Of a stretch of 64,000 nucleotides of DNA, positions 1 through 64,000 are shown piece by piece. The translations under genes were made by a program, and so were the position numbers. How positions within the stretch are numbered: position 1 is the first letter of the stretch; each line of letters begins with the position of its first letter. The notes under the pieces were generated by a model. That model was not told where the DNA came from. It worked only from the letters and a program-made list of their open reading frames with translations, and ran no database searches. Source of the stretch: an uncultured Candidatus Saccharibacteria bacterium (GTDB taxonomy: Bacteria > Patescibacteriota > Minisyncoccia > UBA6257). Location of the stretch: the NCBI GenBank assembly GCA_964479005.1, contig CAYZJA010000001.1:224001-288000 (forward strand), written 5' to 3'.

Positions 1-2
1 AA

Positions 3-710
3 GGGGAAACTTCTGATGAACAAAAATCAGATATTTTCGATAAATTTAATCGAGGAGATATTAAAATATTAATAGGGACTGAAGCTCTTTTAAACCCTCA
101 ATTAAAAGCTGCCCATTTAGTAATAGTGGCTTCTGTTGATCCTGCGCTTTTCTTACCAGATTATTATAGCGAGGAAAGAGTGTTTTTAAACCTTTTAAAA
201 CTAAAAGCTTTGTCTAAAGAAAGATTAATAATACAGACATTAATTCCTGAGAATAAATTATTCCAATATCTTATAAAAAACGAAGGAAAAAAATTTCTAC
301 AAGAAGAAAAAAGATGGCGAAAAGATTATCTTTGGCCTCCCTATGTTCAATTAATAAAATTGACACTTTCTGACAAAGATCAAAAAAAGGGGGTGAAAGA
401 AGCTGAAGAAACAAAAAGAAATTTAGAGCAAGCCATAAATAAGTTAATTCCAGAAAACCATCAAAAAGATTTTATTATTTTAGGACCTGCGCAAGCCTTT
501 GTTTTTAAAGAAAAAAGCTTTTATAAATGGAATATTTTGGTAAAATATAAGTACTTTGAAAGTAAAATTAAAGAAGAGATTAACTCTTTGTTAGGACTCA
601 ATTTACTTTCACCTGTTTTAACTAAAAAAGAATTAATGCTCAGAAATAAAATTTTAAAATACGTTCCTTTAAACTGGAAAATTGATGTTGATCCAATAAA
701 TATATTGTAA
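3..710 (+). CDS. priA: Primosomal protein N' (PriA), C-terminal fragment running in from the window start
   Basis: The reading frame is open from position 3. The translation GETSDEQ...ILIGTEALLNPQLKAAHLVIVASVD resembles the PriA helicase C-terminal region, and the priA-def-fmt gene order is conserved. Confidence 0.65.
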   Translation, partial: GETSDEQKSDIFDKFNRGDIKILIGTEALLNPQLKAAHLVIVASVDPALFLPDYYSEERVFLNLLKLKALSKERLIIQTLIPENKLFQYLIKNEGKKFLQEEKRWRKDYLWPPYVQLIKLTLSDKDQKKGVKEAEETKRNLEQAINKLIPENHQKDFIILGPAQAFVFKEKSFYKWNILVKYKYFESKIKEEINSLLGLNLLSPVLTKKELMLRNKILKYVPLNWKIDVDPINIL

Positions 711-729
711 GAACCTGCTTTACAGAACC

Positions 730-1224
730 TTGTTTTTCATTTCATTCAAAATAATGGAAATACTTACTGGAGAAAATAATAAAACCTTAAGACAAAAAAG
801 CCTTCCTGTGAAGCATATTAACACAAATGTGCGTAGTTTGATTGAACAGATGAAAGATGTGGTAAGACAAAATAATGGAGTAGGATTAGCGGCAATTCAG
901 ATAGGAGAACCTACTCGCATTATTATTTGTGAAATAGACGATAAGTTTTATACTTTTATTAATCCTGAAATCATAAAGTTTTTTCCAGAAACTTCAGTAA
1001 TGGAAGAAGGCTGTTTAAGCTTGCCAAATATTTATGGTGAGGTAGAAAGACCAAAAAAAATATCTCTAAAAGCCATTAATTTTGACGGCAAAAAGATAAA
1101 AATGAAAGCTTTTGGTTTATTAGCGAGAGTAATTCAACATGAATTAGATCATCTTGATGGTGTGCTCTTTATTGATAAAGCAAAAAATATAACAAAACAA
1201 ATACGAAAAACAGCAGCTCTATAA
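730..1224 (+). CDS. def: Peptide deformylase
   Basis: Motifs GVGLAAIQ, EGCLSLP and HELDHLDG are present. The ORF begins with a TTG start. Confidence 0.9.
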   Translation: MFFISFKIMEILTGENNKTLRQKSLPVKHINTNVRSLIEQMKDVVRQNNGVGLAAIQIGEPTRIIICEIDDKFYTFINPEIIKFFPETSVMEEGCLSLPNIYGEVERPKKISLKAINFDGKKIKMKAFGLLARVIQHELDHLDGVLFIDKAKNITKQIRKTAAL

Positions 1225-1228
1225 AATT

Positions 1229-2167
1229 ATGCGCTTTATATTCTTTGGTTCATCTAAATTTGCAGAAATAATACTTAATAAACTTCTTAAATCTGATATG
1301 AAGCCAGTTTTAGTAGTAACTACTCCACCCAAACCAAAAGGGAGGAAAAAAATTCTTTCCCCTACCCCTGTTTATAATTTAGCTAAACAAAATAATATCC
1401 CTGTACTTACACCAGAAAAATTAGAAGACGAAGAGTTTTTATCAACTTTTAAAGATTATAATCCGGACTTAGTGATTCTTACTGCTTATGGAAAGATTAT
1501 TCCTTCAAAATTGCTATCAATTCCCAAAAAAGGAGTTCTGAATCTTCATCCGTCCCTCCTCCCCAAATGGCGCGGAGCTACTCCTATTCAATCAACTATT
1601 TTAGCAGGTGATAATGAAACAGGCGTTACCTTATTTTTAATGGATGAAGAAATAGATCACGGACCAATAATACAAGATGCAAAATACAAGATACAAGATA
1701 CAAGAATCATTTATCCGGAGTTAAGTAAAGAATTGGCAGAATTAGGAGTAGATCTTATAATCAAAACTGTACCACTGTGGTTTGAAGGAAAAATTAAACC
1801 AATGCCGCAAAATCATTCTTTAACAAGTTATTGCCATAAAATTTTACCTAAAGATGAAAAAATAAATTGGGAAAAATCATCTATAGAAATAGATAGAAAA
1901 GTAAGAGCTTTAAATCCTAAACCAGGCGTTTTTACCATAGCGAATGATATAATTATCAAGATAGTTAAAGGTTATCCAATAGATGATCCAACTCTTTATA
2001 CTGATAAGCCAGTGGGTTCTATTTTTCAATTTCAAGATAAATTGGCAGTTAAATGTGGCAAAGGGATTTATATCATTGAAGAATTAAAACCAGCAGGAAA
2101 AAACACGATGAATAGCGAAAGTTTCTTAAGGGGTAATAAATGGATATTAGAGATTAAATTATTATAA
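1229..2167 (+). CDS. fmt: Methionyl-tRNA formyltransferase
   Basis: An N-terminal formyltransferase domain is present, with LNLHPSLLPKWRG and HGP motifs. Confidence 0.9.
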   Translation: MRFIFFGSSKFAEIILNKLLKSDMKPVLVVTTPPKPKGRKKILSPTPVYNLAKQNNIPVLTPEKLEDEEFLSTFKDYNPDLVILTAYGKIIPSKLLSIPKKGVLNLHPSLLPKWRGATPIQSTILAGDNETGVTLFLMDEEIDHGPIIQDAKYKIQDTRIIYPELSKELAELGVDLIIKTVPLWFEGKIKPMPQNHSLTSYCHKILPKDEKINWEKSSIEIDRKVRALNPKPGVFTIANDIIIKIVKGYPIDDPTLYTDKPVGSIFQFQDKLAVKCGKGIYIIEELKPAGKNTMNSESFLRGNKWILEIKLL

Positions 2168-3189
2168 TGCTTTTATTCTTTAAAAAATATGGTCATATAA
2201 TTTTAAGCCTTTTTTTGCTTATTATTTTTGGGTTTTTTGTCAGTAATGGGCTAATAGAAAAAAAATATTTGACTTCATCGTTAATCCAACCAAATGCGGA
2301 AATAATTATTGATTCCTTTGATAAATCAAATTTAGAGCATTTAAATATTGAAATTCCGCAACATATTAATCTAACTAATTTTTATAGAACATATGGACAG
2401 AGAATGTTAGGTAATGAAAATATAAAAATAATCAGCAGAGAGGAATGGGGCGCTGATAATCGTTATTCTGATCCTCAATTCATAGAAGATTTCTGTCAGA
2501 AAAATTATTGCTATGAAGATAGATATAATCCTGAAGATACGTTTTCTGAAAAAGAATATTGGAGATCTCTTGAATTATTAATTAATTACAACCAAAATTT
2601 TAAATCATACGATAATTTTTTTCTCCAGAGCCTAAAAAAAGAAAATGGTTTTGTCTATTATTATCTGCCGGTAGAGGAAATTGTTGTTCATCATACTGCC
2701 GGAAAATTTACTACAAATTTTGAAGAATCAAAAAAAGAATTGCGAAAAATTCATCTTATGACAGCTGCTCAAAGAAAATGGAGGGATATTGGATATCATT
2801 ATTTAATAGATGGTAATGGCAGGATTTACGAAGGAAGTTTGGGAGGAAAATATTCAGTCGGAATTCATGCTTATGGGCATAACAAAGGAACAGTGTCTAT
2901 TTCTTTAATGGGTGATTTTCGCCCTGACCATGATAAATTAACTAAGGCAATGGAAAAAGCCTTTATTAATCTTGTTGAATATTTGATTACTGAATATGAA
3001 TTAGATATTAACCAAGAAGAATTTTATCTTCGAAAGCCAAACTTATCTGGTCGGGAAATGAACAAAAATATCATAAAAGGACATATGGAATTGGATATTA
3101 GAGAAGAACCGACAGAATGTCCTGGAATAGACCCAGAATATCTCAGAGGATTAATCTATCCTTCTTTAAAAACTTCTGCGCTATATTGA
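2167..3189 (+). CDS. Membrane-anchored N-acetylmuramoyl-L-alanine amidase (Amidase_2/PGRP domain)
   Basis: An N-terminal TM helix is followed by a C-terminal VVHHTAG...GYHYLID...ECPG pattern typical of zinc amidase_2. Confidence 0.7.
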   Translation: MLLFFKKYGHIILSLFLLIIFGFFVSNGLIEKKYLTSSLIQPNAEIIIDSFDKSNLEHLNIEIPQHINLTNFYRTYGQRMLGNENIKIISREEWGADNRYSDPQFIEDFCQKNYCYEDRYNPEDTFSEKEYWRSLELLINYNQNFKSYDNFFLQSLKKENGFVYYYLPVEEIVVHHTAGKFTTNFEESKKELRKIHLMTAAQRKWRDIGYHYLIDGNGRIYEGSLGGKYSVGIHAYGHNKGTVSISLMGDFRPDHDKLTKAMEKAFINLVEYLITEYELDINQEEFYLRKPNLSGREMNKNIIKGHMELDIREEPTECPGIDPEYLRGLIYPSLKTSALY

Positions 3190-3737
3190 TAAACTTCCAA
3201 GTTCATCTTTTTCCATTCATTTTTATCTAATCCTGCTTTTTCGCATAAATGAGAAATAAACAATTCAGCAGAAGTTAAATCTTCCCAGACCTGCGGTAAA
3301 AAGGTGGCTTGATAACCTCCTTTTTTTATTAATAAACCTGGCTTGTATTTATCTAAATATTTAAGAAAAGAATCTGAACTGGTAAAATCTGGGAGTTTTT
3401 TTAATTCTGATAAAACAGAAATTTCTATTTTTATATCATTTAATTCATCATTTTTTAAAGGCGTAAAGCGAGCATCAAGCAAAGCGCTTGCCAAACAATT
3501 ATCAATTACGCTTTGATAAATTGGTTTTTTACTTTCTAGATCGCCTATGCAACCTCTTAATTTATCATTTTTCCATAAGGTGACGAAAGTTCCACTTTTT
3601 TCTTTTAAAGTTTGCGGCAAATCATCTTCATTAATTTGAAGAATTCCTTCGTCTTGAAAGTATTTTTGCATAGCCCTTCTGACTAATTTTAAAAAGTATT
3701 TTTTATGTTCTTTATTCATAATATGCAATACTCGCAT
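3156..3737 (-). CDS. AMMECR1 domain protein (AmmeMemoRadiSam system protein A)
   Basis: The LRGCIG motif of the AMMECR1 fold is present. The ORF overlaps the downstream MEMO1 gene in an operon arrangement. Confidence 0.85.
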   Translation of the reverse strand: MRVLHIMNKEHKKYFLKLVRRAMQKYFQDEGILQINEDDLPQTLKEKSGTFVTLWKNDKLRGCIGDLESKKPIYQSVIDNCLASALLDARFTPLKNDELNDIKIEISVLSELKKLPDFTSSDSFLKYLDKYKPGLLIKKGGYQATFLPQVWEDLTSAELFISHLCEKAGLDKNEWKKMNLEVYQYSAEVFKEG

Positions 3738-4503
3738 ATCCTACAACTTGGTTTTTATCCCCACTAGTTTCTCCGGAATTCATAGCGCATAAGAGTTTAG
3801 GTTTCCATTGTTTTTTATCCGCAATATTTAATAAAATCTCAATTGATGTTTTTCCACAAGCATTACCATATTCATTAAATCGCTCAATATCATTTGCTAA
3901 TATCGCGTCAATTGTTACTTTGTCTATCATCTTTGCTTCATTATATGGTAAATAATGGCTTAAGTCAGAGCTAATCAAAAAAAGAGTTTTCTCGTCATAA
4001 ATTGATAACAAGATATCGCTAACTTTTCTATAATCAACAATATTGCCAGTTAATAAAGGAAAAATCTGAGAATCGTCTAAAACTGTTTGTAAAAATGGCA
4101 ACTGAACTTCTAATGAATGTTCTGGCTGATGAATTTCAGATGATTCAATAATTTCTTTTTTGTTTTTAAGTTTTGGAAAATCGTCTTTTGATAATATTTC
4201 TATCTTTCCTAATGGTGTTTGCCAATATTCTTTAGCGCAAGAAATAAGATTATCAAATGAAAAATGATGGCTAGGTCCCAAGAGAAAAATCTTTTCATAT
4301 GAACAATTTTCTATAAGTTTAAAAGCGTATGCGGCTATTGGACCAGAATATACATATCCTGCATGAGGAACAATAAGGGCTTTGACTGACAACTGATGTT
4401 TTTCTACTGTCGCATTATCCAAAAAACCCTTGATTTGTTGTTTTAAAATATCAGGATCATCAGGATAAAAACTACCAGATACAGTTGGATGTCTTAATTC
4501 CAT
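3712..4503 (-). CDS. MEMO1-family protein (AmmeMemoRadiSam system protein B)
   Basis: The LIVPHAGYVYSGPIAA motif of the MEMO1 family is present. Confidence 0.85.
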   Translation of the reverse strand: MELRHPTVSGSFYPDDPDILKQQIKGFLDNATVEKHQLSVKALIVPHAGYVYSGPIAAYAFKLIENCSYEKIFLLGPSHHFSFDNLISCAKEYWQTPLGKIEILSKDDFPKLKNKKEIIESSEIHQPEHSLEVQLPFLQTVLDDSQIFPLLTGNIVDYRKVSDILLSIYDEKTLFLISSDLSHYLPYNEAKMIDKVTIDAILANDIERFNEYGNACGKTSIEILLNIADKKQWKPKLLCAMNSGETSGDKNQVVGYASIAYYE

Positions 4504-5531
4504 ATTCCTTTTATTTTTGTATTACATTTTGGGCATTTCTCGTTTTTCAAATTATTTTCTAAGACTTCCATACCCCATCGTTCTATGATAAGTGAATTAC
4601 ATTTTGGGCAATAAGTACTTTCATAATCAGAATTTGGTATATTTCCAGTATAAATATATCGTAATCCAGCTTTTTTACCGATTTCACAAGCATTAATTAA
4701 AATTTCTTGGGATGTGGGCGCTTGAGTAAGCATTTTATAGCATGGATAAAAAGCAGAAATATGCCATGGCAAGTCTTTGGAAATTCCTACCAGAAATTTT
4801 GCTATTTGTTTTAGTTCTTTTGTGGAATCATTAAATCCAGGAATTACTAAAGTAGTAACTTCTATCCAAATTCCCATTTTCCAGATTTTTTTAATATTCT
4901 CTTTAACTGGCTCTAATCGTCCCTTACAAGTTTTTCGATAAAACTTTTCTGAAAAACTTTTTAAATCTATGTTAATTGCGTCAAGATAAGGCGCGATAAA
5001 ATTAAGGGTTTTTTCTGTCATAAAACCATTAGAAACCCATATATTTTTAATCCCCTCTTTTTTTGCTAATCTCATTGTATCTAAAGCGTATTCTGCCCAA
5101 ATAGTAGGTTCATTATACGTATAAGCTATAATGGGAATATTGTTTTCTTTGCAATAATTTACTATTTTTTCTGGTCCCCATTCTTCTCCATAATGTTTTA
5201 TGCCCTGAATTTTGTCAAAAGGTTTTGGGGCTTGAGAAATTTCCCAGTTTTGACAAAAATCACAATCAAAATTGCATCCTAAAGTTCCTAAAGAAAAAGC
5301 TTTCTGGCTTGGTAAAAAATGAAAAAGAGGCTTTTTTTCTATGGGATCAATATTTACACTTATAGCTTTCCCGTAAACTAAAAGATAAAGGTCGCCATTT
5401 ATATTTTGACGCACCCCACAAATTCCAATTCTTTTATTGTTAATGAGGCACTGGTTATGACAAGCCAGACATTGAACTTTATTATCCTTTAATTTTTCAT
5501 AAAGAATCGCCTTTTTCATATTTTTATACAT
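4494..5531 (-). CDS. AmmeMemoRadiSam system radical SAM enzyme
   Basis: A GCNFDCDFCQNW radical SAM cysteine motif is present, plus a C-terminal Cys cluster. The gene is translationally coupled to the MEMO1 and AMMECR1 genes. Confidence 0.85.
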   Translation of the reverse strand: MYKNMKKAILYEKLKDNKVQCLACHNQCLINNKRIGICGVRQNINGDLYLLVYGKAISVNIDPIEKKPLFHFLPSQKAFSLGTLGCNFDCDFCQNWEISQAPKPFDKIQGIKHYGEEWGPEKIVNYCKENNIPIIAYTYNEPTIWAEYALDTMRLAKKEGIKNIWVSNGFMTEKTLNFIAPYLDAINIDLKSFSEKFYRKTCKGRLEPVKENIKKIWKMGIWIEVTTLVIPGFNDSTKELKQIAKFLVGISKDLPWHISAFYPCYKMLTQAPTSQEILINACEIGKKAGLRYIYTGNIPNSDYESTYCPKCNSLIIERWGMEVLENNLKNEKCPKCNTKIKGIWN

Positions 5532-5662
5532 TATACCAAAAATTTGAAAAATATTCCTACTATTGATAAATAACCAATAATCTGGTATAATCTAAACACA
5601 TAAAATGGTTCCTTTACAATCTTAATTTTAAAATTCTAATTAATTTTTAGGAGGTAGAATAA

Positions 5663-6004
5663 ATGTATTTATTGGATTTATTTAGAAAAAAGATTTTTCC
5701 TTTTTCTTCTATTTTCTCAAATTCTAGAGAAATAGAAAACAAGTACATAGTTTGTTTCTATCCAGAGACAATACAAAATCTCATGAGAATTAAATGGCTT
5801 TTAGAAAGATCTAAACCAGAAAGTAAAAAATGCTCCGAGAATAATAATGAATCCACGGCAGAACTTTTTAGAAAAGTTGTAGGTGTTGCATATACTATTC
5901 TATTTTATTCATCTAATGGATGCAAGGTAATAATAGAAAAAAGAAAGAAGAAGAATTCGAAAATTTGCTGGCGTAAATACTTCTCTATCTTAAAAAATAA
6001 TTAA
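5663..6004 (+). CDS. Hypothetical protein
   Basis: A strong SD (TTAGGAGGTAG) and an upstream TTGATA...TGGTATAAT promoter precede the ORF. The product has no recognisable domain. Confidence 0.45.
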   Translation: MYLLDLFRKKIFPFSSIFSNSREIENKYIVCFYPETIQNLMRIKWLLERSKPESKKCSENNNESTAELFRKVVGVAYTILFYSSNGCKVIIEKRKKKNSKICWRKYFSILKNN

Positions 6005-6040
6005 TAAGAAATAAATTTTACTTAGATTAGAAGTTTAAAA

Positions 6041-6063
6041 GGGCACTTTAGTTGCCCTTTTTC
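6041..6063. terminator. Bidirectional rho-independent terminator
   Basis: A GGGCACTTTAGTTGCCC hairpin is flanked by an A-run and a T-run, between convergent genes. Confidence 0.6.
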
Positions 6064-6171
6064 ATTTTTTTATTTTAATCTTTTTTACTTTTTTTACTTT
6101 TCGAATTCTAAACGAAGACGGCGTCCGATAAGCTGTTTTATGAGGCTTAAACTGTCTCGCCCAATTTTTCA

Positions 6172-6666
6172 TTAATTCTTTATCCGTTTATTCCAATAGG
6201 CTCGAATTATTTTTCTTGTTCCATTATAAGTCCAATGATGAATCACGGGAAAATTATGATAAGCCCAAATACTTACGGCTTTTTCATAGCCAATATAAAA
6301 TCCAATATGATAATGTTTTTCGCGTTTTTTTACCTGTTTATCAGCAAGTAATTTTCTTTCCCAAATTAAAACACTGCCTTTAGGCATCTTAGGGGAAGTA
6401 GAAATTTTTTCCCAACCTGATTTTTTTAAATCTTTTTCTGTGCCATTTACAGTAAGATGAAGACCTTCAATAAGATCAAAAAGCTTTAAAATAGAGCTGG
6501 CAAAAAAAGCGCATGAAGCTAAGCCATTATGAACAATATCCTTTCTTTTTCCGTTTACCAAAGCATAATAATTACTCCAAATTACTGATCCGCAAGAATT
6601 CTCTACTATCGCTAAATAGGTATCTTTCAAAAGTGTTTTTACTGAAAGTTTTTTAGTTTTAGACAT
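6172..6666 (-). CDS. Hypothetical protein with conserved Cys and His residues (possible NlpC/P60-like hydrolase)
   Basis: Conserved CAFFASS and HYHIGFYIG segments are present. The domain assignment is a guess. Confidence 0.45.
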   Translation of the reverse strand: MSKTKKLSVKTLLKDTYLAIVENSCGSVIWSNYYALVNGKRKDIVHNGLASCAFFASSILKLFDLIEGLHLTVNGTEKDLKKSGWEKISTSPKMPKGSVLIWERKLLADKQVKKREKHYHIGFYIGYEKAVSIWAYHNFPVIHHWTYNGTRKIIRAYWNKRIKN

Positions 6667-6692
6667 GATTTTAATCTATTATATTGTATTTA

Positions 6693-7235
6693 TTATATCA
6701 TAGAAAATTCACACCCGCAGTATCTTTGACGATAAAGGTGATATTTTTTGGAAAGTTTTAAGCCAAGCCCGTATGCTTTATTAAAATCTATATCAAACCT
6801 TTTATATTTAATTTTATATTTATTTGCTAAAGATTTGCCATATTTATTAATAAATTCTGTATTTTTAAAGCGATTTACGTTTAAAGTAGTAGTAAATTCA
6901 TCAAAATTATTTTTTTTGGCAAATTTAACGGTTTCTTCCAAACGAAAACGAAAACAACTTAGACACCTTTCGCTGTTTTCTGAATAAAATTCAGGCAATT
7001 GAGGCAATGATTTTTTAACATAATCTAACCACTTACTGTGTTCATATCCTCCTATAATCAATTTTAACCTATAAATTTCAGATATTTTTTCCACATCTTT
7101 TAATCTTTTTTCATATTCTCCTTGAGGATAAATATTAGGATTATAAAAATACAAAGTAATATCTTTTACTTTTTCTCTTAATAAATATTCAATTATTGGC
7201 AATGCGCACACAGCGCAACAAGTATGAAGAAGCAT
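6693..7235 (-). CDS. queH: Epoxyqueuosine reductase QueH (DUF208)
   Basis: The N-terminal LLHTCCAVC and C-terminal YCGCEFS motifs are characteristic of QueH. The gene is adjacent to tgt and queA. Confidence 0.85.
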   Translation of the reverse strand: MLLHTCCAVCALPIIEYLLREKVKDITLYFYNPNIYPQGEYEKRLKDVEKISEIYRLKLIIGGYEHSKWLDYVKKSLPQLPEFYSENSERCLSCFRFRLEETVKFAKKNNFDEFTTTLNVNRFKNTEFINKYGKSLANKYKIKYKRFDIDFNKAYGLGLKLSKKYHLYRQRYCGCEFSMI

Positions 7236-7288
7236 AAAATCAAATTAACAATTAACACAGAACAATTAATAATTAATTAAGCAATAAT

Positions 7289-7357
7289 AAGGCGAGAAGA
7301 TGTTGTTGAAAAAACGATAACGATTAGCGTGTTTTTGAGATAATATCTTCTCGCCTT
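7289..7357 (-). ncRNA. Conserved hairpin element, copy 1 (variable outer stem, conserved 45-nt core)
   Basis: A 13-bp perfect outer inverted repeat (AAGGCGAGAAGAT / ATCTTCTCGCCTT) encloses the core ATGTTGTTGAAAAAACGATAACGATTAGCGTGTTTTTGAGATAATAT. A second copy lies at 34067-34134 with a different but self-complementary outer stem. Confidence 0.5.
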
Positions 7358-7359
7358 TA

Positions 7360-8481
7360 CTATCTATTTGCCATCCGTAATGTTTCTATTAGTCTCATCA
7401 TAAATCTTAAATTATGAATACTTGCTAAACGCAAATAAAGAGACTCTTTAACTGAATATAAGTGATGAAGGTAGGCTCTGGAAAAATTTTGACAAGTATA
7501 ACAATCACAGTTTTTATCAATAGGATTGTTATCATTCTCAAAGCGGTTGTTAGATATTCTTAAACATCCTTTTTCAAATTCTGACTCAAAACTATAGAGA
7601 GAACCATGCCGAGCTGTTCTTGTTGGTGCAACACAATCAAACATATCAACTCCCCTTTTTACAACTTCGATTATATCATAAGGTGAAGCGCCTAATCCCA
7701 TAGTATAGCGAGGTTTATTTTCTGGTAAAAAATCCTGCAAATAATCTAAAATCTCTAATGTTTTTGGCATATTATAACCAATTGTTTCTCCACCTAATGC
7801 GATTCCATCAAAAGGAAGACTGGTAATAAACTTGGTTGATTCTTTTCTTAAATCTTCAAAAATTCCTCCTTGAATAATTCCGAAAATCAAAGGCGGTTTT
7901 TGTCCTAAGCTTATACATTTTTTACTAAGTTCTTGATGTTTTTTTAATGACCTTTCTGCCCAGCGATGAGTTCTTTCCATTGATTTTTTCGCGTATTCTT
8001 TGTTATCAGAATCAGGACTGCATTCATCAAAAGCCATAATAATATCACAACCTAATTTATGTTGAATTTCTATTGATTTTTCAGGTGTAATTAGATGTTT
8101 TGACCCGTCAATTGGGGATGAAAATTCTACACCATTTTCACTGATTTTAGCTAACTTCTGCCCTTCTTTTGCTCTATTTTTAGCAAAGCTCCATACTTGA
8201 AACCCTCCAGAATCGCTCAGAATAGGCCCAGACCAGCCCATAAATCGATGAATGCCTCCTTGAGCATTAATTAGATCTTCCCCTGGCTGTAAGTGTAAAT
8301 GAAGCGTATTAACCAAGAGTATCTCTATACCAATTTTACTTAAATCATCAGGCCCAACTGCTTTAACAGTTGCTTGAGTTCCAGGCGGCATAAAAATTGG
8401 TGTTTTTACAATATCATGATTTGTTGATATTTCGCCCAAACGAGCTCTATCAACCTTAGATTTTTTAATAATTTTAAACAT
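7360..8481 (-). CDS. tgt: Queuine tRNA-ribosyltransferase
   Basis: The LSDSGGFQ motif and full-length similarity to Tgt are present. Confidence 0.9.
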   Translation of the reverse strand: MFKIIKKSKVDRARLGEISTNHDIVKTPIFMPPGTQATVKAVGPDDLSKIGIEILLVNTLHLHLQPGEDLINAQGGIHRFMGWSGPILSDSGGFQVWSFAKNRAKEGQKLAKISENGVEFSSPIDGSKHLITPEKSIEIQHKLGCDIIMAFDECSPDSDNKEYAKKSMERTHRWAERSLKKHQELSKKCISLGQKPPLIFGIIQGGIFEDLRKESTKFITSLPFDGIALGGETIGYNMPKTLEILDYLQDFLPENKPRYTMGLGASPYDIIEVVKRGVDMFDCVAPTRTARHGSLYSFESEFEKGCLRISNNRFENDNNPIDKNCDCYTCQNFSRAYLHHLYSVKESLYLRLASIHNLRFMMRLIETLRMANR

Positions 8482-8483
8482 AA

Positions 8484-9569
8484 TTATACGATAAACATTG
8501 CGTCTCCAAACGAGAAGAATCTATATTTTTTTACAATAGCTTCTTGATAAACTTTTAAAATTAAATCTCTATCAGCAACCACGTTAAACGTGGTATCAGT
8601 CGCGTTAAACGCGACAAAAGCGGAAACCAACATTAATAAAGTGGACTTAGGAAGGTGAAAATTCGTAATCAAAGAGTCAACAAACTTAAATTTATATCCA
8701 GGATAAATAAATAAATTTGTTTGATCTCGTTTCGGTTTTAATTCTAAGCTTTCATCTACACAACTTTCTAAAACACGAGCTGCAGTAGTTCCAACAGCAA
8801 TAATCCTCTTGCCCTCTGATTTTGACTTATTAAGTATTTTAGCAGTATCTTTAGAAAGTTCAAAAAATTCAGAATGCATTTGATGTTTTGTAATGTCTTG
8901 CGATTTTACTGATAAAAAAGTTCCCAATCCTATATGTAAAGTAATAAATTGCATATCAATCCCCTTTTCTTCAATTTTTTTTAAAAGGTTTTTTGTAAAA
9001 TGAAACCCTGCAGTAGGAGCGGCAATTGAGCCTTCTTTTTCTGCATAAATTGTTTGATACTCTAAAAATGATCTTTCAGTAGGCTCGGTAATATAAGGCG
9101 GTAAGGGAAATTGCCCTAAAGATAAAGCCTCCTGTTTTAAATCCTCACCTTCCATATTAAAACATATGATTCTTTCATAATTTAAAACCTCTTTTATCTC
9201 CCCCTTTAATAATTTACTAAATTCAATAATTTGCCCTTGTTTTAATTGAGGTTTCCCAATAATTACCCATCGTTTAGGCCATGAGATAAAATCAAAAATT
9301 TCTTTATTCTCAGGCCGAATAAGAAGAATTTCCGCTTTTCCATGGCTTGGAATTTTCTTTCCATATAAACGTGCTGGTACTACTTTACTATTATTAAATA
9401 CTAAAACATCATTATCAGACAAATAATCTAATATCTCATAGAATTTTCTATGTTCTATTTTTTTACTTTTTCTATCTAATATTAAAAGACGCGAGTGATC
9501 TCGCGGCTCTATTGGTTCCTGAGCAATAAGCTCTTTTGGTAAATGATAATCAAAAAGCGAAATATCCAT
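8484..9569 (-). CDS. queA: S-adenosylmethionine:tRNA ribosyltransferase-isomerase
   Basis: The N-terminal FDYHLPKELIAQEP...VPARL pattern typical of QueA is present. Confidence 0.9.
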   Translation of the reverse strand: MDISLFDYHLPKELIAQEPIEPRDHSRLLILDRKSKKIEHRKFYEILDYLSDNDVLVFNNSKVVPARLYGKKIPSHGKAEILLIRPENKEIFDFISWPKRWVIIGKPQLKQGQIIEFSKLLKGEIKEVLNYERIICFNMEGEDLKQEALSLGQFPLPPYITEPTERSFLEYQTIYAEKEGSIAAPTAGFHFTKNLLKKIEEKGIDMQFITLHIGLGTFLSVKSQDITKHQMHSEFFELSKDTAKILNKSKSEGKRIIAVGTTAARVLESCVDESLELKPKRDQTNLFIYPGYKFKFVDSLITNFHLPKSTLLMLVSAFVAFNATDTTFNVVADRDLILKVYQEAIVKKYRFFSFGDAMFIV

Positions 9570-9575
9570 AAAAAA

Positions 9576-10118
9576 TCACTCTTTACAACAATCCATTATA
9601 CTTTTAATAATACCGCCTAATTTGTCAAAAACATTAAATTTTTTCCCTTTTGCTATTTCAATATTATTAGTTTCTTCCTCATTTCGTTGTCTAATATCCT
9701 TTACATCTATCAAATTTAAATTTAATCCCCAAAATATATCCCAAAGCGCATAAGCCTTATCAAATAAATCTCTTGCCTCTTTTTCTTCTTTGTTTCCCAG
9801 TTTTTTAGTTCCTACTTCCATTAGCCGCATACTTGCAGATAATAGATGCTTTGAAATACACCAAATTTCTCCATCAGGATTTTTAACAATCTTTGCTAAT
9901 AGCTCTTTTCGAGAATCCCTTGTTTTATTAAGCAAGTCTAAATACTTTTTGTCTTTGGTTTTTTCATAAGTAAAAAAGAAATGTTCTTCCATGGAAATTA
10001 AATTCATAACAGCAATACCTAAATCTTCCTTAGATGATAAATCCAAAGCATTCCCTTCTTCTTTTAATTTCTTTATTTTATTAAATAAGTCTGCGACTTT
10101 TTGTTCTTCAATATTCAT
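9576..10118 (-). CDS. Hypothetical protein
   Basis: A long ORF in the minus-strand operon with no recognisable motifs. Confidence 0.5.
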   Translation of the reverse strand: MNIEEQKVADLFNKIKKLKEEGNALDLSSKEDLGIAVMNLISMEEHFFFTYEKTKDKKYLDLLNKTRDSRKELLAKIVKNPDGEIWCISKHLLSASMRLMEVGTKKLGNKEEKEARDLFDKAYALWDIFWGLNLNLIDVKDIRQRNEEETNNIEIAKGKKFNVFDKLGGIIKSIMDCCKE

Positions 10119-10143
10119 AATTTTTAATAATTAAATGCTTTAA

Positions 10144-18543: not shown

Positions 18544-18990
18544 TTATGGAAATATCCAATTGAGCAATTTGGTTTCTATCTTTTCCCGTAGCACAATGTT
18601 TTGAATTTTACCTATCAGCGAATTTTGAGAAAAAATGCATCCGTCAATCCTGGTTGCCTGACAAATAATTGCTCTCATCGGCTGTCTATAAATCTCCTTT
18701 GGATGTAAAAATTGATAATCGGATAATTTTATTATTTCATTTACTTTATCCTCGTAAAGCTTAGTTTTAGATAAGGGAATAGCAAATGCCATACTCTGAG
18801 ACCAAAAAGATTGATCCAGCCAAAGTATAATCGGTCTTGGTTTACCAATAACATTGCTCACTGTGTTATTTTGTCCGCAATAAGGACAAGAATAATTTGT
18901 AATAGAAAAATCCCTGCAACAGCGCGGATTAGAACATTTAATTGTTTCCGGAAATCTAGATATATAAATAATATCCCATTTGTGAAACAT
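18544..18990 (-). CDS. Uncharacterised Zn-ribbon protein, candidate toxin partner of the Panacea-domain gene
   Basis: A CSNPRCC...CPYC Cys4 cluster is present. The gene lies 4 nt downstream of the DUF4065 gene on the same strand. Confidence 0.45.
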   Translation of the reverse strand: MFHKWDIIYISRFPETIKCSNPRCCRDFSITNYSCPYCGQNNTVSNVIGKPRPIILWLDQSFWSQSMAFAIPLSKTKLYEDKVNEIIKLSDYQFLHPKEIYRQPMRAIICQATRIDGCIFSQNSLIGKIQNIVLREKIETKLLNWIFP

Positions 18991-18993
18991 ATT

Positions 18994-19521
18994 TTAAAAT
19001 GGCAAATCTTCTTTTTCTTCCGGCTCTGATTCCGTTTTTTTTGCAACATCCAAAATATCGTCCCTTTTTGATTCTTGAACAATTGGAAGTTTATAAACTA
19101 TATCAAGCAAATTTTGAAGACTAAGATTACCAAATGAATCAACGACTTCATCAATTATTAATAATTTTTCAGGGCCGAGCGATTTTAATAACTGTTCTTT
19201 TATAGAAACTTCCTTTTTTAAATAATATCTGGTATAGGATTTAGTTTCCTTTCTAGTTAAAGGAAACTTCTTTATTTCAATATACCCAATGTTAGAAAGA
19301 TGATTAGTATAATTGTCTAATTCTACTGTAAACGGGCCGTGTAAATATTTTTTGTATTCCATCACGGTAATTTTTTCTTTTAATCTCCGCATTGCTAAAA
19401 TATCACTCAAAAAAAGTAATTTTTGAAGATGGGTTTTACCGAGAATACCATCTAATCTTGAAATCAAATAAAAAACCACTGCGAGAGTATCTTTATCTAA
19501 CTTAGCTTCGCTTTTGACCAT
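18994..19521 (-). CDS. Panacea domain (DUF4065, SocA/GepA-like) antitoxin-like protein
   Basis: The KTHLQKLLFLSDILAMRR segment matches the conserved Panacea core. The protein is 175 aa. Confidence 0.65.
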   Translation of the reverse strand: MVKSEAKLDKDTLAVVFYLISRLDGILGKTHLQKLLFLSDILAMRRLKEKITVMEYKKYLHGPFTVELDNYTNHLSNIGYIEIKKFPLTRKETKSYTRYYLKKEVSIKEQLLKSLGPEKLLIIDEVVDSFGNLSLQNLLDIVYKLPIVQESKRDDILDVAKKTESEPEEKEDLPF

Positions 19522-19603
19522 AATATTGAACTTTCTTTATTTTAAGTATAGCCTAAAAAGAAAGTCAAGTAAACAAACCAGTAATAACTTTTCTTTCATA
19601 GAT

Positions 19604-19915
19604 TTATTTATTTTGCTCTTTCTTCGCTGAATTAAAAATATTAGCTTCTATCTTTTTCATTATTCTTCCGCCAATAGATATATAAACGATAAAGGCTAAA
19701 ACAATTGTTGTGATTCCAGCTATCCAAGAAAAAATAAAAAACGTAGTAATAATTAATATAATCCCTAAGATAATAAGGGAATTATTCCAAATCAAAACAT
19801 TTGGTTTTTTAGATAGAATCTTCTTGGACCAAGTATTATTAACAGTAATATAGGCAATAATCAATATTGATCCTAACAATAGTAAATAAAAGATATTTCC
19901 AAAAAATTCAAACAT
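19604..19915 (-). CDS. Small membrane protein
   Basis: Three hydrophobic helices are present. No domain was recognised. Confidence 0.45.
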   Translation of the reverse strand: MFEFFGNIFYLLLLGSILIIAYITVNNTWSKKILSKKPNVLIWNNSLIILGIILIITTFFIFSWIAGITTIVLAFIVYISIGGRIMKKIEANIFNSAKKEQNK

Positions 19916-20034
19916 AGATTTATTTTAACTTCTTTCGCCACGCCTAGTACCCATTGTTTATTCTACCAAAAAATCGCCTCTTTGGCGATTTCGATGTATC
20001 TCGGTCCCTCGATAAAAAAACTAGACGGCTGGGG

Positions 20035-20075
20035 GACTAGGATTCGAACCACTCGGGTCGTCCTATTGTCCCAAC
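20035..20075 (-). other. tRNA-like fragment with a T-arm-like sequence and a T-run; no cloverleaf
   Basis: The minus strand reads GGGACAATAGGACGACCCGAGTGGTTCGAATCCTAGTCCCCCAGCC, followed by TTTTTTT. The terminal 5-bp helix GGGAC/GTCCC pairs, but the T-stem does not. Confidence 0.3.
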
Positions 20076-20082
20076 AATATCC

Positions 20083-20676
20083 TCATAATAGATAATCTGG
20101 AATAGGATAATCTTTAAATTCATTTAAAAGTAATTTTCCAAAAATCAATCTTGAAAATGCCTCTGCTTCCACTTTTGCTCCAGTTAAGGCATTATGGGGC
20201 CTTGGTTCATCAGGTAATCCTATATAATTTAAAATTTTATCTGAATTTAGATCTGTTTTATTATCTTTTATTGGAGGTTTGAGCCCTCTTTTAAGATAAT
20301 GGGTGTAGCATAAAGAATGTAAATCAATGGTCCTATAACTAAGAGTCCATTCAATTCCATATTTTTGCATAGAAGATTTAAGAAAATCTCTATCAAATGA
20401 TGGATTTTCGCCAGCCATTGTTTTGTCTTTAATATCTTCTGCCCATTTAAGAAAATCCTTTATTATTTCTTCTAAATTTCTTTTATTAGGATCTATAATT
20501 TCTGCGTTCGAAAAACCATTAATTTTTAATGCTTCTTCTGTCACTTCTGCGCCATCCCAAATTTTGCATTCTTGATAAAATTGATTTTCTGGATTAAAAA
20601 AATCTACAGCTCCAATGCTTACGATTGAATTTTTGTAAGGATCCAGTCCAGTTGTTTCAGTATCAACTACTATCAT
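20083..20676 (-). CDS. DEDDh-family 3'-5' exonuclease (DnaQ/epsilon-like)
   Basis: The motifs VVDTETTGL (Exo I), an FDRDFL-region (Exo II) and HNALTGA (Exo III) are present. Confidence 0.8.
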   Translation of the reverse strand: MIVVDTETTGLDPYKNSIVSIGAVDFFNPENQFYQECKIWDGAEVTEEALKINGFSNAEIIDPNKRNLEEIIKDFLKWAEDIKDKTMAGENPSFDRDFLKSSMQKYGIEWTLSYRTIDLHSLCYTHYLKRGLKPPIKDNKTDLNSDKILNYIGLPDEPRPHNALTGAKVEAEAFSRLIFGKLLLNEFKDYPIPDYLL

Positions 20677-20729
20677 ATGTTTTTATTATTTTTAAAATAT
20701 GATTCAAAATTAACATTTTTTGCTTATTT

Positions 20730-20821
<92 letters not shown>

Positions 20822-20876
20822 ATATTTACCTACCCAAATTTTATAACAAAAACTTGGGTAGATAAATTACTAGTCT

Positions 20877-21266
20877 TTAAATTTTAATCTTGCTAGCGTA
20901 TTTTCCTAAAACAGGTAATTCTTTTGTTTTGTCTCCTAAAACATTAATAATACCCACAATAGATAATATTATCCATAACAAGCTAGCTAAAGGAGCAATA
21001 ATCCAACCAAGAAAAGGAATTGCAGCGACAAAAGCTGTTATTACTTCAGCAATAAAAAGGACTAATCCTTGTTTAGCGTGAAAGAAAACAAATTCGTCAT
21101 CTTTCTTTGTTAAAAGAGGGATAAGGCATAAAACTCCAATATAGCTTAAAATAGCTATTAATTTATTATCCTCAGCTTTTTTAGGAGCTTGTTCTGGTGT
21201 TTCTGGGGTAGATGTTTGTTCTGGGGCTTGTTCTTCTAAAGGTTCTTTTTGAATATCTTCGTCCAT
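20877..21266 (-). CDS. DUF4870-family membrane protein
   Basis: ILSYIGVLCLIPLL and HAKQGL motifs are present. An acidic low-complexity N-terminus precedes them. Confidence 0.65.
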   Translation of the reverse strand: MDEDIQKEPLEEQAPEQTSTPETPEQAPKKAEDNKLIAILSYIGVLCLIPLLTKKDDEFVFFHAKQGLVLFIAEVITAFVAAIPFLGWIIAPLASLLWIILSIVGIINVLGDKTKELPVLGKYASKIKI

Positions 21267-21396
21267 AATTTTAATTAATTTTGTTAAATTTTTTATTTCG
21301 ACCTCATAAACATTTTAGCAAATTTTTCTTATTTTGTCATTAATATTAATTAAATAACAAATAATAACTAACAATTAAAAATATAAAATTTCTCAA

Positions 21397-21590
21397 GAAG
21401 CAAGTATTTGCTCCTGAACGACATTAGTGGAAGCAGAGATACAAACAAATGAAACGAATGATAGGGAAAGCCGAAACTGGAGCGGAGCCACGTTTGACGT
21501 GGCGGAGCGGAATTTCGGAAGGCTTCCAGAGCGAGTGAATATTGTTTGTCTCTGCTGGAATGCAGGAGAGAAGGGGGAAATACTTGCTTC
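21397..21590. repeat. F1 rod-like palindromic repeat element, copy A (~195 nt)
   Basis: The termini GAAGCAAGTATTTG and CAAATACTTGCTTC are complementary. Nested internal pairings include CTCCTG/CAGGAG and GCAGAGATACAAACAA/TTGTTTGTCTCTGC. The apex is a GCCACGT-TTG-ACGTGGC hairpin. The element is about 85 percent identical to 34154-34353. Confidence 0.6.
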
Positions 21591-22474
21591 TACACATCCA
21601 TTTGTCTCAAAGCCTTTACCCTTTCTTCTATAAGAGGATGAGTCATCCAAAGCTTGCTTACTGCTTTTTTTCTAAAAGGATTAGAAATAAAAAGATGGCT
21701 TGTCGCATTTGAAGCAACTCGTAAAGGATTTGGATCCTGAGAAATTTTCTCTAATGCACGTGCTAATCCTTCTGGATAGCGAGTTAAAAGCGCTCCTGAA
21801 GCATCAGCTAAGAACTCCCTTTTTCTTGATATGGCTAGTTTGAGTAAAGTAGCTGCTAAAGGCGCTATAATAGCGGCTACGATGCCAATTACCAGCATAA
21901 TAAGACCTAAATTACCTTTACTATCTCTATTTCTTCTTCCCCAAAACAAAGACCTGAAAAGCCAATCTGATAATAAAGCAATCATACCAACCAAAACCAC
22001 AACTACTGAGGATAAAAGAATATCACGATTGCCAATATGAGCTAATTCATGAGCAATAACTCCTTCTAATTCAGATTTTTCCAATTTATCTAATAATCCT
22101 TGCGTGACACAAACAACCCCGTGTTTAGCATCTCTCCCAGTGGCAAATGCATTAGGAGAAATATCATCAATAATATAAATCTTCGGCATTGGCAATCCAG
22201 CTGTAATAGAAAGATTTTCCACTATCCTGTATAATTCTGGATTATCCTCTTTTTTTATTGGTTTTGATTTAGTTAAAGCAAGAATAATTTTATCAGAATG
22301 CCAATAACTGGAAAAACTCCAAAATACACTAAAAATAACAGCAATATATAAAATCAACAACGATTCAAAAATATAACTAAAAACCCATCCTAAGGCAATA
22401 ATTAATATCAAAAAAACCGTGATTAAAAACCACGTTTTCCGAATATTAGAATCGACTTGTGTGTAAAGAGTCAC
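21590..22474 (-). CDS. htpX: Zn-dependent protease HtpX (M48)
   Basis: An HELAHIGNRD zinc motif is present, with multiple TM helices and an M48 layout. Confidence 0.9.
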   Translation of the reverse strand: MTLYTQVDSNIRKTWFLITVFLILIIALGWVFSYIFESLLILYIAVIFSVFWSFSSYWHSDKIILALTKSKPIKKEDNPELYRIVENLSITAGLPMPKIYIIDDISPNAFATGRDAKHGVVCVTQGLLDKLEKSELEGVIAHELAHIGNRDILLSSVVVVLVGMIALLSDWLFRSLFWGRRNRDSKGNLGLIMLVIGIVAAIIAPLAATLLKLAISRKREFLADASGALLTRYPEGLARALEKISQDPNPLRVASNATSHLFISNPFRKKAVSKLWMTHPLIEERVKALRQMDV

Positions 22475-22493
22475 AAATTAGTAGCGCAGCAAT

Positions 22494-23039
22494 TTAAAAT
22501 TTGACCTTTACTGCTTTGCGTTCTTCAGCTTCAGTAATTTCAAATAATGGCTCCGCTTTAAAGCTAAAAAGTTGAGCAAGCATATTTCTTGGAAAAACTT
22601 TTATGGCAATATTGTAATCCCGTACATTAGAATTATAGAATCGGCGAGAAGCTTGAATTTTATCTTCTGTGTCTACTAATTCTTTTTGTAATTCAATAAA
22701 GCTCTGATTAGCTTTTAATTCCGGATAATTCTCAGCAACAGCAAAAAGGGTTTTTAATGTTTGAGTAAATTGATTTTCCGCTTTTATCTTTTCTTCGCCA
22801 TCAGGAGTACCCATAGCTCGCGTTCGTGCTTGAGTTACCTTTTCAAACACTTCTTTCTCATGAGCCATATATCCTTTTACCGCTTCAATCAAATTAGGAA
22901 CTAAATCATAACGACGTTTTAATTGAACATCAATATCTGCCCAAGCTTCTTTTACCCGTTGGCTTTTTCTAATAAGAGAATTGTAAGCTAAAACAACGAA
23001 CAAAGCGATTACGATTAAAGCGAACCAAAATATACTCAT
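22494..23039 (-). CDS. lemA: LemA family protein
   Basis: An N-terminal TM helix plus the LemA fold is present. The conserved lemA-htpX gene pair is intact. Confidence 0.85.
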   Translation of the reverse strand: MSIFWFALIVIALFVVLAYNSLIRKSQRVKEAWADIDVQLKRRYDLVPNLIEAVKGYMAHEKEVFEKVTQARTRAMGTPDGEEKIKAENQFTQTLKTLFAVAENYPELKANQSFIELQKELVDTEDKIQASRRFYNSNVRDYNIAIKVFPRNMLAQLFSFKAEPLFEITEAEERKAVKVKF

Positions 23040-23058
23040 GTTTTTAATTTTTAATTTT

Positions 23059-24705
<1,647 letters not shown>

Positions 24706-24716
24706 TTATTTGTTTT

Positions 24717-25007
24717 TTACTCAATAATGGCGAGCACATCATCTTCACGAATAACAAGATATTCTTTTTCATCTACTTTCACTTCATTAGGTGTATATTT
24801 AGTAAATAGAACTTTATCCCCTACTTTTACATTCAAAGAAATTAATTTTCCTTGATCAGTTGTTTTTCCAGGACCAATAGCAATTACTTTCCCCATCATT
24901 GGTTTTTCTTCAGATGAAGCAGGAATAAAAATACCACTCTTGGTAGTTTTTTCTTCATTAAAAGTTTCTACAAAAATATGATCAGATAACGGTTTTATAT
25001 TCATTGT
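24717..25007 (-). CDS. groS: Co-chaperonin GroES
   Basis: MNIKPLSDHIFV...IIE matches GroES. The ORF-track N-terminal extension runs through the CIRCE site and is probably not translated. Confidence 0.9.
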   Translation of the reverse strand, partial: TMNIKPLSDHIFVETFNEEKTTKSGIFIPASSEEKPMMGKVIAIGPGKTTDQGKLISLNVKVGDKVLFTKYTPNEVKVDEKEYLVIREDDVLAIIE

Positions 25008-25027
25008 TATTTTTTTAATCTTTTTAA

Positions 25028-25054
25028 TTGGCAATCCCCGACTTTAATTGCTAA
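25028..25054 (-). promoter_or_regulatory. Degenerate CIRCE-like inverted repeat upstream of groES
   Basis: The minus strand reads TTAGCAATT-N9-GATTGCCAA, matching the CIRCE consensus TTAGCACTC-N9-GAGTGCTAA at 14 of 18 positions. Confidence 0.5.
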
Positions 25055-25074
25055 TCTTATATTTTACTTAAAAA

Positions 25075-26136
25075 TTATTTTTTGTCAATTTCTTCTTGCC
25101 TTGGTTTTTCTATTTCTAATGGCTCTGCCCCAATTTTTTTCCCTGAAACCTTATAAACATCTTTGTCTATCTTGCCAAACTCTTTATAAGCAGAATTGTA
25201 CATATTTACTGTAGTACCTAAATGATTGCCCATTTTTTGCATATAGGTCTCATAACTAGTTAAATGACGAGCTAAATTTTCTACTCCTTTTTTAATTTCT
25301 TTAGCAGACTCCTCTATTTGTAAAGCTCTTAATCCTTGAAGAACAGTCTGTAAATACGCCAAAAAAGAAGTTGGCGAAACAATAATTACTTTCTTCTGTC
25401 CCATGGCATATTCTACTAAATCACGGGTATTGGCTTTTACAGTACCAATTTTGTTAATTAACAAATCATAATAAATCGCTTCGGATGGAATAAACATAAA
25501 AGCAAATTCCATTGTTCCCTCTTCTGGCTTTATATATTTAGCTGTTTCATCAATTCTGCTTTTTAAATCATTTTTAAAAATTTCTTCCAATTTCTTTTTT
25601 TCATTCTTATCGTTTGTCTCCAATATCCGATTATAATTTTCCAAACTAAACTTGGAGTCAATAGGAATAATTTTATCTTTAATGAATATTACAGCGTCAA
25701 CCTTTGTACCATCTTTAAATTCATATTGCGTCTGATAACTTCCTGGAGGAAGAACGTTTTTTAGCACTGTCTCTAGATAATACTCCCCTAATACCCCTCT
25801 TTGTTTTGGATTTTTTAAAATATCCTGAAGATTTTTAAGCTGGTCAGCAAAATTAACTACCTGTTTATTTGTTTCGTCTAATTTTGTTAATTTTTCAGTT
25901 ACCTCCCTAATAATTTTAGCGCTTTCTCCAAATTGATTACGAATTACATTAGGAATTTCTCCAAGTTTAGCATCAAGTGTGCGCGTAATTTCTTGTATTT
26001 GATTCTGTAATAAAAGAAACGATTGATTGTCATCTTTTTTGGCTTTTTCTTTCTTTATTACAAAAACATAAAAAATACCAGCTAAAAAAATACCTGCTAA
26101 TACTCCTAATAAAATATAAAGATATAAAAAGTTCAT
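25075..26136 (-). CDS. rmuC: DNA recombination protein RmuC homologue
   Basis: An N-terminal TM helix, a coiled-coil region and a C-terminal RmuC nuclease-like region are present. Confidence 0.75.
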   Translation of the reverse strand: MNFLYLYILLGVLAGIFLAGIFYVFVIKKEKAKKDDNQSFLLLQNQIQEITRTLDAKLGEIPNVIRNQFGESAKIIREVTEKLTKLDETNKQVVNFADQLKNLQDILKNPKQRGVLGEYYLETVLKNVLPPGSYQTQYEFKDGTKVDAVIFIKDKIIPIDSKFSLENYNRILETNDKNEKKKLEEIFKNDLKSRIDETAKYIKPEEGTMEFAFMFIPSEAIYYDLLINKIGTVKANTRDLVEYAMGQKKVIIVSPTSFLAYLQTVLQGLRALQIEESAKEIKKGVENLARHLTSYETYMQKMGNHLGTTVNMYNSAYKEFGKIDKDVYKVSGKKIGAEPLEIEKPRQEEIDKK

Positions 26137-26852
26137 TATATTTCTGCTTGTGTTTGTGCTTGTATTTGTATTTCTTTAGATTTCTTTAATTCCAAATAAA
26201 TTAGATATAAGAACATGATACCAAACGGCATATAGAAAAGCTGAAAAACAGAACCTAATAAATTATTAACCGAGTCTAAAATAAAAAATATAAGACTAAA
26301 AACAATATTTAGTGAGATTAATCTACCAAATACTTTCCACCAATTACCTTCTACTAATTTCCAACTATGTTTTAATGCTTTCATGCCCCTTTTCCCTTCA
26401 ACAATAAAAATATAAGAATAAAGGGTTAAATAGGTTCCCACTATAATACCTGGAATAACGAAAAAAAGACTGGATAAAACAACAAAAAAACCTACTAATA
26501 TTACAAGCCAAAGATACTGGCCAAATTTTTTCCAGGCCTCCTGAAAAATCTCTTTTAATTTAGTTCCAACAGGTTTTACTGTCAATATTATAAAGGTAAG
26601 TCCGATAAATATTGTCCACAATACTATAGCTGAGAACATTCCAATAACTAATGGTGAGAAAAATAAAGCTTTCGCAGTTTCTGTAGCAGCGACGTCTTTT
26701 AATTTCAAAACCGAAAACATCATACTTCCTCCTAAGGACACTCCAAGAATTGTCATTACGACTCCAGAGATAAGCAAGATAAGTAAAATTGGTATTATCT
26801 TTTGCTTATAAACTCCAAAACTTTCTTTTATTAACGTAGTAAAATTTTTCAT
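26136..26852 (-). CDS. Polytopic membrane protein
   Basis: Five to six TM helices are predicted. No domain was recognised. Confidence 0.5.
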   Translation of the reverse strand: MKNFTTLIKESFGVYKQKIIPILLILLISGVVMTILGVSLGGSMMFSVLKLKDVAATETAKALFFSPLVIGMFSAIVLWTIFIGLTFIILTVKPVGTKLKEIFQEAWKKFGQYLWLVILVGFFVVLSSLFFVIPGIIVGTYLTLYSYIFIVEGKRGMKALKHSWKLVEGNWWKVFGRLISLNIVFSLIFFILDSVNNLLGSVFQLFYMPFGIMFLYLIYLELKKSKEIQIQAQTQAEI

Positions 26853-26931
26853 TATTTTATTATTTTTAATCTTTTTTGTATTCTCTTGACCTTGTTTAGA
26901 GAATAATTACTAATTACTTATTATAACAAAA

Positions 26932-28674
26932 TTATGATTCATTTTGAAGAGCAGATTGTAATTCCCAAAATTCCCTATATACTCCATTCGGTTTTTTAAT
27001 TAGCTCTTCGTGTTTTCCCATTTCAACTATTCTCCCTTTTTTCAAAACCAAAATCTTATCTGCATTTTTAATAGTACTAAGACGATGAGCAATAATAAAA
27101 CATGTTCTATCTTTCATTAAATTATTTAATCCTCCCTGAATCAACTTTTCTGAAACTGAATCTAAAGCTGATGTAGCCTCATCTAAAATTAAAATTTTTG
27201 GATTTCTCAACAAAGCCCTAGCAATAGCTACTCTTTGTTTTTGACCAGTGGAAAGTTTAATCCCTCTTTCCCCTACTAGTTGATTATATTTTCCAGGAAA
27301 TTTTTCTATAAACTCTGACGCATTAGCTATTTCTGCAGCTTTTTTAATTTCTTCATCAGTAGCATTAAATTTACCATAACGAATATTCTGTTTAATAGTA
27401 TTATTAAATAAAACCACTTCTTGAGGAACAATTGATATCTGGCTACGTAAACTCTTTAATTTTATCTTTTTAATATTTACTCCGTTAATAAAAATCCCGC
27501 CCCGTCGAGGTAGATAGAATCGCTCTATTAAATCAATCAAGGTAGTCTTTCCTACCCCACTCTCACCAACAAGGGCAATCTTTTCTCCATCCTTAGCCTC
27601 AAACGAAATGTCTTTTAATATTGGCGTGGTTTTTTTGTAATAAAAATCAACATTACGAAATTCTACATTTCCTTTGATATCTAAATCTTTAGCTCCAAAA
27701 AAATCTTTCTCCTCCCCTATTTTATAGTAACCTATAGCCCTCCGAAAAGCAGTTAAAGATGTACGCAATTGACGGTATTGAGATGCAAGCCTATTAAGAG
27801 GCCTTGAAAGAAGTGAAATATACCCTATAAACATTACTAATTTACCTGGTGATAATTGTCCATTTCTTAACATTATTATTCCTAATCCTAAAACAGAACT
27901 AAAACTTAATACATTAATAACTTTTTGCCAAAAACCCATTCTAATCCAAATAGAACGCCAGTTTTTATCAATACGACCAGCTGAATTAAACCTTCTCGTA
28001 TTATCCTTCCTTTCTAAGTCTTCACTGGTATTTGATTTAATTGTATGAGCATTAACTATTGAATCATATAAATAACCATACGCTCGTTCATAAGCTTGAT
28101 GAACTGATATTTGAGCTTTAATAATCTTTTTTGTATAAGCAATGGTTACTATGATGAAAATTACCATAGCAACTAATAAAATTGTACTTAACCGCCATTC
28201 TGCCCAGAAAAGAATTGATAGAGCAAGAAAAAAGGAAATGATAGTAGGGGCAAAAGAAAACAAAACATTCTCAATTAAGTTGTAAAGGCTTGAAACACCT
28301 CTGTTAATTTTCCGTAAAACCTTTCCTGTCTTTTGTTCTTTATGAAAAGAGATTGGTAAATTAATAATGTAAGCATAAAGATCAGTAGTCAAATAATTAG
28401 CTAAATCAACAGTGATTTCATAGCTATTTTTTGTACTATACCTTTCTAAAACATTTGCTATTAAATTAATGCCTGTCCAAAGAAAAATTAATTGTATTAT
28501 AAAAACAAGTGAAGAATTAGGATCAATTGCCAAGTCAACCAAACTTCCATAAATATAAGGAACAATTGTAATTAAAATACTTGATATTAAGATAGCAAAA
28601 ATTCCCCAATAAAATTTTGAAGGATGTTTTATTCGGCTTAAAATAAATTTTAAATCCTGTTTAATTTGAGTCAT
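26932..28674 (-). CDS. ABC transporter, fused permease/ATPase (MsbA-like exporter)
   Basis: Six TM helices are followed by Walker A GESGVGKTT, the LSTGQKQRVAIARAL signature and Walker B ILILDEATS. Confidence 0.85.
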   Translation of the reverse strand: MTQIKQDLKFILSRIKHPSKFYWGIFAILISSILITIVPYIYGSLVDLAIDPNSSLVFIIQLIFLWTGINLIANVLERYSTKNSYEITVDLANYLTTDLYAYIINLPISFHKEQKTGKVLRKINRGVSSLYNLIENVLFSFAPTIISFFLALSILFWAEWRLSTILLVAMVIFIIVTIAYTKKIIKAQISVHQAYERAYGYLYDSIVNAHTIKSNTSEDLERKDNTRRFNSAGRIDKNWRSIWIRMGFWQKVINVLSFSSVLGLGIIMLRNGQLSPGKLVMFIGYISLLSRPLNRLASQYRQLRTSLTAFRRAIGYYKIGEEKDFFGAKDLDIKGNVEFRNVDFYYKKTTPILKDISFEAKDGEKIALVGESGVGKTTLIDLIERFYLPRRGGIFINGVNIKKIKLKSLRSQISIVPQEVVLFNNTIKQNIRYGKFNATDEEIKKAAEIANASEFIEKFPGKYNQLVGERGIKLSTGQKQRVAIARALLRNPKILILDEATSALDSVSEKLIQGGLNNLMKDRTCFIIAHRLSTIKNADKILVLKKGRIVEMGKHEELIKKPNGVYREFWELQSALQNES

Positions 28675-28680
28675 TAAAAA

Positions 28681-29808
28681 TTACTCCTCGATTTCCTTTT
28701 GCAGTTTTTCCAAAAGTTCTTTTGCCTGCGCAGAAACTTTCTTAGGAGTCCTAATCCTTATTTTAACATATAAATCCCCTTGGCCTGGAGCGTCAAAATG
28801 TTTAACCCCGTTTCCTCTGATACGAAAGATTTCTCCAGATTCTGTTCCAGAAGGAATTTTTAAAAGAATCTTTTTCTCTCTATCTTTTAATGAACTAAGA
28901 ATTTTTACCTCTTTTTTAGTTCCAAGCACTGCCTCGGTAAAACTTATGTACAAAGTCGTATGCAAATCATCGCCCTTTCTTTCAAATGCCAAGTGTCGCC
29001 TAATTATTATTCTAATGTATAAATCCCCGCTTAATCCATCCAATATCCCAACTTCCCCTTCTTTTCTTATCCTGATTGTTTCTCCATCTCTTATTCCAAC
29101 AGGAATATCCACTTTGATCTCTTTGTTGCCATAATAACGGCCATCACCTCCGCAAGTTTTACATGGCTTTTCTGGAATTTTTCCTCTTCCTTTACATTTT
29201 GGGCATTCAATTATTTGAGTAAACTCTCCTAAAAAGGTCCTGCGTAATTCTCTAATCACCCCTTCTCCTTTACAATTTGAACATTCTTTTAACTTGGAAT
29301 TTGGTTCATATCCTTTGCCATTACAATGTTCGCAAACAAGATAAGTTTTAAAGGAAATATCCTGTCTTGCTCCAAAAGCCGCTTCTTCTAAATCTATTTC
29401 TAGATTAACCTCAATGTCTCTCCCCTTATTTTGATATGCGCTTTTCCTTTTTCTTGTAGAAGTAGCTGCTTCTTTGAAAAAATCAGAAAAAATGTCCCCA
29501 ATATCAAAGTTTCCAGAAAAACCAAATGGCGATTGGGATCCGCCTTCTTGCCATTCAAATCCGGGAAATCCCTGTTGAAATCCAGCTCCTGCTCCCTCAA
29601 ATACACGGCCAAATTTATCATACTGGGTTCTTTTCTCTTTATTAGATAAAACCTGATATGCTTCGTTTATCTCTTTAAATTTTTCTGAACTACCTCCTTT
29701 ATCTGGATGATGCTTATGAGCTAATTTATAAAAAGCTTTTTTGATTTCTTCTGGAGAAGCTGAGCGCGAAACACCTAAAATATCATAATAATCTTTCATA
29801 TTTATCAA
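28681..29808 (-). CDS. dnaJ: Molecular chaperone DnaJ
   Basis: A J-domain with the HPD motif and four CxxCxGxG zinc-finger repeats are present. Confidence 0.9.
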
Positions 29809-30776
29809 CTAATAATAATTTCTTGTTTTTCTACTCCAATACGTTTAATTTTTAAGTATTTAAGAGATAAAAGAATTTGAAGAAAAATCCAACTAACTGC
29901 AATTAAAATAATAGAGAATATAATATTAAAAAATCTTAAGAAACTTATCATAAATAAAAATACCAAAGCGCCAACTCCAATTTTTAATAAAGGAGAAAAA
30001 GTTTGCCAACGGGATTTTAATACTTCTATTATCAAAGACGACAATTTTTCCTTACCAGAGACAGGATATTTTAAAAATTCAGAAAGCTTTGATTTCGTTT
30101 GTTGTAAAAGAGGTTGATTAACTATTGAATTAAAAACTCCTAAATCTGGCGTTTGTTGTTCAATATATTTTCCTAAGATATCATCAATTGTTCCAGATAG
30201 CTGTAAATTAGAAAAAGGTTGTATAGCTCCTGCTTGAGAAAACATAGAATCCAAAGCTTTAGTTCCTTCTTGTTCTATTAATGTCGTATTTTTCTGAAAA
30301 TAAGCCAAACTAGATAAAGATATTACCAAAACTAAAAGAATATAAAAAGAACTTTTACCAACTATACGCATCCATTGAAGATTTATTAAGGAGTTATATT
30401 CAGTTTTTATTCTTATTCTTGATAATAAAAAGAGGACAAAAATACCTCCCCAAATAAGCCAGATAATTTTACCAAATTGATGGCTAAGAAATAATGGAAT
30501 GAATGCGCTTGCGCTAATAATTAAATTCCAAAACAGAAAATCTTTAATCGGAAGTATTAAAAAGAATATTGGAAGTATACCTAACCCCATAATCCAAAAA
30601 ACACAAAATCCAATTAAATTAGCGTTGCTAACCCCTTGTAATAATCCAATAAAAAAAAGAGACCCTAAAGCAAAACAAGCTACAATTAAAATACCTATGA
30701 TAGAATTTTTAAAGAAAATTGTTCTATCTTGATAAGCTAATTTGTAACTGTTTAAAAAATTAGGGTTCTTAGCCAT
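29805..30776 (-). CDS. Polytopic membrane protein inserted between dnaK and dnaJ
   Basis: Multiple TM helices are present, and the stop overlaps the dnaJ start by 4 nt. Confidence 0.5.
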
Positions 30777-30811
30777 TGAAATTAAAATTTTCTTGCTTCA
30801 ATCATACCATA

Positions 30812-32725
30812 TCATTGTTTCTCCTCAAAATCAGCATCTTTAGCATCTTTATCTTCCTTATCATCCTTGTCATTCTTATCTGTTTCTTTTTCTTCTGATT
30901 TAGTTTTTTCCTCTTCTTGCTTTTGTTGTTGGTAAAGATGAGTTCCTACTTCTTGTAATGATTGCGACAATTCTTCGGTTTTTGTCTTTATAACATCAAA
31001 GTCATCATTTTTCAGCACTTCTTTTAATTCTTTGGCTTTATCTTCTATTTTAGCTTTTAAATCTGCTGGAACTTTTTTACCTGCGTCTTTTAAGGTTTTT
31101 TCTGTAGTATAAACCAATGATTCTGCATTATTTCTTATTTCAATATTTCCCTTTTTCTTTTCATCTTCTTCTCTATGTAATTCTGCTTCTTTTTTTAGTT
31201 TTTCTACTTCTTCTTTTGACAAACCTGAAGATCCCTCAATGTGAATGGATTGCTCTTTTCCAGTAGCTTTATCTTTAGCAGTAACATTTAAAATACCATT
31301 AGCATCAATATCAAAAGTTACTTCAATTTGAGGAATACCGCGAGGAGCAGGAGGAATGCCATCTAATATAAATCGCCCAAGAGATTTGTTATCAGCAGAC
31401 ATTGGTCTTTCTCCTTGAAGCACGTGGATTTCTACTGATGTTTGATTTTCTGCTGCAGTGGAAAATATCTGGCTTTTAGCAACCGGAACAGTAGTATTTT
31501 TGGAAATTAAAACAGTATTCACTCCACCCAACGTTTCTATGCCCAAAGAAAGAGGAGTAACATCTAAAAGTAAAACGTCCTTCATTTCGCCACCTATAAT
31601 GCCGGCTTGAACAGCTGCCCCAATTGCAACTACTTCATCTGGATTAATTTCTTTATTTGGTTCTTTGTCAAATAATTTTTTCACTTCTTCTTGAATTTTA
31701 GGCATTCTTGTTTGCCCACCAACTAAAACTATCTCTTCTATATCAGAAACCTTCAGTTTACACTCTTTCATCGTTTTTTTAGTTAAATCAATTGATTTTT
31801 TAATATAATCATCAACTAATTCTTCTAATTTGGAACGGCTTAGACTATAAGAGAGGTGCTTTGGACCAGAAACGCCAGAAGTGATAAACGGCAAGTTAAT
31901 TTCCACTTGCATTGTTGAAGATAATTCTTTCTTTGCTTTTTCAGCCGCTTCTTTAATTCTTTGTAAAGCCAAAGGGTCTTTATGTAAATCTATATTTTCA
32001 TCACGTTTAAAACTTTCTATAACCCAATCCATTATTTTTTGGTCAAAATCATCTCCCCCTAAATGCGTATCTCCACCCGTTCCTTTAACTTCAATGGTCT
32101 CAGGAGTAACATCAAGAATAGAGATATCAAAAGTTCCTCCTCCAAAGTCATAAACAACTATCTGATGATCTTTCTTTTTATCCAAGCCATAAGCTAAAGC
32201 AGCTGCTGTTGGCTCATTTATTACTCTCTTTACATTAAAACCAGCTATTTCTCCAGCGTCCTTTGTCGCTTTTCTTTGGCTATCATCAAAATAAGCGGGA
32301 CATGTTATTACTGCGTCTGTAATTTTTTCTCCTAATTTTGCTTCAGCGTCTGTCTTTAATTTCTGTAAAATCATAGCTGAAATTTCCTGAGGTTTATACC
32401 AACGTTCGCCCATTTTTATTTCTACTCCGTTATTGGCACCTTCTTTAATTTCGTAGGAAAGAAGATCCTTGTCTTTTTGAACAATTGAATCAGAAAACTT
32501 CCTTCCAATTAATCTTTTAACAGAATAAACCGTATTTTGAGGATTTGTAATAGCTTGGCGGCGAGCCAATATCCCAGTTAATCTTTCACCTGTCTTAGAA
32601 AAAGCTGCTACTGATGGAGTAGTTCTTTCACCTTCAGCATTTTCAATAATTTTGGGTTGGCCACCTTCTATAGTAGCCATTGCTGAAAAAGTTGTTCCTA
32701 AGTCTATACCTAATACTTTTGCCAT
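30812..32725 (-). CDS. dnaK: Molecular chaperone DnaK (Hsp70)
   Basis: IDLGTTFS and DLGGGTFD motifs are present. Confidence 0.95.
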
Positions 32726-32768
32726 AATATTTGTTTATTATTTATTATTAATTATTAATTGTTACTTA

Positions 32769-33263
32769 TTATTTATTCTTTGCCTTTGCCACTATCACCC
32801 GACAAGGGCGAATTACTTTACCATTAAGAATGTATCCTTTTTCTAAAATTTCTGTAATTGTATCAGGAGAAAATTTCTTATTTTCTGTTACTGCTACCAC
32901 TTCGTGAAAAGCTGGATTTAATGAATCGCCTAATTTAACTTTAATTTTCTCAATACCCTCCTTATCTAAAATATCCTCTAATTGACTTTTTATTAAATAA
33001 ATTCCTTTAAGATAATGTTCATTTTCTTTTTTATCTTTTTTTTGTTTTAAAAAACTTTCAATGGCTAAATCAAATCCATCCAAGACAGCAATTAATGATT
33101 TGATAATTCTCTCATTAGAGAACCTTACAATCTCTTTAAATCTTTCTTTTTCGTCTTTCTTATAATTAATAAAATTAGCTCTTTCTTTTTGCCATCCTTT
33201 TAAATACTCGCCTTTTTCTTTTTTTAATTTTTCAAATTCTTTTTGTTTTTTGTCATCAGTCAT
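32769..33263 (-). CDS. grpE: Nucleotide exchange factor GrpE
   Basis: The GrpE fold pattern is present, and the gene sits between hrcA and dnaK. Confidence 0.85.
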   Translation of the reverse strand: MTDDKKQKEFEKLKKEKGEYLKGWQKERANFINYKKDEKERFKEIVRFSNERIIKSLIAVLDGFDLAIESFLKQKKDKKENEHYLKGIYLIKSQLEDILDKEGIEKIKVKLGDSLNPAFHEVVAVTENKKFSPDTITEILEKGYILNGKVIRPCRVIVAKAKNK

Positions 33264-33274
33264 ATTTTTTAAAA

Positions 33275-34006
33275 TTATGATGTTAAATTAGTAATTGCCC
33301 TTAAAATAGCTATATTTCTTTTATAAGGCATCCTTTTAGGGCCTAATATTCCTAAAATCGCCCTTGGTCTGGAAACAACGCTAAGTAAAGAACTGAATTG
33401 ATCAGACCGCACAAAAGGATTCTCTTTCCCTATTAGGATAAGCGGATTTTCATCAATCTTTATGTTTTTTAACTTTTCATCCAATTTTTCCAAAGATTCG
33501 GCTATCTGTTGAAAAAATCTACAAGTTAATAATTCTTCTTCAAGCATTTCCGCAAACATATACTTAAACCCTTGTTTGATTATTTCATCTTCTTCAAATA
33601 AATAACAAAAACAAAACGAATGGCTCTCTTCTGATATCACATCTAATAATTTCTTTATTTCTTTTATAAAATCGATATGCTCTTTTGGCTTAGGTTTAAT
33701 TTTTAATACCTGACTCTTTAATTTTTCTTCCCATTCTTCTAAAGAATCGTTTTCGTCCTCAAAGACATTATCAATAAAAAATTTCCAGGCCTTGTCTGTT
33801 GGTATACGCCCGCTTGAAATATAAGGTTTATATAAATAACCTTCTTGAGTAAGTATTACAAAATCATTTCTAATTGTTGCTGAACTTACGCCGAGACGAT
33901 ATTTAGCATTCAAAATTTCAGAAGCAACAGGTTCACCAGTACGGGTATATTCTTTAATTAAAACTTTTAGAATATAACTGTTTCTATCTTTTAATTTTAT
34001 TACCAT
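33275..34006 (-). CDS. hrcA: Heat-inducible transcription repressor HrcA
   Basis: The N-terminal winged helix ILKVLIKEYTRTGEPVASEIL is present. The ORF-track start (TTG at 34039) overlaps the CIRCE site. The true start is probably the internal MVIKLK or the MSKIEN ATG at 34033. Confidence 0.8.
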   Translation of the reverse strand: MVIKLKDRNSYILKVLIKEYTRTGEPVASEILNAKYRLGVSSATIRNDFVILTQEGYLYKPYISSGRIPTDKAWKFFIDNVFEDENDSLEEWEEKLKSQVLKIKPKPKEHIDFIKEIKKLLDVISEESHSFCFCYLFEEDEIIKQGFKYMFAEMLEEELLTCRFFQQIAESLEKLDEKLKNIKIDENPLILIGKENPFVRSDQFSSLLSVVSRPRAILGILGPKRMPYKRNIAILRAITNLTS

Positions 34007-34032
34007 ATTATTTTCATTCTCTATTTTACTCA

Positions 34033-34059
34033 TTAGCAATCAAATGTCAAGAGTGCTAA
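34033..34059 (-). promoter_or_regulatory. CIRCE operator (HrcA binding site)
   Basis: The minus strand reads TTAGCACTC-TTGACATTT-GATTGCTAA, matching the CIRCE consensus at 17 of 18 positions. Confidence 0.8.
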
Positions 34060-34066
34060 GCGAGAT

Positions 34067-34134
34067 AAAGGTTCGGAATATTGTTTCAAAAACACGCTAA
34101 TCGCTATCGTTTTTTTCCACAACATTCCGAACCT
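34067..34134 (+). ncRNA. Conserved hairpin element, copy 2 (same family as 7289-7357, opposite orientation)
   Basis: The outer stem AAGGTTCGGAAT / ATTCCGAACCTT encloses the core ATTGTTTCAAAAACACGCTAATCGCTATCGTTTTTTTCCACAACAT. This is the reverse complement of the copy-1 core with 3 or 4 substitutions. Confidence 0.5.
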
Positions 34135-34153
34135 TCTTTTATATTTATTAAGA

Positions 34154-34353
34154 AGCAAGTATTTGTTCCTGAACGACATTAATGGAAGCAGAAGTACAAA
34201 CAAATGAAACGAACGAAAAGGAAAGCCGGAACGAGCGAAGCCACGTTAGAAGTAAACTTCTAACGTGGCGAAGCGGATTCCGGAAGGCTTCCAGAGTGAG
34301 TGAATATTGTTTGTCTCTGTTGGAATGTAGGAGTGAAGGAAAAATACTTGCTG
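34154..34353. repeat. F1 rod-like palindromic repeat element, copy B, immediately upstream of corA
   Basis: The termini and nested stems match copy A. The apex hairpin is extended to CCACGTTAGAAG-TAAA-CTTCTAACGTGG. The ORF-track start of corA (MEAEVQTNE...) lies inside this element. Confidence 0.6.
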
Positions 34354-34413
34354 AATTGTTGTCCCCTGTTTTTCCACGATTGAGTTTGCCTGACTTTATA
34401 CGTCATGATAAAA

Positions 34414-35348
34414 TGAAGCTGTTGAATAATTTAAAACATATGAGACAAATATTTAAAGGAAAAATTACTTGGGTAGATATTACCTGCCCTGTTCAAGAAG
34501 ACATTGAATATCTTCGCAAAAACTATCGTTTTCACCCTATTATCTTGGAGGAGCTTAAAACGCCTTCCCAGAGAAATAAAACCGAAGCGCACGATGGCTA
34601 TATTTTTTTAGTAACTCATTTCCCATGTTGGAACGCTGTTGAAAAAAAATCTTCCCCATGGGAACTGGATATTATATTAGATAAAAATACTCTTATTACG
34701 ATTTGTTATGAAAAAAGCACGACGATGCGTGAAGAACTTATGGAAAAAGTTTATACAAAAGATTTTGAGAATTTATATCTTAGCGACACTATAAAACTTC
34801 TTTATTTTATTATTGAATATTTTTTGGATTTTGCCATACGGCAAATTTATCACATTCAGAAAAAGATTAATGATGTGGAAAAAGACATATTCCAAGGAAA
34901 AGCAGAAGACGCAATTCCTAATATCTCCTTCGTAAAAAGAGATGTTCTGAATTTTCAAAGAATATTTAGGTATTTAAAAGAAACTCTATGTTCTTTATCC
35001 AGGCAAGGACCACGAATTTTTGGAGAAAATAAACGTATTTATTTTGACGATTTAGTCGGTGATAGCACTAAAGTAGAAAATCTTATTGATAATTTCAAGG
35101 ACACTATAGAATCATTGGAAAATACAAATAATTCCTTGATGGAACATAAAATCAATCTCTTAACCAGAATTTATACAATTCTTTCTCTTGTAACCTGGCC
35201 TACTATATTAGTCACTAGTATTTATCAAATGAATACTAGTTATTTACCTTTTACGGGTTATCCTTATGATTTTTGGCTTATCCTATTAATTGCTTTTATA
35301 CCATCAATATTAATCTTTTCTTACCTTAAAAAAAGAAAGTTTCTATAA
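34414..35348 (+). CDS. corA: CorA-family divalent cation transporter with a QMN motif in place of GMN
   Basis: The C-terminal two-TM region reads TILVTSIYQMNTSYLPF, at the position of the canonical YGMNF. The true start is probably MKLLNNL. The upstream 232 nt of the annotated ORF is the F1 repeat. Confidence 0.75.
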
Positions 35349-35402
35349 GAACCTGCCTTGTTTCACTCGGCAGAACCTTGTTTTTCACTACACTCAAAAT
35401 AA

Positions 35403-36866
35403 ATGATTTATTTTTACAATACCCTCACTAAAAAGAAGCAGGTTTTTAAACCAATAAAAAATAAGCAAGTTGGGCTTTATACTTGCGGTCCCACTGTTTA
35501 TTCAACAGCGCATATTGGGAATTTAAGAACATACATCTTTGGGGATATTTTAAAAAGAGTTTTATTGTATCAAGGGTACAAAGTTAAACACGTAATGAAC
35601 ATTACTGATGTCGGACATTTAACTTCTGACGCTGATACAGGTGAAGACAAAATAGAAAAAGCGGCAAAAAAAACAAAAAAATCCGCTTTTGAAATAGCCG
35701 AATTTTATACTAAATCTTTCTTTGTTGATTGTAAAAAATTAAACATTCTCACTCCAGATATAATAGCCAAGGCAACAGATCATATTAAAGAAGACATTGA
35801 GCTCATTAAATCTTTAGAAAAAAATAACTTCACTTATCAAACTAGTGACGGAATCTATTTTGATACTTCTAAATTGAAAGATTATGGAAAGTTAACCGGA
35901 ATGAATTTTAAAAAACTTAATAAAACATTAAAGGCTGGCGCAAGAATAGAATTATCTCCAGAGAAAAAGAATATTACTGATTTTTCCCTTTGGAAATTCT
36001 CTCCTAAAAATTCCAAAAGACAAATGGAATGGGAATCACCTTGGGGACGTGGTTTTCCAGGATGGCATATTGAATGCTCTGTCATTAATTTAAAATATTT
36101 AGGCAAAGCTTTTAAAGGAAAAAAACTTTTTCCAAAAAAAGCACAAACAATTGATATACATACTGGAGGAACAGATTTAATACCAATTCATCATACAAAT
36201 GAAATAGCCCAAGTAGAGGCTGTAACAAATAAAAAATTTGTAAATTTCTGGCTTCATGGAGAATTCCTTGTTTTAAAAGACGCACGAATGGGAAAATCTG
36301 AAAGTAATGCAATTTTAATTAAAAACATTGAAGAATCCGTTTTTTCTCCCCTAGCATTTCGTTATTTAGCTCTAAATAGCCATTACAGAACATTATTGGA
36401 ATTTTCTCAAAAAGCATTGGAAAATGCCCAAGAAAGTCTGAATAATATTCATAATTTTATTCTAGATTGCTTAATTGATAAGAAAAGAATTCAAAAAAAG
36501 AAAACGCCAACTTTTTCATTAAATCAAATCAAAAAAGAATTTGAAAAATCAATTAATGACGATCTTAATACTCCAAGGGCTTTGGCTGCTTTCTGGAAAC
36601 TAATAAAAGATTATTATCAAATTAGAAGCAATCCAAAAGAAATCTACCAAATAGCCCTGAGTTTTGATAAAGTATTAGGGTTAGGATTAGATAAAATCAA
36701 ACTCGTTATTCCGCCAAAAAAGATAAAAGAATTAGCAAAAAAAAGGGAACAATTAAGAGAAATGAGAAAATGGGCAGAAGCCGATAAAATAAGAAAAATT
36801 ATAGAAAAAGCTGGATTTTTGCTAGAAGACACAAAAAAAGGTACAATTATAAAACCAAAACTTTAA
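35403..36866 (+). CDS. cysS: Cysteine--tRNA ligase
   Basis: [12 protein letters not shown] and RMGKS motifs are present. Confidence 0.9.
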
Positions 36867-36876
36867 TATCTAATAT

Positions 36877-38253
36877 ATGGCCGAGAAAAATATTACTGAA
36901 GGAAAACTTCCACCTCAAAATATAGAGGCAGAAGAATCAACATTAGGATCTCTTATGATAGATAAGGACGCGATTGTTAAAATTGCTGATGTTTTATTCC
37001 CTGAAGACTTTTATCAACCCCAACATCGCATTATCTATAAAGCCATTTTAAACTTATACCAACAAAATGCCCCAATTGATGTTCTTTCATTGTCTAATCG
37101 CCTAAAAGAAAAAAAACAATTGGGTGAAATAGGAGGAGCAAGTTTTTTAACGTCTTTGGTCAATAAAACGCCTACAAGCGCCCATGTGGTTCATTATGCA
37201 AATATTGTTCACGAAAAAAGAGTATTGCGTGATTTAATCGCCGCTTCTTATAAAATTGCTGAGTTAGGATGGCAAGAATCAGAAAATATAAATGAGGTTT
37301 TAGACAACGCAGAACAAATCATTTTCTCTATTTCTGAAAAATCTATAGCGCATGAATTTGTGGCTTTAAAAGGAGAACTGGTTAAAGCTTTTGAGAGAAT
37401 AGACCAATTGCATAAAGGTGGTGATAAATTACGGGGAATAGCTACAGGATTTCATGATTTAGATCATTATCTTGGAGGTTTACAAAAATCTGATTTAATT
37501 ATTTTGGGAGGAAGACCTTCTTTAGGAAAAACATCTCTCGCTTTAGATATTGCGCGTCATGTAGCTTTAAAAGAAAAAGTTCCCGTAGGAATATTCAGTA
37601 TAGAAATGTCAAAAGATCAAGTAGTTGACAGATTAATAGCAGCTGAATCTACAGTTGGTTTATGGAAAATAAGGACGGGGCGCCTTTCTACTGATGAAGA
37701 TATTAATGATTTTACCCTTATTCAGGATTCTTTATCTCGCTTGTCCGAAGCCCCAATATTTATTGATGACGCTGCTTCACCCACAGTAATGCAAATTCGA
37801 ACAATGGCGCGTCGACTACAGGCAGAAACAAATTTAGGATTAATCATTGTGGACTATATCCAACTAATTAGCCCTTCACTTTCTCGTGAAAGCACCGTCC
37901 AGCAATATTCTGAAATTTCGCGTTCCTTAAAAGCTTTATCAAGGGAATTAAAAATACCTGTATTAGCCATTTCACAGCTTAATCGTGCTGTTGAAGCAAG
38001 GCCATTATGTATTCCCAAACTCTCTGACTTAAGGGAAACTGGTAGTTTAGAACAAGATGCTGATGTAGTCCTTTTTGTCTACCGTGAAGACCGTTATAAA
38101 GAAGATTCTGAGAATAAAAATATTGCTAAAATTATAATTGCAAAACATCGTAATGGTCCTTTAGGTCATGCAAATCTGTTCTTTAATGAACAATTGGCAA
38201 GTTTCCGCAACCTGGAAAAAGATGAAAAGTTTCCTGGCCTAGAAGGAGAATAA
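36877..38253 (+). CDS. dnaB: Replicative DNA helicase DnaB
   Basis: The N-terminal PPQNIEAEESTLGSL, Walker A GGRPSLGKTS and a RecA-like C-terminal domain are present. Confidence 0.9.
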   Translation: MAEKNITEGKLPPQNIEAEESTLGSLMIDKDAIVKIADVLFPEDFYQPQHRIIYKAILNLYQQNAPIDVLSLSNRLKEKKQLGEIGGASFLTSLVNKTPTSAHVVHYANIVHEKRVLRDLIAASYKIAELGWQESENINEVLDNAEQIIFSISEKSIAHEFVALKGELVKAFERIDQLHKGGDKLRGIATGFHDLDHYLGGLQKSDLIILGGRPSLGKTSLALDIARHVALKEKVPVGIFSIEMSKDQVVDRLIAAESTVGLWKIRTGRLSTDEDINDFTLIQDSLSRLSEAPIFIDDAASPTVMQIRTMARRLQAETNLGLIIVDYIQLISPSLSRESTVQQYSEISRSLKALSRELKIPVLAISQLNRAVEARPLCIPKLSDLRETGSLEQDADVVLFVYREDRYKEDSENKNIAKIIIAKHRNGPLGHANLFFNEQLASFRNLEKDEKFPGLEGE

Positions 38254-38258
38254 CAAAA

Positions 38259-38897
38259 ATGGATTTACCAAAACCAATAAAAGATTTTGTAAATATATTT
38301 TCAAAACTCCCGGGCATGGGACCACGCCAGACTGCGCGTTTGGCTTTTTGGTTATTGCATCAAAAAAAAGAATCGCAAAATAATTTTTATCATGCATTTA
38401 TTGATTTATTTTCTAAAACGCAGGTATGCCCAAATTGTTTTTTCATCACAGAAATAGAACAAGGAAAAAAATCTTTAAGTAATAAATTATGTAAAATTTG
38501 TAATAATCCACGAAGAGACAAATCAGTTATATGTGTTGTGGAGAAAGAAACTGATCTTTTGTCTATAGAAAAAACAAACAAATATCATGGCCTTTATCAC
38601 GTCTTGGGAAGATTGTTATCAGAAATTGATGAAAATAAAAAACTGAGGATAACTATTCCTCAGCTTTTACTTCGTATTAAAAACGCTCAATCCTCGAATA
38701 ATCCAGTAAAAGAAATAATCCTAGCCCTCAGCCCCACATCAGAAGGTAATTTAACCACCTACTCTTTGGAAAAATCTATTAAAGATTTGGATGACAAAAT
38801 TAAAATAACAAGATTGGCTCGCGGACTTCCACAGGGAGGGGAAGTGGAATTTGCCGATGCAGAAACTTTAATAAATGCTTTGGAAGGAAGAAAATAA
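38259..38897 (+). CDS. recR: Recombination protein RecR
   Basis: An LPGMGPRQTARLAFWLL HhH motif, a C4 zinc finger CPNC...CKIC and a Toprim domain are present. Confidence 0.85.
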   Translation: MDLPKPIKDFVNIFSKLPGMGPRQTARLAFWLLHQKKESQNNFYHAFIDLFSKTQVCPNCFFITEIEQGKKSLSNKLCKICNNPRRDKSVICVVEKETDLLSIEKTNKYHGLYHVLGRLLSEIDENKKLRITIPQLLLRIKNAQSSNNPVKEIILALSPTSEGNLTTYSLEKSIKDLDDKIKITRLARGLPQGGEVEFADAETLINALEGRK

Positions 38898-38899
38898 AA

Positions 38900-39214
38900 C
38901 TATTTAGTTTTTTTAATCAATACTTTCATAAAGGGCTGTCTATGTCCTTTTTTCTTTTTGTAGCGGGTTTTATGGCGATAGCGGAAAACAATAATCTTTT
39001 TAGACCTTCCTGATTCTTCACATTTTGCAATAATTTTTGTGCCTGAAATATAGGGCTGACCTATTTTTACATTGCCTTTATCATCAATCATAAGAAGAAC
39101 TTTATCAAAAATTATTTCATCTCCTTCTTTTACGTCTTTTATTTTTTCTATTTTAATTTTTTGTTTCGGAGAAATTAAATATTGTTTTCCTCCTGTCTCA
39201 ATAACTGCCAACAT
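38900..39214 (-). CDS. rplU: 50S ribosomal protein L21
   Basis: MLAVIETGGKQY...KKGHRQ matches bL21. Confidence 0.9.
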   Translation of the reverse strand: MLAVIETGGKQYLISPKQKIKIEKIKDVKEGDEIIFDKVLLMIDDKGNVKIGQPYISGTKIIAKCEESGRSKKIIVFRYRHKTRYKKKKGHRQPFMKVLIKKTK

Positions 39215-39233
39215 AATAATATGATTTTAGATT

Positions 39234-39563
39234 TTATCGGTTTAAAAAATAAATTTGCGCGCTAATTAAAAATACTAGAACAGCAACTCCTATATTAGCA
39301 AAAAAAAGTAATTTACTCAAGTTTTTATGAGAACTTTGGAATAGTTGTGAAAGCCAATAATTTATATAAACAAAAATGATACCCAAAACCGGAATTTGCC
39401 AAAGCAGATTTCTATTACCTAAAAAATTAATGCCAAAATCATTAGAACGAAAAATTACTGGAAAATTAGGTCCGGTTTTCCTATAGACCAGCCAATTTAA
39501 AAAGATTGATATAATAAAGCCCGTACCCAATAATAGCCAACTTTTTTGCGATATCTTTTTCAT
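39234..39563 (-). CDS. Small membrane protein
   Basis: The likely start is MKKISQ. The ORF-track N-terminal extension overlaps tRNA-Glu and is rejected. Confidence 0.45.
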   Translation of the reverse strand: MKKISQKSWLLLGTGFIISIFLNWLVYRKTGPNFPVIFRSNDFGINFLGNRNLLWQIPVLGIIFVYINYWLSQLFQSSHKNLSKLLFFANIGVAVLVFLISAQIYFLNR

Positions 39564-39566
39564 ATG

Positions 39567-39641
39567 TGCCGTCACCGGGATTTGAACCCGGGTTACATGG
39601 ATGAGAACCATGCGTCCTAAGCCGAACTAGACGATGACGGC
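39567..39641 (-). tRNA. tRNA-Glu (anticodon CTC), CCA not encoded
   Basis: The minus strand reads GCCGTCATCGTCTAGTTCGGCTTAGGACGCATGGTTCTCATCCATGTAACCCGGGTTCAAATCCCGGTGACGGCA. The acceptor, anticodon stem CATGG/CCATG and T-arm CCGGG-TTCAAAT-CCCGG all pair. Confidence 0.8.
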
Positions 39642-39682
39642 AAGTAGAAAAAATATAACATAAAGCCAAATTTTGGGCAAAT

Positions 39683-40906
39683 CTACTTTCTTAATTCCTC
39701 GGTAATCTTCTCCATTTCCATTGAATGAGAACCTTTAATCAATACCAAATCACCTTTTTTTATTATTTTTTTAATTGATGTTTTTGCTTCTTGGCTATCT
39801 TTAAACCAAAAAGTTTCTATATTAGAATATTCATCATCAATTATTTGCTTTGCAAAAACCATTTCTTCCCCAACAGCAATAAAAACTTGAGCTATATTTG
39901 CTATGTCTTTTCCAATTTCTATATGAGCCTGATTTGAATTTACTCCTAATTCTTTCATATCCCCTAAAATAACGATTTTTCTTTTTGCAGGAACTTCTTT
40001 AAGTAAATCAAGCGCAACACGAACTGAATCTGGACAAGCGTTATAAGAATCATCTAATAGCCAGCTGTTATTTATCCCACGCATAAATTTTGTTCTGCCT
40101 TTCATTATTTTATAATTTTTCATTGCTTCGCTAATCTCTACCAAATTCATGTCTAAAGATAGCCCCACAGTAGCGGCGGCGGCTAAAGCATAAATTTGTC
40201 CTTTTCCAAAAACACCTTCAATCCTCACTGGCACAAAACTACCACTAGATTCTAAGCGAAAATTCATTCCTATATTTTCTAAATCCTCTGTGTTAATTAA
40301 TTTATATTCTGTTATTTTAACATCAGAATTTTCAGAAAAACCGTAAGAAAAAACTTTAGCAACGGTTTTGTCTTTTAAATTTAAAACTAACGGGTTATCG
40401 GCGTTTAAAACAATCGCATCATCCAAAGATAAACTTTGGGGCAAATAACTTATTTCTTCAATCAACTGATTAATATTTCTATAATACTCTAAATGAACAG
40501 GCGGATCTCCAATACTAGTAACTACACCTATTTTAGGCTGAGCTAAATTAACTAAATATTTTATCATGCCAGGAGCATCTTCAGACATCTCAAGAATTAA
40601 TATTTCTGGATATGTTTTTGTTTTAAAAATAAACAGCCAAAAAGTATGAAAAAAATTATAAAACCAAAGCAAAATATTTCGTTTAGCATCTTTGCCCCTA
40701 ATTATAGTAAGAGGCATTCCTATCTCTGTATTTAAATTAAAAATATTTCTTTCGACTCTAAATCTTTTTCTCAGAACAGTATAAATTGTTTCTTTTGTGG
40801 AAGTTTTTCCAACGCTTCCTGTTACGCCAATAATAAGAGGCTTATAGCGCCACAAAATAAGCTTTGCAAGATATTTAAGTATGTATTGAATAAATTTTCT
40901 TTTCAT
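39683..40906 (-). CDS. murF: UDP-N-acetylmuramoyl-tripeptide--D-alanyl-D-alanine ligase
   Basis: The IGVTGSVGKTSTKE P-loop and the Mur ligase domain order are present. Confidence 0.85.
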   Translation of the reverse strand: MKRKFIQYILKYLAKLILWRYKPLIIGVTGSVGKTSTKETIYTVLRKRFRVERNIFNLNTEIGMPLTIIRGKDAKRNILLWFYNFFHTFWLFIFKTKTYPEILILEMSEDAPGMIKYLVNLAQPKIGVVTSIGDPPVHLEYYRNINQLIEEISYLPQSLSLDDAIVLNADNPLVLNLKDKTVAKVFSYGFSENSDVKITEYKLINTEDLENIGMNFRLESSGSFVPVRIEGVFGKGQIYALAAAATVGLSLDMNLVEISEAMKNYKIMKGRTKFMRGINNSWLLDDSYNACPDSVRVALDLLKEVPAKRKIVILGDMKELGVNSNQAHIEIGKDIANIAQVFIAVGEEMVFAKQIIDDEYSNIETFWFKDSQEAKTSIKKIIKKGDLVLIKGSHSMEMEKITEELRK

Positions 40907-40920
40907 AATCTATAGCTCGT

Positions 40921-41045
40921 CTGATGGAATATTATATTAATTTATTGTTCCTCATCTGGAGGAACATTATATTAATTTATCAAAATTTGATAAATTAATT
41001 ATTATTCCTCGTCCGGAGGAATATTATAATAATTTATTAAAAATT
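40921..41045. repeat. Intergenic tandem repeats (about 35-40 bp) with a hairpin and a 20-bp palindrome, between ftsI and murF
   Basis: Three degenerate units each end in ATTATATTAATTTAT. Two contain a TTCCTC-N5-GAGGAA hairpin. A central near-perfect palindrome TTATCAAAATTTGATAA is also present. Confidence 0.5.
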
Positions 41046-42780
41046 GTTCAACTTCTCTAAAAGCTAAAGTTACTGTATAACTAGCAGCTTCTTTGCCCCA
41101 TTGTGGTCTATCCATTTTTACTAAAACAATATATTTGGGATTTGAAGCTGGAAAGAACCCCACAAAGGTGTGAATAACATCATCAGAATACCCTTTTTTA
41201 TCTTTTAGAGCCACAAAAGAAGTCCCTGTCTTGCCAGCAAGGCTATAGCCTTTAACTTTAGCATTCCCACCAAAACCATTTTCAATTACTCCGATTAACA
41301 TTGAGGTTAAGGTTTCTGCGGTTTCCTGTTTTATTACTTGAGGAAAATCTGATAAAGATTCAGTTAACATTAGAGTAGTGCGATTACCGGCTTTGTCTCT
41401 TGTACTTTCCACTAAATATGGAGTAACTAAATGTCCTTTATTCGCTATTGCCGTATAAGCTTTAAGTAATTCCATAGGCGTAACAGATATTCCAACTCCA
41501 TAAGAAGCAGTTGCAGAATATGTGGGATTGGATTTTGGATATTCTAAATTAGATAAATCACCACTGACTTCTAAAGGTAAATCTATTCCCGTTGTATCTG
41601 CAAAACCAAATTTTTTAAAATATTTTCTTAAATTCTCACTTCCTACTTTCTCAGATACAAAAATTGCTCCGGTATTTATAGAACGCTCTAAAACATCGCG
41701 CATTGTAGACTTTCCATGAACTTCATTTCGATAATTAGTCAAATGAAAACCACCCACTTCATAATACCCTTTATCAATATAAGTAGTATCTGGAGTAACT
41801 TTATCAATATCAAGACCAACTGCCATAGTAAAAGGTTTTATCACTGAGCCAGGTTCGTATCTTTCTTCTGTAGCAAAATTTCTAAAAATTGAATAATTCT
41901 CTATATCAGAAAAATCATTAAGATTAAATGTTGGTATATTGGCTAACGCTAAAATTCTTCCTGTTTTTACTTCCATTACAATAATTGTACCTTTACTTGC
42001 TTCCCTGTACTTTATCAAATCCTCCAAAATTCTGTCAGTAGCAAATTGAATATTTTTATCTATAGTGGTTTCAATTGAAAGTCCTTGAATAGTTTTTTCT
42101 TCTTCAGAAAAGTTGGAACGAACTAAACGCCCCAAGGCATCTTTAATGCCCATAAAAATGCCTTTCTTGCCAGAAAGAATAGTATCATAATAAGATTCCA
42201 ATCCATAACGCCCTTTAATTAATCCGTCGTCCGTCTCTCCTACAAATCCAATTACTTGGGCAGCAGAAGAACCTAATGGATAATAGCGATAACTCTCCTC
42301 TTCAAGATAAATACCTTTTATCTGCGCGTTCTGAATATTATCAATCAAATCATCGTCTTCAATTTTTTTAAGAAGTGGCTCATATGGATCATCTGCTTTA
42401 TTTAAACGTGAAAATATCTGCTCATAAGACAAAGGAATTATTTTTGATAAAAGCTCACTTGCTTCTTCTGGGTTTTCTATTTCTTTTGGAATGGCGTAAA
42501 GAGAATCATATTTTTTATTAATGGCAACAGGAATATATTCCTTATTTTTATCCTGAAAATAAATTAAACCCCTATTAGGGGGTAAAATTGTAGTTGTATC
42601 ATGAAGAGCTTCTGCCTGATTTACAAACTTTAAATTCTCTTTTACCTGAATGTTATAAAGCCGATAACCTAAAAATAGAAAAAGAATAATAAATAAAAAA
42701 TGAATAACGGAAATTTTTCCTTGAAAAGATTGGCTATTTCTACGAGTCCTTTTAAAAAAATTCTTATTTTTTCTTCTCAT
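41002..42780 (-). CDS. ftsI: Peptidoglycan D,D-transpeptidase (FtsI/PBP2 class B PBP)
   Basis: An N-terminal TM helix and the motifs SVIKPF (SxxK), SIN (SxN) and KTGT are present. Confidence 0.9.
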   Translation of the reverse strand: MRRKNKNFFKRTRRNSQSFQGKISVIHFLFIILFLFLGYRLYNIQVKENLKFVNQAEALHDTTTILPPNRGLIYFQDKNKEYIPVAINKKYDSLYAIPKEIENPEEASELLSKIIPLSYEQIFSRLNKADDPYEPLLKKIEDDDLIDNIQNAQIKGIYLEEESYRYYPLGSSAAQVIGFVGETDDGLIKGRYGLESYYDTILSGKKGIFMGIKDALGRLVRSNFSEEEKTIQGLSIETTIDKNIQFATDRILEDLIKYREASKGTIIVMEVKTGRILALANIPTFNLNDFSDIENYSIFRNFATEERYEPGSVIKPFTMAVGLDIDKVTPDTTYIDKGYYEVGGFHLTNYRNEVHGKSTMRDVLERSINTGAIFVSEKVGSENLRKYFKKFGFADTTGIDLPLEVSGDLSNLEYPKSNPTYSATASYGVGISVTPMELLKAYTAIANKGHLVTPYLVESTRDKAGNRTTLMLTESLSDFPQVIKQETAETLTSMLIGVIENGFGGNAKVKGYSLAGKTGTSFVALKDKKGYSDDVIHTFVGFFPASNPKYIVLVKMDRPQWGKEAASYTVTLAFREVEQFLINYYNIPPDEE

Positions 42781-42839
42781 AGAAAACTTATTATGAGTAA
42801 AACGAATAACAAGGTTCTGCGAGCAAAGCGAGTAGGTTC

Positions 42840-43307
42840 TTATTTTTGGGCTAAATTATCATTCATCAGATTTAAGTAAGAAATATGCCCTACTTTTATA
42901 AAACCATTGTCTTTAGCCCATTCTTCTATTTCTTGAGAAGAAGTGATAAATGCAGATTTTTCTGTTAAATAATCAAGTTCTTCTTGATTCTGGCTGATCT
43001 CATTTTTTAAATTATGAATCATGTAATTAAGAGAGATATTTTTCCCAAAAAGCACTAGCCAACAACTTCCAATCATTAAAAATGGAATTAAAAGAAGAAT
43101 AACTAATTTAATATGTCCTATATACTCCCCTGCTTCATTTATAAAACATTGCAATTTTCTTTTTTTGCGAGAGCTATACTTTCTAGCAGAGCGCAAAACA
43201 ATTGCATGTTTTCTATTATTTTTGTTGCAATTATAGATAGTTGTCATGAATGAGATTAAATAATTAATAGTAATTAAGTAATTTTGTAACTCATAATTTA
43301 CAATCAT
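42840..43307 (-). CDS. ftsL: FtsL-like cell division protein
   Basis: A single TM helix plus a coiled coil is present, positioned between rsmH and ftsI. The true start is probably internal. Confidence 0.5.
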   Translation of the reverse strand: MIVNYELQNYLITINYLISFMTTIYNCNKNNRKHAIVLRSARKYSSRKKRKLQCFINEAGEYIGHIKLVILLLIPFLMIGSCWLVLFGKNISLNYMIHNLKNEISQNQEELDYLTEKSAFITSSQEIEEWAKDNGFIKVGHISYLNLMNDNLAQK

Positions 43308-44201
43308 TCATAATCTTTCAGCAACGCGCAGTTTAGCAGAACGAGAACGTGGATTATTTCTAATTTCTTCTGGGCAAGGATTTATTGGTTTTTTAGTGAG
43401 TATACTCAATTCTCCAATTTTAGCTTTTTCTCTAAAGATATTTTTTATAATTCTATCTTCTAAAGAATGAAATGAAATTACTGCAATTCTTCCTCCTGGT
43501 TCTAATATTTTAATAGCCTGCTTAATTCCACTTTCTATTATTTGCAATTCATTATTTACAGCAATACGCAAAGCTTGAAATGTACGTGTGGCAAAATGTA
43601 TTCTTTTCTTGTCATAATTCTTTGGGAGGGTTCTTTTTAAAATATCTACCAACTGTTGAGTTCCAACAATCCTTTCTTTTTTCCTCACTTCTTTAATCGC
43701 TAAAGAAATACGACGCGCATACCTTTCTTCTCCAAATTCTTTTAAAATTTCTTCTATTTTCTCTATATCCCAAAAATTTATAATCTCTGCAGCTGTTAAA
43801 TCATTCTTAGGATTAAAGCGCATATCCAATGGTTCATCTTTCAAATAAGAAAATCCCTTTCCTGATGCTTCTAAGTGCCATGAACACATTCCTAAATCAA
43901 ATAAAATTCCGTGAACTGGCTTAAAATCATTTTCCTTAACAATCTTTTCCAAATTAGCGTAAGAATCATTTACTAAAATCAATCTATCTTTTAATTTTTC
44001 ATTTTTACTTTTTATTTCAGCGATTTTTCCTATAACTTCTTTTGATAAATCTATGCCTAATAATTTTCCATCTGGTTCGATCAATTTAAGAATAGTTAAC
44101 GCATGCCCTCCTTGACCTACTGTCGTATCAATAAAATTTTCGTTTGCTTGCGGGTCCAGATAATCAATTACTTCTTTTAGAAGGACTGGAACATGCGCCA
44201 T
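43308..44201 (-). CDS. rsmH: 16S rRNA (cytosine1402-N4)-methyltransferase RsmH
   Basis: MAHVPVLLKEV...DTTVGQGGH matches the RsmH N-terminus. Confidence 0.9.
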   Translation of the reverse strand: MAHVPVLLKEVIDYLDPQANENFIDTTVGQGGHALTILKLIEPDGKLLGIDLSKEVIGKIAEIKSKNEKLKDRLILVNDSYANLEKIVKENDFKPVHGILFDLGMCSWHLEASGKGFSYLKDEPLDMRFNPKNDLTAAEIINFWDIEKIEEILKEFGEERYARRISLAIKEVRKKERIVGTQQLVDILKRTLPKNYDKKRIHFATRTFQALRIAVNNELQIIESGIKQAIKILEPGGRIAVISFHSLEDRIIKNIFREKAKIGELSILTKKPINPCPEEIRNNPRSRSAKLRVAERL

Positions 44202-44205
44202 AATT

Positions 44206-44637
44206 TTATATTCCTAAATCTCCTAATTTTTCCGCTATATCACCAGATTCTTTTTCTGTTCTCTTTTTGTATTTTTCCCATTCTTTTTCATCCCAAACTT
44301 CTAAACGATTATAAACACCTGCCAAAACAATTTTCTTTTTTAACCCCACATATCTTCTTAAATAATCTGGAACAAGAATCCTCCCTTGGCTGTCTAACTT
44401 AATACCCATTGCACCAGCAAGCATTAGCCTGGAAAAAGCCCGAGAATTAGATTGGCTCAAAGGTAATCCTTTAATTTTTTCTGCCATTTGTTGCCAATCT
44501 TTTGAAGAGAAAATAAAAAGACAATTATCTAATCCTTTTGTAATAACTCCCCCTCTAGAAAGAACCTTCCTCAGCTTAGAGGGAATAGCTATTCTTCCTT
44601 TTGGATCTATTGTGTAATAATATTCTCCAATAAACAT
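44206..44637 (-). CDS. mraZ: Transcriptional regulator MraZ
   Basis: MFIGEYYYTIDPKGRIAIP is a typical MraZ N-terminus. The ORF-track extension MDKCGDKY is translated from the MraZ-box repeats. Confidence 0.85.
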   Translation of the reverse strand: MFIGEYYYTIDPKGRIAIPSKLRKVLSRGGVITKGLDNCLFIFSSKDWQQMAEKIKGLPLSQSNSRAFSRLMLAGAMGIKLDSQGRILVPDYLRRYVGLKKKIVLAGVYNRLEVWDEKEWEKYKKRTEKESGDIAEKLGDLGI

Positions 44638-44675
44638 AATAAATAAATTCAAAAGTTTTCCACAAAAAACATATT

Positions 44676-44706
44676 TATCCCCACACTTATCCACATCTAT
44701 CCACTT
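44676..44706 (-). promoter_or_regulatory. MraZ-box direct repeats (GTGG with 10-bp periodicity)
   Basis: The minus strand reads GTGGATAGAT GTGGATAAGT GTGGGGATAA immediately upstream of mraZ. A further TGTGGATAATATGGGG occurs about 120 bp upstream. Confidence 0.65.
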
Positions 44707-44844
44707 TCTTCCATTTTACTCCCCATTGACCCATAAAGTCAAGGAGGAAAAATAAAAAATCCTCTATTTTTAATAGAAGATTTTTCCGCTTAAATAAAGC
44801 AAAAGCTACAATATATTAATTAAAACCTAAAAACTATCCCCATA

Positions 44845-45189
44845 TTATCCACAAATTATTTTTATAGCTTTACCATTTATCAAAGCATCTGATATTTTCT
44901 TATATGCTGATAATAATATTCTTTGAAAAGTGCTTTGTGATGTATTCATCTTTTTAGCTGCTCCATGTTGGTCTAGATCTTTTATATTTTTCAATCTTAA
45001 AGCTTCTACTTCTTCAGCAGTTAATTCTACGATTTCTAAAAACCTCATTGGTATACCTTGGGGTTTAAAATAAGTTATATTTGTATTAAATCTAATTCTT
45101 CGACAAAGTCTTGGTCTTGGCATAGTTAAATTATTAAAATAATTGAGTAAGGCTATTCCAGCCCTTTTCAGTAAAAAGGGCTGGATCAT
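44845..45189 (-). CDS. DUF134/UPF0251 family DNA-binding protein
   Basis: FKPQGIP and an HTH-like C-terminus are present. The start is probably at MPRPRL. Confidence 0.55.
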   Translation of the reverse strand: MIQPFLLKRAGIALLNYFNNLTMPRPRLCRRIRFNTNITYFKPQGIPMRFLEIVELTAEEVEALRLKNIKDLDQHGAAKKMNTSQSTFQRILLSAYKKISDALINGKAIKIICG

Positions 45190-45203
45190 AACCTTTTTTG
45201 TCC

Positions 45204-45467
45204 TTATTTTTGGCTCTTTAGTTCAGCGAGGCGTTCTTTAATAGCCTTTAATTCATCTTCTAAAGCTTCGGTTTCATCAATCAACATCTCAGTTTCTTCT
45301 TTTTTTGTAATACGGGTTGAATATGGTGAATTATAGCCCCAGGATCTACCAAATCCACGTCCAAATCCGCGACCTCTTCCCCATCCCATTCCAGCGCCAC
45401 ATGGACCCATACCCCAGCCAGTTCCAGGACCGAAGCCTGAAGGACCAGTTCCATCAAATCTTGGCAT
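45204..45467 (-). CDS. DUF5320-like glycine-rich / coiled-coil protein
   Basis: A Gly/Trp-rich N-terminus (GWGMGPCGAGMGWGRGRG) is followed by a coiled coil (LEDELKAIKERLAELK). Confidence 0.55.
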   Translation of the reverse strand: MPRFDGTGPSGFGPGTGWGMGPCGAGMGWGRGRGFGRGFGRSWGYNSPYSTRITKKEETEMLIDETEALEDELKAIKERLAELKSQK

Positions 45468-45630
45468 ATTTTTATCTTTTAATTTTAATTTATCGTTATA
45501 AGATAGTCCGACCTTTGTACTAACTATCTGTTATGAGTATATACCCATAATTATCAAAAGTCAAGGGCTAATCTCTATAATAAAAATACAAGGAATTACT
45601 CCCTGTATTTTTAACTTTTTATAATTGATT

Positions 45631-45942
45631 CTAAAATTTTACTGCTGTTCCATAAACAAGAAGTTCAGCTGACCCTGCCATAATTGCAGAAGTTGTAAAA
45701 CGCACACCAATAATTGCATCAGCGCCTATTTCCTCAGCGCTTTTTACCATCCGCCTTAAAGCTTCTTCTCTCGCTTCATTAAGCGCTTCGGTATATTCTT
45801 TTATCTCTCCGCCAACAATGTTTCTTAAACCAGCAAGAATGTCTTTACCTATATGTTTAGCTCTAATAGTATTACCTTTTACTAAACCAAGAGTTTCTTT
45901 AATCTCTTGGCCAAAAATTTGATCAGAAGTAACAATAATCAT
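45631..45942 (-). CDS. YbjQ/UPF0145 family protein
   Basis: GADAIIGVRF and the overall size match the UPF0145 family. Confidence 0.8.
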   Translation of the reverse strand: MIIVTSDQIFGQEIKETLGLVKGNTIRAKHIGKDILAGLRNIVGGEIKEYTEALNEAREEALRRMVKSAEEIGADAIIGVRFTTSAIMAGSAELLVYGTAVKF

Positions 45943-45949
45943 GCTTTTA

Positions 45950-46156
45950 TTATATTTTATTATTTTTATTATCTTTAACCTTTTCTATAATTAAAGAAAC
46001 TATCATCATAACCATTCCTAAAATTAAACCAATTATCCCCCATTTTATTAAAAAAGGAACAGTAGAATCTTCTATAAATTTATACATACCAAATCCTATT
46101 AATACTAAGAAGCATAAACAAAAAATTGATAATCCTAAAATTTTTAATATTTTCAT
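45950..46156 (-). CDS. Small membrane protein
   Basis: Two TM helices are present in a 68-aa product. Confidence 0.4.
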   Translation of the reverse strand: MKILKILGLSIFCLCFLVLIGFGMYKFIEDSTVPFLIKWGIIGLILGMVMMIVSLIIEKVKDNKNNKI

Positions 46157-46218
46157 TCTTATACAGTTTTATTTTTACTGTAATAATTATAACACATAAA
46201 TAATTATAACGCATAGCA

Positions 46219-46262
46219 GTCTGAATACAAAAAGAGCCTTTTCGGGCTCTTTTCGTATTCAG
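46219..46262 (-). terminator. Rho-independent terminator downstream of the RRM gene
   Basis: The minus strand carries a TCTGAATACGAAAAGAGCCC-GAAAA-GGGCTCTTTTTGTATTCAGA hairpin, about 20 bp long with a T-rich 3' arm. Confidence 0.6.
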
Positions 46263-46274
46263 AAGAAAATTTAA

Positions 46275-46535
46275 TTAAAAACTTTTCTTCATTGGCTTTG
46301 CTTCATCAACTATGATAGTTCTTCCGTCTAATTCTTTACCATTGAACATTTCAACGGCTTTTTTTGCATCTGCTTCAGATGACATTTCTACAAAACCAAA
46401 ACCTTTTGATCTTCCAGAAAATTTATCTGTGATAACAGCTGCGGATTCTACTTTTCCAGCTTCAGAAAATAATTTCTCTAAGCTCTCTTGAGTAGTATCA
46501 TAGGAAAGACTGCCTACATAAAGTTTGTTACTCAT
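46275..46535 (-). CDS. RRM-domain RNA-binding protein
   Basis: RNP-2 LYVGSL and RNP-1 KGFGFVEM motifs are present. Confidence 0.85.
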   Translation of the reverse strand: MSNKLYVGSLSYDTTQESLEKLFSEAGKVESAAVITDKFSGRSKGFGFVEMSSEADAKKAVEMFNGKELDGRTIIVDEAKPMKKSF

Positions 46536-46709
46536 CTTTTGAACTTTTACTTAGCTTAACTTAATTTACGACCTCTTAAAGTATACATCCAATATCCTAA
46601 TATGTCAAATCAATGCCAAATAAAAGAGATGCCATTATCCCTGAAAATTAGTAATATTTTCGAATAACAGCACCCCCATTATAAAACATCTGGTTCTTTA
46701 TTTCACACT

Positions 46710-46949
46710 CTAACCCTTATGCTCCCTTGGGTCATCTCCATAGGTATATTCTGTTTGAATCTGACCGTCTTCCCGATGAATTATTATCTGACTGGGTTCA
46801 TTTGCTTTCGCTATTTCCTTTGCTCTCTCAATTGCTTCTTCTTTATTGCTAAATAAGCCCACGGGTTCGTCTATATTTTCTTCTTTGATTTTCCAATCCT
46901 TTTCTTGTCCAGGATTGGGAACTATGTGATAGACTTTTCTTGCAGCCAT
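46710..46949 (-). CDS. DUF2188 family protein
   Basis: YHIVPNPGQEKDWKIKEEN is present. Confidence 0.55.
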   Translation of the reverse strand: MAARKVYHIVPNPGQEKDWKIKEENIDEPVGLFSNKEEAIERAKEIAKANEPSQIIIHREDGQIQTEYTYGDDPREHKG

Positions 46950-47040
46950 AAATAATATTTAAATTATTAAGATTTTTAATTTAATTAATTAGCTCTCAGT
47001 CGACCTATTGAAAGAAATAAGAGCTCTTGGTCTATTTTTA

Positions 47041-47535
47041 TTATAACATATCAAGCCCCTCTCTGACACCAAAACGGAGTAATTGAGAAAAAATAGTCGG
47101 ATCTAAGGCGTATACAACGGCAAGAGCGGTAACAAAGATAATTATTGCTAACCATTTAGTATAGCGACCCCTGGTGCGAACAAATAATATTAACGCCAAA
47201 ACAGCCATAAGACCCGAGCCAACGACTTTAATATCGCCAAGTGGAATAGTATACCCAGCCACACTCTCTTGTGTAGTCCCTAAAAATGCTGCCAAATCAA
47301 AATTAATGTTAAAAGCAATAAAAATTACCTCAGCAATAAAAACGATTAAAAGCCCCCAAGAAGCCCATTTGGTTGACTTCCCCTCTGTTCGATAAACCTC
47401 ATAAATCACTGCGGGTAATAAGAATAGAATTGTTATAAGGGGATTTGATTTAATAATCCCAATTATAATCCCTAATAAAGCAAAAGCGCTAAGGATAAGA
47501 CAAATTAAGGTAGCATGTTTGTAAGCTTTAGCCAT
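47041..47535 (-). CDS. Integral membrane protein
   Basis: Four TM helices are predicted. Confidence 0.5.
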   Translation of the reverse strand: MAKAYKHATLICLILSAFALLGIIIGIIKSNPLITILFLLPAVIYEVYRTEGKSTKWASWGLLIVFIAEVIFIAFNINFDLAAFLGTTQESVAGYTIPLGDIKVVGSGLMAVLALILFVRTRGRYTKWLAIIIFVTALAVVYALDPTIFSQLLRFGVREGLDML

Positions 47536-47661
47536 TTTATTGATATTTTAAAAAATTAATTTATCTCGACCTTTCAATTATTCTAATTATAGCAAATTTT
47601 TAATCAATAAGAAAACAAAAGAGAGATCCAATTTGAACCTCTCTTCTCTTATATGCCTGAA

Positions 47662-48045
47662 TTAAATATCTAATCTAAATTCAATTCCATGATCTTCGAA
47701 ACCAAGGTATTTATACAATCTATGGACTTCGGGCCTGGAATGTCTACTTGTTGCAATTATTTTATAACATCCCTTTTTCTTTGCCTCATTAATCACTTCA
47801 TTAAGTAATTGAGTGCCTATACCTTGCCTTCTTAAACTTTCATTAATATACACATCTTCCAAAAAACCAAATGGTTCTTCATGAAGATTGTTTGAAAGAA
47901 TGAATAAAGAAGCCCTTCCTATTTCCTTACCATCAACTTCTGTAGAAAATCTTATGCCTTTAACCTTAATTTCTTTCTTTCTAACTTTCGTATTAACTTT
48001 CATAATCTCACCTTCTTTCTTCAGTATTTTATACAATGTTTTCAA
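47662..48045 (-). CDS. GNAT family N-acetyltransferase
   Basis: A RRQGIGTQLL acetyl-CoA-binding motif is present. Confidence 0.75.
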   Translation of the reverse strand: MKTLYKILKKEGEIMKVNTKVRKKEIKVKGIRFSTEVDGKEIGRASLFILSNNLHEEPFGFLEDVYINESLRRQGIGTQLLNEVINEAKKKGCYKIIATSRHSRPEVHRLYKYLGFEDHGIEFRLDI

Positions 48046-48482
48046 AGAACAAAATCTCCTTTTTTCTTTTTAATAAATATTACAATAGTCCCTATGATAC
48101 CAATTACAAACCCTAAAGGACAAACAAAAATTGCAATAATGAAAAATGCTATATGAAGAATTTCCATAAGCAAACTTAAAACACTAATTTGGCTAGTTAT
48201 GATAGCTAAAGCATAAAAAACATTATGTAAAAAAACAAAAACAAAAAACCCTGTCGCTGAAATTCCTGTTAGCATTAAAAACCTTTTAAGCACTCCGCCT
48301 ACCTTTTGTTTTAAGGTCAAAAATATCAAAGCAATACCCAACAAAGAAAAGATAATAAACGGCAATAAAAAAATAATGGAACCACTAATTAATTCTCCAA
48401 CTACTGGAATAAAAAATTGACTTACTATTAAAAGGAAAACTCCTATTAATGCCCAAAATGTTAATACTATAGATTTTTTCAT
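48042..48482 (-). CDS. Integral membrane protein
   Basis: Four TM helices are predicted, and the stop overlaps the GNAT start. Confidence 0.5.
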   Translation of the reverse strand: MKKSIVLTFWALIGVFLLIVSQFFIPVVGELISGSIIFLLPFIIFSLLGIALIFLTLKQKVGGVLKRFLMLTGISATGFFVFVFLHNVFYALAIITSQISVLSLLMEILHIAFFIIAIFVCPLGFVIGIIGTIVIFIKKKKGDFVL

Positions 48483-48496
48483 TCTGTATTCTGTTT

Positions 48497-49000
48497 TTAT
48501 AATTTTTCTTTTATTAGCTTATTTATTATAACACCTTGGCTAATAGATGCCATAATCATAATTAAAGCCAAGATTAAAATATATTTCCAGCCAAAATAAT
48601 AAATAGCAGCCGGCAAAATAGGTAATTTGATAGCCCGGTTATATAAAAAACAAGCAACAAAACCATAATCAAACCCTTTCTTCCTTAAATCTGCCAATAA
48701 AGGATACCATATATAAATTGGGCCCTCTGATAGAATTCCCCCTATAACAGCAAAAAACCATTTGTTTACACCCCTTTTATCAAAATACTTAAAAACAAAT
48801 TTTGGAGTAATAAAATAATTTGTTAGCACCATTAAAATCCAAACAAGGAAAAATATAGGAATAATCTTTATTAAAATCTGGCGAAAGAAAATTAAGCTGG
48901 AAATATATAGGTTTGGATTAACAAAAAATAAAAGGAGATAAAGCATCACCATAAACATAAAGAAAAACCAAGTTCCTGAAATCTTTTTAAATTGCAACAT
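48497..49000 (-). CDS. Putative permease, C-terminal half-like subunit
   Basis: A polytopic membrane protein translationally coupled to 49000..49410. Confidence 0.45.
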   Translation of the reverse strand: MLQFKKISGTWFFFMFMVMLYLLLFFVNPNLYISSLIFFRQILIKIIPIFFLVWILMVLTNYFITPKFVFKYFDKRGVNKWFFAVIGGILSEGPIYIWYPLLADLRKKGFDYGFVACFLYNRAIKLPILPAAIYYFGWKYILILALIMIMASISQGVIINKLIKEKL

Positions 49001-49410
49001 CAGACCAGATTTAATATTAAAACCGTAGTAAAAGCTACAATTATTGATAAAACAAAAGCGCTAAGATTGCGCCAAATAGCGAATCTTCTTCCTAAAATTA
49101 TAGATTCAGCAGGAATTTGAATAAAACCGACAGTTACCCATGCAACTAAGAAAGCAGTAACTGCAATTAAACTAATCCCCTGTTTAAGCATTTCCCCTCC
49201 TAAAATATAGCTAATAATAGGAGTGCCAGCAGAAATACTACCAATAATACTGCCGATAAAAGAATCAAAAATAATATTTTTGTTAAAAAATTTTGTATAA
49301 AATGATTCAGGCACAACTGTTGTTAATAGGCTAACAAGTAAAATTGTCCCTAAAATTAAGGGTAAAACTTTTCCTAATGATTCAGTTGCTTTAATAATAG
49401 ATTTTTTCAT
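49000..49410 (-). CDS. Putative permease, N-terminal half-like subunit (DUF318-like)
   Basis: Four TM helices are predicted, with a GxxxG-rich sequence. Confidence 0.45.
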   Translation of the reverse strand: MKKSIIKATESLGKVLPLILGTILLVSLLTTVVPESFYTKFFNKNIIFDSFIGSIIGSISAGTPIISYILGGEMLKQGISLIAVTAFLVAWVTVGFIQIPAESIILGRRFAIWRNLSAFVLSIIVAFTTVLILNLV

Positions 49411-49432
49411 TTTACCTAAATTATACTTTAAT

Positions 49433-50875
49433 CTATACCCATCCTAACACCATTGCCAATCCCAAAACAAATATAATTAAACCAGTAATTAAGTGCAAAT
49501 ACCTTATGTTTTTATCTTTCCACCCACTAACATCTTCAATTTTTGCAAAACCAACATATATTATTAATGTTATCAGAATCATAGGTAAGATAAAAATCAA
49601 ATTATACAAAAGTAAGAAAGGTATTGTTTTAATTAACTCTAAAGTAGATAAAATACCACCTGCTATAACATAAGGACCTATTGTGCAAGGCAAAAGAAAA
49701 ACAGTTACGAAAAGACCAGTAATAAAAGCTCCCTTGGGACTAGTTATACCTGAAATTATTTTTTTAACTTTTGGTCTTATGCTAAGAGGCATTTCTGTTA
49801 AAAAACTACCAGCCTTGTATCTTATAGCATCTTTTATGTTTAAAATTCCTAAAATAATAGCGGCATAACCAAGAATCTTGTACAACAATACCCTAACATT
49901 AGTTAACGCTTCAATAAGTTGAAAAGATTTTATAATAACTAATCCATAAAATAAATACATAATAAAAACTGAACAAGCAAAGGCAAATCCAGCAAGTAGT
50001 ACATCTCTTTTTTTCTTTGGATTATAGGTTAAAATCGCTACTAACATTAAAGCCAAAACAGCCAAAGCGCAAGGATTTATCGCATCAACAACCGCAAGAG
50101 AAAGAATTTTTGTTAATGTGAGCTTTTTCCCCGGGACACTTTTGGAAGATATATCTATAACTGTAGATGTAGTATCTTTTTGTATATTCGCTTGTTGCAC
50201 ATCTCTATCTATCTCTTCTCCATTCCATTGAAAAATCCAACCATCTAATTGAATAGCATTATCAAAATATATCTTTTTTCCAGAAAGAAGAACTGGCCTT
50301 GGTTCTATAATCTCATAATTAATCTCTTCTGTATCTATAACAGAAGTAATATCGTCTATCGTTAATAATTCTTTTAATATCTCACTATCACCTTTTCCAC
50401 TAATCTTTATCAAAATCTTCTGATTTTTCCATATTTTTGGTTGGCCCTCCAAAGAAGTTATATCAAGATTATTAAAATCAACCGAAGAACCGTCTATTAA
50501 AGGACAGTTATTATTATCAAATTTATTAATTGTTCCGTTTATATTTTCAATAATTGGAGCGCCTCCAATAAGATAGTTGTCCTGATTAAATATTATTAAA
50601 GGTATACCTAGCCCAGAATGATATTCAGAATCGTATTCAAAAAGTAAAGGCGCATTTACTTGTTGCTGATAAATTTCATATTCTATTATAACTAAGTCAG
50701 GATATTCCCTTAATAAATCAATAAGAACAACTGGATCTGTTTTAGCGCAATACGAGCATCCAATCCCTGTAAAATAAACAGCGCAAATAGCGTTTTGCTC
50801 ATCTTTTGCTAAAGCAACTGGCAATAAGCTGCCAATAAATAATAACGTAAATACAATAAATAATAACTTCCTCAT
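49433..50875 (-). CDS. Thiol:disulfide interchange protein, thioredoxin-like domain fused to a DsbD/CcdA transmembrane domain
   Basis: A signal peptide, an N-terminal GCSYC CxxC motif, and C-terminal TM cysteines (NPCALAVLAL and LLPCTIGPY) are present. Confidence 0.65.
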   Translation of the reverse strand: MRKLLFIVFTLLFIGSLLPVALAKDEQNAICAVYFTGIGCSYCAKTDPVVLIDLLREYPDLVIIEYEIYQQQVNAPLLFEYDSEYHSGLGIPLIIFNQDNYLIGGAPIIENINGTINKFDNNNCPLIDGSSVDFNNLDITSLEGQPKIWKNQKILIKISGKGDSEILKELLTIDDITSVIDTEEINYEIIEPRPVLLSGKKIYFDNAIQLDGWIFQWNGEEIDRDVQQANIQKDTTSTVIDISSKSVPGKKLTLTKILSLAVVDAINPCALAVLALMLVAILTYNPKKKRDVLLAGFAFACSVFIMYLFYGLVIIKSFQLIEALTNVRVLLYKILGYAAIILGILNIKDAIRYKAGSFLTEMPLSIRPKVKKIISGITSPKGAFITGLFVTVFLLPCTIGPYVIAGGILSTLELIKTIPFLLLYNLIFILPMILITLIIYVGFAKIEDVSGWKDKNIRYLHLITGLIIFVLGLAMVLGWV

Positions 50876-50879
50876 TTTT

Positions 50880-51122
50880 TTAATTTCTTCTGTTAGAAAA
50901 TATTAATTTATAAACTGCAAAAGATATCCAAATAGCTTGAAGAATTAAAAAAGGAATACTGTTTAAAGCATAAGCATAATAAGCTAAAAGCCCTGCGCCA
51001 ATAATATTAAAGATGTTATAAATCAACGAATCTTGCGTAACTTTCTTAAATAAGTTTAGGGCAAAAGCAGTTAACAAAAATATCATTCCAATGGCTCCAA
51101 CTATGACAGCAAAATTAATCAT
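50880..51122 (-). CDS. Small membrane protein
   Basis: Three TM helices are present in an 80-aa product. Confidence 0.4.
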   Translation of the reverse strand: MINFAVIVGAIGMIFLLTAFALNLFKKVTQDSLIYNIFNIIGAGLLAYYAYALNSIPFLILQAIWISFAVYKLIFSNRRN

Positions 51123-51127
51123 CCAAA

Positions 51128-51586
51128 TTAATCTTCATCTTCATTAACTTTTTCTTTTTCCTTTTCCTCGGTTTCCTTCTTTATAATCCGCCAGTGAAAA
51201 AGGTACAATGGTAAACCAATTAAAATCAGGGATAAGTTCAAAGACGCATCTCGATGTCTTCGTGCCGTAATTGGATCAACTTTTGATCTACTTTCCTTCC
51301 AAGTATTATAATCAGCTAACCAACTTTCAATACCAGTCTTCTCTTCCTCAGAAAGACAGATATCTTTTCCTTCTTCTATATCCTGTTGTATATTTTCAAT
51401 TTTTAGAACTGAAAAAGGAGCTGGCATTTGTTTACTAAGAATTCTACTTTCTTCATCGGCTTGAGTAAAAATAAAAGCCTTAAGGCCCATGTTAAGAAAA
51501 TTAACACTACCAATAATCAAAAGGACTAAACCCAATAAAGCAAAAATATAAAGATAAATTGTTCTAACCAAGGTATATTTTTTCAT
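51128..51586 (-). CDS. Membrane-anchored hypothetical protein
   Basis: Two TM helices and an acidic C-terminus are present. Confidence 0.45.
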   Translation of the reverse strand: MKKYTLVRTIYLYIFALLGLVLLIIGSVNFLNMGLKAFIFTQADEESRILSKQMPAPFSVLKIENIQQDIEEGKDICLSEEEKTGIESWLADYNTWKESRSKVDPITARRHRDASLNLSLILIGLPLYLFHWRIIKKETEEKEKEKVNEDED

Positions 51587-51590
51587 ATAT

Positions 51591-52082
51591 TTAATCTATC
51601 GCCCCCATGCATCTCCAATTTATTGATGCTTCTTTTGTTATAACATCAATAACACACGCAGGATTACAACCTTCTTTTTCAATATCCAAATCTATCCACC
51701 AAGTCCCAGTATCTTGATTACATATACTAGGTTCTTTAAGCCTATCGCCGCATTCACTATTTATAGCAATTTGTTTGGCATCAGCCAAAGTTAATAATTC
51801 TTGTGTGTCTTTTTTGCTGCAAAATTCTTCTATGAATGTCCTGCCGCCAGATGTTTCACATTGGCGAGGATAAGATTCAAGAATAGGATTACCGGCCTCT
51901 ACACATTCTTTAAAAGTAATTAATTCGTCCACAGTATGATCATCATTAATAACAGAATCATTATTTCCTTCTGGTACTGTCCCAACATCAGGTGTTGATG
52001 TTGAATTATAAACCCAATAACCTAATATTGCGATTATTATTATGGCAAGAACCATGATTATTGTTTTATATGTTTTAGGCAT
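51591..52082 (-). CDS. Secreted cysteine-rich hypothetical protein
   Basis: An N-terminal anchor and about eight Cys residues are present. Confidence 0.45.
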   Translation of the reverse strand: MPKTYKTIIMVLAIIIIAILGYWVYNSTSTPDVGTVPEGNNDSVINDDHTVDELITFKECVEAGNPILESYPRQCETSGGRTFIEEFCSKKDTQELLTLADAKQIAINSECGDRLKEPSICNQDTGTWWIDLDIEKEGCNPACVIDVITKEASINWRCMGAID

Positions 52083-52117
52083 AGTATTTTAGTTTATTAA
52101 TTTTAACCCTTTATCTA

Positions 52118-52882
52118 TTATTTATCTTTTTCTCCTCTTAGTAAACTTTTACCAAATCCCTCAAAAGATCTCAAAATTTCTAAAGGTACGGCAAAAATAA
52201 TGGTATTTGACTGATCAGAGCTCAAATCATTAATTGATTGAAGGGTTCTTAAATGAAGAGCGCCATTAGCTGATGATAATACGCCAGCAGCTTTAGCCAT
52301 ATTGTTTGCGGCAATTACCTCCCCTTCTGCTTTAATAATTATCGCCCTTTTCTCTCTTTCTGCTTCAGCTTGTTTACCAATTACTCTCTTCATTTCTTCT
52401 GGTAAGGTTATGTCTTTTAACTCAACGTTATTAACTTGAATCCCCCAAGGATCAGAAGCTTTATCAATAATACTTCTTATGTTTTCTGAAACTCTATCTC
52501 TTTGAGAAAGAAGTCCGTCTAAATCCACTTGACCTACAGCATCCCGCATTGTTGTTTGAGCTAATTGAGAAATAGCATAGTAAAAATTCTCTACCTCTAA
52601 AATTGCTTTATCAGCTTCTCTAACTTTATAATAAATAACTGCGTTTACACTAACTGAAATATTGTCTTTTGTAATCGCCTCTTGATTTGGCACATCCACT
52701 GCTTTTACTCTTAAATCTACTTTCTTGTAAGACTGAACAATTGGCCAAACCAATCTCCAACCAGGATTCATTAAACCAGCATATTTTCCGAACATAAACC
52801 TAATCCCTCTTTCATATTGGTTTATCTGCCTAATTGAAGATAAAAAGATAATAACGATTGCTACAATAATTATATTTGCCAT
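52118..52882 (-). CDS. SPFH/Band 7 (stomatin-like) protein
   Basis: An N-terminal TM helix plus the SPFH domain pattern is present. Confidence 0.8.
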   Translation of the reverse strand: MANIIIVAIVIIFLSSIRQINQYERGIRFMFGKYAGLMNPGWRLVWPIVQSYKKVDLRVKAVDVPNQEAITKDNISVSVNAVIYYKVREADKAILEVENFYYAISQLAQTTMRDAVGQVDLDGLLSQRDRVSENIRSIIDKASDPWGIQVNNVELKDITLPEEMKRVIGKQAEAEREKRAIIIKAEGEVIAANNMAKAAGVLSSANGALHLRTLQSINDLSSDQSNTIIFAVPLEILRSFEGFGKSLLRGEKDK

Positions 52883-53091
52883 ATTTTTTAAATTAATTTA
52901 ATGTTTAGACCTTTCATATATTCTACCCCTTCGGCAGGCTCAGGGCAAGCAAAAAATCTATGTTTATGGAAATTAAAAATCTTAAATAGTATTAGTCCTA
53001 TCCAAGAACTCGGTCCCCAATGGAATGGTGTAAATGGCATACTTTTTCCTTTATTTTATTAAATGCTACCAAAAAAAAACTGGTAGATAAT

Positions 53092-53772
53092 TTAATCTGT
53101 GTATCGTTTTTTAATATAACTTAAAATCTCTAAAGCCCCATGACGATTGCCTCTCCCAACTGGAAAGTAACAAGGCAAAACTTTGTATATCTTACCTAAA
53201 ACATTAACTGATTGAATGGGCTGATAAGAATTACCTCTGATTCTTTCCAAACAATCTTTTAGACGAATGTCTTTGCCTGCTATCATCCTTACAGGAAGCT
53301 TTCCAAAGGCAATAATATATTTTGGCAGAACTATATTTATTTCTTTTTGTAATAAGAGAAAATCTTGCTTCATTATATCTTTACTGGGGCTATCTGGATT
53401 ATATTTAGTACATTTAACTAAATTAGTGATATAGACATTATTATTTATCAAACTTTGCTCAATCCTACTTTCATCATGAATCTGCCATCCTTTTTTGTAA
53501 ATATCATCTATTATTTTTTTATCTAAAAAACCTGCTTCTGATAAAAAACGGTAGAAATAACGAACTCCTATAAAAGGATATCTTCTCTTTCCTTTATAAT
53601 CTTTATGACTTGATAGATTAAGATGGGTTGGATTAATAAAAAGAAAAAGAAATTGGGGATTTTGGAATTTACCACCACCTAAAATATGTAAAAGTGGATT
53701 ATTTTCCTTTTTACACCTCTTACAATTATCAAATTCCTTATAAATCTTTGATAACTTTTGTGGAATTTTCAT
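53092..53772 (-). CDS. Divergent uracil-DNA glycosylase superfamily protein
   Basis: CKRCKK, FLFINPT and NVYITNLVKC parallel the family 4/5 UDG motifs (GEAPG, ITNxVKC). Confidence 0.5.
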   Translation of the reverse strand: MKIPQKLSKIYKEFDNCKRCKKENNPLLHILGGGKFQNPQFLFLFINPTHLNLSSHKDYKGKRRYPFIGVRYFYRFLSEAGFLDKKIIDDIYKKGWQIHDESRIEQSLINNNVYITNLVKCTKYNPDSPSKDIMKQDFLLLQKEINIVLPKYIIAFGKLPVRMIAGKDIRLKDCLERIRGNSYQPIQSVNVLGKIYKVLPCYFPVGRGNRHGALEILSYIKKRYTD

Positions 53773-53790
53773 ATTATTTGTATTCTATCA

Positions 53791-53816
53791 AAAAATCGCC
53801 TTTAAGGCGATTTTTG
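53791..53816 (-). terminator. Terminator-like palindrome overlapping a downstream TGATAGAAT promoter
   Basis: An AAAAATCGCC-TTTAA-GGCGATTTTT perfect palindrome sits between relE-like and UDG-like genes. Confidence 0.5.
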
Positions 53817-53833
53817 TTAACTTGAGTTACTAT

Positions 53834-54076
53834 CTATCTCTTTTTATAAATTTTACTGCTTCTATGTTCTATGCTTAAAATCTTTATAGAGTCATCTGTT
53901 TTGTAAATAATAATACGCATATCGCCTTTACGAATACGAAAAATATCCTTTCTTCCTTTTAATTTTTTCAAGTCTAAATTGCGAAAGTTATTTCTTTCTA
54001 TCCGAAGAAGAATACTCTTGAGTTTTTGTCTTTCTTTAAACCCTAATTTATTTAATGCTTTCTCAATCTTATCCAT
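53834..54076 (-). CDS. RelE/ParE-family toxin
   Basis: DIFRIRKGDMRIIIYKTDDSIKILSIEHR matches the YRIIY-type RelE/ParE core. Confidence 0.7.
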   Translation of the reverse strand: MDKIEKALNKLGFKERQKLKSILLRIERNNFRNLDLKKLKGRKDIFRIRKGDMRIIIYKTDDSIKILSIEHRSSKIYKKR

Positions 54077-54085
54077 GAAGTATAG

Positions 54086-54298
54086 TTATAGGCGTTGAAG
54101 CAATTCTTTCAGACTAATTCCTCCTTTTTTAATTTTAGTAAAGTCTATCACTTCTTCCCAATACTCTTCGTCAATTGGAGAAATTTTAAATAATGGTTTT
54201 GACTTTTTAAAAACCATAAAAGAGTGCCCTCTTTTAACTTTTTGGGCATATTCTTGCATATTTTCTCTCAAACTTTTAAGATTAATGATATTTTCCAT
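54086..54298 (-). CDS. Cognate antitoxin (Phd/YefM-like)
   Basis: A 70-aa ORF 9 nt upstream of the toxin gene on the same strand. Confidence 0.55.
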   Translation of the reverse strand: MENIINLKSLRENMQEYAQKVKRGHSFMVFKKSKPLFKISPIDEEYWEEVIDFTKIKKGGISLKELLQRL

Positions 54299-54410
54299 AA
54301 TTATAAGTTAAACTTAAACTTACCTTAAGTTTACCTTATTAAAATGCTTTGTCAAGTTTTTATTATTAAGTGTATTGAACTATAAAATGTACAAATTAAA
54401 TTGTCTGGCA

Positions 54411-55007
54411 TTATTTAAATTTTTTTAAAATTTGAAAATCCTTTTGTAAAACTTCTTTCATATTTGGATTGTAAGTTGCTACAGCTGGATGGTAGAATGG
54501 AATAATTTTTATACTTTGGAAAAGAATTTTTGCTTCAAAAACTTTTCCGTGAATTTTGCTAATTGGTTCAATTACATCCTTCAAGCCAAACTTCTCCATT
54601 AAAAATTCCATTGAATATCTACCCAAAGAACAAATAACTTTTGGCTTAATCATTTCAATTTGTCTTTCTATATAAGGAACACAAGCTTCAATTTCTTCTT
54701 TCTGAGGGTCACGATTTTCAGGAGGTCTGTCTTTTAAAATATTGGTAATGTAAACATTTCCTCTTTTGATACTGACTGAATCCAAAAGGTCATCCAAAAT
54801 TCTTCCTGCTGCTCCACAGAAAGGTCGGCCAGTTTTAGCCTCCTGGAGTCCTGGCGCTTCACCAATAAATATTATTTTTGCTTGATGATTTCCTTCCCCA
54901 ATTACTGGATAGAATCCACTTTTAATCCGTTCTTCATAAAGAGAGCATTTTTTGCAATTTATAACCTCGTCCCTAATTTTTCTAAGCTCTGTTTCTAAAT
55001 CTTTCAT
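54411..55007 (-). CDS. Family 4 uracil-DNA glycosylase
   Basis: CKKC, GEAPG, PFCGAAG, YITNILK and HPA motifs are present. Confidence 0.85.
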   Translation of the reverse strand: MKDLETELRKIRDEVINCKKCSLYEERIKSGFYPVIGEGNHQAKIIFIGEAPGLQEAKTGRPFCGAAGRILDDLLDSVSIKRGNVYITNILKDRPPENRDPQKEEIEACVPYIERQIEMIKPKVICSLGRYSMEFLMEKFGLKDVIEPISKIHGKVFEAKILFQSIKIIPFYHPAVATYNPNMKEVLQKDFQILKKFK

Positions 55008-55042
55008 AATTTAATTAAACTTTAATTGTTTCTCCTGCTTTT

Positions 55043-55231
55043 TTATTGACTCCTCTTTTTGCCAATAGAAATGCCTAACCAGATACCAAGACCAAATAGT
55101 TCAATACCACCTAATATGGCATCGATTGTTGGTGAAAAAAAGTAACCTGTGTCGGACATTAAAAATCCAATTAATTGGACAATAACTATAACCACTATAA
55201 TTGCTATTATGATGCATGTTTGTTTTTTCAT
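55043..55231 (-). CDS. Small membrane protein
   Basis: Two TM helices are present. An upstream extended -10 TGATATAAT is also present. Confidence 0.4.
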   Translation of the reverse strand: MKKQTCIIIAIIVVIVIVQLIGFLMSDTGYFFSPTIDAILGGIELFGLGIWLGISIGKKRSQ

Positions 55232-55280
55232 AACTAAATTATATCACAAATTTGGGTCGGCGACCGAATTAGATAGCTCC

Positions 55281-55308
55281 GGGAACTGGACGATGTTAGA
55301 ACCTGTTT
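55281..55308 (-). promoter_or_regulatory. Conserved upstream motif (GGTTCTAACATCGTCCAGTTCCC on the minus strand)
   Basis: The motif is shared with 57613-57640 and partially with 57011-57027. It has the same core as the GTTCCAACATCGTTCC sites near 17-18 kb. Confidence 0.5.
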
Positions 55309-55375
55309 TATGTAGAAAAACGGGACCACCAAATTTCGTGCCAGCGAAACTAGCACGCTGCAGTTCCCCACTAAA

Positions 55376-56152
55376 TCACTTAATTATAAGAGGACCAATT
55401 TCTTCAGTAATGAACGGCGTTGACTCACTGAAATTATCTCTATTTATTAAAAGGAATGAGTTAGCAACTCTTTTACTTTCTCTGTCAAACTCAATTACTA
55501 TCAAATTTTGACTGTAAATTCTGATAACAGTTTTATTTGAGTTTAGTCCCAATAAAACGAAGGATTTCTGATTTAATGCTTCGCTCCTCCCCATATTGAA
55601 CGCAATTGAAAGTAAAACAAGAGATAGAAATAAGAATTGAAAAATTGAACGACCTATTTTTTCAATTATTCTACTGAACAAATCATTGGATATAACTTCT
55701 CTTTCAATTTTTTCTTGTGCTAAAAATTTTTCTTCCAATGTTTTTTTATCTTTTTGGAAAATAAATGGCCACAAAAACTCAATCATTAAAAGAACTGCTG
55801 CCACAATTAAAAGCCATAACGATTGTTTCCATGCTGTTTTGTAGATTAAAACCATAATAACTGCGTACGCCGTATACATTAAAGCAAAATTTCTACTTCT
55901 GCCAAGAGCCGTTTTAGTATTTAATAATCCCATTTGTGAAAAGATATTAAGCACAGTCAATAATAAAAACATCATTCCTAAGGTTGCTACCGCAGCAATT
56001 AAGATATTTGTTAAATTTAACTCTATTAATTGTGTAGGAATATGAAAATAACTTAAATATCCATACTCATAAAAGAAGGCCATCAAATAACCAAGTAATG
56101 AAGAGATTGCGACTAAGACAGCACCTGAAATAAAATTATAATTTTTATTCAT
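55376..56152 (-). CDS. Polytopic membrane protein
   Basis: Six TM helices are predicted. Confidence 0.5.
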   Translation of the reverse strand: MNKNYNFISGAVLVAISSLLGYLMAFFYEYGYLSYFHIPTQLIELNLTNILIAAVATLGMMFLLLTVLNIFSQMGLLNTKTALGRSRNFALMYTAYAVIMVLIYKTAWKQSLWLLIVAAVLLMIEFLWPFIFQKDKKTLEEKFLAQEKIEREVISNDLFSRIIEKIGRSIFQFLFLSLVLLSIAFNMGRSEALNQKSFVLLGLNSNKTVIRIYSQNLIVIEFDRESKRVANSFLLINRDNFSESTPFITEEIGPLIIK

Positions 56153-56240
56153 TGTCTAAGATTGAATATTGGATAATTTTTTAACTAGCCTATCATTTAA
56201 TAAAAATCTTCAAATTATAGTTATGTATTTAACCAATTAA

Positions 56241-56945
56241 CTATATAAATAGAATTCCGGATAAATATTGAGCTAGCATGAACAATAAACAAGAGATCAA
56301 AATCATTATATTTAATACCTTAATCGTTTTTATTATATTCAGACTAAATAATATACTAAGAAAAGTATAATAAGACATGTAAAGCATGACTAATAGAGAA
56401 TAAAAAGGTTTACCGAGTATAAGGATTGTAAATATGTAGCCTAAGACGCCAGCCATTATGTCTAAAAGTATCAAAATTAGTTTTTTCTTTTGTGGATACG
56501 CTAGTTGTAATTTAAGAGCGAAGTATACAAGAAAATAAACAGTTATAATAGCTATAGCAACTGAATTATAAAGGAAAATTAATCTTAATTCATTAGCAAA
56601 AACACTCTTTATAAATGAAAACAAACTACCTAAGAATATAATAATTCCAATACTTAATATTATGCCACCGATTGCATTCTCAAAAAGATTATCGACTGAG
56701 GTTTTGGCATATCTAATCCAGAAATCAATAATGCAGTAGCCAATAAGTAACCCAAAAATTAACAGCAACAGGCATTGCAACATTCTCAGCGATTCAGTTT
56801 GATACTGATTTATTTGTAGAAATAAACTAGCTATGATGCCTGTAAATCCAATTATATCTATTAGCCATTTTCTATCAGAATAATATAATTTGAAGATTTC
56901 TTTTGGTCTAGATATTATTTCTCCCATTTTCTCATCACGTCTCAT
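56241..56945 (-). CDS. Polytopic membrane protein
   Basis: Six TM helices are predicted. Confidence 0.5.
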   Translation of the reverse strand: MRRDEKMGEIISRPKEIFKLYYSDRKWLIDIIGFTGIIASLFLQINQYQTESLRMLQCLLLLIFGLLIGYCIIDFWIRYAKTSVDNLFENAIGGIILSIGIIIFLGSLFSFIKSVFANELRLIFLYNSVAIAIITVYFLVYFALKLQLAYPQKKKLILILLDIMAGVLGYIFTILILGKPFYSLLVMLYMSYYTFLSILFSLNIIKTIKVLNIMILISCLLFMLAQYLSGILFI

Positions 56946-57034
56946 ATAATTTATATTAATTGATTAAAATCATTCTAATTTCTTATTTATAATCACCTAT
57001 TGGAATAAACAATGTTAGAACCTGTTTAGTGGAT

Positions 57035-57565
57035 TCAATTTAAAATTTGTCCTAAACCTTTCCAGGCTTTCAGTAAAAAATTAATTAATCCTAAATAATA
57101 TTCACTCAAAAGAAAACCAAAAAGAACACTGAGAATTGCGACTTTAATTATTAAGTGAATATTCTTAAGTTCTTGCTCTTGTTTTTCTGTCTTATATCCT
57201 CTTTTTTTATAATCAAATAACTCCGGCTTCACTTTTAACATTAGTCCGTAAATTTTTTCAAATTCTTCTTCTATCCAGTTAAACCTATCAATATCTTTCT
57301 GCACTTCTCCAAAATCAGGTATAGCTACTGAATGTTTAGTTATTTTTTCCACTAATTCCTGGTCAATAAGAAACTTAACTGTATAAACAACATCCTCTAA
57401 TGGCTCTAACGAATTTTTATTATATTTGTGAAGAGGAAGTCCCTCTTTTAATTCTTTTTCTACAAAATAATTTAAACCTTCTTCATTCAATAAACGATAA
57501 ACAAGGGCTTCTCTTTTTTCTAATAATAAATTAATAAAATCTTCGTTTATCTTCATATTATCCAT
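57035..57565 (-). CDS. Hypothetical protein with a C-terminal TM anchor
   Basis: The start ATG is directly abutted by a GGTAGAAT extended -10-like motif. Confidence 0.5.
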   Translation of the reverse strand: MDNMKINEDFINLLLEKREALVYRLLNEEGLNYFVEKELKEGLPLHKYNKNSLEPLEDVVYTVKFLIDQELVEKITKHSVAIPDFGEVQKDIDRFNWIEEEFEKIYGLMLKVKPELFDYKKRGYKTEKQEQELKNIHLIIKVAILSVLFGFLLSEYYLGLINFLLKAWKGLGQILN

Positions 57566-57684
57566 ATTCTACCAAAAAACCGCCTCTTTTACGAGACGAT
57601 TCTTCTTAAAAAAATCCGCTCTGGGAACTGGACGATGTTAGAACCTGTTTTGGATAATAAAAATCTACAACATATAGTAAATCT

Positions 57685-58002
57685 TCAATTATCTTTGGGA
57701 ATTTTTATTGTCTTTTTCCCTCTTTCCTTTCTCTTTTTTTTTGACTTTCTTCCACTCAATGCCCATTCAAGCCATTCTTTTTTCTCTATTCCAGACTGCC
57801 TGATCATTGTTCTAAGAGTTAATTCTGGATAAGACTTCGCATTTGTATTAAAATTTATTTCTACTATTTTATCATCTCCACTACTAATCCAAACCTTCCA
57901 ATCATCATGAGAACCATCTTTAGATTTAAAAAAACTAAAACCGTGAGATTTTAGAAAATTAATAACATCTTTATATGACCAATTACGAAATCTTCTTGGC
58001 AT
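57685..58002 (-). CDS. HicA-like toxin (YcfA family)
   Basis: KDVINFLKSHGFSF...DGSHDDW and the C-terminal TLRTMIRQSGI parallel the HicA consensus. Confidence 0.55.
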   Translation of the reverse strand: MPRRFRNWSYKDVINFLKSHGFSFFKSKDGSHDDWKVWISSGDDKIVEINFNTNAKSYPELTLRTMIRQSGIEKKEWLEWALSGRKSKKKRKERGKKTIKIPKDN

Positions 58003-58011
58003 AACTTAAAA

Positions 58012-58374
58012 TTAAGCCAAACAACCAACCAAAGCAGGAATGGAGTTAGGGTTGTATTTAAGTTGCTTAGCCGATTCCAACCTGACTCGTGTAAGCTTTT
58101 GTTCTTTAATCTTTTTCTGAAATTCAAAATATTTATCCCAAAACTCTTGGGGTGCATAACGATTTAGTAAATCATCAGAAAGTTGTTTTCTGCAAACAGT
58201 TTTAAGATGAAGAATAGCTGCCTCTTCTACACTTTTCATTACTTCAATTGAGTTGTCACCTTCTTCAATAATATCAAAAGTAAGACAGACTCCAACGAAT
58301 TTATCTCCACTTGAATAACCAAAAAATTCCATTAAACCTCTTCGTTTAGTGTTTTTAGGTCTCAATATTTTCAT
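58012..58374 (-). CDS. HicB-like antitoxin (UPF0150-like)
   Basis: YSSGDKFVGVCLTFDIIEEGDNSIEVMKSVEEAAILHL resembles the HicB N-terminal fold. It sits immediately upstream of the HicA-like gene. Confidence 0.5.
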   Translation of the reverse strand: MKILRPKNTKRRGLMEFFGYSSGDKFVGVCLTFDIIEEGDNSIEVMKSVEEAAILHLKTVCRKQLSDDLLNRYAPQEFWDKYFEFQKKIKEQKLTRVRLESAKQLKYNPNSIPALVGCLA

Positions 58375-58547
58375 TTTTAAAAATTAATTAAAATAGATTG
58401 TTTAAAGTATAACAATACAAGTCAATAAGTCAATATCTGATAAATCGTCAGAAAATGTCCTTAAGAAGGTATGGCTGGACGAAGTTAGAATTCATATTTC
58501 TTTAGGATTCCAATTTCCATCTTTATCGAAATCACTTGTTCAAATAT

Positions 58548-59789
58548 TTACAAAATGGGATTTTTCTTTTCTAGTAAATCCTTAACTGTGATTAGCCTTA
58601 TTTCTAACTCCTTCTTATTTTTAATCCTTGCTACTTCCTCGTAAGCACCCTTAGTAAAACTAAAAGCTACAATATAACCCTTTTTATAATTTGCCCTTTT
58701 TAGGGCAGTCTCAAAATTATCTATAACATTACGCCCTACTTTATCAGACTGCTTTACCTGTATTCCTGCTTCTTCAGTTAAAACACTCCTTGGGTAATAA
58801 CCATCTAGCCCCATATCCCCAACTTTCTTTCTGCTCGCATTAGCCCTCATTTTGTCTATCACTACCCAGTTTTGAAACTCAAAAGGTTCTAATTTTTTTA
58901 CTTCCTCTATTGTAGTCGGCATACCAATCACTTCATAATCAATACCCTCTATCGTTCCTAAAGTTTTTCCTAATCTTCGTTGCATTATCTTGATTGCTGT
59001 TGGTGAAATATCTATTCCTATCCACCTTCTACCCAATCGTTGAGCTACAGCTACTGTTGTTCCGCAACCACAAAAAGCGTCTAAAACTATATCATTTTTG
59101 TTTGAGGACGCCTCTATTATTCTTTTTAAAAGTGCTTCTGGTTTTTGGGTGGGATAACCTACTCGCTCTTCTGCCATTGGATTTATTACGGGTATATTCC
59201 ATACATCTTCCACCATTTTCCCTAACGGATTACCTTCCCACTTATAGACTTTCTTTTTTCCACCTGGTCTTCTAATAGCGACTTCGTCTTTTAGTTCTCG
59301 GCAGTATTCTTCCTTAAGACTCGGTTCATTATAATTAAAAGTCCAATTATCTCCTTTTGTATAAAAATAAATTGTATCGTGTTTTCTTGGAAACCTTGTT
59401 TTACTTTGTCCGCCGCCCTTATAAGCCCAAATAATCTCATTTCTAAAATTTTCTACCCCAAATATCTCATCTAACATAATTCTTATATGAGCGTTGGCAT
59501 GCCAATCGCAATGTATGTAAAAAGAGCCTGTAGATTTCAATATCTCATACAATGCTTGAACTCTTGGTTTAAGCCAACTAATATAATTTTCTGTTCCGCC
59601 CTCCCATCTATCTTTAAAACTTCTAATCTCCGCCTCATCGCCAAATACAACTTCATACTGTTTATGAGTAAAAAATGGCGGGTCAATATAAATCAGATCT
59701 ATACTCTCTTTAGGAAGTTTAGCTAACTCTTCTAAATTATCGCCGCAAATAAGTTTGTTAATCTGCCAAAGTTTATTCTGATTAGACAT
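58548..59789 (-). CDS. DNA methyltransferase (DPPF-motif N6-adenine/N4-cytosine class) with a ~130-aa C-terminal extension
   Basis: DPPF (motif IV) and FCGCGTT (motif I) are present in beta-class order. The C-terminus carries D...E.K-like residues (GDMGLDGYY...IQVKQ). Confidence 0.8.
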   Translation of the reverse strand: MSNQNKLWQINKLICGDNLEELAKLPKESIDLIYIDPPFFTHKQYEVVFGDEAEIRSFKDRWEGGTENYISWLKPRVQALYEILKSTGSFYIHCDWHANAHIRIMLDEIFGVENFRNEIIWAYKGGGQSKTRFPRKHDTIYFYTKGDNWTFNYNEPSLKEEYCRELKDEVAIRRPGGKKKVYKWEGNPLGKMVEDVWNIPVINPMAEERVGYPTQKPEALLKRIIEASSNKNDIVLDAFCGCGTTVAVAQRLGRRWIGIDISPTAIKIMQRRLGKTLGTIEGIDYEVIGMPTTIEEVKKLEPFEFQNWVVIDKMRANASRKKVGDMGLDGYYPRSVLTEEAGIQVKQSDKVGRNVIDNFETALKRANYKKGYIVAFSFTKGAYEEVARIKNKKELEIRLITVKDLLEKKNPIL

Positions 59790-59794
59790 AGTAG

Positions 59795-59940
59795 GGATGG
59801 GTTTTAATTTTTATGCTTATATTTACTGGCTGGAAACACAAAGCTCCCCGCCAACGACAACCTTTCGGTCGCCCTATACCTTTCGGTATAGACCCATCCC
59901 TGAGCTCTGACGAGGAGCTTAATATCAGGGATGGGTTTTT
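59795..59940 (-). promoter_or_regulatory. Structured leader upstream of the methyltransferase with three AGGGATGGGT sites
   Basis: Two direct copies (59797, 59927) and one inverted copy (59891) of AGGGATGGGT are present. Minus-strand hairpins include CTATACC-GAAA-GGTATAG and a long stem ACCCATCCCTGA/TCAGGGATGGGT. Confidence 0.45.
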
Positions 59941-60134
59941 TATGCCATATCCTATATTAGAACTTAGGCAACTTTGATTATTTAGTTTTTACAATTAAAG
60001 AATAACATAAATTGATAAAAAGGGAAGCAGAATTGTACCCTCGTTAATTATATTAATCAATCACCATTTTAGCTTTATTTAGTCATATTTTATTGCTAAA
60101 ATAGGGTTGAATAAGACATAATTATATTATTTAT

Positions 60135-60968
60135 ATGACTGACAAAAAAATGCAAGGATGGCTCTCAGAGGCTAAAAATCCTAAAATAGAGCAAACAATA
60201 AGACTTCTAAAAATTAATAAAGAATTTTTAAAGGATGTAGCTGTTTTACGAAAAAAATGGCCTAGTTTTATAGAAAAACATAAAACAGCAATAGATAAAA
60301 TTATAATAGAACTAATAAAAATGGCTTATCAAGGATTCTTGAAGAAAGAAAAACCTTCCGATGTCGTTGAAAAAGCAAAAAAAAAGAATTTATTTCGCTC
60401 TGAAGAGCCAACTAAAGAAAATCTCTTTACCGCCAACACTAAATTTAATCAAGATATATTAGATCTATGTGAAAAATACAAACTCTATCCTATTAGTCTT
60501 TGGCGATATAGGGTAGCTATTTTTATTGTAACTAATGATTTTTCTATTTCTAATAAATTAGCAGGAATGGATTTAGCAAAATATTTATCTCCAGAAGAAA
60601 TAAGCCAAATTCCTGAAGATATGAATTTTAGTCTTAAAATCGAAAAAAATAAAGATACCAAGGAACTAGAGTTATTCATTCAAGTATATGAAACTACATC
60701 TTTACGAGATTTGAAAAAATATTGGCATATGGTAAAACATTCTCAAGATAAGCTAAAAAAGGCCAAAAAGATAGACAAAAGATACTATCCTAAAAAAGGT
60801 CTAGAAACTGCAGAAAAGTTATTCACATTAGATAAAACTAAATCAAAGTCTGATTGGGAAAAACATGATGCTATATATGGAGAACCTACTTCTTCTAGTA
60901 AAAAAGACGGGGAAAAAGAAACCAAAAAAACTAAAAATTTAAAAAGAATTAGGTATCGATATAAATAG
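60135..60968 (+). CDS. Hypothetical protein (lysine-rich)
   Basis: A long ORF with no recognised domain. Confidence 0.45.
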   Translation: MTDKKMQGWLSEAKNPKIEQTIRLLKINKEFLKDVAVLRKKWPSFIEKHKTAIDKIIIELIKMAYQGFLKKEKPSDVVEKAKKKNLFRSEEPTKENLFTANTKFNQDILDLCEKYKLYPISLWRYRVAIFIVTNDFSISNKLAGMDLAKYLSPEEISQIPEDMNFSLKIEKNKDTKELELFIQVYETTSLRDLKKYWHMVKHSQDKLKKAKKIDKRYYPKKGLETAEKLFTLDKTKSKSDWEKHDAIYGEPTSSSKKDGEKETKKTKNLKRIRYRYK

Positions 60969-61127
60969 ATTTTTAAATTCGTAATTTGGGCTCATATCTT
61001 GAGACCAGTTTAAATTAGCAATTTTGTATAATAACTCCAGAGATAATCTGGAGTTTTATGTTATTAAGCAAAAAAGCAATTAAGGAATTTAAAACGATCT
61101 ATACCCGAAAATTTCATCAGGATATAG

Positions 61128-61514
61128 ATGACAAAACTGCTCAGGAAATGGCTAAAAGGCTCCTCCTGCTCTTTAAAATTGTCTATAAGCCCCCAACTAA
61201 TAAACAATCAACTAAATATGACTAACGATAAATCTTATAATAATCTTAAAAAATGCCCTCGTTTTGATAGGTGCAATCAAAATTTATGTCCTCTTGATAT
61301 AAGGCTTTCATTAAGAATCGGAGGATCTGCTGAAAAATGTCGCTGGATGAGACCCCCTTCGAAGAAAACTATTCATGGTAAGGTCTTTATATCAGGAGGG
61401 CAGGTTATGCCAGATGGTTTATTGAATTTTGTGCCTGAGAGCAATTTAGAGTGGCTTAATACCCCCTCTAAAAAAAGATGGTTAGAAATTAAAAAAAATG
61501 AAACAAAATCCTAA
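61128..61514 (+). CDS. Hypothetical Cys-containing protein
   Basis: A CPRFDRCNQNLCPLD cluster is present. Confidence 0.4.
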   Translation: MTKLLRKWLKGSSCSLKLSISPQLINNQLNMTNDKSYNNLKKCPRFDRCNQNLCPLDIRLSLRIGGSAEKCRWMRPPSKKTIHGKVFISGGQVMPDGLLNFVPESNLEWLNTPSKKRWLEIKKNETKS

Positions 61515-62019
61515 TACTAAATTGAAGCTTAGACCTTTACGTCTCAGGGGTGTCCCTTTTGCTTGGCAGGATACTAGATTAATCCCAAAAATCCGAGAGC
61601 ATTTTCATAAAGAAAAGCTTACAACTGCCCTTGCTTTATACTTTGTTTTAACAGAACTTGCTAGTATTGAAGGAAAAGGACAAGGAAAACATATAAATTG
61701 TTTAAAGGCATATCTAAAAACAATAGCAGATCGTTGTGGTAAATCGGTATCAACAACCAAAAGATATCTCAAGGATTTTAAAAAATACAAAATTATATCC
61801 TGGAACAATCGTCGTAAAGGATTGATGAATTTATCAAATGAATGGTTATTACTTCATTATTACCAGCCCACTAATGAACGTACCTCTATTCATAATGATA
61901 AACCTGTTATAAAGAATTATATAAAAAGAAGTTTTATTAATAATAAAAGGAATTATAAAAATGATAAAGATAAAGGGTTCGTTCCTATTAAGGAAATCAT
62001 TGGCCGGAAGTATAAATAA
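61498..62019 (+). CDS. Winged-helix DNA-binding protein (replication initiator / replisome organiser-like)
   Basis: LALYFVLTELAS...SVSTTKRYLKDFKKYKIISW resembles HTH regions of plasmid or phage Rep and DnaD-like proteins. Confidence 0.4.
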   Translation: MKQNPNTKLKLRPLRLRGVPFAWQDTRLIPKIREHFHKEKLTTALALYFVLTELASIEGKGQGKHINCLKAYLKTIADRCGKSVSTTKRYLKDFKKYKIISWNNRRKGLMNLSNEWLLLHYYQPTNERTSIHNDKPVIKNYIKRSFINNKRNYKNDKDKGFVPIKEIIGRKYK

Positions 62020-62030
62020 GCTTGTAAATT

Positions 62031-62058
62031 TAAGGGGGGGTATAGGGGGGTTCGCGCG
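62031..62058. repeat. G-run / alternating CG tract (GGGGGGGTATAGGGGGGTTCGCGCGCGCGAGG)
   Basis: A very GC-rich 28-mer in a window that is roughly 30 percent GC. Confidence 0.5.
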
Positions 62059-62264
62059 CGCGAGGAATAATAAAAGATTTGCATAACAGTTGCAGTTGAT
62101 TTTCATAAAGCAAAAGAGATATAATAAAATATTGACCCAGATACCTCACAGGGAATCAATCTAGCGATAATGTCCTTAAAGGGGCGGTCTATACCAGTAT
62201 TGCTGGATCCTTGTGAAACAGTGGGGCTGGGTCAATTATAGGCCGTCCCTTTAATTCTAAATTT

Positions 62265-63860
62265 ATGGAACAAATAACATCAAAAATTAAATATTTTCTT
62301 TATGCAAGAAAATCATCTGAATCTGAAGATAGACAGGTAGCTTCAATTGATTCACAAATAAAAGAATTAACTGGGGTAGCTAAGAAAGAAAAGCTAAAAA
62401 TCATTGATGTTCTCACTGAATCTCAGTCAGCAAAGGCACCAGGAAGAAGCCAGTTTAATGATATGATCCAGAGAATCTCCAAAGGAGAAGCCCAGGGAAT
62501 TTTATGTTGGAAGCTGGATAGATTAGCCAGAAACCCTATCGATGGCGGAAATATCATGTGGTTACTTCAGAGTAATACAATAAAACATATCAAAACATAC
62601 AATAGGGATTATTATCCTACTGATAATGTTTTGATGATGAGTGTAGAATTTGGCATGGCAAATCAGTTTATAAGAGATCTGAGTGAAAATACAAAGAGAG
62701 GGCTAAGAGCAAAGGCAGAAAAAGGATGGTATCCTACCTATGCCTCTTTAGGTTATATGCATAATCCTTTAAAAAGAAAAGGAGAAAAAGAAATTATTAA
62801 AGACCCGGAAAGGTTTGATCTTATAAGAAAGATATTTGATTTAATGCTTACTGGTTGCTATACACCGCCTAAAATTTTAAAAATCGCTACTGAGAAATGG
62901 GGATTAAAAAATAAGCAAGGAGGAAAAGTTGCCAGAAGTACTGTTTATAGAATACTAACTGATCCATTTTATTATGGTCAATTTGAATATCCAAAAGAAA
63001 GTGGAAATTGGTATAAGGGCAAACATAAACTTATGATAACTCTAGAAGAATATGACAAAATTCAAATTTTACTTGGGAGAAAAGGTAAACCTCGATCTAA
63101 AACGCATACTTTCGCTTTTACCGGAATGATTAGATGTAGCGAATGCGAAGCAATGATTACAGCCGAAGAAAAAATTAAAATACAAAAAAACGGAAATATT
63201 CATAAATATATTTATTATCATTGCACCAAGAAAAAAGATTCTCATTGCTCCCAAAAATCTATAGAACAAAAAGAATTAGAAAAACAAATCCTGGATATTT
63301 TGGGTGGAATTGAAATTCCTCCAGAATTTCATCAATGGGCAATGAAGTGGATACAAATTGAAAATAAAAAAGAAAGTAAAGCAAGGAACCAAATTATAGT
63401 AAACCATCAAGAAAGCTATAAAAAATGTTTAAAGAGAATTGATAATCTTATTGATATGAGATCTGCTGAGGATATAACGAAAAAAGAATTTCTGAGAAAA
63501 AAATCGGAGTTAAGTCAGGAAAAGATTCGATTAGAAGAATTACTCGCGGATACAGGAAACAGAATTAATAAACAATTAGAGAAAGCTGAGGAAGCATTTT
63601 TATTTGCTGAAAAAGCTAAAGAAAGATTTGAAAATGGAGACATCAAAGACAAAAAAGAAATTCTAACAGCCCTAGGTTCGAACCTCATTTTAAAAGATAA
63701 AAAGCTAAGTATAACAATACAAAAACCACTTTTCCTTATTGAAAAAGTGGCCAAACAGGTTAAAGCAATTAATCAAAGGTTAGAACCTCTGAAAAACCGC
63801 ATAACAAATAACGAATTGGAGGAAATCTATCTTCAAAATCCTACGTTGCTCCGCGGGTAG
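62265..63860 (+). CDS. Large serine recombinase (integrase)
   Basis: The N-terminal resolvase catalytic motif YARKSSESEDRQVASIDSQ is present. A recombinase domain, a zinc ribbon CSECEA...YYHCTKKKDSHC and a C-terminal coiled coil follow. Confidence 0.85.
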   Translation: MEQITSKIKYFLYARKSSESEDRQVASIDSQIKELTGVAKKEKLKIIDVLTESQSAKAPGRSQFNDMIQRISKGEAQGILCWKLDRLARNPIDGGNIMWLLQSNTIKHIKTYNRDYYPTDNVLMMSVEFGMANQFIRDLSENTKRGLRAKAEKGWYPTYASLGYMHNPLKRKGEKEIIKDPERFDLIRKIFDLMLTGCYTPPKILKIATEKWGLKNKQGGKVARSTVYRILTDPFYYGQFEYPKESGNWYKGKHKLMITLEEYDKIQILLGRKGKPRSKTHTFAFTGMIRCSECEAMITAEEKIKIQKNGNIHKYIYYHCTKKKDSHCSQKSIEQKELEKQILDILGGIEIPPEFHQWAMKWIQIENKKESKARNQIIVNHQESYKKCLKRIDNLIDMRSAEDITKKEFLRKKSELSQEKIRLEELLADTGNRINKQLEKAEEAFLFAEKAKERFENGDIKDKKEILTALGSNLILKDKKLSITIQKPLFLIEKVAKQVKAINQRLEPLKNRITNNELEEIYLQNPTLLRG

Positions 63861-63878
63861 GATTCGAACCTACAACCT
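63851..63878 (-). other. tRNA 3'-fragment (T-arm GTAGG-TTCGAAT-CCTAC plus acceptor strand) overlapping the recombinase stop codon
   Basis: The minus strand reads GGTTGTAGGTTCGAATCCTACCCGCGGAG. No complementary 5' acceptor strand is found within the next 90 nt. Confidence 0.45.
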
Positions 63879-64000
63879 ACTGGTTACACCTAATCTCTAA
63901 GTTTCCTTAAAGGGTGGACTATATCTTCACCTTGTCTGTTTAAAACAGATTTAGGTGTCTCGGTATCTAGTCTCTACGGCGCCCCCGTGTTATAACACAA

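Follow-up and report, generated by a model that had tools for sequence, protein, structure and literature searches.

The junction between tgt and queH in this genome is occupied by a long hairpin, and the question that it raises is whether the hairpin is a regulatory part of this operon or a member of a dispersed family that has come to lie here. The window (the whole stretch of DNA analysed, 64 kb in length and part of a 551,616-bp metagenome contig) contains two copies of the element, which is termed F2. Copy 1 (7289-7357, + strand) lies between tgt (7360-8481, - strand; PF01702), encoding queuine tRNA-ribosyltransferase, and the downstream gene queH (6693-7235, - strand; PF02677), encoding epoxyqueuosine reductase. 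The hairpin is separated from the tgt stop codon by 2 nt and from the queH ATG by 53 nt. The better-folding strand of copy 1, here called the core-sense strand, is the + strand and is antisense to both genes. Its outer stem pairs the 5' arm AAGGCGAGAAGAT (7289-7301) with the 3' arm ATCTTCTCGCCTT (7345-7357); it is variable and covarying, and its 5' arm is of type B. The arms enclose a conserved apex (7302-7344), in which a middle stem with G.U pairs (7302-7307 with 7339-7344) leads through a tandem G.A/A.G (7308-7309 with 7337-7338) into the A/U inner stem (7310-7316 with 7330-7336), which is capped by a loop (7317-7329) holding CGATAA CGATTAG CG, all on the + strand. Between the hairpin and the queH ATG runs an AT-rich tail (7236-7288, - strand), which includes TGTTAATTGTTAATTT (the 12-mer taken up below is at 7246-7257) and has no counterpart in the empty allele described below.

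Copy 2 (34068-34135, - strand) carries arms of type A (AAGGTTCGGAAT/ATTCCGAACCTT) and lies between divergent genes, its core-sense strand (-) facing the hrcA promoter and CIRCE. It adjoins the CIRCE operator (34024-34050, - strand), in which an hrcA promoter-like TTGACA-16-TAAAAT is embedded, and abuts F1 (34143-34339, + strand), a separate palindromic element of about 200 nt upstream of corA that is missing at the same junction in the relative L012. A sequence-only reading of this DNA had reported two copies, one between tgt and queH and the other between the hrcA CIRCE site and the F1/corA region. Both are confirmed at these places and have a 45-nt apex in common; the reported coordinates were exact for copy 1 and one base off for copy 2 (34067-34134). 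The shared core that it described is present, but contains a 1-nt indel that it missed: the A-run of copy 1 is 6 nt long and that of copy 2 is 7 nt long. Its statement that the outer stems are unlike and yet self-complementary stands for both copies: AAGGCGAGAAGAT and AAGGTTCGGAAT differ at six positions, while each is perfectly complementary to its own partner (ATCTTCTCGCCTT and ATTCCGAACCTT, respectively). Together the copies form the longest inverted repeat of the window (38 nt, 92% complementary), and a 29-nt core pattern has two exact matches in the window where 100 shuffles predict 0.00. As RNA, copy 1 folds with -34.0 kcal/mol on the + strand and -25.4 kcal/mol on the - strand, and the fold z-scores of the two copies against dinucleotide shuffles are -7.0 and -6.8. 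A search of the 64-kb window with nhmmer --max and a covariance model found no third copy.

Distribution of the F2 family

An exact-pattern scan of species-representative genomes returned six loci, five of which are genuine; the sixth, a Lachnospiraceae match without arms (L009), is treated as chance. The same scan of metagenome contigs returned 26 loci, and nhmmer recovered three further loop-variant copies, each with one substitution in the search pattern, within loci already recovered. Once duplicates were removed, 26 distinct copies remained, all in Paceibacteria-type contigs. These represent about 20 independent loci, with several copies per genome at unrelated intergenic sites; six near-identical contigs (L001-L006) show no variation and are uninformative. 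The element measures 66-71 nt (about 68 nt) and occurs as singletons at a density of about one per 30-100 kb of examined sequence. The earlier suggestion that F2 is a real family is therefore borne out by 26 distinct copies on many contigs. The invariance of the apex is partly an ascertainment effect of scanning with an apex pattern, only the three loop-variant copies having been recovered independently of it; these are one base off the pattern and otherwise essentially identical.

No F2 match was found when the whole window was compared with Rfam at gathering thresholds, the sole matches being LOOT and two tRNAs. For positions 7200-7450, searched at E<=10, the highest-scoring Rfam matches reached 13-22 bits against cut-offs of 40-100 and were generic long-hairpin snoRNA or miRNA matches. 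Blastn against INPHARED gave sub-significant partial matches only, and the sole pattern match in IMG/VR (L044) is a chance one, lying within a patatin-like ORF and lacking flanking similarity; a phage or viral origin was rejected on these grounds. Literature on intergenic palindromic repeats of the Candidate Phyla Radiation (CPR) yielded nothing relevant. F2 is a clade-restricted dispersed repeat of Paceibacteria, which belong to this radiation. Named Tgt homologs assign the source of the window to the Paceibacteria/Parcubacteria. The prospect that the core would prove to be a known repeat, raised by the sequence-only reading as grounds against it, is half realised: F2 is dispersed and polymorphic in presence and absence, but has no earlier description in the libraries searched. 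The family is new to those libraries, whereas small dispersed intergenic palindromes such as REP, ERIC, Correia and RUP are already known as a kind.

Fold, strand and orientation

Members of the family share one anatomy. A sequence-variable outer stem (12-14 bp) leads to a 6-bp middle stem with G.U pairs and a tandem G.A/A.G; then come an A/U inner stem of 5-7 bp, in which a G is bulged, and a loop of 11-13 nt with CGATAG-CGATTAG-CG. The apex of about 45 nt is nearly invariant, and the helix totals 26-30 bp. At the ends the copies have only AAAGG/CCTTT in common (4-5 terminal bases). The arms fall into type A (GGTTCGGAAT), type B (GGCGAGRAGAT) and type C (GGCGAAGGTGG paired with CCACCTGAGCC, including a second tandem G.A), and each sub-type is found at several unrelated loci.

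That pairing is kept where sequence is not, as had been argued from the two window copies, holds across the family, whose stems covary over 26 copies. A covariance model was built from four gap-free copies and all 26 were aligned to it. Standard pairs fill 94.2% of cells, compared with 82.0% in shuffles and 46-57% when the 3' partner is slid, and changes on both sides are seen in 16 of 26 pairs, compared with 9.3 in shuffles. None of 500 shuffles matched the observed pairing values on any measure, in a comparison where the sequences are related and the alignment is fitted to the model. The orthologous copies L013 and L027 differ solely by two fully compensated pairs. Compensatory changes beyond controls and a strand-specific pairing signature, the two marks of a structured RNA under selection, are thus both found. 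Compensated arm changes could also be explained by template-switch correction of DNA palindromes.

Resident copies are also well conserved. Three of four ortholog pairs show a hairpin identity well above that at 4-fold degenerate sites of the neighbouring gene: 91.4% against 63% for win1/L017, 94.2% against 80% for L013/L027 and 97.1% against 58% for L020/L033. In the fourth pair, L007/L030, the values are 95.8% and 92.5%, with a small gap. The arms remain locus-specific, which argues against simple overwriting from a master copy. By these comparisons, the resident copies are under purifying selection or under another homogenising force that respects the arms.

The two strands of F2 are not equivalent. 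The core-sense strand forms the more stable RNA in 26 of 26 copies (mean -29.9 kcal/mol, compared with -21.3 kcal/mol for its complement). Core-sense helices contain 67 G.U pairs and 3 A.C mismatches, together with 46 G.A or A.G cells; many of the G.U cells trace back to a small number of ancestral positions, and the count by column is about 14 G.U against at most 3 A.C, a contrast that is significant but not overwhelming. On the complementary strand each G.U becomes A.C and each G.A a pyrimidine-pyrimidine mismatch. Recent changes between orthologs also run from U-A to U.G, as seen in win1 against L017 and in L020 against L033. With DNA energy parameters the asymmetry persists but is smaller (-19 and -20.6 against -16.7 kcal/mol).

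Orientation relative to genes is equally consistent. The core-sense strand runs antisense to both neighbours at every one of the nine independent co-directional loci (two-sided sign test, p ~0.004). These loci are tgt>queH, rpmJ>rpsM, rpoC>clpB, rplX>rplE, tkt>pfkB, response regulator>pilin, khpA>trmD, MBL-fold>gyrA and rpmG>tRNA-Trp; among all flanking genes ten are Pfam-confirmed and the rest were read from sequence. At most of these loci -3 to 22 nt separate the element from the upstream stop codon, and at two the distance is 38 and 63 nt. Beyond the element an AT-rich tail typically extends to the next start codon, and this start codon or a tRNA is reached after roughly 30-200 nt. Seven further copies lie between divergent genes and one between convergent genes. 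Terminators should be common between convergent genes and rare between divergent ones; F2 shows neither tendency, and its frequent placement between divergent genes runs opposite to what a terminator or a REP-like element would show. Several copies lie within ribosomal-protein or other operons, and at L008 the hairpin is only 28 nt from the rpsM ATG, so sense transcription must read through such copies. A replication-linked orientation was rejected because the two window copies are opposed within a single monotonic regime of cumulative GC skew; orientation follows transcription units, not replication.

We therefore propose, with a probability of about 0.4, that F2 is a REP/MITE-like dispersed hairpin module that is kept by selection and acts as an RNA polar barrier opposite its neighbours. 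The first component of this proposal, a dispersed hairpin repeat maintained by selection, is very probably correct. The second, the antisense barrier, is put forward tentatively. The family, its structure, its strand asymmetry, its orientation rule, its insertion polymorphism and its conservation are observed, whereas an RNA nature of the folded strand, its transcription and the barrier function are inferred from the sequences. In outline, F2 would spread among intergenic sites in the manner of a small REP/MITE-type element, and its working form would be a hairpin in RNA transcribed against the upstream gene or, where the genes diverge, towards the neighbour's promoter. The hairpin would serve as a polar barrier or processing site against transcription begun in the AT-rich DNA ahead of the downstream gene, keeping such transcription out of the neighbouring unit, while the sense mRNA would carry a weaker version of the hairpin that permits read-through. 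What suggests this mechanism is that one strand is the folded one, that it is oriented antisense, that the element borders the upstream gene and is under purifying selection, and that sense transcription has to read through. A broader version is more doubtful: a portable hairpin module would partition transcription units, with the RNA opposite the genes acting as a polar insulator or as a protein-recognised hairpin that would halt divergent or spurious antisense transcription while operon mRNA passes.

Gain, loss and competing explanations

The tgt/queH junction of relatives shows that F2 comes and goes. L039, the closest relative along the whole region (Tgt 93.8% identical to that of the window), has an empty junction, TAA-t-ATG, and in L042 (Tgt 79.6%) the junction is also empty, with stop and start overlapping. 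In L017 (87.8%) F2 is present, its arms the same and its tail related. L040 and L041 (90.0% and 86.2%, respectively) have an unrelated F1-like palindromic insert in its place, and L043 (77.7%) has another unrelated insert. Conversely, L017 has a second F2 copy upstream of a 180-aa ORF (window 9576-10118), at a site that is empty in the window (near 10118-10160) and in L039. In both comparisons of filled and empty sites the indel comprises the whole hairpin, outer arms included, and about 30-55 nt of AT-rich tail. The arms therefore belong to the element, and the idea of a core inserted into pre-existing terminator stems was rejected, since the empty sites contain no hairpin. Copy 1 is probably an insertion at a tgt/queH junction that is tight (1-nt gap or overlap) in relatives. 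The empty junction of L039 may represent either the ancestral state or a precise loss. A mosaic 3' end of tgt derived from an L017-like donor is unsupported, L039 being closest along the entire region.

Rearranged copies indicate that F2 elements probably recombine with one another. Hybrid arms, in which the 5' arm is of one type and the 3' arm of another, are found in L012/L036, L018/L024 and L038. At the hrcA-corA junction of L012 the core is inverted relative to the window and F1 is absent, while in L032 a deletion scar fuses the end of F1 to an orphan F2 arm. Assembly chimeras are possible for such hybrid or rearranged copies, two of whose junctions were seen again in separate assemblies. 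Three mismatched hybrid-arm copies persist (L012, L018 and L038), which argues that a perfect stem is not essential everywhere.

These observations bear most directly on a purely selfish origin, which we regard as doubtful. F2 would then be a non-autonomous element of the REP/RAYT, IS200/IS605-PATE or another MITE kind, with no host function. A transposase-like protein encoded elsewhere would recognise the apical hairpin on one DNA strand, and the orientation bias would reflect survivorship, insertions that placed the strong hairpin in mRNA having been lost. Presence and absence at two sites among close relatives, recurrence at unrelated sites of arm sub-types A, B and C, and the hybrid arms and deletion scars left by recombination among copies all accord with this, as does the occupation of the same junctions by other, F1-like palindromic repeats. 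Single-strand DNA transposases such as those of IS200/IS605 and RAYT recognise one folded strand with G.T pairs and bulges, and the folding asymmetry of F2 does persist, more weakly, under DNA parameters. Against it, orthologous copies are conserved far above 4-fold sites with locus-specific arms, which points to selection at each locus instead of refreshment from a master copy. Further, no target-site duplication, long conserved terminal repeat (beyond AAAGG/CCTTT) or REP-type GTAG was seen in F2; at the filled and empty sites (window/L039 and L017/window) no clear duplication emerges and the AT-rich flanks align ambiguously. The folded strand of copy 1 also lies on the leading-strand template, contrary to the IS200/IS605 rule, and the two window copies contradict any replication-based rule.

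A role in the sense mRNA is unlikely. F2 would act behind the stop codon as a terminator or attenuator, a 3'-end stabiliser or a ribosome-stalling or processing signal, with the AT-rich tail restarting expression of the downstream gene. The position of F2, abutting or overlapping the upstream stop codon at most co-directional sites, is what such a role predicts, and E. coli REP elements less than 15 nt from a stop codon lower expression of the upstream gene. The sense hairpin of copy 1 still reaches -25.4 kcal/mol with a perfect 13-bp outer stem, and the conserved TGTTAATTGTTAATTT of its tail lies 6 nt before the queH ATG. Selection, however, retains pairs that are available on the opposite strand alone: 67 G.U pairs against 3 A.C, and a tandem G.A that would read as C.U in the mRNA. 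Between divergent genes, where mRNA from neither neighbour is expected, there are seven copies, and termination would be harmful in ribosomal-protein operons in which the next ATG follows after 28 nt or less. The sequence-only reading had suggested an attenuator between tgt and queH, and this is contradicted twice. F2 is missing at this junction in L039 and L042, so the operon works without it and F2 is not its ancestral attenuator, the pathway needing none; and the strand that has been kept foldable is antisense to both genes.

Comparison with the terminators of the genome leads the same way. A scan for intrinsic terminators (GC-rich stem of 5-14 bp, small loop, at least 5 T in 8 nt) reported neither strand of either window copy. 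The genome's own terminators have short GC stems of 6-15 bp followed by a T6 run and are quite unlike F2, which upholds the earlier remark that F2 does not resemble a simple terminator. Over the 26 copies, the 10 nt after the hairpin contain a mean of 5.1 T in the core-sense direction and 5.8 T in the gene-sense direction; a run of at least four T occurs in 6 of 26 and 11 of 26 copies, respectively, and 2-4 T follow the hairpin. Tails are thus slightly richer in U in the sense direction, which is in keeping with a sense-mRNA role. A canonical terminator was rejected, the U-tracts being weak both ways; F2 would be a poor intrinsic terminator, slightly better in the sense direction.

The tail is central to a third alternative, a multicopy small RNA antisense to the neighbours in which the tail would be a 5' seed and the hairpin a 3' terminator or stability module. 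This we consider improbable. The core-sense order of tail, hairpin and UUU is the usual small-RNA layout, and sub-families have motifs in common in their tails. A TTAACA-17-AATAAT (7245-7273) that ends 15 nt before copy 1 is the best hairpin-facing promoter-like match in a 6-kb scan. Across 20 loci, however, 70-nt tails show no enrichment of sigma-70-like promoters in either direction (mean best score 7.3 and 7.3, compared with 7.7 in shuffles, in DNA of 30% GC, where such scans carry little information) and no fixed distance from promoter to hairpin. For lack of enrichment, a promoter dedicated to a hairpin RNA was rejected, as was a canonical -35/-10 in the tail. Other than their motifs, tails are poorly conserved among paralogs, and the U-tract is weak. 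The 12-mer TGTTAATTGTTA adjoins F2 at five independent loci, where about 0.5 would be expected by our own estimate over all sequence examined. At most loci it keeps a spacing of 9-16 nt to the downstream ATG, whereas its distance to the hairpin is not fixed, and related motifs are seen in places that lack F2, facing either way in front of other genes (L040:1679; window 24696). At queH the motif is TGtTAATTT with 6 nt between it and the ATG, which would fit the extended -10 of a leaderless queH mRNA. A Shine-Dalgarno motif precedes 6 of the 47 genes of the window, and in these AT-rich Paceibacteria, where most window genes lack one, mRNAs may be leaderless.

Least probable of all is a double-stranded DNA site (an operator, a partition or structuring site, or the target of a site-specific recombinase) with an incidental hairpin: the apex does hold the inverted repeat TTGTTKMGAAAAC around tandem CGATAG/CGATTAG, and inversion of the core relative to hrcA between the window and L012, along with the hybrid arms, is expected of a recombinase acting on the core, but homologous recombination between 45-70-bp repeats suffices for hybrids, tolerance of G.U on one strand only and covarying outer stems go unexplained, the flanking genes include no recombinase or consistent neighbour, and parS, DnaA-box and attC consensus sequences, compared by eye, do not fit. 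Minor candidates were rejected as well: parS, of which there is half-site resemblance only (TGTTTCA, by eye); a DnaA box, resembled by TTTTCCACA in copy 2 only; a 6-codon mini-ORF (MLLKKR), missing from most copies; and an internal promoter-like TTGTTG-16-TAGCGT, which is weak (6 of 12 matches).

F2 among known palindromic repeats

CPR bacteria have tiny, densely packed genomes, and to our knowledge very little has been established about their non-coding DNA. The intergenic junctions of one Paceibacteria clade, even one as tight as tgt/queH, have been repeatedly colonised by small palindromic modules, and F2 appears to be under purifying selection despite its dispersal, with a strict orientation to genes. 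If the antisense strand is indeed the working one, F2 would offer a testable handle on the control of spurious transcription in AT-rich genomes. Were F2 a portable insulator, it would represent a class of orientation-specific regulatory repeat not known to have been described in any bacterium; were it selfish, it would be a new small mobile repeat and would imply a mobilising enzyme in CPR. F2 and F1 mark hot spots of recombination and assembly breaks in these MAGs and should be masked or modelled in annotation.

The closest counterparts are the REP/BIME elements of Enterobacteria and Pseudomonas, which are RAYT-associated. Like F2, these are short, imperfect intergenic palindromes, often just after stop codons, that keep pairing with wobbles or mismatches on one strand and are dispersed and vertically persistent; REP/BIME elements can also affect neighbouring mRNA. 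F2, at about 68 nt, is about twice as long as the REP palindrome (20-40 nt). It has a long conserved apex, whereas REP has a conserved 5' GTAG, a motif not found in the F2 alignments. REP elements occur in hundreds of copies or as inverted pairs, while F2 copies are sparse singletons, often between divergent genes.

Correia (NEMIS, Neisseria), enterobacterial ERIC/IRU, pneumococcal RUP/BOX and SMAG (Stenotrophomonas) elements, which are MITE-like palindromes and are transcribed, resemble F2 as intergenic hairpin repeats that fold over their whole length and are polymorphic in presence and absence among strains, and Correia and ERIC have orientation-dependent effects on neighbouring transcripts. 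Presence/absence polymorphism at many unrelated sites, the general mark of a mobile repeat, is likewise found for F2. Correia, ERIC/IRU, RUP/BOX and SMAG elements have conserved terminal inverted repeats, and Correia also a TA duplication, whereas F2 conserves its centre and varies its arms with compensation. Conserved terminal inverted repeats of the MITE type are not found in F2, in which arms A, B and C differ, and no partner IS was seen in the sequence examined.

Intrinsic and bidirectional terminators share with F2 a stable hairpin at gene ends with A-rich and T-rich flanks (AAAGG...CCTTT), but F2 differs in its helix of 26-30 bp, its loop of 11-13 nt and an apex whose sequence is conserved across species. 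The attC sites of integrons are, like F2, imperfect palindromes that act as one folded strand and conserve structure beyond sequence. In attC it is the outer R''/R' boxes (RYYYAAC/GTTRRRY) that are conserved and the centre that varies, the reverse of F2; F2 is also solitary, lying between housekeeping genes and outside cassette arrays, with no integrase nearby. Three traits set F2 apart from others of its kind: the centre is conserved while the arms covary free of any fixed sequence, the orientation is strictly antisense, and copies often lie between divergent genes.

Architecture of the F1 repeat and its junction with F2

F1, a repeat of about 200 nt distinct from the hairpin repeat F2, is present in the window at 21388-21574 and 34143-34339, together with a partial inverted piece at 11602-11637. 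It forms an imperfect palindrome over its whole length and carries the terminal inverted repeat GAAGCAAGTATTT/AAATACTTGCTTC; because it is palindromic from end to end and bounded in this way, we describe F1 as MITE-like. The plus strand folds more stably than the minus strand (-72 versus -61 kcal/mol). In the copy at 21388, this better-folding plus strand is antisense to the genes on its flanks, as is also the case for F2 at co-directional loci.

F1-like elements occupy the tgt-queH junction in two loci on other contigs (L040:5144-5261 and L041:5183-5324). In a further locus, L032, an orphan 3' arm of F2 type A (ATTCCGAACCTTT) is fused directly to the initial 30 nt of F1, the fusion lying approximately 40-85 nt downstream of F2 in the gene-sense direction. 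This arrangement looks like a deletion scar between neighbouring repeats.

Assignment of the F2-bearing contigs

Public records label contigs carrying F2 as 'Pacearchaeota archaeon' or 'Candidatus Saccharibacteria' (L007, which is JAFCDK010000060.1, and L008, L010, L011 and L012). The genes of these contigs, and the names of the Tgt homologues, indicate Paceibacteria instead, and the contigs are therefore probably mis-binned or mislabelled.

Gene starts, promoter-like motifs and a known RNA

A Shine-Dalgarno-like motif precedes only 6 of the 47 confident window genes, all gene starts being considered, and TAnnnT boxes stand 5-8 nt ahead of the ATG at many genes. This suggests that leaderless or Shine-Dalgarno-independent initiation is widespread in the window. 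Members of the D2 family (17709-17751, 19959-20001, 53781-53823 and 57565-57607) join a terminator of canonical type, with a GC stem and a T6 run, directly to TGGTAGAAT, which resembles an extended -10 element and is followed by ATG; terminator, promoter and start codon thus appear to be packed into one compact unit.

The motif (A)ACAAGGTTCT(G/T), found at 723-765, 35371-35413 and 42779-42820, recurs in intergenic DNA, often doubled and immediately 5' of a promoter-like TTGACA; it also lies close to F2 in L007, L018 and L023. D7 (40911-41038, between two minus-strand genes) comprises three tandem units of about 36 nt, each containing a short hairpin with TATATTAATTTATT after it. In L013, two promoter-like sites are placed back to back at 1448-1500, between F2 and a divergent MgtC-like gene: TTGACG-17-TATCAT on the plus strand and TTGATT-17-TATGAT on the minus strand, with overlapping -10 boxes. 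The pair is a candidate bidirectional promoter.

Among known RNAs, the window contains a LOOT RNA (RF03000) on the minus strand at 59856-59970, matching at 72 bits, far over the family's gathering threshold.

Follow-up and report, generated by a model that had tools for sequence, protein, structure and literature searches.

A Panacea antitoxin candidate paired with a small protein predicted to insert a zinc ribbon into a MazF-type fold

A two-gene module was identified in the window (the whole 64,000-nucleotide stretch of DNA that was analyzed), in which a Panacea-domain protein, PanA, is encoded directly upstream of a small cysteine-containing protein, PanT. The arrangement is conserved wherever upstream DNA of panT is retained, and structure prediction assigns PanT to the MazF/PemK type of fold, interrupted by a zinc ribbon. 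We read panA and panT as a type II toxin-antitoxin operon in which PanT would act as a MazF/PemK-fold RNase and PanA would neutralize it, and we give this reading a probability of roughly 0.7. What this reading infers is that PanT is toxic, cleaves RNA and binds zinc, and how PanA neutralizes it.

The gene pair, its distribution and its context

The original prediction named a Panacea open reading frame and a neighboring one with a cysteine motif. Both were found on the minus strand (Table 1), with GKTHLQKLLFLSDILAMRRL as residues 28-47 of PanA and C19-SNPR-C24...C35-PY-C38 in PanT. The two genes are co-directional and in the same frame. The panA stop codon, TAA, occupies positions 18996-18994; next come three spacer nucleotides, AAT, and the panT ATG at 18990. 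The panT start is therefore the fourth nucleotide past the stop, and the distance of four nucleotides given in the prediction holds for the start codon, while the spacer itself is 3 nt long. The GC content over panA-panT is ~0.30, the same as in the surroundings, and a compositional anomaly is absent.

Table 1. Features of the panA-panT locus and of homologous loci. Coordinates refer to the window, except in the last row, where they refer to the homologous loci named.
Feature	Coordinates	Strand	Description
panA	19521..18994	minus	175-aa antitoxin candidate: N-terminal helix, Panacea domain and C-terminal tail; stop codon included
Panacea domain core	19090..19428	minus	PanA residues 32-144, against positions 1-108 of 113 of the PF13274 profile
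PanA C-terminal acidic tail	18997..19074	minus	Residues 150-175, ending in ..EDLPF; proposed toxin-neutralizing linear element (putative function)
panT	18990..18544	minus	148-aa toxin candidate; MazF/PemK-type fold with inserted zinc ribbon (predicted model)
Cys4 zinc-ribbon insertion (putative)	18853..18942	minus	PanT residues ~17-46; Cys19, Cys24, Cys35 and Cys38; tip of β1-β2 hairpin
Arg52-Pro53 codons	18832..18837	minus	Proposed catalytic Arg; matched to E. coli MazF Arg29-Pro30, start of β2
Ser74 codon	18769..18771	minus	Proposed equivalent of E. coli MazF Thr52, end of β3; I-P-L-S against V-P-C-T
Promoter-like site, possible operator	19530..19568	minus	-35 TTGACT, 18 nt, -10 TAAAAT (19568..19539); 10/12 matches
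Restriction-modification/helicase neighbors	L001 2029-3279; L003 1693-4386; L005 5841-10018; L006 5510-6358; L014 1-2412		N6_N4_Mtase+Mrr_cat, MmeI-like type IIG enzyme, N6_N4_Mtase+ResIII/DEAD

The genes are probably translationally coupled and transcribed together, from a promoter that would precede panA by ~20-45 nt. A perfect 9-nt inverted repeat (ACTTTCTTT / AAAGAAAGT, 18 nt apart, positions 19530-19565) flanks the promoter-like site at this place on both sides, raising the possibility that the repeat is an operator. Promoter-like sites in the region are as numerous as expected from shuffled sequence. In 11 other loci the DNA preceding panA shows no conserved counterpart of the repeat, and the operator part of this proposal is tentative for that reason.

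Homologues were collected on a large scale. A word-indexed search of 5.8 billion proteins returned 15 PanT clusters (49-100% identity) and 19 clusters of the PanA subfamily, and the two families are thus of similarly small size. When 1.84 billion representatives were searched exhaustively by HMM, 19 PanT clusters were obtained, all of the same family or its fragments; ribbon-less or bridging PanT relatives, sought by HMM among the same representatives, were not found. Among 185,579 species-representative genomes PanT was present only in one Candidatus Nealsonbacteria and one Candidatus Collierbacteria genome, both from lineages of the candidate phyla radiation (CPR), and metagenomes provided two further complete PanA-PanT loci.

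Thirteen distinct loci retain DNA upstream of panT (the window, L001/L011, L003, L005, L006, L007, L008, L012, L013, L014, L015, L017 and L018). In all 13 a PanA of the same subfamily is encoded directly upstream of PanT, on the same strand and 0-10 nt away, whereas the genes around the pair are unrelated from locus to locus. A PanA present upstream in every locus, within differing flanks, is what marks a portable module of two genes, and we conclude that PanA-PanT is such a module and that it is conserved. The predicted association of PanT homologues with Panacea genes thus held at each locus where it could be followed upstream.

The neighbors of the pair in the window look like housekeeping genes, as judged by their sequences (ExoIII-like, PNPOx, DnaQ-like exonuclease, tRNA-Ser, HtpX-like and LemA-like). 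The tRNA-Ser(GGA) gene (20732-20821, minus strand) precedes the module by ~1.2 kb, and a tRNA-Glu(CTC) gene (39566-39641, minus strand) lies farther from it. A candidate for an undescribed structured RNA was noticed on the minus strand at 21395-21590, between the HtpX-like ORF (21590..22474) and an ORF for a 129-aa membrane protein (20877..21266). This intergenic segment is C/U-rich, with a GC content of 0.40 against ~0.30 around it. Its minimum free energy is -72.7 kcal/mol, compared to -49.5 +/- 4.3 kcal/mol for shuffles (z -5.4), and a 13-bp closing stem encloses ~195 nt. Searched against Rfam, the segment reached the gathering score of no family, and at E<=1 it gave nothing but a chance lncRNA match. 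Elsewhere in the window, at 59856-59970 on the minus strand, a full-length LOOT RNA motif was detected (RF03000; 72.1 bits, gathering score 46.4), which is listed in Rfam as an sRNA of unknown function.

The Panacea protein and the predicted fold of its partner

PanA matches the Pfam family SocA_Panacea, PF13274, with 46.7 bits (E 6.9e-12; gathering score 25.7). This family was formerly named DUF4065, and the match, being above the gathering score, confirms the Panacea assignment made earlier. PF13274 is carried by every PanA subfamily member found, bar one 127-aa fragment, and a G-K-T-x-L-Q-K motif is invariant across 18 members. Together with the constant PanA-PanT co-occurrence, the above-threshold match supports the original description of the pair as a two-gene toxin-antitoxin module of the PanA type. 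PanA also matches two PHROGs families of unknown function.

The AlphaFold model of PanA (18 subfamily members; pLDDT 80.4) consists of a helical, winged-helix-like globule followed by a tail; a recognizable HTH add-on is absent from the protein. Residues 164-175 have pLDDT below 50. Despite this predicted disorder, an acidic-hydrophobic motif at the C-terminus (..[DE]-L/I-x-F or ..D-[IV]-L) is conserved, and L157, upstream of it, is invariant in the subfamily. Over the last 25 residues the net charge ranges from -3 to -9, and this holds for 18/18 members.

Sequence comparison gave much less for PanT. The window protein had no significant match in Pfam, NCBIfam, PADLOC or PHROGs, and none to PF02452 (threshold 23.1 bits), either with the ribbon or without it. 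PDB sequences searched with phmmer and with profiles gave nothing significant either. Alignment of the PanT family by hhalign with E. coli MazF or with four MazF/Kid sequences was not significant (E 0.2-0.8); of the sequences used, that of E. coli MazF was checked and was identical to PDB 3nfc_A. When read by eye, the PanT sequence follows the pattern of a hydrophobic β1, a Cys-rich interruption, a K-x-R-P-hydrophobic β2, I-P-L-S and Q-x-T-R-I-D. Among full-length family members PemK was matched by 2/18, below threshold. After excision of residues 17-45, PemK_toxin was the sole Pfam family with matches in at least two members (3/18, best E 5.8e-4, below the gathering score). Homology of PanT to PF02452 is therefore called probable here, as a relationship not established at sequence level.

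The fold assignment comes from structure prediction. An AlphaFold model of PanT, built from a shallow alignment of 15 sequences (pLDDT 79.4, pTM 0.72), contains seven strands and a C-terminal helix, arranged in the SH3-like β-barrel with C-terminal helix that defines the CcdB/MazF fold. Strands 6-18 and 47-58 form a long β-hairpin that bears the Cys segment at its tip. The ten best structural matches of the model were all MazF/Kid endoribonuclease chains, with scores of 11.3 to 8.7, and MazF-mt3 was the nearest of them. CcdB (8.4), CptN (8.2) and ToxN/AbiQ (5.8 to 5.2) followed, and the next unrelated fold scored 4.0. In a library of viral structures (BFVD) the best matches, which were weak, were PemK-like endoribonucleases. 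According to the model PanT has the MazF fold, its β1-β2 hairpin being extended by a Cys4 zinc ribbon, and it is probably an endoribonuclease. Modeling of the protein, which had been proposed as a check of the original prediction, thus agrees with a toxin-like fold but not with an unfamiliar class.

The four cysteines, C19, C24, C35 and C38, are invariant across 18 PanT members down to 30% identity. The first knuckle varies from CxxC to Cx4C; the second is CxxC, but CxC in one member. Full-length members weakly match the zinc-ribbon families HypA (11/18), Zn_ribbon_3 and DZR. The Cys4 segment would bind zinc, and we infer that the ribbon would help to recognize RNA, to dock PanA, or to do both. 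The conservation of the cysteines in 18 members and the recurrence of the pair at 13 loci indicate that these features are not due to chance.

Other positions invariant in the 18 members include W5, P14, K50, R52, P53, F69, I71, P72 and W145, and position 74 is Ser in 17/18 and Thr in 1/18. One metagenomic PanT homologue (L017, 1169-1621) carries Leu at position 72, where Pro is otherwise invariant (..FAILLSAS..), with R-P and the cysteines kept. In a forced global hhalign alignment of the ribbon-excised PanT family with MazF/Kid sequences, itself not significant, R52-P53 fell on E. coli MazF R29-P30, S74 on T52 and Q111 on Q77; the strand order of the PanT model agrees with this register. Relying on register and strand order, and not on measured geometry, we take Arg52 and Ser74 to be the putative equivalents of MazF Arg29 and Thr52. 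In MazF this arginine (R29 in E. coli, R25 in B. subtilis) serves as general acid/base and the threonine (T52 in E. coli, T48 in B. subtilis) stabilizes the transition state; alanine substitutions of these catalytic residues abolish cleavage, and the β1-β2 loops influence antitoxin binding (PMC10893535, PMC11394972).

Proposed mechanism and alternative readings

In the reading that we prefer, PanT is most likely a ribosome-independent endoribonuclease, and the cutting of RNA would arrest translation. The roles of Arg29 and Thr52 of E. coli MazF would fall to Arg52, as general acid/base, and to Ser74, which would stabilize the transition state. In MazF dimers a flexible β1-β2 loop normally lies next to the active site and to the groove for the antitoxin; in PanT a Cys4 zinc ribbon, rigid and ~30 residues long, would take the place of this loop. 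PanA would neutralize PanT through direct binding. In MazE, PemI and Kis, acidic disordered C-termini fill the MazF groove, and the tail of PanA resembles tails of the MazE type. The mode that we favor is that the disordered acidic tail of PanA, with its conserved hydrophobic end, fills the basic RNA-binding groove of PanT, and the globular Panacea domain would serve as scaffold or sensor. The two proteins are complementary in charge: PanT is basic (pI ~9 in 14/18 members) and the PanA tails are acidic (-3 to -9, 18/18). For other PanA proteins, "linear neutralization" via appended elements has been described, which the proposed mode also resembles, and stand-alone Panacea domains can also neutralize via the globular domain itself (PMC10440598).

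The pair might serve primarily in abortive infection or phage defense, with PanA sensing a phage cue and freeing the PanT RNase, and not as an addiction or stress toxin-antitoxin system. This role would be compatible with the same molecular mechanism, and we hold it as possible, if rather doubtful. Genes for restriction-modification enzymes or helicases were found within 5 kb of the pair in 5/10 homologous loci with enough flank (Table 1), an adjacency that hints at a possible residence of PanA-PanT in defense islands of CPR genomes. PanA weakly matches the PADLOC models PDC-M19A (E 2.6e-6) and DarG (E 3.4e-3), and a sensor function of Panacea has already been proposed (PMC10440598). However, the neighbors in the window are housekeeping-like, and a search of viral contigs found no relatives. 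One of the loci with such neighbors, L005, also bears a PIN/MazE-like pair and a CopG-like gene. A phage origin of the module was considered separately and rejected, given the viral contigs without relatives and the weak fold matches in BFVD.

A second elaboration concerns the ribbon. It could give the toxin a novel way of acting or of being controlled: it could dock PanT onto structured RNA (tRNA, rRNA or the ribosome) in place of single-stranded mRNA motifs, or it could let a sensor-like Panacea domain gate the active site; the pair would then represent a mechanistically distinct, CPR-specific PanAT subtype, possibly one of phage defense in bacteria with tiny genomes. We consider this unlikely and mention it as speculation.

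PanT could also be a catalytically inert or non-toxic protein of the MazF fold, for instance a zinc-ribbon regulator that binds RNA or DNA, in which case panA and panT would form no toxin-antitoxin system. Binding of nucleic acids is common among zinc ribbons, and several predicted PanT proteins, including a MazF-like one from Flavobacterium, were non-toxic in E. coli (Kurata et al., PMC8832971 supplement). The strict portable architecture argues against an inert PanT, with its Panacea partner and 0-10 nt spacer maintained in unrelated contexts in 13/13 loci, and so does the conservation of the presumed catalytic positions. We regard an inert PanT as improbable.

The SH3-like barrel is shared with CcdB, and PanT may accordingly be pictured as a gyrase poison, or as one directed at some other target that is not RNA, with the conserved C-terminal ..N-W-I-F playing the part of CcdB W99-G100-I101. 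CcdB matches the model less well than the MazF RNases do, a CcdA partner is absent, and the family keeps the MazF-type Arg-Pro and Ser/Thr; an active MazF-type RNase is therefore favored, and a CcdB-like poison appears highly improbable. A type III toxin of the ToxN/CptN/AbiQ kind, controlled by an RNA antitoxin with PanA as an accessory, is hardly credible, since CptN and ToxN/AbiQ rank below MazF among the structural matches, a protein partner is invariably present, and Tandem Repeats Finder (positions 18200-20000, minimum score 30) returned 0 arrays, an absence that rules out a type III RNA antitoxin.

Comparison with known systems

The reading of panA-panT as a toxin-antitoxin operon with a MazF-type RNase has clear precedents. 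PanA:PemK/MazF-like PanT pairs are known, and some of these toxins are toxic, neutralized by their antitoxins and inhibitory to translation (Kurata et al. 2022, PNAS, PMC8832971). PemK is among the PanT domains listed in that work, and whole clusters, pT5 and pT6, are of the EndoA/PemK/MazF-like kind (PMC8832971). The PanT proteins of Pseudomonas moraviensis (cluster pT6) and Bifidobacterium ruminantium have no CDD match, are MazF-like by HHpred, are neutralized by PanA and inhibit protein synthesis (PMC8832971). Like these published PanAT pairs, the module described here has a Panacea antitoxin immediately upstream of a small MazF-fold toxin candidate that escapes domain databases and is recognized solely through remote homology or structure. 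The kind of system is therefore known, and PanT does not constitute a new toxin class. The earlier suggestion that PanT falls outside the known classes has to be given up, as the ribbon appears as an insertion in a MazF-type β1-β2 hairpin and PanA:PemK/MazF-like pairs have already been published and validated (PMC8832971).

Some features set the module apart from published PanAT pairs, as far as their descriptions go. PanT is predicted to carry a zinc ribbon, whereas the words "zinc" and "ribbon" occur 0 times in the text and supplements of PMC8832971. The hosts named here are CPR bacteria, whereas "Patescibacteria" occurs 0 times in that article or its supplements. The PanT family, with its 19 clusters among 1.84 billion representatives, has no detectable sequence link to other proteins.

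Compared to MazF, PemK and Kid toxins (PF02452; MazF-mt3 8zws, MazF-mt1 6kys, S. aureus MazF 4mzm, Kid 1m1f), PanT is predicted to have a Cys4 ribbon of ~30 residues in place of the β1-β2 loop, and its sequence similarity to them is below family thresholds. MazF-mt3, the structurally nearest match, belongs to a subgroup with long, disordered β1-β2 loops (PMC11394972). The antitoxins differ as well: the proposed antitoxin of PanT is a Panacea protein, whereas MazF, PemK and Kid are paired with MazE, PemI or Kis of the AbrB/RHH type. DarG of the DarTG system (PDB 7yk3), which PanA weakly matches, has an N-terminal macrodomain and an ADP-ribosyltransferase as partner, whereas PanA is a stand-alone Panacea protein with a predicted MazF-fold partner. 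A search of the literature for MazF/PemK proteins with a zinc ribbon found none; RAZR (PMC13017515), which it brought up, combines a zinc finger with a HEPN domain and is unrelated.

The regulatory, substrate-contacting β1-β2 loop of MazF is replaced in PanT, according to the model, by a folded zinc ribbon. Since this loop, in the MazF proteins that have been studied, borders the active site as well as the groove that receives the antitoxin, PanT would be a natural experiment on the re-engineering of MazF specificity and neutralization. The catalogue of toxins neutralized by the hyperpromiscuous Panacea antitoxin would, by the same prediction, extend to uncultivated CPR bacteria. Thus, the logic of PanA combined with a MazF-like RNase is already known; what is new here is the predicted zinc-ribbon insertion, a rare and sequence-divergent family, and the fact that both named hosts belong to the CPR.

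Follow-up and report, generated by a model that had tools for sequence, protein, structure and literature searches.

F1, a whole-length palindromic repeat of Candidatus Paceibacterota and probably a mobile element of the ERIC/REPIN/MITE kind

The genomes of CPR/Patescibacteria are about 1 Mb in size and are commonly regarded as streamlined, with little mobile DNA. Classical MITEs, known from other bacteria, carry conserved terminal inverted repeats (TIRs) that match an IS, together with a fixed target duplication (TA for Correia). ERIC elements have enterobacteria or vibrio as hosts, in contrast to the repeat described here, which is hosted by Candidatus Paceibacterota; they are reportedly well conserved between species, a finding ascribed to Wilson and Sharp in 2006. 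We found no report in the literature of MITE-, REP- or ERIC-like families in CPR/Patescibacteria. ERIC lies in transcribed spacers, often at gene 3' ends, and RNA-level effects have been proposed for it, while bcr1 is a transcribed intergenic repeat whose fold is maintained by compensatory base changes; Correia/NEMIS and classical bacterial MITEs are likewise co-transcribed with their neighbours (PMC3184786). Gene 3' ends, co-transcription and compensatory changes are thus on record for ERIC and bcr1 (PMC3184786). REPIN/RAYT systems insert beside existing repeats, depend on an IS200-like enzyme and leave no target duplication (PMC3116915).

In a window of 64 kb (the whole stretch of DNA that was analysed), two full copies of a palindromic repeat, here called F1, lie in direct orientation with the hrcA...htpX heat-shock block between them. 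The minus strand of the window reads hrcA-grpE-dnaK-dnaJ...groES-groEL-lemA-htpX, with a CIRCE operator over the promoter of hrcA, and homologues of the window HtpX at 70-92% identity carry the source labels Candidatus Paceibacterota, Pacebacteria or Patescibacteria. We propose that F1 is probably a non-coding, non-autonomous, structure-dependent mobile repeat, forming a new family of the ERIC/REPIN/MITE kind that is confined to a sub-clade of Candidatus Paceibacterota. The two copies, delimited by sequence, fold, alignment and ORF map, are as follows:

F1 copy A: 21397-21590, plus strand, a 194-nt rod
F1 copy B: 34152-34352, plus strand, a 201-nt rod with a 13-nt apex stem extension, between hrcA (minus strand) and corA (plus strand)

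A first-pass annotation had given the copies as about 85% identical. The identity is far beyond chance, at 87% as mean column identity including flanks and 89% over the trimmed element (pairwise alignment), and BLASTN with copy A against the 64-kb window recovered copy B with E = 3.5e-33. The limits of copy A stand; copy B is present as claimed, but its former limits of 34154-34353 give way to those above. Each copy folds into a single end-to-end rod closed by a 14-bp terminal stem, and every pairing described earlier is present: GAAGCAAGTATTTG with CAAATACTTGCTTC, CTCCTG with CAGGAG, GCAGAGA..CAAACAA with TTGTTTGTCTCTGC, and the GCCACGT...ACGTGGC apex hairpin. The apex is indeed expanded in copy B, by 13 nt and not by the 12 nt first counted, which takes the apex stem from 7 to 13 bp. 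On the plus strand, the folds reach -74.6 (A) and -78.4 kcal/mol (B), with z = -7.4 and -9.3 and none of 200 shuffles equalling them; the rod also forms on the minus strand, at the less stable values of -62.0 and -65.7 kcal/mol. The G+C content of F1 is 43-48%, against 31% for the window and genome.

F1 does not code for protein. The ORF at 21393-21650 (minus strand) and the long corA N-terminus (ORF from 34182) are artefacts of F1, as had been suspected, because no reading frame is conserved between A and B and the indels between the two copies disrupt every frame; a protein database search with the false ORF encoded by F1 returned no candidates. The earlier judgement that F1 is not a tRNA and does not look like RNase P, tmRNA, SRP or M-box RNA also holds. 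Rfam 15 gave no match to F1 at gathering thresholds and only chance eukaryotic lncRNA, snoRNA and miRNA matches at E <= 10 or 5, with neither M-box nor any other family matched at E <= 5. ARAGORN found no tRNA or tmRNA in F1 and just two unrelated tRNAs, and 12 related loci compared with Rfam yielded tRNAs only. Hammerhead and other ribozymes, 6S RNA and an RNase P fragment (CUGA(A/G)CGA and GAGGAAAGCC, compared by eye) were rejected on misfitting core motifs and on the empty Rfam result.

The whole-length hairpin of F1 is kept by selection on structure. In the consensus fold of 11 copies (RNAalifold), 13 of the 60 pairs carry compensatory double changes, distributed from the terminal to the sub-apical stem, and 96.8% of pair cells are paired. 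Double-change cells number 40 as opposed to 16.5 +/- 2.9 in shuffles, and 0 of 500 shuffles reach 40; when the partners are slid by 1-3 columns, pairing falls to 39-47%. The terminal stem occurs as the variants GCAAGTAT, GCAAATAT, GTGAATAT and CTGAATAT, each with its matching complement. The inverted termini, 13-14 nt in each copy, accordingly come in four sequence variants with both ends changing together, and variation within F1 is greatest in the terminal 8-13 bp, whereas the loops are invariant. Over all columns, conservation at unpaired positions equals or exceeds that at paired ones (0.89 vs 0.85 in mean pairwise identity), and 46 of the 68 unpaired columns do not vary at all.

The rod is also strongly asymmetric between its strands. 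Purines make up 83% of the unpaired plus-strand positions in the 5' arm and 87% in the 3' arm, compared with a background of 47%, and all internal loops set purine against purine, for example GAA/GAA or GGA/GGA beside the apex. In the plus form, G-U cells outnumber A-C cells by 36 to 11, and in every one of the 11 copies its complement folds less stably, by 2.6-20 kcal/mol. F1 copies are strictly intergenic and usually start 0-20 nt past an upstream stop codon (htpX, eno, rplS, ftsI and others) or lie next to another palindromic repeat. At all informative sites, about seven, where the genes on either side are co-directional, the purine-rich form runs antisense to them; the sites counted are copy A (winA) and, among the related loci, which carry L numbers, L045, L054, L043, L027, L011, L042 and L016/L019. 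The GC skew of the window plus strand is negative, and gene direction and replication direction are inseparable in this orientation bias. Upstream of the purine-rich strand, no promoter is common to independent copies, the left flanks sharing no -35/-10, and in L016 and L019 a perfect extended -10 (TGGTATAAT) directs the opposite (minus) strand into the rod.

Copy A shares one base, 21590, with the htpX stop codon (complement of 21590-21592), and its purine-rich form is antisense to htpX. It precedes the promoter of a DUF4870 membrane-protein gene, a conserved ATGACA-17-TAAAAT at 21340-21312 on the minus strand. From copy B it is about 60 nt downstream to the likely corA start (ATG 34413; corA identity by Pfam, 1.7e-47), and the two run in the same direction. 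A promoter-like site for corA, TTGCCT-17-TAAAAT at 34386-34414, is downstream of copy B, and the promoter scan gave a weak plus-strand site, TCCACA-18-TATATT at 34116-34145, with 9/12 matches. A terminator scan found none at A or B. The rods are bordered by the following stretches, in which a slash marks the junction of the empty site:

21341-21396, plus strand: AT-rich stretch from rod A to the DUF4870 promoter, absent from empty sites (alignment of filled and empty sites)
34134-34151, plus strand: AT-rich leader TTCTTTTATATTTATTAA, inserted with rod B and holding the -10-like TATATT (compared with the empty site CACCC/GTTGTCC)
34353-34357, plus strand: GAATT, the last bases of insert B, followed by sequence matching the empty site (GTTGTCCCC)

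The AT-rich stretch at 21341-21396 appears to have arrived with insert A, and its AA at 21395-21396 is the same as the AA that precedes the copy B rod.

Two other repeats accompany F1 in the window, a small hairpin and a second palindrome called F2:

11603-11637, minus strand: solo small hairpin repeat with the sequence of the F1 apex, the core of a ~74-nt unit (about 11590-11670)
34068-34133, no strand assigned: F2 palindromic repeat, abutting the left side of insert B
7289-7357, no strand assigned: second copy of F2, in the opposite orientation, with the same core and a different closing stem

The small hairpin had been annotated at 11605-11634 as a solitary apex in reverse orientation, a fragment of the rod. 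The match (30-36 nt to the F1 apex) and the orientation are right, but the sequence aligns to the ~74-nt unit well beyond the hairpin. Because the match extends along that unit, 11603-11637 is a member of a separate, commoner small-hairpin family and not a broken rod. The ~74-nt unit is present in 26 other metagenome loci, solo or in tandem (including L014, L029 and L016); three tandem units lie between rpsS and rplV in L014 and L029, and L016 has hairpin units beside a rod. A CRISPR or TIGR-type array was considered for the tandem hairpins and rejected, since the 'spacers' are themselves repeated. In the alignment, the small hairpin is an optional, dispensable apex of the F1 rod: it is missing from L035 by a deletion between GCGAAGC direct repeats, and the 13-nt apex extension is found in four copies (B, L043, L040 and L016). 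Solo small hairpins are mixed in orientation, about 4 antisense and 6 sense, so that only the rod shows an orientation bias. In F2 the core is conserved and the closing stem changes on both arms, and the left side of F1 abuts an F2 end at 5/9 sites.

F1 is an insertion, since at each of three orthologous sites some relatives carry it and others cleanly lack it:

htpX 3' site, filled: window and L054, full rods, 90% identical to each other
htpX 3' site, variant: L045/L046, 226 nt, F1 ends around an F2-like interior
htpX 3' site, remnant: L049, a 36-nt F1 end plus a different rod
htpX 3' site, empty: L047/L048, L055, L056, L051/L052, L057 and L058, spacer of 70-92 nt
htpX 3' site, other: L053, an unrelated minisatellite
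hrcA/corA spacer: filled in the window, L040 and L035; empty in L045 (...CACCC/GTTGTCC...)
ftsI/murF spacer: filled in L042 (F2 plus F1); empty in the window

The L045 chimera keeps about 38 and 48 nt of the F1 ends around its F2-like interior. At the empty htpX 3' sites, the downstream promoter comes directly after the stop codon, with no replacement terminator. The insert at hrcA/corA comprises the rod, a 16-18-nt AT-rich leader and five trailing bases, and the htpX-site inserts have AT-rich tails of 15-55 nt. There is no target duplication at hrcA/corA, the one exactly readable junction pair (CACCC/GTTGTCC versus the filled sites); the htpX and ftsI junctions are ambiguous, with no duplication visible. 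The junctions share no conserved target motif, and their 4-5 nt flanks differ at every site. A composite transposon of A and B around hrcA...htpX can be dismissed, as relatives carry this block with one or neither copy.

Scanning metagenomes with the apex motif gave 35 loci, which a profile search then split into nine with full rods and 26 with the 30-36-nt hairpin only; a tenth external full copy was found behind htpX in L054. The family therefore numbers 12 full copies plus variants (2 in the window, 10 in metagenomes), with lengths of 175-212 nt, and all ten external full copies come from relatives (Candidatus Paceibacterota). At least two full copies and a remnant sit on one 127-kb contig (L016, L042, L049). 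Assemblers typically stop at repeats. The identical htpX locus was assembled independently in Logan from four runs, and each of these assemblies breaks off 34 nt into F1, as does that of L050 from another lineage; ending inside F1 in this way indicates repeat behaviour. A search of 366 kb of sequence turned up no extra F1 copies. A genome-collection scan for the two terminal 11-mers at a distance of 150-180 nt gave four matches, in unrelated phyla and to the pattern alone; four scans of viral contigs gave one chance match in a phage baseplate gene and nothing else, and BLASTN against plasmid and phage records left F1 unmatched.

Between orthologous sites, the rod changes more slowly than the synonymous positions around it:

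Copy B (winB) and L040: rod 93%, four-fold sites of flanking genes 72-77%
Copy B (winB) and L035: rod 91%, four-fold sites of flanking genes 76%
L016 and L019: rod 92%, four-fold sites 52-53%, flanking proteins 72% identical

In a sliding comparison of L016 and L019, identity is 86-98% over the whole F2+F1 spacer and 70-85% in the coding DNA on either side. Between the window and L054, the htpX-site copies are 90% identical, as opposed to 77% for the groEL-lemA-htpX DNA, and this value for two lineages also exceeds the 81-82% between paralogues within one lineage. Exchange between F1 copies seems to occur as well, because the orthologues L016 and L019 are unlike in the 13-nt apex extension, which copies from different clades nevertheless have in common; such exchange could inflate the apparent conservation.

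The first-pass annotation had offered an ERIC/Correia-like MITE as one of its explanations. As a palindromic mobile repeat, F1 broadly bears this out, being multi-copy, intergenic, bounded by inverted termini and polymorphic at three sites; with classical MITEs it shares small size (<~400 bp), lack of coding capacity, copy number and presence/absence polymorphism at those three sites. In the strict sense, F1 would not count as a classical MITE, as it shows no target duplication, no partner IS or cognate transposase was found in the window ORFs and about 0.45 Mb of related loci, and its termini are variable, indeed its most variable part. Correia/NEMIS, RUP, Nezha and Chunjie resemble F1 in being small, non-coding and multi-copy, with inverted termini of ~13 nt and a long stem-loop, but the termini of F1, unlike those of classical MITEs, vary by compensated changes around a fixed interior. 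ERIC (~127 bp) is closer in form, an intergenic, non-coding, whole-length imperfect palindrome with site polymorphism and no known transposase. F1 is longer (175-212 nt), belongs to a CPR host with a 31% GC genome, has neither TA flanks nor a duplication, and differs further in loops that are purine-rich on one strand and in a fixed orientation relative to genes. The resemblance is one of kind only, with no sequence similarity, in searches (phage and plasmid records, Rfam) whose targets did not include the ERIC consensus itself.

REPIN/RAYT systems and BIMEs are like F1 in building hairpin repeats around small GC-rich palindromes, with solo and composite hairpins and tandem arrays. F1 is nevertheless not a doublet of two inverted REPs: its two long arms are not copies of the small hairpin repeat, which forms the apex alone and is dispensable (L035). 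The GTAG-type motif of REPs is absent, and no RAYT or IS200-like gene was found in the window and related loci. bcr1 (~155 bp, Bacillus cereus group) shares with F1 a structure kept by compensatory changes and a patchy distribution among close relatives; it is a two-hairpin, cruciform-like element with 5-bp direct repeats, whereas F1 is a single rod without duplications. An integron attC site was also considered and rejected, as the ends of F1 (AAAGCAAGTATTT...AAATACTTGCTTT) do not read RYYYAAC...GTTRRRY, its flanks are housekeeping genes (htpX, eno, rplS, ftsI) and there is no integrase. Among the window ORFs, no transposase or HUH/Y1 enzyme was found, and none of the scanned ORFs has a Y1_Tnp domain; the sole recombinase in the window is a large serine recombinase at 62265-63860. 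Related loci amounting to about 0.45 Mb likewise gave neither a transposase or HUH/Y1 enzyme nor an IS or longer element whose ends match.

If F1 is a mobile repeat, it may move as a folded single strand, mobilised in trans by an enzyme that recognises the hairpin. The lack of a duplication, the seamless-looking empty sites, the strand-specific orientation and the keeping of structure over terminal sequence point to movement of the HUH type, so the candidate enzyme would be of the HUH/Y1 type known from IS200/IS605 and the RAYT-REPIN pair; less likely is a DDE transposase binding conserved termini. Once inserted, F1 would be read through from the upstream gene, since no terminator intervenes, and its transcript would form a long imperfect hairpin at the mRNA 3' end. 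This hairpin would most likely serve as a barrier at the 3' end or be processed there, in the way shown for ERIC, Correia and REP, and such a role could explain the retention and conservation of F1. Several observations nevertheless count against a mobile repeat, among them the missing target duplication and the failure to find a mobilising enzyme in the window ORFs and related loci. The termini vary most, the reverse of what is expected for a TIR bound by a transposase. At 90-93% identity against 52-77% at four-fold sites, orthologous copies are too conserved for a decaying insert. Read-through transcription would not yield a better-folding purine-rich strand, and the density of F1 is modest. 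Neither the loop conservation, nor the strand asymmetry, nor the conservation excess is explained by a purely selfish repeat.

These are the features on which another reading is built, namely that F1 is a host-selected structured nucleic acid, an ncRNA gene family or a set of ssDNA sites, which is read from the purine-rich (plus) strand and duplicates or moves only now and then. We regard this as a real possibility, though not a likely one. The purine-looped rod would then either offer a scaffold to binding proteins or regulate the convergent upstream gene in antisense, which agrees with the greater stability of the plus form in every copy, with the purine excess at unpaired positions of that same strand in both arms and with the surplus of G-U over A-C cells. 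Loops at least as conserved as stems fit it too, as does a closing stem that covaries around a fixed interior, as in real RNA families, and so does the high GC of F1 in a low-GC genome. Orthologues are far better kept than nearby coding DNA, with an identity peak over the L016/L019 spacer, and copies cluster partly by site and not by genome. To this extent the multi-copy structured ncRNA put forward in the first-pass annotation is supported by covariation, strand asymmetry and above-neutral conservation, and we keep it as a rival to the mobile repeat. However, a dedicated RNA sits poorly with the lack of a conserved plus-strand promoter or terminator, copy B alone having a weak site, and with the extended -10 of L016/L019, which drives the minus form. 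The element is dispensable at each site in close relatives, chimeric or truncated versions exist (L045, L049), and the exchange between copies could mimic purifying selection. A broader and rather doubtful proposal takes F1, the small hairpin units and F2 together as host-selected, strand-specific structured modules peculiar to Paceibacteria, with mobility secondary; selection would act on the purine-looped strand, present either as antisense RNA or as ssDNA (for example cDNA or a replication intermediate).

The opposite strand could matter instead, if F1 were a domesticated minus-strand cis-element of operon transcripts (a terminator, mRNA 3' stabiliser or RNase III site), immobile and inherited vertically with occasional deletion. 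The position just past the stops of htpX, eno, rplS, ftsI and others, with the same form always sense, would suit such an element, and several copies have U-containing tails after the rod, for example GCUUUAUUUUUUGUCUUU in L045 and CACUUUUUUUAAAA in L019; the htpX-site copies of two lineages could also be one old insertion followed by losses. We still consider it unlikely, given that the form in the sense direction folds less stably and has 36 cells with A-C mismatches, that the terminator scan was blank at A and B, and that the empty sites pass directly to the downstream promoter without a replacement terminator. Copy B, moreover, lies upstream and not downstream of the co-directional hrcA, assemblies break in F1, and chimeras exist. 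The first-pass annotation had also suggested that copy B is a cis-leader of a Mg transporter gene, which would make it a 5' leader or riboswitch of CorA (M-box-like) and copy A a second regulator. The closeness of copy B to the likely corA start, the shared direction and the Pfam assignment of CorA speak for this idea, but it is contradicted and highly improbable. The better corA promoter-like site lies between copy B and the gene, L045 has the same hrcA/corA spacer without the element, the eight other sites have unrelated neighbours with no Mg-transport gene, and Rfam provided no M-box or other match.

The results show a single Paceibacterota sub-clade with a mosaic of at least three GC-rich palindromic repeat families. 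Such families break assemblies, create false ORFs and false N-terminal extensions, as at corA, and mark insertion polymorphisms useful for strain typing. If a hairpin-specific mobilising enzyme is involved, HUH/RAYT-like systems would extend to CPR. Compared with the chaperone genes around it, the rod is the better conserved, and it is strictly asymmetric between its strands; neither feature is explained by an ERIC/REPIN/MITE-like verdict. If host selection is responsible, this would suggest a function at the RNA or ssDNA level that has so far gone unrecognised, in organisms not yet growable alone, and the host-selected modules, if real, would make up a new class of ncRNA or ssDNA element, conserved as well as mobile, in the reduced genomes of CPR, and not selfish DNA.

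The GC-rich small hairpin repeat GAGCGAAGCCACGTTTAACGTGGCGAAGCG, a family separate from the ~195-nt rod-like palindrome F1, lies inside a unit of ~74 nt that occurs in 26 of the 35 metagenome loci, either solo or as near-identical units in tandem arrays, such as that in the rpsS/rplV spacer. It has no orientation bias and is REP/BIME-like. F2, the second palindromic repeat, combines the conserved core TTTCAAAAACACGCTAATCGCTATCGTTTTTT with a closing stem in which both arms vary; its long versions carry ~100 nt of additional GC-rich sequence, and its right end is repeatedly adjoined directly by F1. These copies, from the window and from metagenome loci (L-numbers), are listed with further repeats of the window:

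Window 11590-11670; L014 3642-3860; L029 8980-9210; L016 6479-6640: small hairpin repeat units
Window 34068-34133 and 7289-7357; L042 3243-3415; L011 88-275; L016 6050-6225: F2 copies
Window 17186-18455, 19959-20001, 53781-53823, 55274-55320, 57565-57662: dispersed repeat families D1-D3 and D5
Window 40911-41038: three 36-nt tandem units with a hairpin, in the murF/ftsI spacer

Two putative regulatory features accompany genes of the window. A CIRCE-like operator, TTAGCAATC-N9-GAGTGCTAA, is located at 34033-34059, overlapping the hrcA promoter TTGACA-16-TAAAAT, and is unchanged in L045, L040 and L035. Immediately 5' of trxB, at ~11683-11765 on the minus strand, is a candidate small RNA or leader; it comprises a TATAAT box, two hairpins and one more that resembles a terminator, and had no Rfam match at E <= 5. 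This candidate is kept in L057 (17186-17300), a relative with 76% identity in HtpX, and between the window and L057 both sides have changed in 9 of 31 pairs.

Toward the end of the window, where the GC skew switches sign at ~60 kb, a LOOT RNA is adjoined by a HicA-like gene and two further genes, and the region 57685-63860 may be an integrated element:

58548-59789: N6/N4 methylase-Mrr fusion
59856-59970: LOOT RNA, 72 bits
62265-63860: large serine recombinase

The region downstream of htpX is variable among the relatives. In L045, the closest relative, two genes located 2.3-5 kb 3' of htpX (13230-15852; also in L046) encode a Schlafen/AlbA_2-domain protein and a reverse transcriptase (RVT_1, 441 aa). 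The syntenic stretch of the window lacks both genes, which may form a retron-like or defence-type pair. L053 (10886-11250) carries an unrelated insert with a CTTTTAAAC/CTTTTATAC minisatellite in the spacer 3' of htpX. That spacer, the site of F1 copy A in the window, appears to be an insertion hot spot.

Follow-up and report, generated by a model that had tools for sequence, protein, structure and literature searches.

The GMN tripeptide is regarded as the universal, mutation-intolerant signature of CorA/Mrs2/Alr1 channels and as their selectivity filter. In the stretch of 64,000 nucleotides analysed here, the whole of which we call the window, a CorA-family gene on the forward strand encodes SIYQMNTSYLPF with a glutamine codon, CAA, inside this motif (Table 1). 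The locus thus raises the question of whether a glutamine has really taken the place of the filter glycine and, if so, what kind of channel is kept in this state.

Table 1: Features of the corA locus and its surroundings (window coordinates; TmCorA, Thermotoga maritima CorA; MjCorA, Methanocaldococcus CorA)
Feature	Position	Strand	Basis or remark
CorA-family gene, Q-x-N type, 302 aa plus stop	34440..35348	+	Pfam; TmCorA/MjCorA sequence and fold match; 302-aa length; MRQ start; dN/dS
Promoter-like TTGCCT-17-TAAAAT, extended TG	34386..34414	+	consensus scan; overlaps in-frame ATG 34413
Glu38 = TmCorA Asp89, cytoplasmic M1 divalent-cation sensor site	34551..34553	+	E in 62/62 close members, 67/69 of all
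Asp204 = TmCorA Asp253, M1-site partner	35049..35051	+	D in 61/62 close members, 65/69 of all
Pore-lining TM1 segment, N239 to Q263	35154..35228	+	ungapped TmCorA alignment
T242 = TmCorA M291	35163..35165	+	codon
Y245 = TmCorA L294	35172..35174	+	codon
W253 = TmCorA M302	35196..35198	+	codon
I256 = TmCorA T305	35205..35207	+	codon
Filter motif Y-Q-M-N replacing Y-G-M-N	35223..35234	+	TmCorA alignment; Q and N invariant in 69/69
Gln263, codon CAA	35226..35228	+	codon
Periplasmic loop MNTSYLPFTGYPY	35229..35267	+	invariant Pro = P319 of MPEL; exceeds the TmCorA loop by about 6 residues; no E316
TM2 with clade-specific Pro288 and Ser289, then basic C-terminus KKRKFL	35268..35333	+	AF2 helix 277-298
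Promoter-like TTGACA-16-TAAAAT for hrcA	34023..34060	-	overlaps CIRCE-like half site GAGTGCTAA
Long imperfect GC-rich hairpin, flanked by the divergent promoters of hrcA and corA	34190..34320		about 49% GC (31% overall); RNA fold -63.1 kcal/mol, z=-5.96
Conserved ~320-aa protein between dnaK and dnaJ	29805..30776	-	about 7 predicted TM helices; no Pfam match
LOOT RNA (RF03000)	59856..59970	-	Rfam, 72.1 bits (gathering 46.4)
tRNA	20735..20821		
tRNA	39567..39641		

The assignment to the CorA family, already made from the sequence alone, is borne out by a full-length match to Pfam CorA (PF01544; E=1.7e-47, 162.6 bits where the cut-off is 27, covering positions 3-292 of the 292 in the profile) and by a phmmer search of solved structures, in which TmCorA entries were the best matches (E about 1e-23). 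An AF2 monomer model (pLDDT 90.8, pTM 0.78) shows the N-terminal alpha/beta/alpha domain, the stalk helix running into TM1 and the two C-terminal TM helices of the family, with the stalk-TM1 helix (residues 196-263) ending exactly at Q263 and a 13-residue loop leading to the TM2 helix (277-298). With this model Foldseek matched TmCorA and MjCorA at TM-scores of 0.7-0.79 and a probability of 1.00. By profile and fold the protein belongs to the CorA/MIT superfamily (2-TM-GxN). The CorA equivalog TIGR00383 of NCBIfam scores 132.8 bits, below its cut-off of 200.75, and similarity to ZntB is slight (23.8 bits for profile NF007092 with a cut-off of 292; E=0.96 for the PDB entry 5n9y). Three features by which a canonical CorA is defined are lacking, namely a glycine in GxN, the hydrophobic gate and an equivalog score above the cut-off.

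A mechanical ORF of 388 aa spans the region (34182-35348, + strand) and holds the CorA protein as its C-terminal 302-311 residues, with in-frame ATGs at 34413 and 34440. The ATG at 34440 is most likely the true start, because nearly all homologues are 302 aa long and begin with MRQ and because the conserved promoter ends at 34414. Homologue length and promoter position also lead us to reject the ATG at 34413 and the 388-aa ORF, which is an artefact of the open frame, and the start at 34414 given in the sequence-only reading has to be corrected, as it lies one base out of frame with both ATGs. The putative promoter (pattern TTGnnT-N17-TGnTAAAAT) is the one block that an alignment of 6 loci shows to be conserved between hrcA and corA. 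The corA gene appears to carry its own predicted promoter, with cysS-dnaB-recR close behind. It ends about 25 nt before ATG 34440, which leaves no space for a riboswitch or leader RNA, and an Rfam scan of 33950-34500 gave nothing credible of this kind that could name a ligand. An exact-sequence look-up of the protein returned no record.

The GC-rich hairpin in the same spacer has no Rfam match (33950-34500); in its place unrelated GC-rich inserts are found at loci L001 and L005 and none at L004. A small RNA and a mobile palindromic element are both conceivable for the hairpin. At hrcA, the full TTAGCAGTC-N9-GAGTGCTAA is seen in L001, L002 and L004, and the CIRCE-like site is the expected HrcA operator. 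The ~320-aa predicted membrane protein encoded between dnaK and dnaJ recurs in L001 (5381-6337), L003 (4263-5234) and L004 (5374-6342).

The loop after TM1 reads IYQMNTSYLPF, and in the phmmer alignment to solved structures there is no gap against TmCorA from N288 to P319, a segment over which the query stretch NLLTRIYTILSLVTWPTILVTSIYQMNTSYLP lies. As this alignment is ungapped and anchored at N288, T295, P303, Y311, M313, N314 and P319, Gln263 occupies the Gly312 column. The sequence-only reading, which had proposed a Gln for the Gly of GMN, therefore looked at the right column, and a motif column elsewhere in the protein is excluded. The Asn of the signature, which forms the ring at the pore entry, is kept (N265, equivalent to N314 of TmCorA, in 69/69 Q-x-N sequences), while the position of the Gly holds Gln263, invariant in the clade. 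Instead of the YGMNF...MPEL loop we find YQMNT..LPFT, in which Y, M, N and P are kept but G, F, E and L have been lost. The Gln is encoded by CAA in each of the five related loci for which DNA was at hand.

The motif column was inspected across homologues, as had been suggested from the sequence. A search of 5.8 billion proteins yielded 98 relatives, and deeper members came from an exhaustive HMMER search over 1.84 billion representatives. Of the 98 relatives, 64 are at least 53% identical, and every one of these has [YF]-Q-[MT]-N; Q-x-N is invariant in 69 of 69 related sequences reaching about 36% identity to the query. A tally over 247 sequences gave GMN (88), QMN (56), SMN (14) and QTN (12) besides many degenerate motifs; departures from GMN, be it SMN, AMS, QIN or fully degenerate forms, are widespread in the Patescibacteria radiation of ~300-aa CorA proteins. 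A neighbour-joining (NJ) tree unites 67 Q-[MT]-N sequences in a single clade, down to 36% identity to the query, and this remodelled Q-[MT]-N clade has 70% bootstrap when eight pore and motif columns are removed. Q, N314, P303 and P319 are invariant among 62 close clade members, and pairwise dN/dS values of the seven closest genes are 0.05-0.10, dS reaching about 1.2. When one genome was scanned for each GTDB species, 29 species representatives had the complete signature; their labels are Paceibacterota, Minisyncoccia, Parcubacteria or generic, and the closest of them is CAZUBI010000001.1 with 96% protein identity. The Gln is thus neither an error nor drift; it is conserved lineage-wide.

F-Q-[MI]-N occurs in a separate clade (90% NJ bootstrap), which occupies the same genomic slot and whose gate is otherwise canonical (M291, L/V294, A302, T305). 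It includes L035 (5056-5898), L044 (6001-6903), L046 (6001-6903), P0066, P0102 and P0106, and may represent either an evolutionary intermediate or a G to Q change that arose independently. The tree suggests a path from GMN through Q[MI]N with a canonical gate to Q[MT]N with a remodelled gate, the node uniting all Q sequences having 43% bootstrap. A covariation of Met/Thr313 with Trp/Leu302 was considered and dropped, as the deep QTN subclade carries Trp302. In the Moranbacteria-type syntenic corA of about 40 species representatives (most of L041-L088, for example L064, 6001-6903), L-A-M-S or else SMS/SMN replaces Y-G-M-N. The A-M-S and S-M-S forms have lost both the Gly and the Asn of the signature and retain the M291/L294/T305 pore; we found no description of this motif loss in the literature searched.

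The exchange of the glycine is real, as the sequence-only reading had it, but it is not the isolated change that was described there. Comparison of 66 Q-clade sequences with 85 GMN relatives of the same radiation revealed 16 positions that are at least 90% conserved in the Q clade and shared by at most 10% of the GMN relatives. Among them are changes along the ion pathway: M291 to T is found in 95% of the Q clade (1% of the GMN relatives), L294 to Y in 92% (0%) and, in TM2, I337 to P in 97% (0%); V290 to L is another of the Q-clade-specific pathway changes. In the outer pore, position 302 is Trp in 56/69 Q-x-N sequences and F/L/M in relatives, and position 305 is Leu/Ile in 66/69 and Thr/Ser in relatives. 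In TmCorA, M291, L294, A298 and M302 constitute the 'MM stretch', a hydrophobic gate (PMC4504495), a partly hydrated Mg2+ is held by the ring of Gly312 carbonyls and the ring of Asn314 side chains, T305 and T299 are reported as determinants of Co2+ selection, and T305L stops Co2+ transport (PMC3629940). Where this gate together with the polar T305 would be expected, the clade of the window has T, Y, S, W and I/L, whereas 85-87 GMN relatives show M/V/I, L, S/A/T, F/L and T/S, and all other motif groups (GMN, SxN and even those without the Asn) keep M/V/I291, L/F294 and T/S305. Taken with the roles of these sites in TmCorA, this means that the glycine of the filter, the gate residues and the single polar threonine have been replaced together.

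Other parts of the pore were retained. The window protein has N239, T246 and P254 at the places of N288, T295 and P303, and N288, T295, P303, Y311, M313, N314, P319 and the C-terminal basic cluster are kept in the clade. Its strictest conservation falls on the pore and filter (Q, N, T295, P303, N288), with T291, Y294 and W302 nearly invariant. The D89/D253 sensor pair is present as E38/D204. The deep QTN subclade no longer has an acidic residue at the D89 site, with Gln in L037, L038, L040 and L066 and Gly in L039, and regulation by cation sensing is therefore not clade-wide.

The loci of this deep Y-Q-T-N subclade (L032, L037, L038, L040, L066) also contain 9-16 in-frame TGA codons each in corA, cysS, dnaB and neighbouring genes and zero TAA or TAG in frame. 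Between about 45 and 65% of the TGA codons (4/9 to 9/14) align with Trp of the window's proteins, and at conserved Trp positions four of the five loci use TGA more often than TGG. The pattern indicates that TGA is read as Trp (table 4), which has already been reported for the Minisyncoccia family JAKLIH01 (gTranslate preprint, bioRxiv 10.64898/2026.05.24.727570); no tRNA-Trp(UCA) was found inside these short loci.

The gene had also been called a CorA paralogue, and this part finds no support. A tblastn search found one CorA homologue and no second one in the 64 kb window, and a word-indexed profile search listed no second CorA on the same long contigs among its best 120 matches. The corA gene lies between the divergent heat-shock operon hrcA-grpE-dnaK-(7-TM ORF)-dnaJ on the reverse strand and a co-directional cysS-dnaB-recR run on the forward strand, an arrangement found at every Q-type locus with enough flank, the gap between corA and cysS being 4-74 nt in the Q-type loci L009-L032. 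The same slot holds YGMN proteins in related Patescibacteria (L036, L043, L071), F-Q-[MI]-N proteins with a canonical gate in L035, L044 and L046 and L-A-M-S proteins in about 40 Moranbacteria-type loci. All of these CorA proteins are therefore positional orthologues, and the filter diverged in place.

Gene content and synteny of L009, L048, L053 and others match Paceibacteria- or Moranbacteria-type Patescibacteria, and the deposited labels 'uncultured Candidatus Saccharibacteria', 'Bdellovibrionales' and 'Bathyarchaeia archaeon' are thus probably generic or wrong. In the S-M-N relative P0067 (L008, 7249-7899) corA divergently adjoins a cation-efflux gene of the CDF family (PF01545), which hints at a linkage to metal homeostasis in the P0067 lineage only.

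We regard the descriptive part of these results, that is the CorA fold and family, the Gln in the Gly312 column, the replacements in the pore and the residues retained, as very probably correct. As for function, our preferred reading, which we consider reasonably probable, is that the protein is the resident CorA of its lineage and works as a divalent-cation channel, probably for Mg2+, with a rebuilt ion pathway in which the Gln/Asn filter is derived and the gate has shifted. The pathway of the positional orthologue would have been rebuilt and then frozen under purifying selection, and a pentameric channel gated by intracellular binding of cations is predicted to form still. Hydrated cations would meet the Asn ring as in CorA, and in place of a bare ring of Gly carbonyls the amide side chains of five Gln may provide a second polar ring that modifies or supplements it. 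The main hydrophobic barrier would have been shifted outward to W302/L305, and the old gate region would now be lined by the hydroxyls of T291, Y294, T295 and S298. That the residues lining the pore are under strong selection speaks for a functional pore, and Mg2+ is the likeliest substrate because the housekeeping CorA slot is filled and the gene is apparently co-transcribed with essential genes; that Mg2+ is still the main substrate is a view to which we lean slightly.

Against this preferred reading stand reports on canonical proteins. Single substitutions in GMN are reported to abolish Mg2+ transport in CorA/Mrs2 (PMC4613352, PMC11919701), and together with the T305L report this means that two residues of the window protein would each be inactivating on a canonical background. 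The equivalog score below the cut-off and the loss of the sensor acid in the QTN subclade would likewise count against it.

A bolder version is that the Q-x-N clade represents a distinct pore of the CorA superfamily, in which a Gln ring joins or replaces the Gly-carbonyl ring, the gate has moved from M291/L294 to W302/L305, and selectivity or gating is unlike that of the characterised CorA, Mrs2, Alr1 and ZntB. We put this forward tentatively; if true, the stepwise path from GMN through Q[MI]N with a canonical gate to Q[MT]N with a remodelled gate would reveal the compensatory changes by which the 'essential' glycine can be dispensed with.

Among the rival explanations, a changed selectivity or transport mode is the main one and a serious one, although we think it less probable than the preferred reading. 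The protein would then transport mainly Co2+, Ni2+, Zn2+, Mn2+ or Ca2+, or be proton-coupled as ZntB is, and Mg2+ would be supplied otherwise. Motif variants in the superfamily do go along with other substrates, such as GVN/GIN in ZntB (PMC4613352, PMC9276622), and filter, gate and T305 changed together here, the last being one of the two reported determinants of Co2+ selection in TmCorA; the low equivalog score and the reported loss of Mg2+ transport upon single GMN substitutions point in the same direction. On the other hand, the gene occupies the slot of the GMN CorA of sister lineages with no second copy seen in the window or among the matches listed, the similarity to ZntB is negligible, and a scan of ten multi-TM ORFs in the window, which covers a fraction of a genome, gave nothing that resembles MgtE, CorA or NRAMP and no other Mg2+ transporter. 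Less probable still, and unlikely, is a non-conducting protein kept for another role, such as a membrane-anchored cation sensor, regulator or structural partner. Substitutions of G312 and T305 do inactivate transport on canonical backgrounds (PMC3629940, PMC4613352), and relatives without even the Asn (62 'no N' sequences and the Moranbacteria-type AMS proteins) suggest that the scaffold can drift from the classical filter, but it is the pore-lining and filter positions that are most strictly conserved in the clade, the dN/dS values are low, and selection for an idle pore is hard to explain. An error of sequencing or assembly in the Gln codon, which had been named as a possible objection, a pseudogene or a misaligned motif column can be ruled out as the source of the Gln, since CAA is two base changes away from any Gly codon (GGN), the Gln recurs in 69 independent sequences and 29 species-representative genomes from many samples, the corA ORF is intact and under purifying selection, and the anchored alignment to TmCorA is free of gaps.

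The statement of the sequence-only reading that a Gly to Gln change has not been characterised agrees with the literature searched, in which we found no paper pairing QMN with CorA, no published description of a Q-x-N variant of CorA and no discussion of the loss of the CorA motif in Patescibacteria. In an orthologous gene the glycine, T305 and the M291/L294 gate were all replaced, and the new state was kept across at least 29 species-level genomes. The Q-x-N clade is thus a natural experiment in compensatory evolution on ion selection and on the reason why GMN is conserved, and second-site changes that rescue a filter without Gly become approachable through the wild type, the Q clade with a canonical gate and TmCorA. 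It also follows that the label 'Magnesium transporter CorA' in Patescibacteria spans GMN, QMN, QTN, SMN and AMS filters, and predictions of Mg2+ homeostasis for these reduced genomes therefore stay provisional.

Compared with known systems, the window protein shares with TmCorA and MjCorA the alpha/beta N-domain, the long stalk helix continuous with TM1, the short loop and TM2, and it has kept Tyr-x-Met-Asn, the Pro of MPEL, N288, T295, the P303 kink, the acidic pair at the D89/D253 sites and the C-terminal KKxK. It differs from TmCorA in Gly312 to Gln, M291 to Thr, L294 to Tyr, M302 to Trp, T305 to Leu/Ile and the Pro in TM2, as well as in D277 to Asn, the longer loop without E316 and an N-terminus that is about 50 residues shorter. 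The Zn2+ transporter ZntB (GVN/GIN) of the same superfamily is a precedent for a changed middle residue of the motif going along with a changed substrate, but ZntB retains the Gly whereas the window protein replaces the Gly itself (QMN), and sequence similarity between the two is marginal. A natural replacement of the motif Gly in a CorA/Mrs2-type protein is known from the monocot OsMRS2-4/-5 (AMN), which are uncharacterised (PMC4613352); these are eukaryotic paralogues in multigene families with Gly to Ala, whereas the window protein is a bacterial positional orthologue with Gly to Gln and a remodelled gate. The syntenic CorA proteins of other Patescibacteria occupy the same slot, are likewise ~302 aa long and show 31-40% identity; they keep M291, L294 and T305, and Q312 in combination with T291, Y294, W302 and L305 is found only in the clade of the window.

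What the first reader, a model, noticed from the sequence alone, without database searches (positions are those of the whole stretch)
57566..57590. Recurrent AAAGAGGCGATTTTTTGGTAGAAT element: terminator-like hairpin fused to an extended -10 that abuts start codons
Copies occur on the minus strand near 16381-16395, 17708-17732, 19960-19990, 53783-53816 and 57566-57590. A GGGGTAGAAT variant occurs at 16351 and 52919.

In three cases TGGTAGAAT or TGGTAAAAT ends 0-9 nt before the ATG (17702, 53772, 57565). That would make the mRNAs leaderless or nearly so. In 17702 the annotated ATG is exactly 7 nt downstream of TAAAAT.

Several copies also carry an ATCGCC...GGCGAT hairpin followed by the T-run, which could terminate the upstream gene. 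The 52919 copy places a 9-codon mini-ORF (MKGLNIKLI) right at the promoter.
Basis: partly seen in the sequence, partly recalled or inferred. Interest (0 to 1): 0.5.

Follow-up and report, generated by a model that had tools for sequence, protein, structure and literature searches.

The report
Terminator-promoter cassette for leaderless genes
A 30-base sequence repeated between genes of an ultra-small (CPR, Paceibacteria-like) bacterium joins a transcription-stop hairpin to a start signal placed 6-9 bases before the next gene's ATG, so the mRNA has almost no leader; the pattern is real and is kept in over 100 related environmental contigs, but it is a compact variant of known signals, not a new kind of system.

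Summary
AAAGAGGCG(A/G)TTTTTTGGTA(G/A)AAT occurs three times on the minus strand (0 expected by chance), with two looser copies.

The window comes from a roughly 550-kb Paceibacterota-like CPR genome. The exact 24-mer is also in 12 genome assemblies and 93 metagenome contigs, and in no viral contig.

Across 139 unique contexts:
- an ORF-opening ATG lies 6-9 nt after TAGAAT in 77 (p about 1e-71);
- position +7 after the -10 is A in 32 of 33 cases where the ATG does not force it;
- variation follows extended -10 rules (TGn, T1/A2/T6 fixed);
- the -35 slot reads TCGCCA at a 17-nt spacer;
- 93% of copies keep a hairpin of -7 kcal/mol or better plus T6, with register shifts, G.U pairs and a few compensatory changes.

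Shine-Dalgarno (SD) motifs are rare.

Best reading: an intrinsic terminator overlapping a sigma-70 extended -10 promoter that gives leaderless or 1-3-nt-leader mRNAs.

Corrections:
- the gene at 57565 most likely starts at 57556;
- the 52919 mini-ORF probably lies upstream of the transcription start site (TSS);
- the core belongs to a larger module copied from the 3' end and trailer of tRNA-Gln.

No RNA data exist for this lineage. Novelty: new variant of a known kind.

The parts
57566..57598 (-). C module, the copy reported. Hairpin CGTCTC (57598-57593) / loop GTAAAA / GAGGCG (57586-57581); T6 at 57579-57574; extended -10 TG at 57574-57573 plus TAGAAT at 57571-57566; -35 slot TCGTAA at 57594-57589. 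Predicted TSS A57559. Likely start codon 57556-57554.
   Evidence: (-11.2 kcal/mol, z = -4.8)
57608..57650 (-). A2 module (AAACAGGTTCTAACATCGTCCAGTTCCCAGAGC) followed by GGA and T7. It is a variant of the tRNA-Gln-3'-end-like module, and its 3' half forms a second hairpin followed by a T-run.
   Evidence: kept in orthologues L111 and L120
57035..57556 (-). Gene driven by the reported copy: 173 aa from ATG 57556, function unknown, hydrophobic C-terminus. The longest ORF starts at 57565.
19960..19989 (-). C module, exact consensus: ATCGCC / AAAGA / GGCGAT, T6, TGG, TAGAAT (19965-19960). The -35 slot reads TCGCCA with a 17-nt spacer.
   Evidence: (-9.8 kcal/mol)
19990..20050 (-). tRNA-Gln 3'-end-like fragment GGTTCGAATCCTAGTCCCCCAGC (20050-20028), then B module CGTCTAGTTTTTTTATCGAGGGACCGAGATACATCGAA (20027-19990).
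19925..19954 (-). Possible leaderless 9-codon uORF MGTRRGERS, starting 5 nt after the -10. It lies ahead of gene 19604-19915, which has a 44-nt leader and no SD.
   Evidence: kept as MGSRRGERS in L010
17710..17739 (-). C module with a decayed left arm (ATAGTC), so no stable hairpin. TGGTAAAAT with -10 at 17715-17710; ATG 17702 lies 7 nt downstream, with an in-frame TGA two codons upstream.
   Evidence: the PNPOx domain starts at residue 4; -3.3 kcal/mol
17749..17777 (-). A module, degenerate copy, upstream of the 17710 C module.
53782..53811 (-). C module variant: ATCGCC / TTAAA / GGCGAT, T6, TGATAGAAT with -10 at 53787-53782, then 9 nt, then ATG 53772 (a UDG-family gene). Predicted TSS A53775.
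   Evidence: (-11.1 kcal/mol)
16387..16403 (-). Relic of the C core (AAAGAGGCGATTTTTTG) with no visible left arm, directly upstream of a different promoter.
16357..16385 (-). D promoter: TTGCCC (16385-16380), 17-nt spacer TGAGCCTGTTAAAGGGG, TAGAAT (16362-16357), then 6 nt, then ATG 16350 of the exonuclease III gene. An in-frame TAG lies two codons upstream. Predicted TSS is the A of the ATG.
   Evidence: (the Exo_endo_phos domain starts at residue 4)
52920..52948 (-). Second D promoter: TTGCCC-17-TAGAAT. The mini-ORF ATG (52917) is only 2 nt after the -10. The main SPFH gene starts at 52882 behind a leader of about 30 nt with no SD.
55229..55312 (-). Same architecture with a different hairpin: A2 module (55312-55277), hairpin GGTCGCCGACC, TGATATAAT with -10 at 55243-55238, then 6 nt, then ATG 55231 of a 62-aa membrane peptide ORF.
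17303..17335 (-). A module standing alone, 10 nt after the stop of the PNPOx gene. It is followed by a canonical promoter TTGACT-17-TATACT, not by C.

Best explanation
The motif is the core of a compact intergenic punctuation element used by a clade of Paceibacteria-like CPR bacteria.

As RNA, AAAATCGCC-AAAGA-GGCGATTTTTT is a short GC-stem hairpin with a U-run. It ends transcription of the upstream gene or tRNA-Gln. This step is inferred.

As DNA, the same bases form a sigma-70 promoter:
- the left arm fills the -35 slot (TCGCCA, 4 of 6 matches to TTGACA) at a 17-nt spacer;
- the end of the T-run gives the TG of an extended -10, TGgTAGAAT.

RNA polymerase is predicted to start at the conserved A 7 nt after TAGAAT. 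Because the ATG sits 6-9 nt after the -10, the mRNA is leaderless or carries a 1-3-nt leader. It would then be translated without a Shine-Dalgarno interaction.

The double duty of nearly every base explains part of the unusual conservation. The rest probably reflects copying of the module. It is homologous to the 3' end, trailer, terminator and next promoter of the tRNA-Gln gene, and it now sits in front of many unrelated genes.

Shown here: the sequence pattern, its spacing, its conservation, its hairpin potential and its distribution. Inferred: promoter activity, TSS position, termination and leaderless translation.
For: - Non-random and oriented: 3 matches against 0 expected, and 5 against 0.47. 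All copies are intergenic and co-oriented with the downstream gene.
- Clade-wide: the exact 24-mer is in 17 stretches from 12 species-level CPR assemblies and in 93 metagenome stretches. It is in no viral contig. The window's GroEL is 100% identical to one on a 551-kb contig, and named relatives are Ca. Paceibacterota, Parcubacteria and Minisyncoccia.
- Spacing: of 139 unique contexts, 131 have an ORF-opening ATG within 100 nt. Of these, 77 lie at 6-9 nt (27, 17, 16 and 17 at 6, 7, 8 and 9), 1 at 5 nt and 3 at 10 nt. Binomial p = 6.6e-72.
- TSS signature: in the d=8 and d=9 classes, position 7 after the -10 is A in 32 of 33 copies, with T often at position 6.
- -10 identity: the variants seen are TAGAAT, TAAAAT and TATTAT, and TGG, TGA and TGT. 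The -35 slot reads TCGCCA, TAGTCA or TCGTCA at a 17-nt spacer.
- Start codons checked: Pfam domains begin at residue 4 for the genes at 17702 and 16350. In-frame stops lie two codons upstream of ATG 17702 and 16350 and four codons upstream of ATG 53772. Homologues fix 57556 as the start.
- No SD: most window genes lack one. Only 4 of 48 leadered C transcripts have an SD-like word. The literature reports the anti-SD motif missing in about half of Parcubacteria (PMC9297842).
- Hairpin: -9.8 to -11.2 kcal/mol. It is -7 or better in 93.5% of copies against 4.3% of controls. 85% of cells pair in register, against 38-47% when shifted. Variants include register shifts, G.U pairs and compensatory changes: ATCGTC/GACGAT and TTGTCTC/GAGACGA, and ATTGCC/GGCAAT. 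Unrelated hairpins occupy the same position elsewhere.
- Position: 114 of 131 copies follow a co-directional ORF, at a median of 89 nt after its stop. 10 of 13 tRNA-Gln genes are followed by C.
- Independent orthologues keep the architecture: L111 and L120 for the 57556 gene; L123, L125 and L126 for the UDG gene.
- Other window genes show the same extended -10 plus 6-10 nt plus ATG layout: 55231, 11848, 11560, 7235 and 5519.
Against: - No transcript data of any kind exist for this lineage. TSS, termination and leaderless translation are all inferred.
- The consensus terminator scan did not call the C hairpins. The stem is only 6 GC-rich pairs plus A:U pairs.
- Two of the five window copies (17733, 16403) lack the hairpin but keep AAAGAGGCGATTTTTT. 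The near-invariance of the right arm and loop across loci and species exceeds what a terminator or a promoter spacer normally needs.
- About 37% of copies (48 of 131) have leaders of 11-95 nt, so C is not tied to leaderless genes.
- True two-sided covariation is sparse.
- The loci were fetched by the exact motif, so the conservation figures carry ascertainment bias.
- More distant orthologues (L117, L124, L127-L129) lack the element.
Confidence: 0.65

Rival explanations
1. It is a selfish or neutral dispersed repeat, MITE/REP-like or otherwise propagated, derived from the flank of tRNA-Gln. Its promoter and terminator look is incidental.
For: - Near-identical 30-mers sit in front of unrelated genes and across 12 or more species.
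- The build is modular (A, B, C), with A homologous to the tRNA-Gln 3' end and with the same 8-nt linker.
- Copies are enriched in variable, accessory regions.
- Homology breakpoints lie within 20 nt of a module in 33% of cases, against 5% for random positions.
Against: - Orientation and the 6-9-nt spacing to start codons are strict.
- The A at +7 is conserved.
- The element is kept at orthologous genes while the flanks diverge: the 60 nt upstream are about 63% identical, the C module 96% (biased).
- It drives essential genes such as Obg and HPF.
- There are no terminal inverted repeats or target-site duplications around the A-B-C unit on direct reading of the alignments.
- The breakpoint control used random positions, not intergenic ones.
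Confidence: 0.1
2. The 6-5-6 palindrome ATCGCC-N5-GGCGAT, or the invariant AAAGAGGCGA, is the operator of a sequence-specific DNA-binding protein. That protein could be a global repressor or activator overlapping the -35 and spacer, and it would define a regulon.
For: - The palindrome is perfect and centred near -28, over the -35 slot and spacer.
- The right arm and loop are conserved beyond structural need, even where the left arm is lost.
- A second promoter class, D, also has a conserved spacer.
Against: - Left arms pair in different registers, use G.U pairs and show compensatory changes. These preserve an RNA hairpin, not a DNA half-site.
- Unrelated hairpins occupy the same place.
- Downstream genes are functionally heterogeneous: Obg, HPF, transporters, UDG, GNAT and unknowns.
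- No candidate regulator was identified.
Confidence: 0.1
3. It is not a promoter. Transcription comes from upstream, and the U-run plus GGUAGAAU acts inside a polycistronic mRNA as an SD-independent ribosome-loading or processing signal at a fixed distance from the AUG.
For: - SD motifs are rare.
- The anti-SD motif is reported missing in many Parcubacteria.
- The distance to the ATG is fixed.
- 114 of 131 copies follow a co-directional gene.
Against: - The variation pattern is that of a -10 hexamer (T1, A2 and T6 fixed, third base free) plus TGn. It is not that of a pairing motif.
- A proper -35 appears exactly when TG is absent, as in the D promoters.
- A hairpin plus U6 immediately upstream would terminate rather than pass transcripts.
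- The 16S 3' end could not be examined, because no rRNA is held in the window or the loci.
Confidence: 0.07
4. The modules mark boundaries of mobile single-gene cassettes. The tRNA-Gln-like A module acts as an attachment site, and C is carried along as the cassette's own promoter.
For: - L078 carries a 5.66-kb multi-gene insertion, relative to L106, exactly between ...CCCCAGC and the linker plus C. The insertion has internal A modules.
- Between the window and L010, only the unit of tRNA-Gln-like fragment, C and gene 19604-19915 is shared, and the flanks differ.
- Arrays of gene-A-gene-A follow tRNA-Ser.
Against: - No integrase lies in or next to the arrays examined.
- There is no duplicated att core at the right junction.
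- C also precedes core genes and real tRNA-Gln loci.
- Only one clean insertion polymorphism was found.
Confidence: 0.08

Closest known systems
Promoters of leaderless genes in Deinococcus, Mycobacterium and other Actinobacteria (a -10 box a few nt upstream of the start codon; GeneMarkS-2 'group C' genomes, from my own knowledge; D. deserti: PMC4007540)
   Same: - A TAnnnT -10 box sits a fixed 6-9 nt before an ATG with no SD.
- Very short (1-3 nt) leaders are included. PMC4007540 reports that such mRNAs are translated.
   Different: - The lineage here is a CPR/Paceibacteria-like one, for which I found no report.
- The promoter is an extended -10 with an invariant T-run.
- It physically overlaps the upstream terminator.
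- One 30-nt version recurs almost unchanged at many loci and in many species.
- No TSS data exist.
Extended -10 (TGn) sigma-70/sigma-A promoters, as in Gram-positive bacteria (own knowledge)
   Same: - TG lies one base upstream of the -10.
- The -35 is weak or dispensable, and a proper -35 (TTGCCC) appears where TG is missing.
   Different: The spacer sequence is itself conserved, because it forms the 3' arm and U-run of a hairpin.
Intrinsic (Rho-independent) terminators, including A-tract/T-tract bidirectional ones (own knowledge)
   Same: - A GC-rich stem with a 5-6-nt loop is followed by T6 and preceded by an A-tract.
- It lies downstream of co-directional genes and of tRNA-Gln.
   Different: - The stem is short.
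- The sequence, not only the structure, is conserved.
- The U-run doubles as the upstream part of the next promoter.
- Activity is untested.
Putative mobile promoters / promoter propagation (Matus-Garcia et al. 2012, PMC3488235; Nijveen et al. 2012, PMC3575422)
   Same: Highly similar promoter sequences lie upstream of non-homologous genes within and between genomes.
   Different: - The unit here includes a terminator and a tRNA-Gln-derived upstream module.
- No link to IS elements was seen.
- The mechanism of spread is unknown.
Small intergenic repeats with regulatory side-effects (Correia elements, REP/BIME, RUP/BOX; own knowledge)
   Same: They are short, multi-copy and intergenic, and can carry promoter or terminator activity.
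   Different: - No terminal inverted repeats or target duplications were seen.
- Orientation is always tied to the downstream gene.
- Copy number is modest: 5 in 64 kb.
Integron attC sites and cassette arrays (own knowledge)
   Same: Co-oriented single-gene units are separated by a recurring site of about 30 nt (A). One multi-cassette insertion lies next to a tRNA.
   Different: - No adjacent integrase was found.
- A lacks the paired inverted core sites of attC.
- The cassettes have their own promoters.

Membership tests
Sigma-70 extended -10 promoter | A -10 hexamer of the TAnnnT type with T1, A2 and T6 most conserved | tested here: met
   TAGAAT, TAAAAT and TATTAT are the only variants among 38 or more copies.
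Sigma-70 extended -10 promoter | TG dinucleotide one base upstream of the -10, with the third base free | tested here: met
   TGG, TGA and TGT all occur. The scan flags 'TG yes' at 19988-19960 and 17738-17710.
Sigma-70 extended -10 promoter | -35-like hexamer at 16-18 nt, optional for this class | tested here: met
   TCGCCA, TAGTCA or TCGTCA (4 of 6 matches) at 17 nt.
Sigma-70 extended -10 promoter | Transcription initiates 6-8 nt downstream of the -10 | not testable with these tools
   Only indirect evidence: A at +7 in 32 of 33 unconstrained cases.
Leaderless (or near-leaderless) mRNA gene | The start codon lies where the TSS is expected, with the -10 ending 6-9 nt upstream | tested here: met
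   77 of 131 contexts, p = 6.6e-72. Window genes: 16350 (6 nt), 17702 (7), 53772 (9), 57556 (9), 55231 (6).
Leaderless (or near-leaderless) mRNA gene | No Shine-Dalgarno sequence between promoter and start | tested here: met
   Six to nine A/T-rich bases leave no room for one. Only 4 of 48 leadered copies have an SD-like word.
Leaderless (or near-leaderless) mRNA gene | The start codon is correctly assigned | tested here: met
   Domain alignments start at residue 4. In-frame stops lie two to four codons upstream. Homologues fix 57556.
Leaderless (or near-leaderless) mRNA gene | The mRNA 5' end is at or within a few nt of the AUG, and it is translated | not testable with these tools
   No RNA or proteomic data are held. 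The only CPR TSS set I found is for Nanosynbacter lyticus.
Intrinsic terminator | Stable GC-rich hairpin immediately followed by a U-run | tested here: met
   -9.8 to -11.2 kcal/mol plus T6. 93.5% of 139 copies reach -7 kcal/mol or better.
Intrinsic terminator | Called by a consensus terminator scan | tested here: not met
   The scan did not list the C hairpins. Probably the A:T extension of the stem uses up the T-run in its rule.
Intrinsic terminator | The structure, not the sequence, is preserved (covariation) | tested here: inconclusive
   Register shifts, G.U pairs and a few compensatory pairs occur. Most copies are simply identical.
Intrinsic terminator | Transcripts end in the U-run | not testable with these tools
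   No 3'-end data.
Putative mobile promoter | Near-identical promoter upstream of non-homologous genes, in more than one genome | tested here: met
MITE / REP-type repeat | Terminal inverted repeats and target-site duplication, or REP-type GTAG-headed palindromes with a RAYT gene | tested here: not met
   The A-B-C alignment shows no TIRs or TSDs. GTAG lies 3' of the palindrome as part of the -10. No transposase was seen near the copies.
Integron attC / cassette array | Adjacent integron integrase, and attC with paired inverted core sites (RYYYAAC...GTTRRRY) | tested here: not met
   No tyrosine recombinase lies next to the arrays. A has a direct GTTCCA-N5-GTTCCA repeat, not inverted cores.
DNA uptake sequence (DUS/USS) | About one copy per kb, in both orientations and also within genes | tested here: not met
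   4-5 copies in 64 kb, all intergenic and all gene-oriented.
Known RNA family (Rfam) | Match to a curated covariance model | tested here: not met
   Nothing lies on the A, B or C modules at gathering score or at E up to 1.

The most novel reading that the evidence does not exclude
The A-(B)-C modules are the junctions of a site-specific gene-cassette system in Paceibacteria.

In this reading, a mimic of the tRNA-Gln 3' end (A) serves as the attachment site for a recombinase acting in trans. Single genes, or blocks of genes, are inserted exactly at the tRNA-like 3' terminus. Each unit is insulated and expressed by its own terminator and leaderless-promoter core (C).

This would be an integron-like way of shuffling accessory genes in ultra-small genomes.
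Probability: 0.1. Interest if true: 0.75.

Novelty: new variant of a known kind. Interest (0 to 1): 0.45.

Why it matters
CPR/Patescibacteria make up a large share of bacterial diversity, yet almost nothing is known about how they start and stop transcription or start translation. Part of the Parcubacteria is reported to lack the anti-SD sequence (PMC9297842).

This element gives three things:
- a concrete, testable promoter consensus (TCGCCA, 17 nt, TGgTAGAAT, TSS at +7);
- evidence that leaderless or 1-3-nt-leader mRNAs are a regular mode of expression in a Paceibacteria-like clade;
- an example of extreme signal compaction, in which one 30-mer serves as terminator, -35, spacer and extended -10.

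Practical uses:
- correcting start codons in MAG annotation, for example 57556 instead of 57565 and 5519 instead of 5531;
- designing expression cassettes for future genetics in these organisms;
- using the motif as a marker for binning. One hit sits in a MAG labelled Methanosarcinales, and the motif otherwise occurs only in CPR assemblies, so that contig may be a mis-binned CPR contig.

Tried and rejected
- **DNA-uptake-sequence idea.** Rejected. There are only 4-5 copies per 64 kb, and all are gene-oriented.
- **Phage origin.** The 30-mer is absent from viral contigs.
- **Duplication of the neighbouring tRNA-Ser 3' end as an att site.** Rejected. The fragment at 20050-20028 matches tRNA-Gln, not the tRNA-Ser at 20732-20821.
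- **Integrase near the arrays.** None was found in the window at 13-21 kb, in L078 or in L106. The only recombinase in the window is a large serine recombinase at 62265-63860.
- **GGUAG as an altered SD.** This could not be tested, because no 16S rRNA is in the window or the 110 loci then held. The variation pattern argues against it.
- **Orthologue identity comparison.** It shows the C module at 96% against 62-64% for the upstream flank. I discount it because both members of each pair were selected for carrying the motif.
- **Breakpoint enrichment at modules.** This is suggestive only, because the control was random positions rather than intergenic ones.
- **The over-represented 12-mer TGCCCAAAATGT.** It reads as the codons Cys-Pro-Lys-Cys, so it looks like a coding motif unrelated to the finding.
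- **Rfam, at gathering score and at E up to 1.** Nothing matched the modules.
- **Literature searches** for leaderless or promoter motifs in CPR, and for the sequence itself, found nothing relevant.
Full report
**1. The observation**

The minus strand at 57566-57589 reads AAAGAGGCGGTTTTTTGGTAGAAT and is followed directly by ATGGATAATATGAAG.

- A search for the 24-mer consensus with up to 3 mismatches finds three copies: 19960-19983 exact, and 17710-17733 and 57566-57589 with one mismatch each. None occurs in 100 dinucleotide-preserving shuffles.
- The shorter core GAGGCGATTTTTT has five hits against 0.47 expected. The two extra hits are 16388-16400 and 53790-53802.
- TGGTAGAAT alone is close to chance, so the signal lies in the longer word.
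- All copies are on the minus strand, intergenic, and upstream of minus-strand ORFs.

**2. Source organism**

The window has about 30% G+C. Its GroEL is 100% identical to a protein on a 551,616-nt contig. Named relatives at 73-81% identity are Candidatus Paceibacterota, Parcubacteria and Minisyncoccia. So this is a CPR/Patescibacteria genome of roughly 0.55 Mb.

- Most genes in the window have A/T-rich upstream regions without a Shine-Dalgarno (SD) word. Only a handful carry GGAGG.
- This agrees with the report that the anti-SD motif is missing in about half of Parcubacteria (Tsurumaki et al. 2022, PMC9297842).
- No rRNA is in the window or in the 110 loci then held, so I could not read this lineage's 16S 3' end.

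**3. Distribution**

- The exact 24-mer occurs in 17 stretches from 12 species-representative assemblies. Eleven are labelled as CPR-type or unclassified bacteria. The twelfth is a Methanosarcinales MAG, perhaps a mis-binned contig.
- It occurs in 93 stretches of JGI metagenome contigs.
- The 30-mer occurs in no IMG/VR viral contig.
- One 484-kb contig (CAZUBI010000001.1) holds at least seven exact copies. It is a close relative of the window: 93% nucleotide identity over the one shared gene.

**4. Anatomy**

Alignment of the copies with their flanks gives the 30-nt core C: ATCGCC AAAGA GGCGAT TTTTT GG TAGAAT.

The hairpin:
- It folds at -9.8 to -11.2 kcal/mol, and the A-tract upstream extends the stem into the T-run.
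- Among 139 unique contexts, 93.5% fold at -7 kcal/mol or better, against 4.3% when the left flank is shuffled.
- 85% of cells pair in register, against 38-47% when the partner is shifted.

The left arm is not fixed:
- The reported copy, L002, L009 and L111 pair as CG(T/C)CTC/GAGGCG in a shifted register.
- L005 and L111 use G.U pairs.
- ATCGTC/GACGAT, ATTGCC/GGCAAT and TTGTCTC/GAGACGA are compensated variants.
- At the orthologous site of the reported gene, L120 has AAAATCGCC-TTTTT-GGCGATTTT where the window has ATCGTCTC-GTAAAA-GAGGCGGT.
- Unrelated hairpins also sit directly before T6 plus the extended -10. One is GGTCGCCGACC before TGATATAAT at 55260 in the window.

This behaviour fits an RNA hairpin better than a protein-binding DNA palindrome.

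**5. Promoter reading**

- Taking TAGAAT as -12 to -7, TG lies at -15/-14 (an extended -10) and the T-run at -21 to -16.
- The hexamer 17 nt upstream is TCGCCA (or TAGTCA, TCGTCA), 4 of 6 matches to TTGACA. The consensus scan lists 19988-19960 and 17738-17710 as such, with 'TG yes'.
- Variation obeys -10 rules. Only TAGAAT, TAAAAT and TATTAT occur, and TGG, TGA and TGT all occur.
- The 'GGGGTAGAAT variant' at 16357 and 52920 lacks TG. Exactly there a good -35 (TTGCCC) appears at 17 nt.
- That second class, D, recurs in other genomes, for example before Obg in L016 and L025.

**6. Leaderless spacing**

Pooling the window and the 110 loci then held (718 kb) gives 139 unique contexts. In 131 an ORF-opening ATG lies within 100 nt.

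| Distance from -10 to ATG | 5 | 6 | 7 | 8 | 9 | 10 |
|---|---|---|---|---|---|---|
| Contexts | 1 | 27 | 17 | 16 | 17 | 3 |

- That is 77 of 131 at 6-9 nt, binomial p = 6.6e-72 against a uniform expectation.
- In the 8- and 9-nt classes the ATG does not dictate the base, yet position 7 after the -10 is A in 32 of 33 cases, often preceded by T.
- This is the expected pyrimidine-purine start site 7 nt after a -10. The predicted mRNAs therefore begin AUG, (N)AUG, AUAUG or AAUAUG.

The start codons are sound:
- Pfam domains begin at residue 4 for the genes at 17702 and 16350.
- In-frame stops lie two codons upstream of ATG 17702 and 16350, and four codons upstream of ATG 53772.
- For the reported gene, four of six homologues begin MKIN, which is ATG 57556. 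The first ATG is missing in L120. So the true spacing there is 9 nt, not 0.
- The mini-ORF at 52917 starts only 2 nt after the -10 and is probably not in the transcript.

Of the 48 copies with leaders of 11 nt or more, only 4 have an SD-like word.

**7. Tests free of motif ascertainment**

I retrieved orthologues through protein identity, not through the motif.

For the 57556 gene:
- L111 (64-69% aa identity) and L120 (83%) keep the A2 module, hairpin, T6, TGn-TAGAAT and 9 nt before the ATG.
- L117 (53%) does not.

For the UDG-family gene at 53772:

| Locus | aa identity | Upstream architecture |
|---|---|---|
| L123 | 87% | GAGGTGATTTTTTGGTAGAAT + 9 nt |
| L125 | 67% | TTTTTTGCTAAAAT + 6 nt |
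| L126 | 66% | TGTTAGAAT + 7 nt |
| four others | 58-70% | no recognisable element |

So the leaderless extended -10 layout outlives the particular C sequence, and C itself is confined to a clade.

Inside the window, other real gene starts show the same layout without C: 55231, 11848, 11560, 7235 and 5519.

**8. Terminator reading**

- 114 of 131 copies follow a co-directional ORF, at a median of 89 nt after its stop. This matches the strong strand bias of these genomes and is consistent rather than diagnostic.
- 10 of 13 tRNA-Gln genes in the loci are followed by C, at 7-8 nt or at 33-36 nt when module B intervenes.
- The consensus terminator scan did not list the C hairpins. I take this as a limit of its rule, but it counts against the reading.
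- Two window copies (17733, 16403) have lost the left arm. In both cases the upstream gene has its own strong terminator.

**9. The larger element**

Upstream of C there is often module A (GGTTCCAACATCGTTCCATAGCCCCAGC, or the A2 variant CAGGTTCTAACATCGTCCAGTTCCCAGAGC). A typical gap of 8 nt (AAATTAGA) follows. Sometimes the 38-nt module B lies between them.

- nhmmer finds 216 C, 146 A and 26 B copies in the pooled DNA. 85 C copies have an A upstream.
- A is a relative of the 3' end of tRNA-Gln. Genuine tRNA-Gln genes end ...GGTTCGAATCC..CCC.GCAGC and are followed by the same AAATTAGA linker and C, or by B and C.
- Several tRNA-Ser genes are followed by a tRNA-Gln 3' fragment and then C. In the window, a tRNA-Gln fragment followed by B and C lies at 20050-19960, some 680 nt downstream of the tRNA-Ser gene, after a DnaQ-like exonuclease gene.
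- So the unit A-linker-C is a copy of the tRNA-Gln 3' end, trailer, terminator and next promoter.
- A also occurs without C. At 17335-17303 and 18456-18423 it is followed by a canonical TTGACT-17-TATA(C/T)T promoter and a conserved structured leader.

Genes behind C are a mix:
- housekeeping: Obg, HPF, MgtE-like and CDF transporters;
- accessory: UDG family, PNPOx-like, GNAT, Nudix and unknowns.

**10. Mobility hints**

- Between the window and its close relative, only the tRNA-Gln-like fragment, C and gene 19604-19915 are shared. Both flanks differ.
- L078 differs from L106 by a 5.66-kb block inserted exactly between ...CCCCAGC and the linker plus C. The block holds SIR2-like, Nudix, GNAT-like and unknown genes, has internal A modules and has no integrase.
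- Homology breakpoints fall within 20 nt of a module in 33% of cases, against 5% for random positions. That control is weak.
- The reported copy lies in a probable island at 52-64 kb. The island holds a methylase/Mrr fusion, HicA-like and ParE-like genes and a large serine recombinase next to a tRNA-like 3' end. Its orthologue in L111-L113 also neighbours a serine recombinase.
- These facts keep a cassette or propagation component alive. They do not establish a mechanism.

**11. Comparison with known systems**

- The working model combines three textbook parts: an intrinsic terminator, an extended -10 promoter and leaderless initiation.
- Leaderless genes with a -10 box a few bases before the start codon are well documented in Deinococcus. 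There 60% of mRNAs are leaderless, and very short leaders are also translated (PMC4007540). They are also known in Actinobacteria (own knowledge).
- Near-identical promoters before unrelated genes are known as putative mobile promoters (PMC3488235, PMC3575422).
- I found no description of promoter motifs, leaderless genes or this sequence in CPR. The only CPR TSS set found in my searches, listed in PMC12641261, is for Nanosynbacter lyticus.
- Rfam has no matching family.
- What is unusual is the physical overlap of all signals in one 30-mer, its near-invariance across many loci and at least 12 species, and its descent from the flank of tRNA-Gln.

**12. Unexplained**

The right arm and loop (AAAGAGGCGA) stay constant even where the left arm changes register or is lost. 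Neither a terminator nor a promoter spacer needs that. Repeated copying, gene conversion or a sequence-specific factor could each account for it. I cannot choose between them.

**13. Verdict**

- The best explanation is a terminator overlapping an extended -10 promoter for leaderless or near-leaderless mRNAs. My confidence is about 0.65.
- It is a new variant of known kinds, in a lineage where such signals were undescribed. Interest is 0.45.

Noticed in passing
window 17107-17335 (-), 18236-18456 (-); L007 1821-2049: A repeat of about 220 nt, 80-83% identical between copies. It consists of module A, a canonical promoter TTGACT-17-TATA(C/T)T and a conserved structured leader, followed by an SD (AAAGGGAGG). 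The leader has a hairpin ATATCCTGTAATAGGATAT plus T5 and a long stem TATAACTGATCA/TGGTTAGTTATA. The repeat lies ahead of small genes with no Pfam match (16504-17109, 17838-18251). It has no Rfam hit. It could be an attenuator, a riboswitch-like leader or an sRNA.
   Followed up: partly
window 63850-64000 (-) and 62265-63860 (+): A tRNA 3'-exon-like end (GTAGGTTCGAATCCTACCCGCGGAGCA) is preceded by a weak group I intron match (RF00028, E = 1.3e-4), cut off by the window end. A 531-aa large serine recombinase gene ends right against it. This looks like an integrated element at an intron-containing tRNA. The element would span about 52-64 kb and carry a methylase/Mrr fusion, HicA-like and ParE-like genes and two UDG-family genes.
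   Followed up: partly
window 59856-59970 (-): A LOOT RNA (RF03000, 72 bits, above the gathering score) lies immediately upstream of the N6/N4 methylase-Mrr fusion gene at 58548-59789.
   Followed up: no
L078 1802-7463 versus L106 4274-4281: A 5.66-kb multi-gene insertion downstream of tRNA-Ser(cga). It sits exactly between a tRNA-Gln-like 3' fragment (...CCCCAGC) and the linker plus C module. It has internal A modules and no recombinase. Module B looks like the joined ends of such an insertion.
   Followed up: partly
window 19925-19954 (-); L010: A nine-codon uORF, MGTRRGERS (MGSRRGERS in the relative), starts 5 nt after the -10 of the exact C copy. It ends 9 nt before the SD-less main ORF at 19915. 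This may be a leaderless uORF with reinitiation.
   Followed up: partly
window upstream of 754 (+), 35403 (+), 41002 (-): A recurrent motif AGAACC-(hairpin)-AGAACCTTGTT(T/A)TTC lies 15-25 nt before start codons, including that of the PBP transpeptidase gene. It is unrelated to C. Its function is unknown.
   Followed up: no
window 45.2-47.6 kb (-): Several small genes in this stretch have AGGTCG a short distance upstream, in one case after a TATAAT-like box (for example TTGCTATAATTAGAATAATTGAAAGGTCGAG before 47535). The genes were not annotated here. This may be a shared leader motif.
   Followed up: no
window 4494-5531 (-): The longest ORF starts inside TGGTATAAT (ATG 5531). An in-frame ATG at 5519 lies 10 nt after that -10 (MKKAI...), so the annotated start is probably 4 codons too long.
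   Followed up: partly
L004 (CAYWLA010000078.1): A contig binned as 'uncultured Methanosarcinales archaeon' carries three A/C modules typical of the CPR clade. It is probably a mis-binned contig of a Paceibacteria-like bacterium. Some members of this group are reported to live on methanogens (PMC10936435 abstract).
   Followed up: no
L043 and L059: Three exact copies of the 24-mer lie about 595 nt apart, which suggests tandemly duplicated small genes, each with its own C promoter.
   Followed up: no
L050, L099: The C hairpin is flanked by a promoter-like module on both sides: C on one strand and a D-like TTGCC(T/C)TGAGC on the other. The A-tract/T-tract hairpin may therefore serve both directions.
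   Followed up: no
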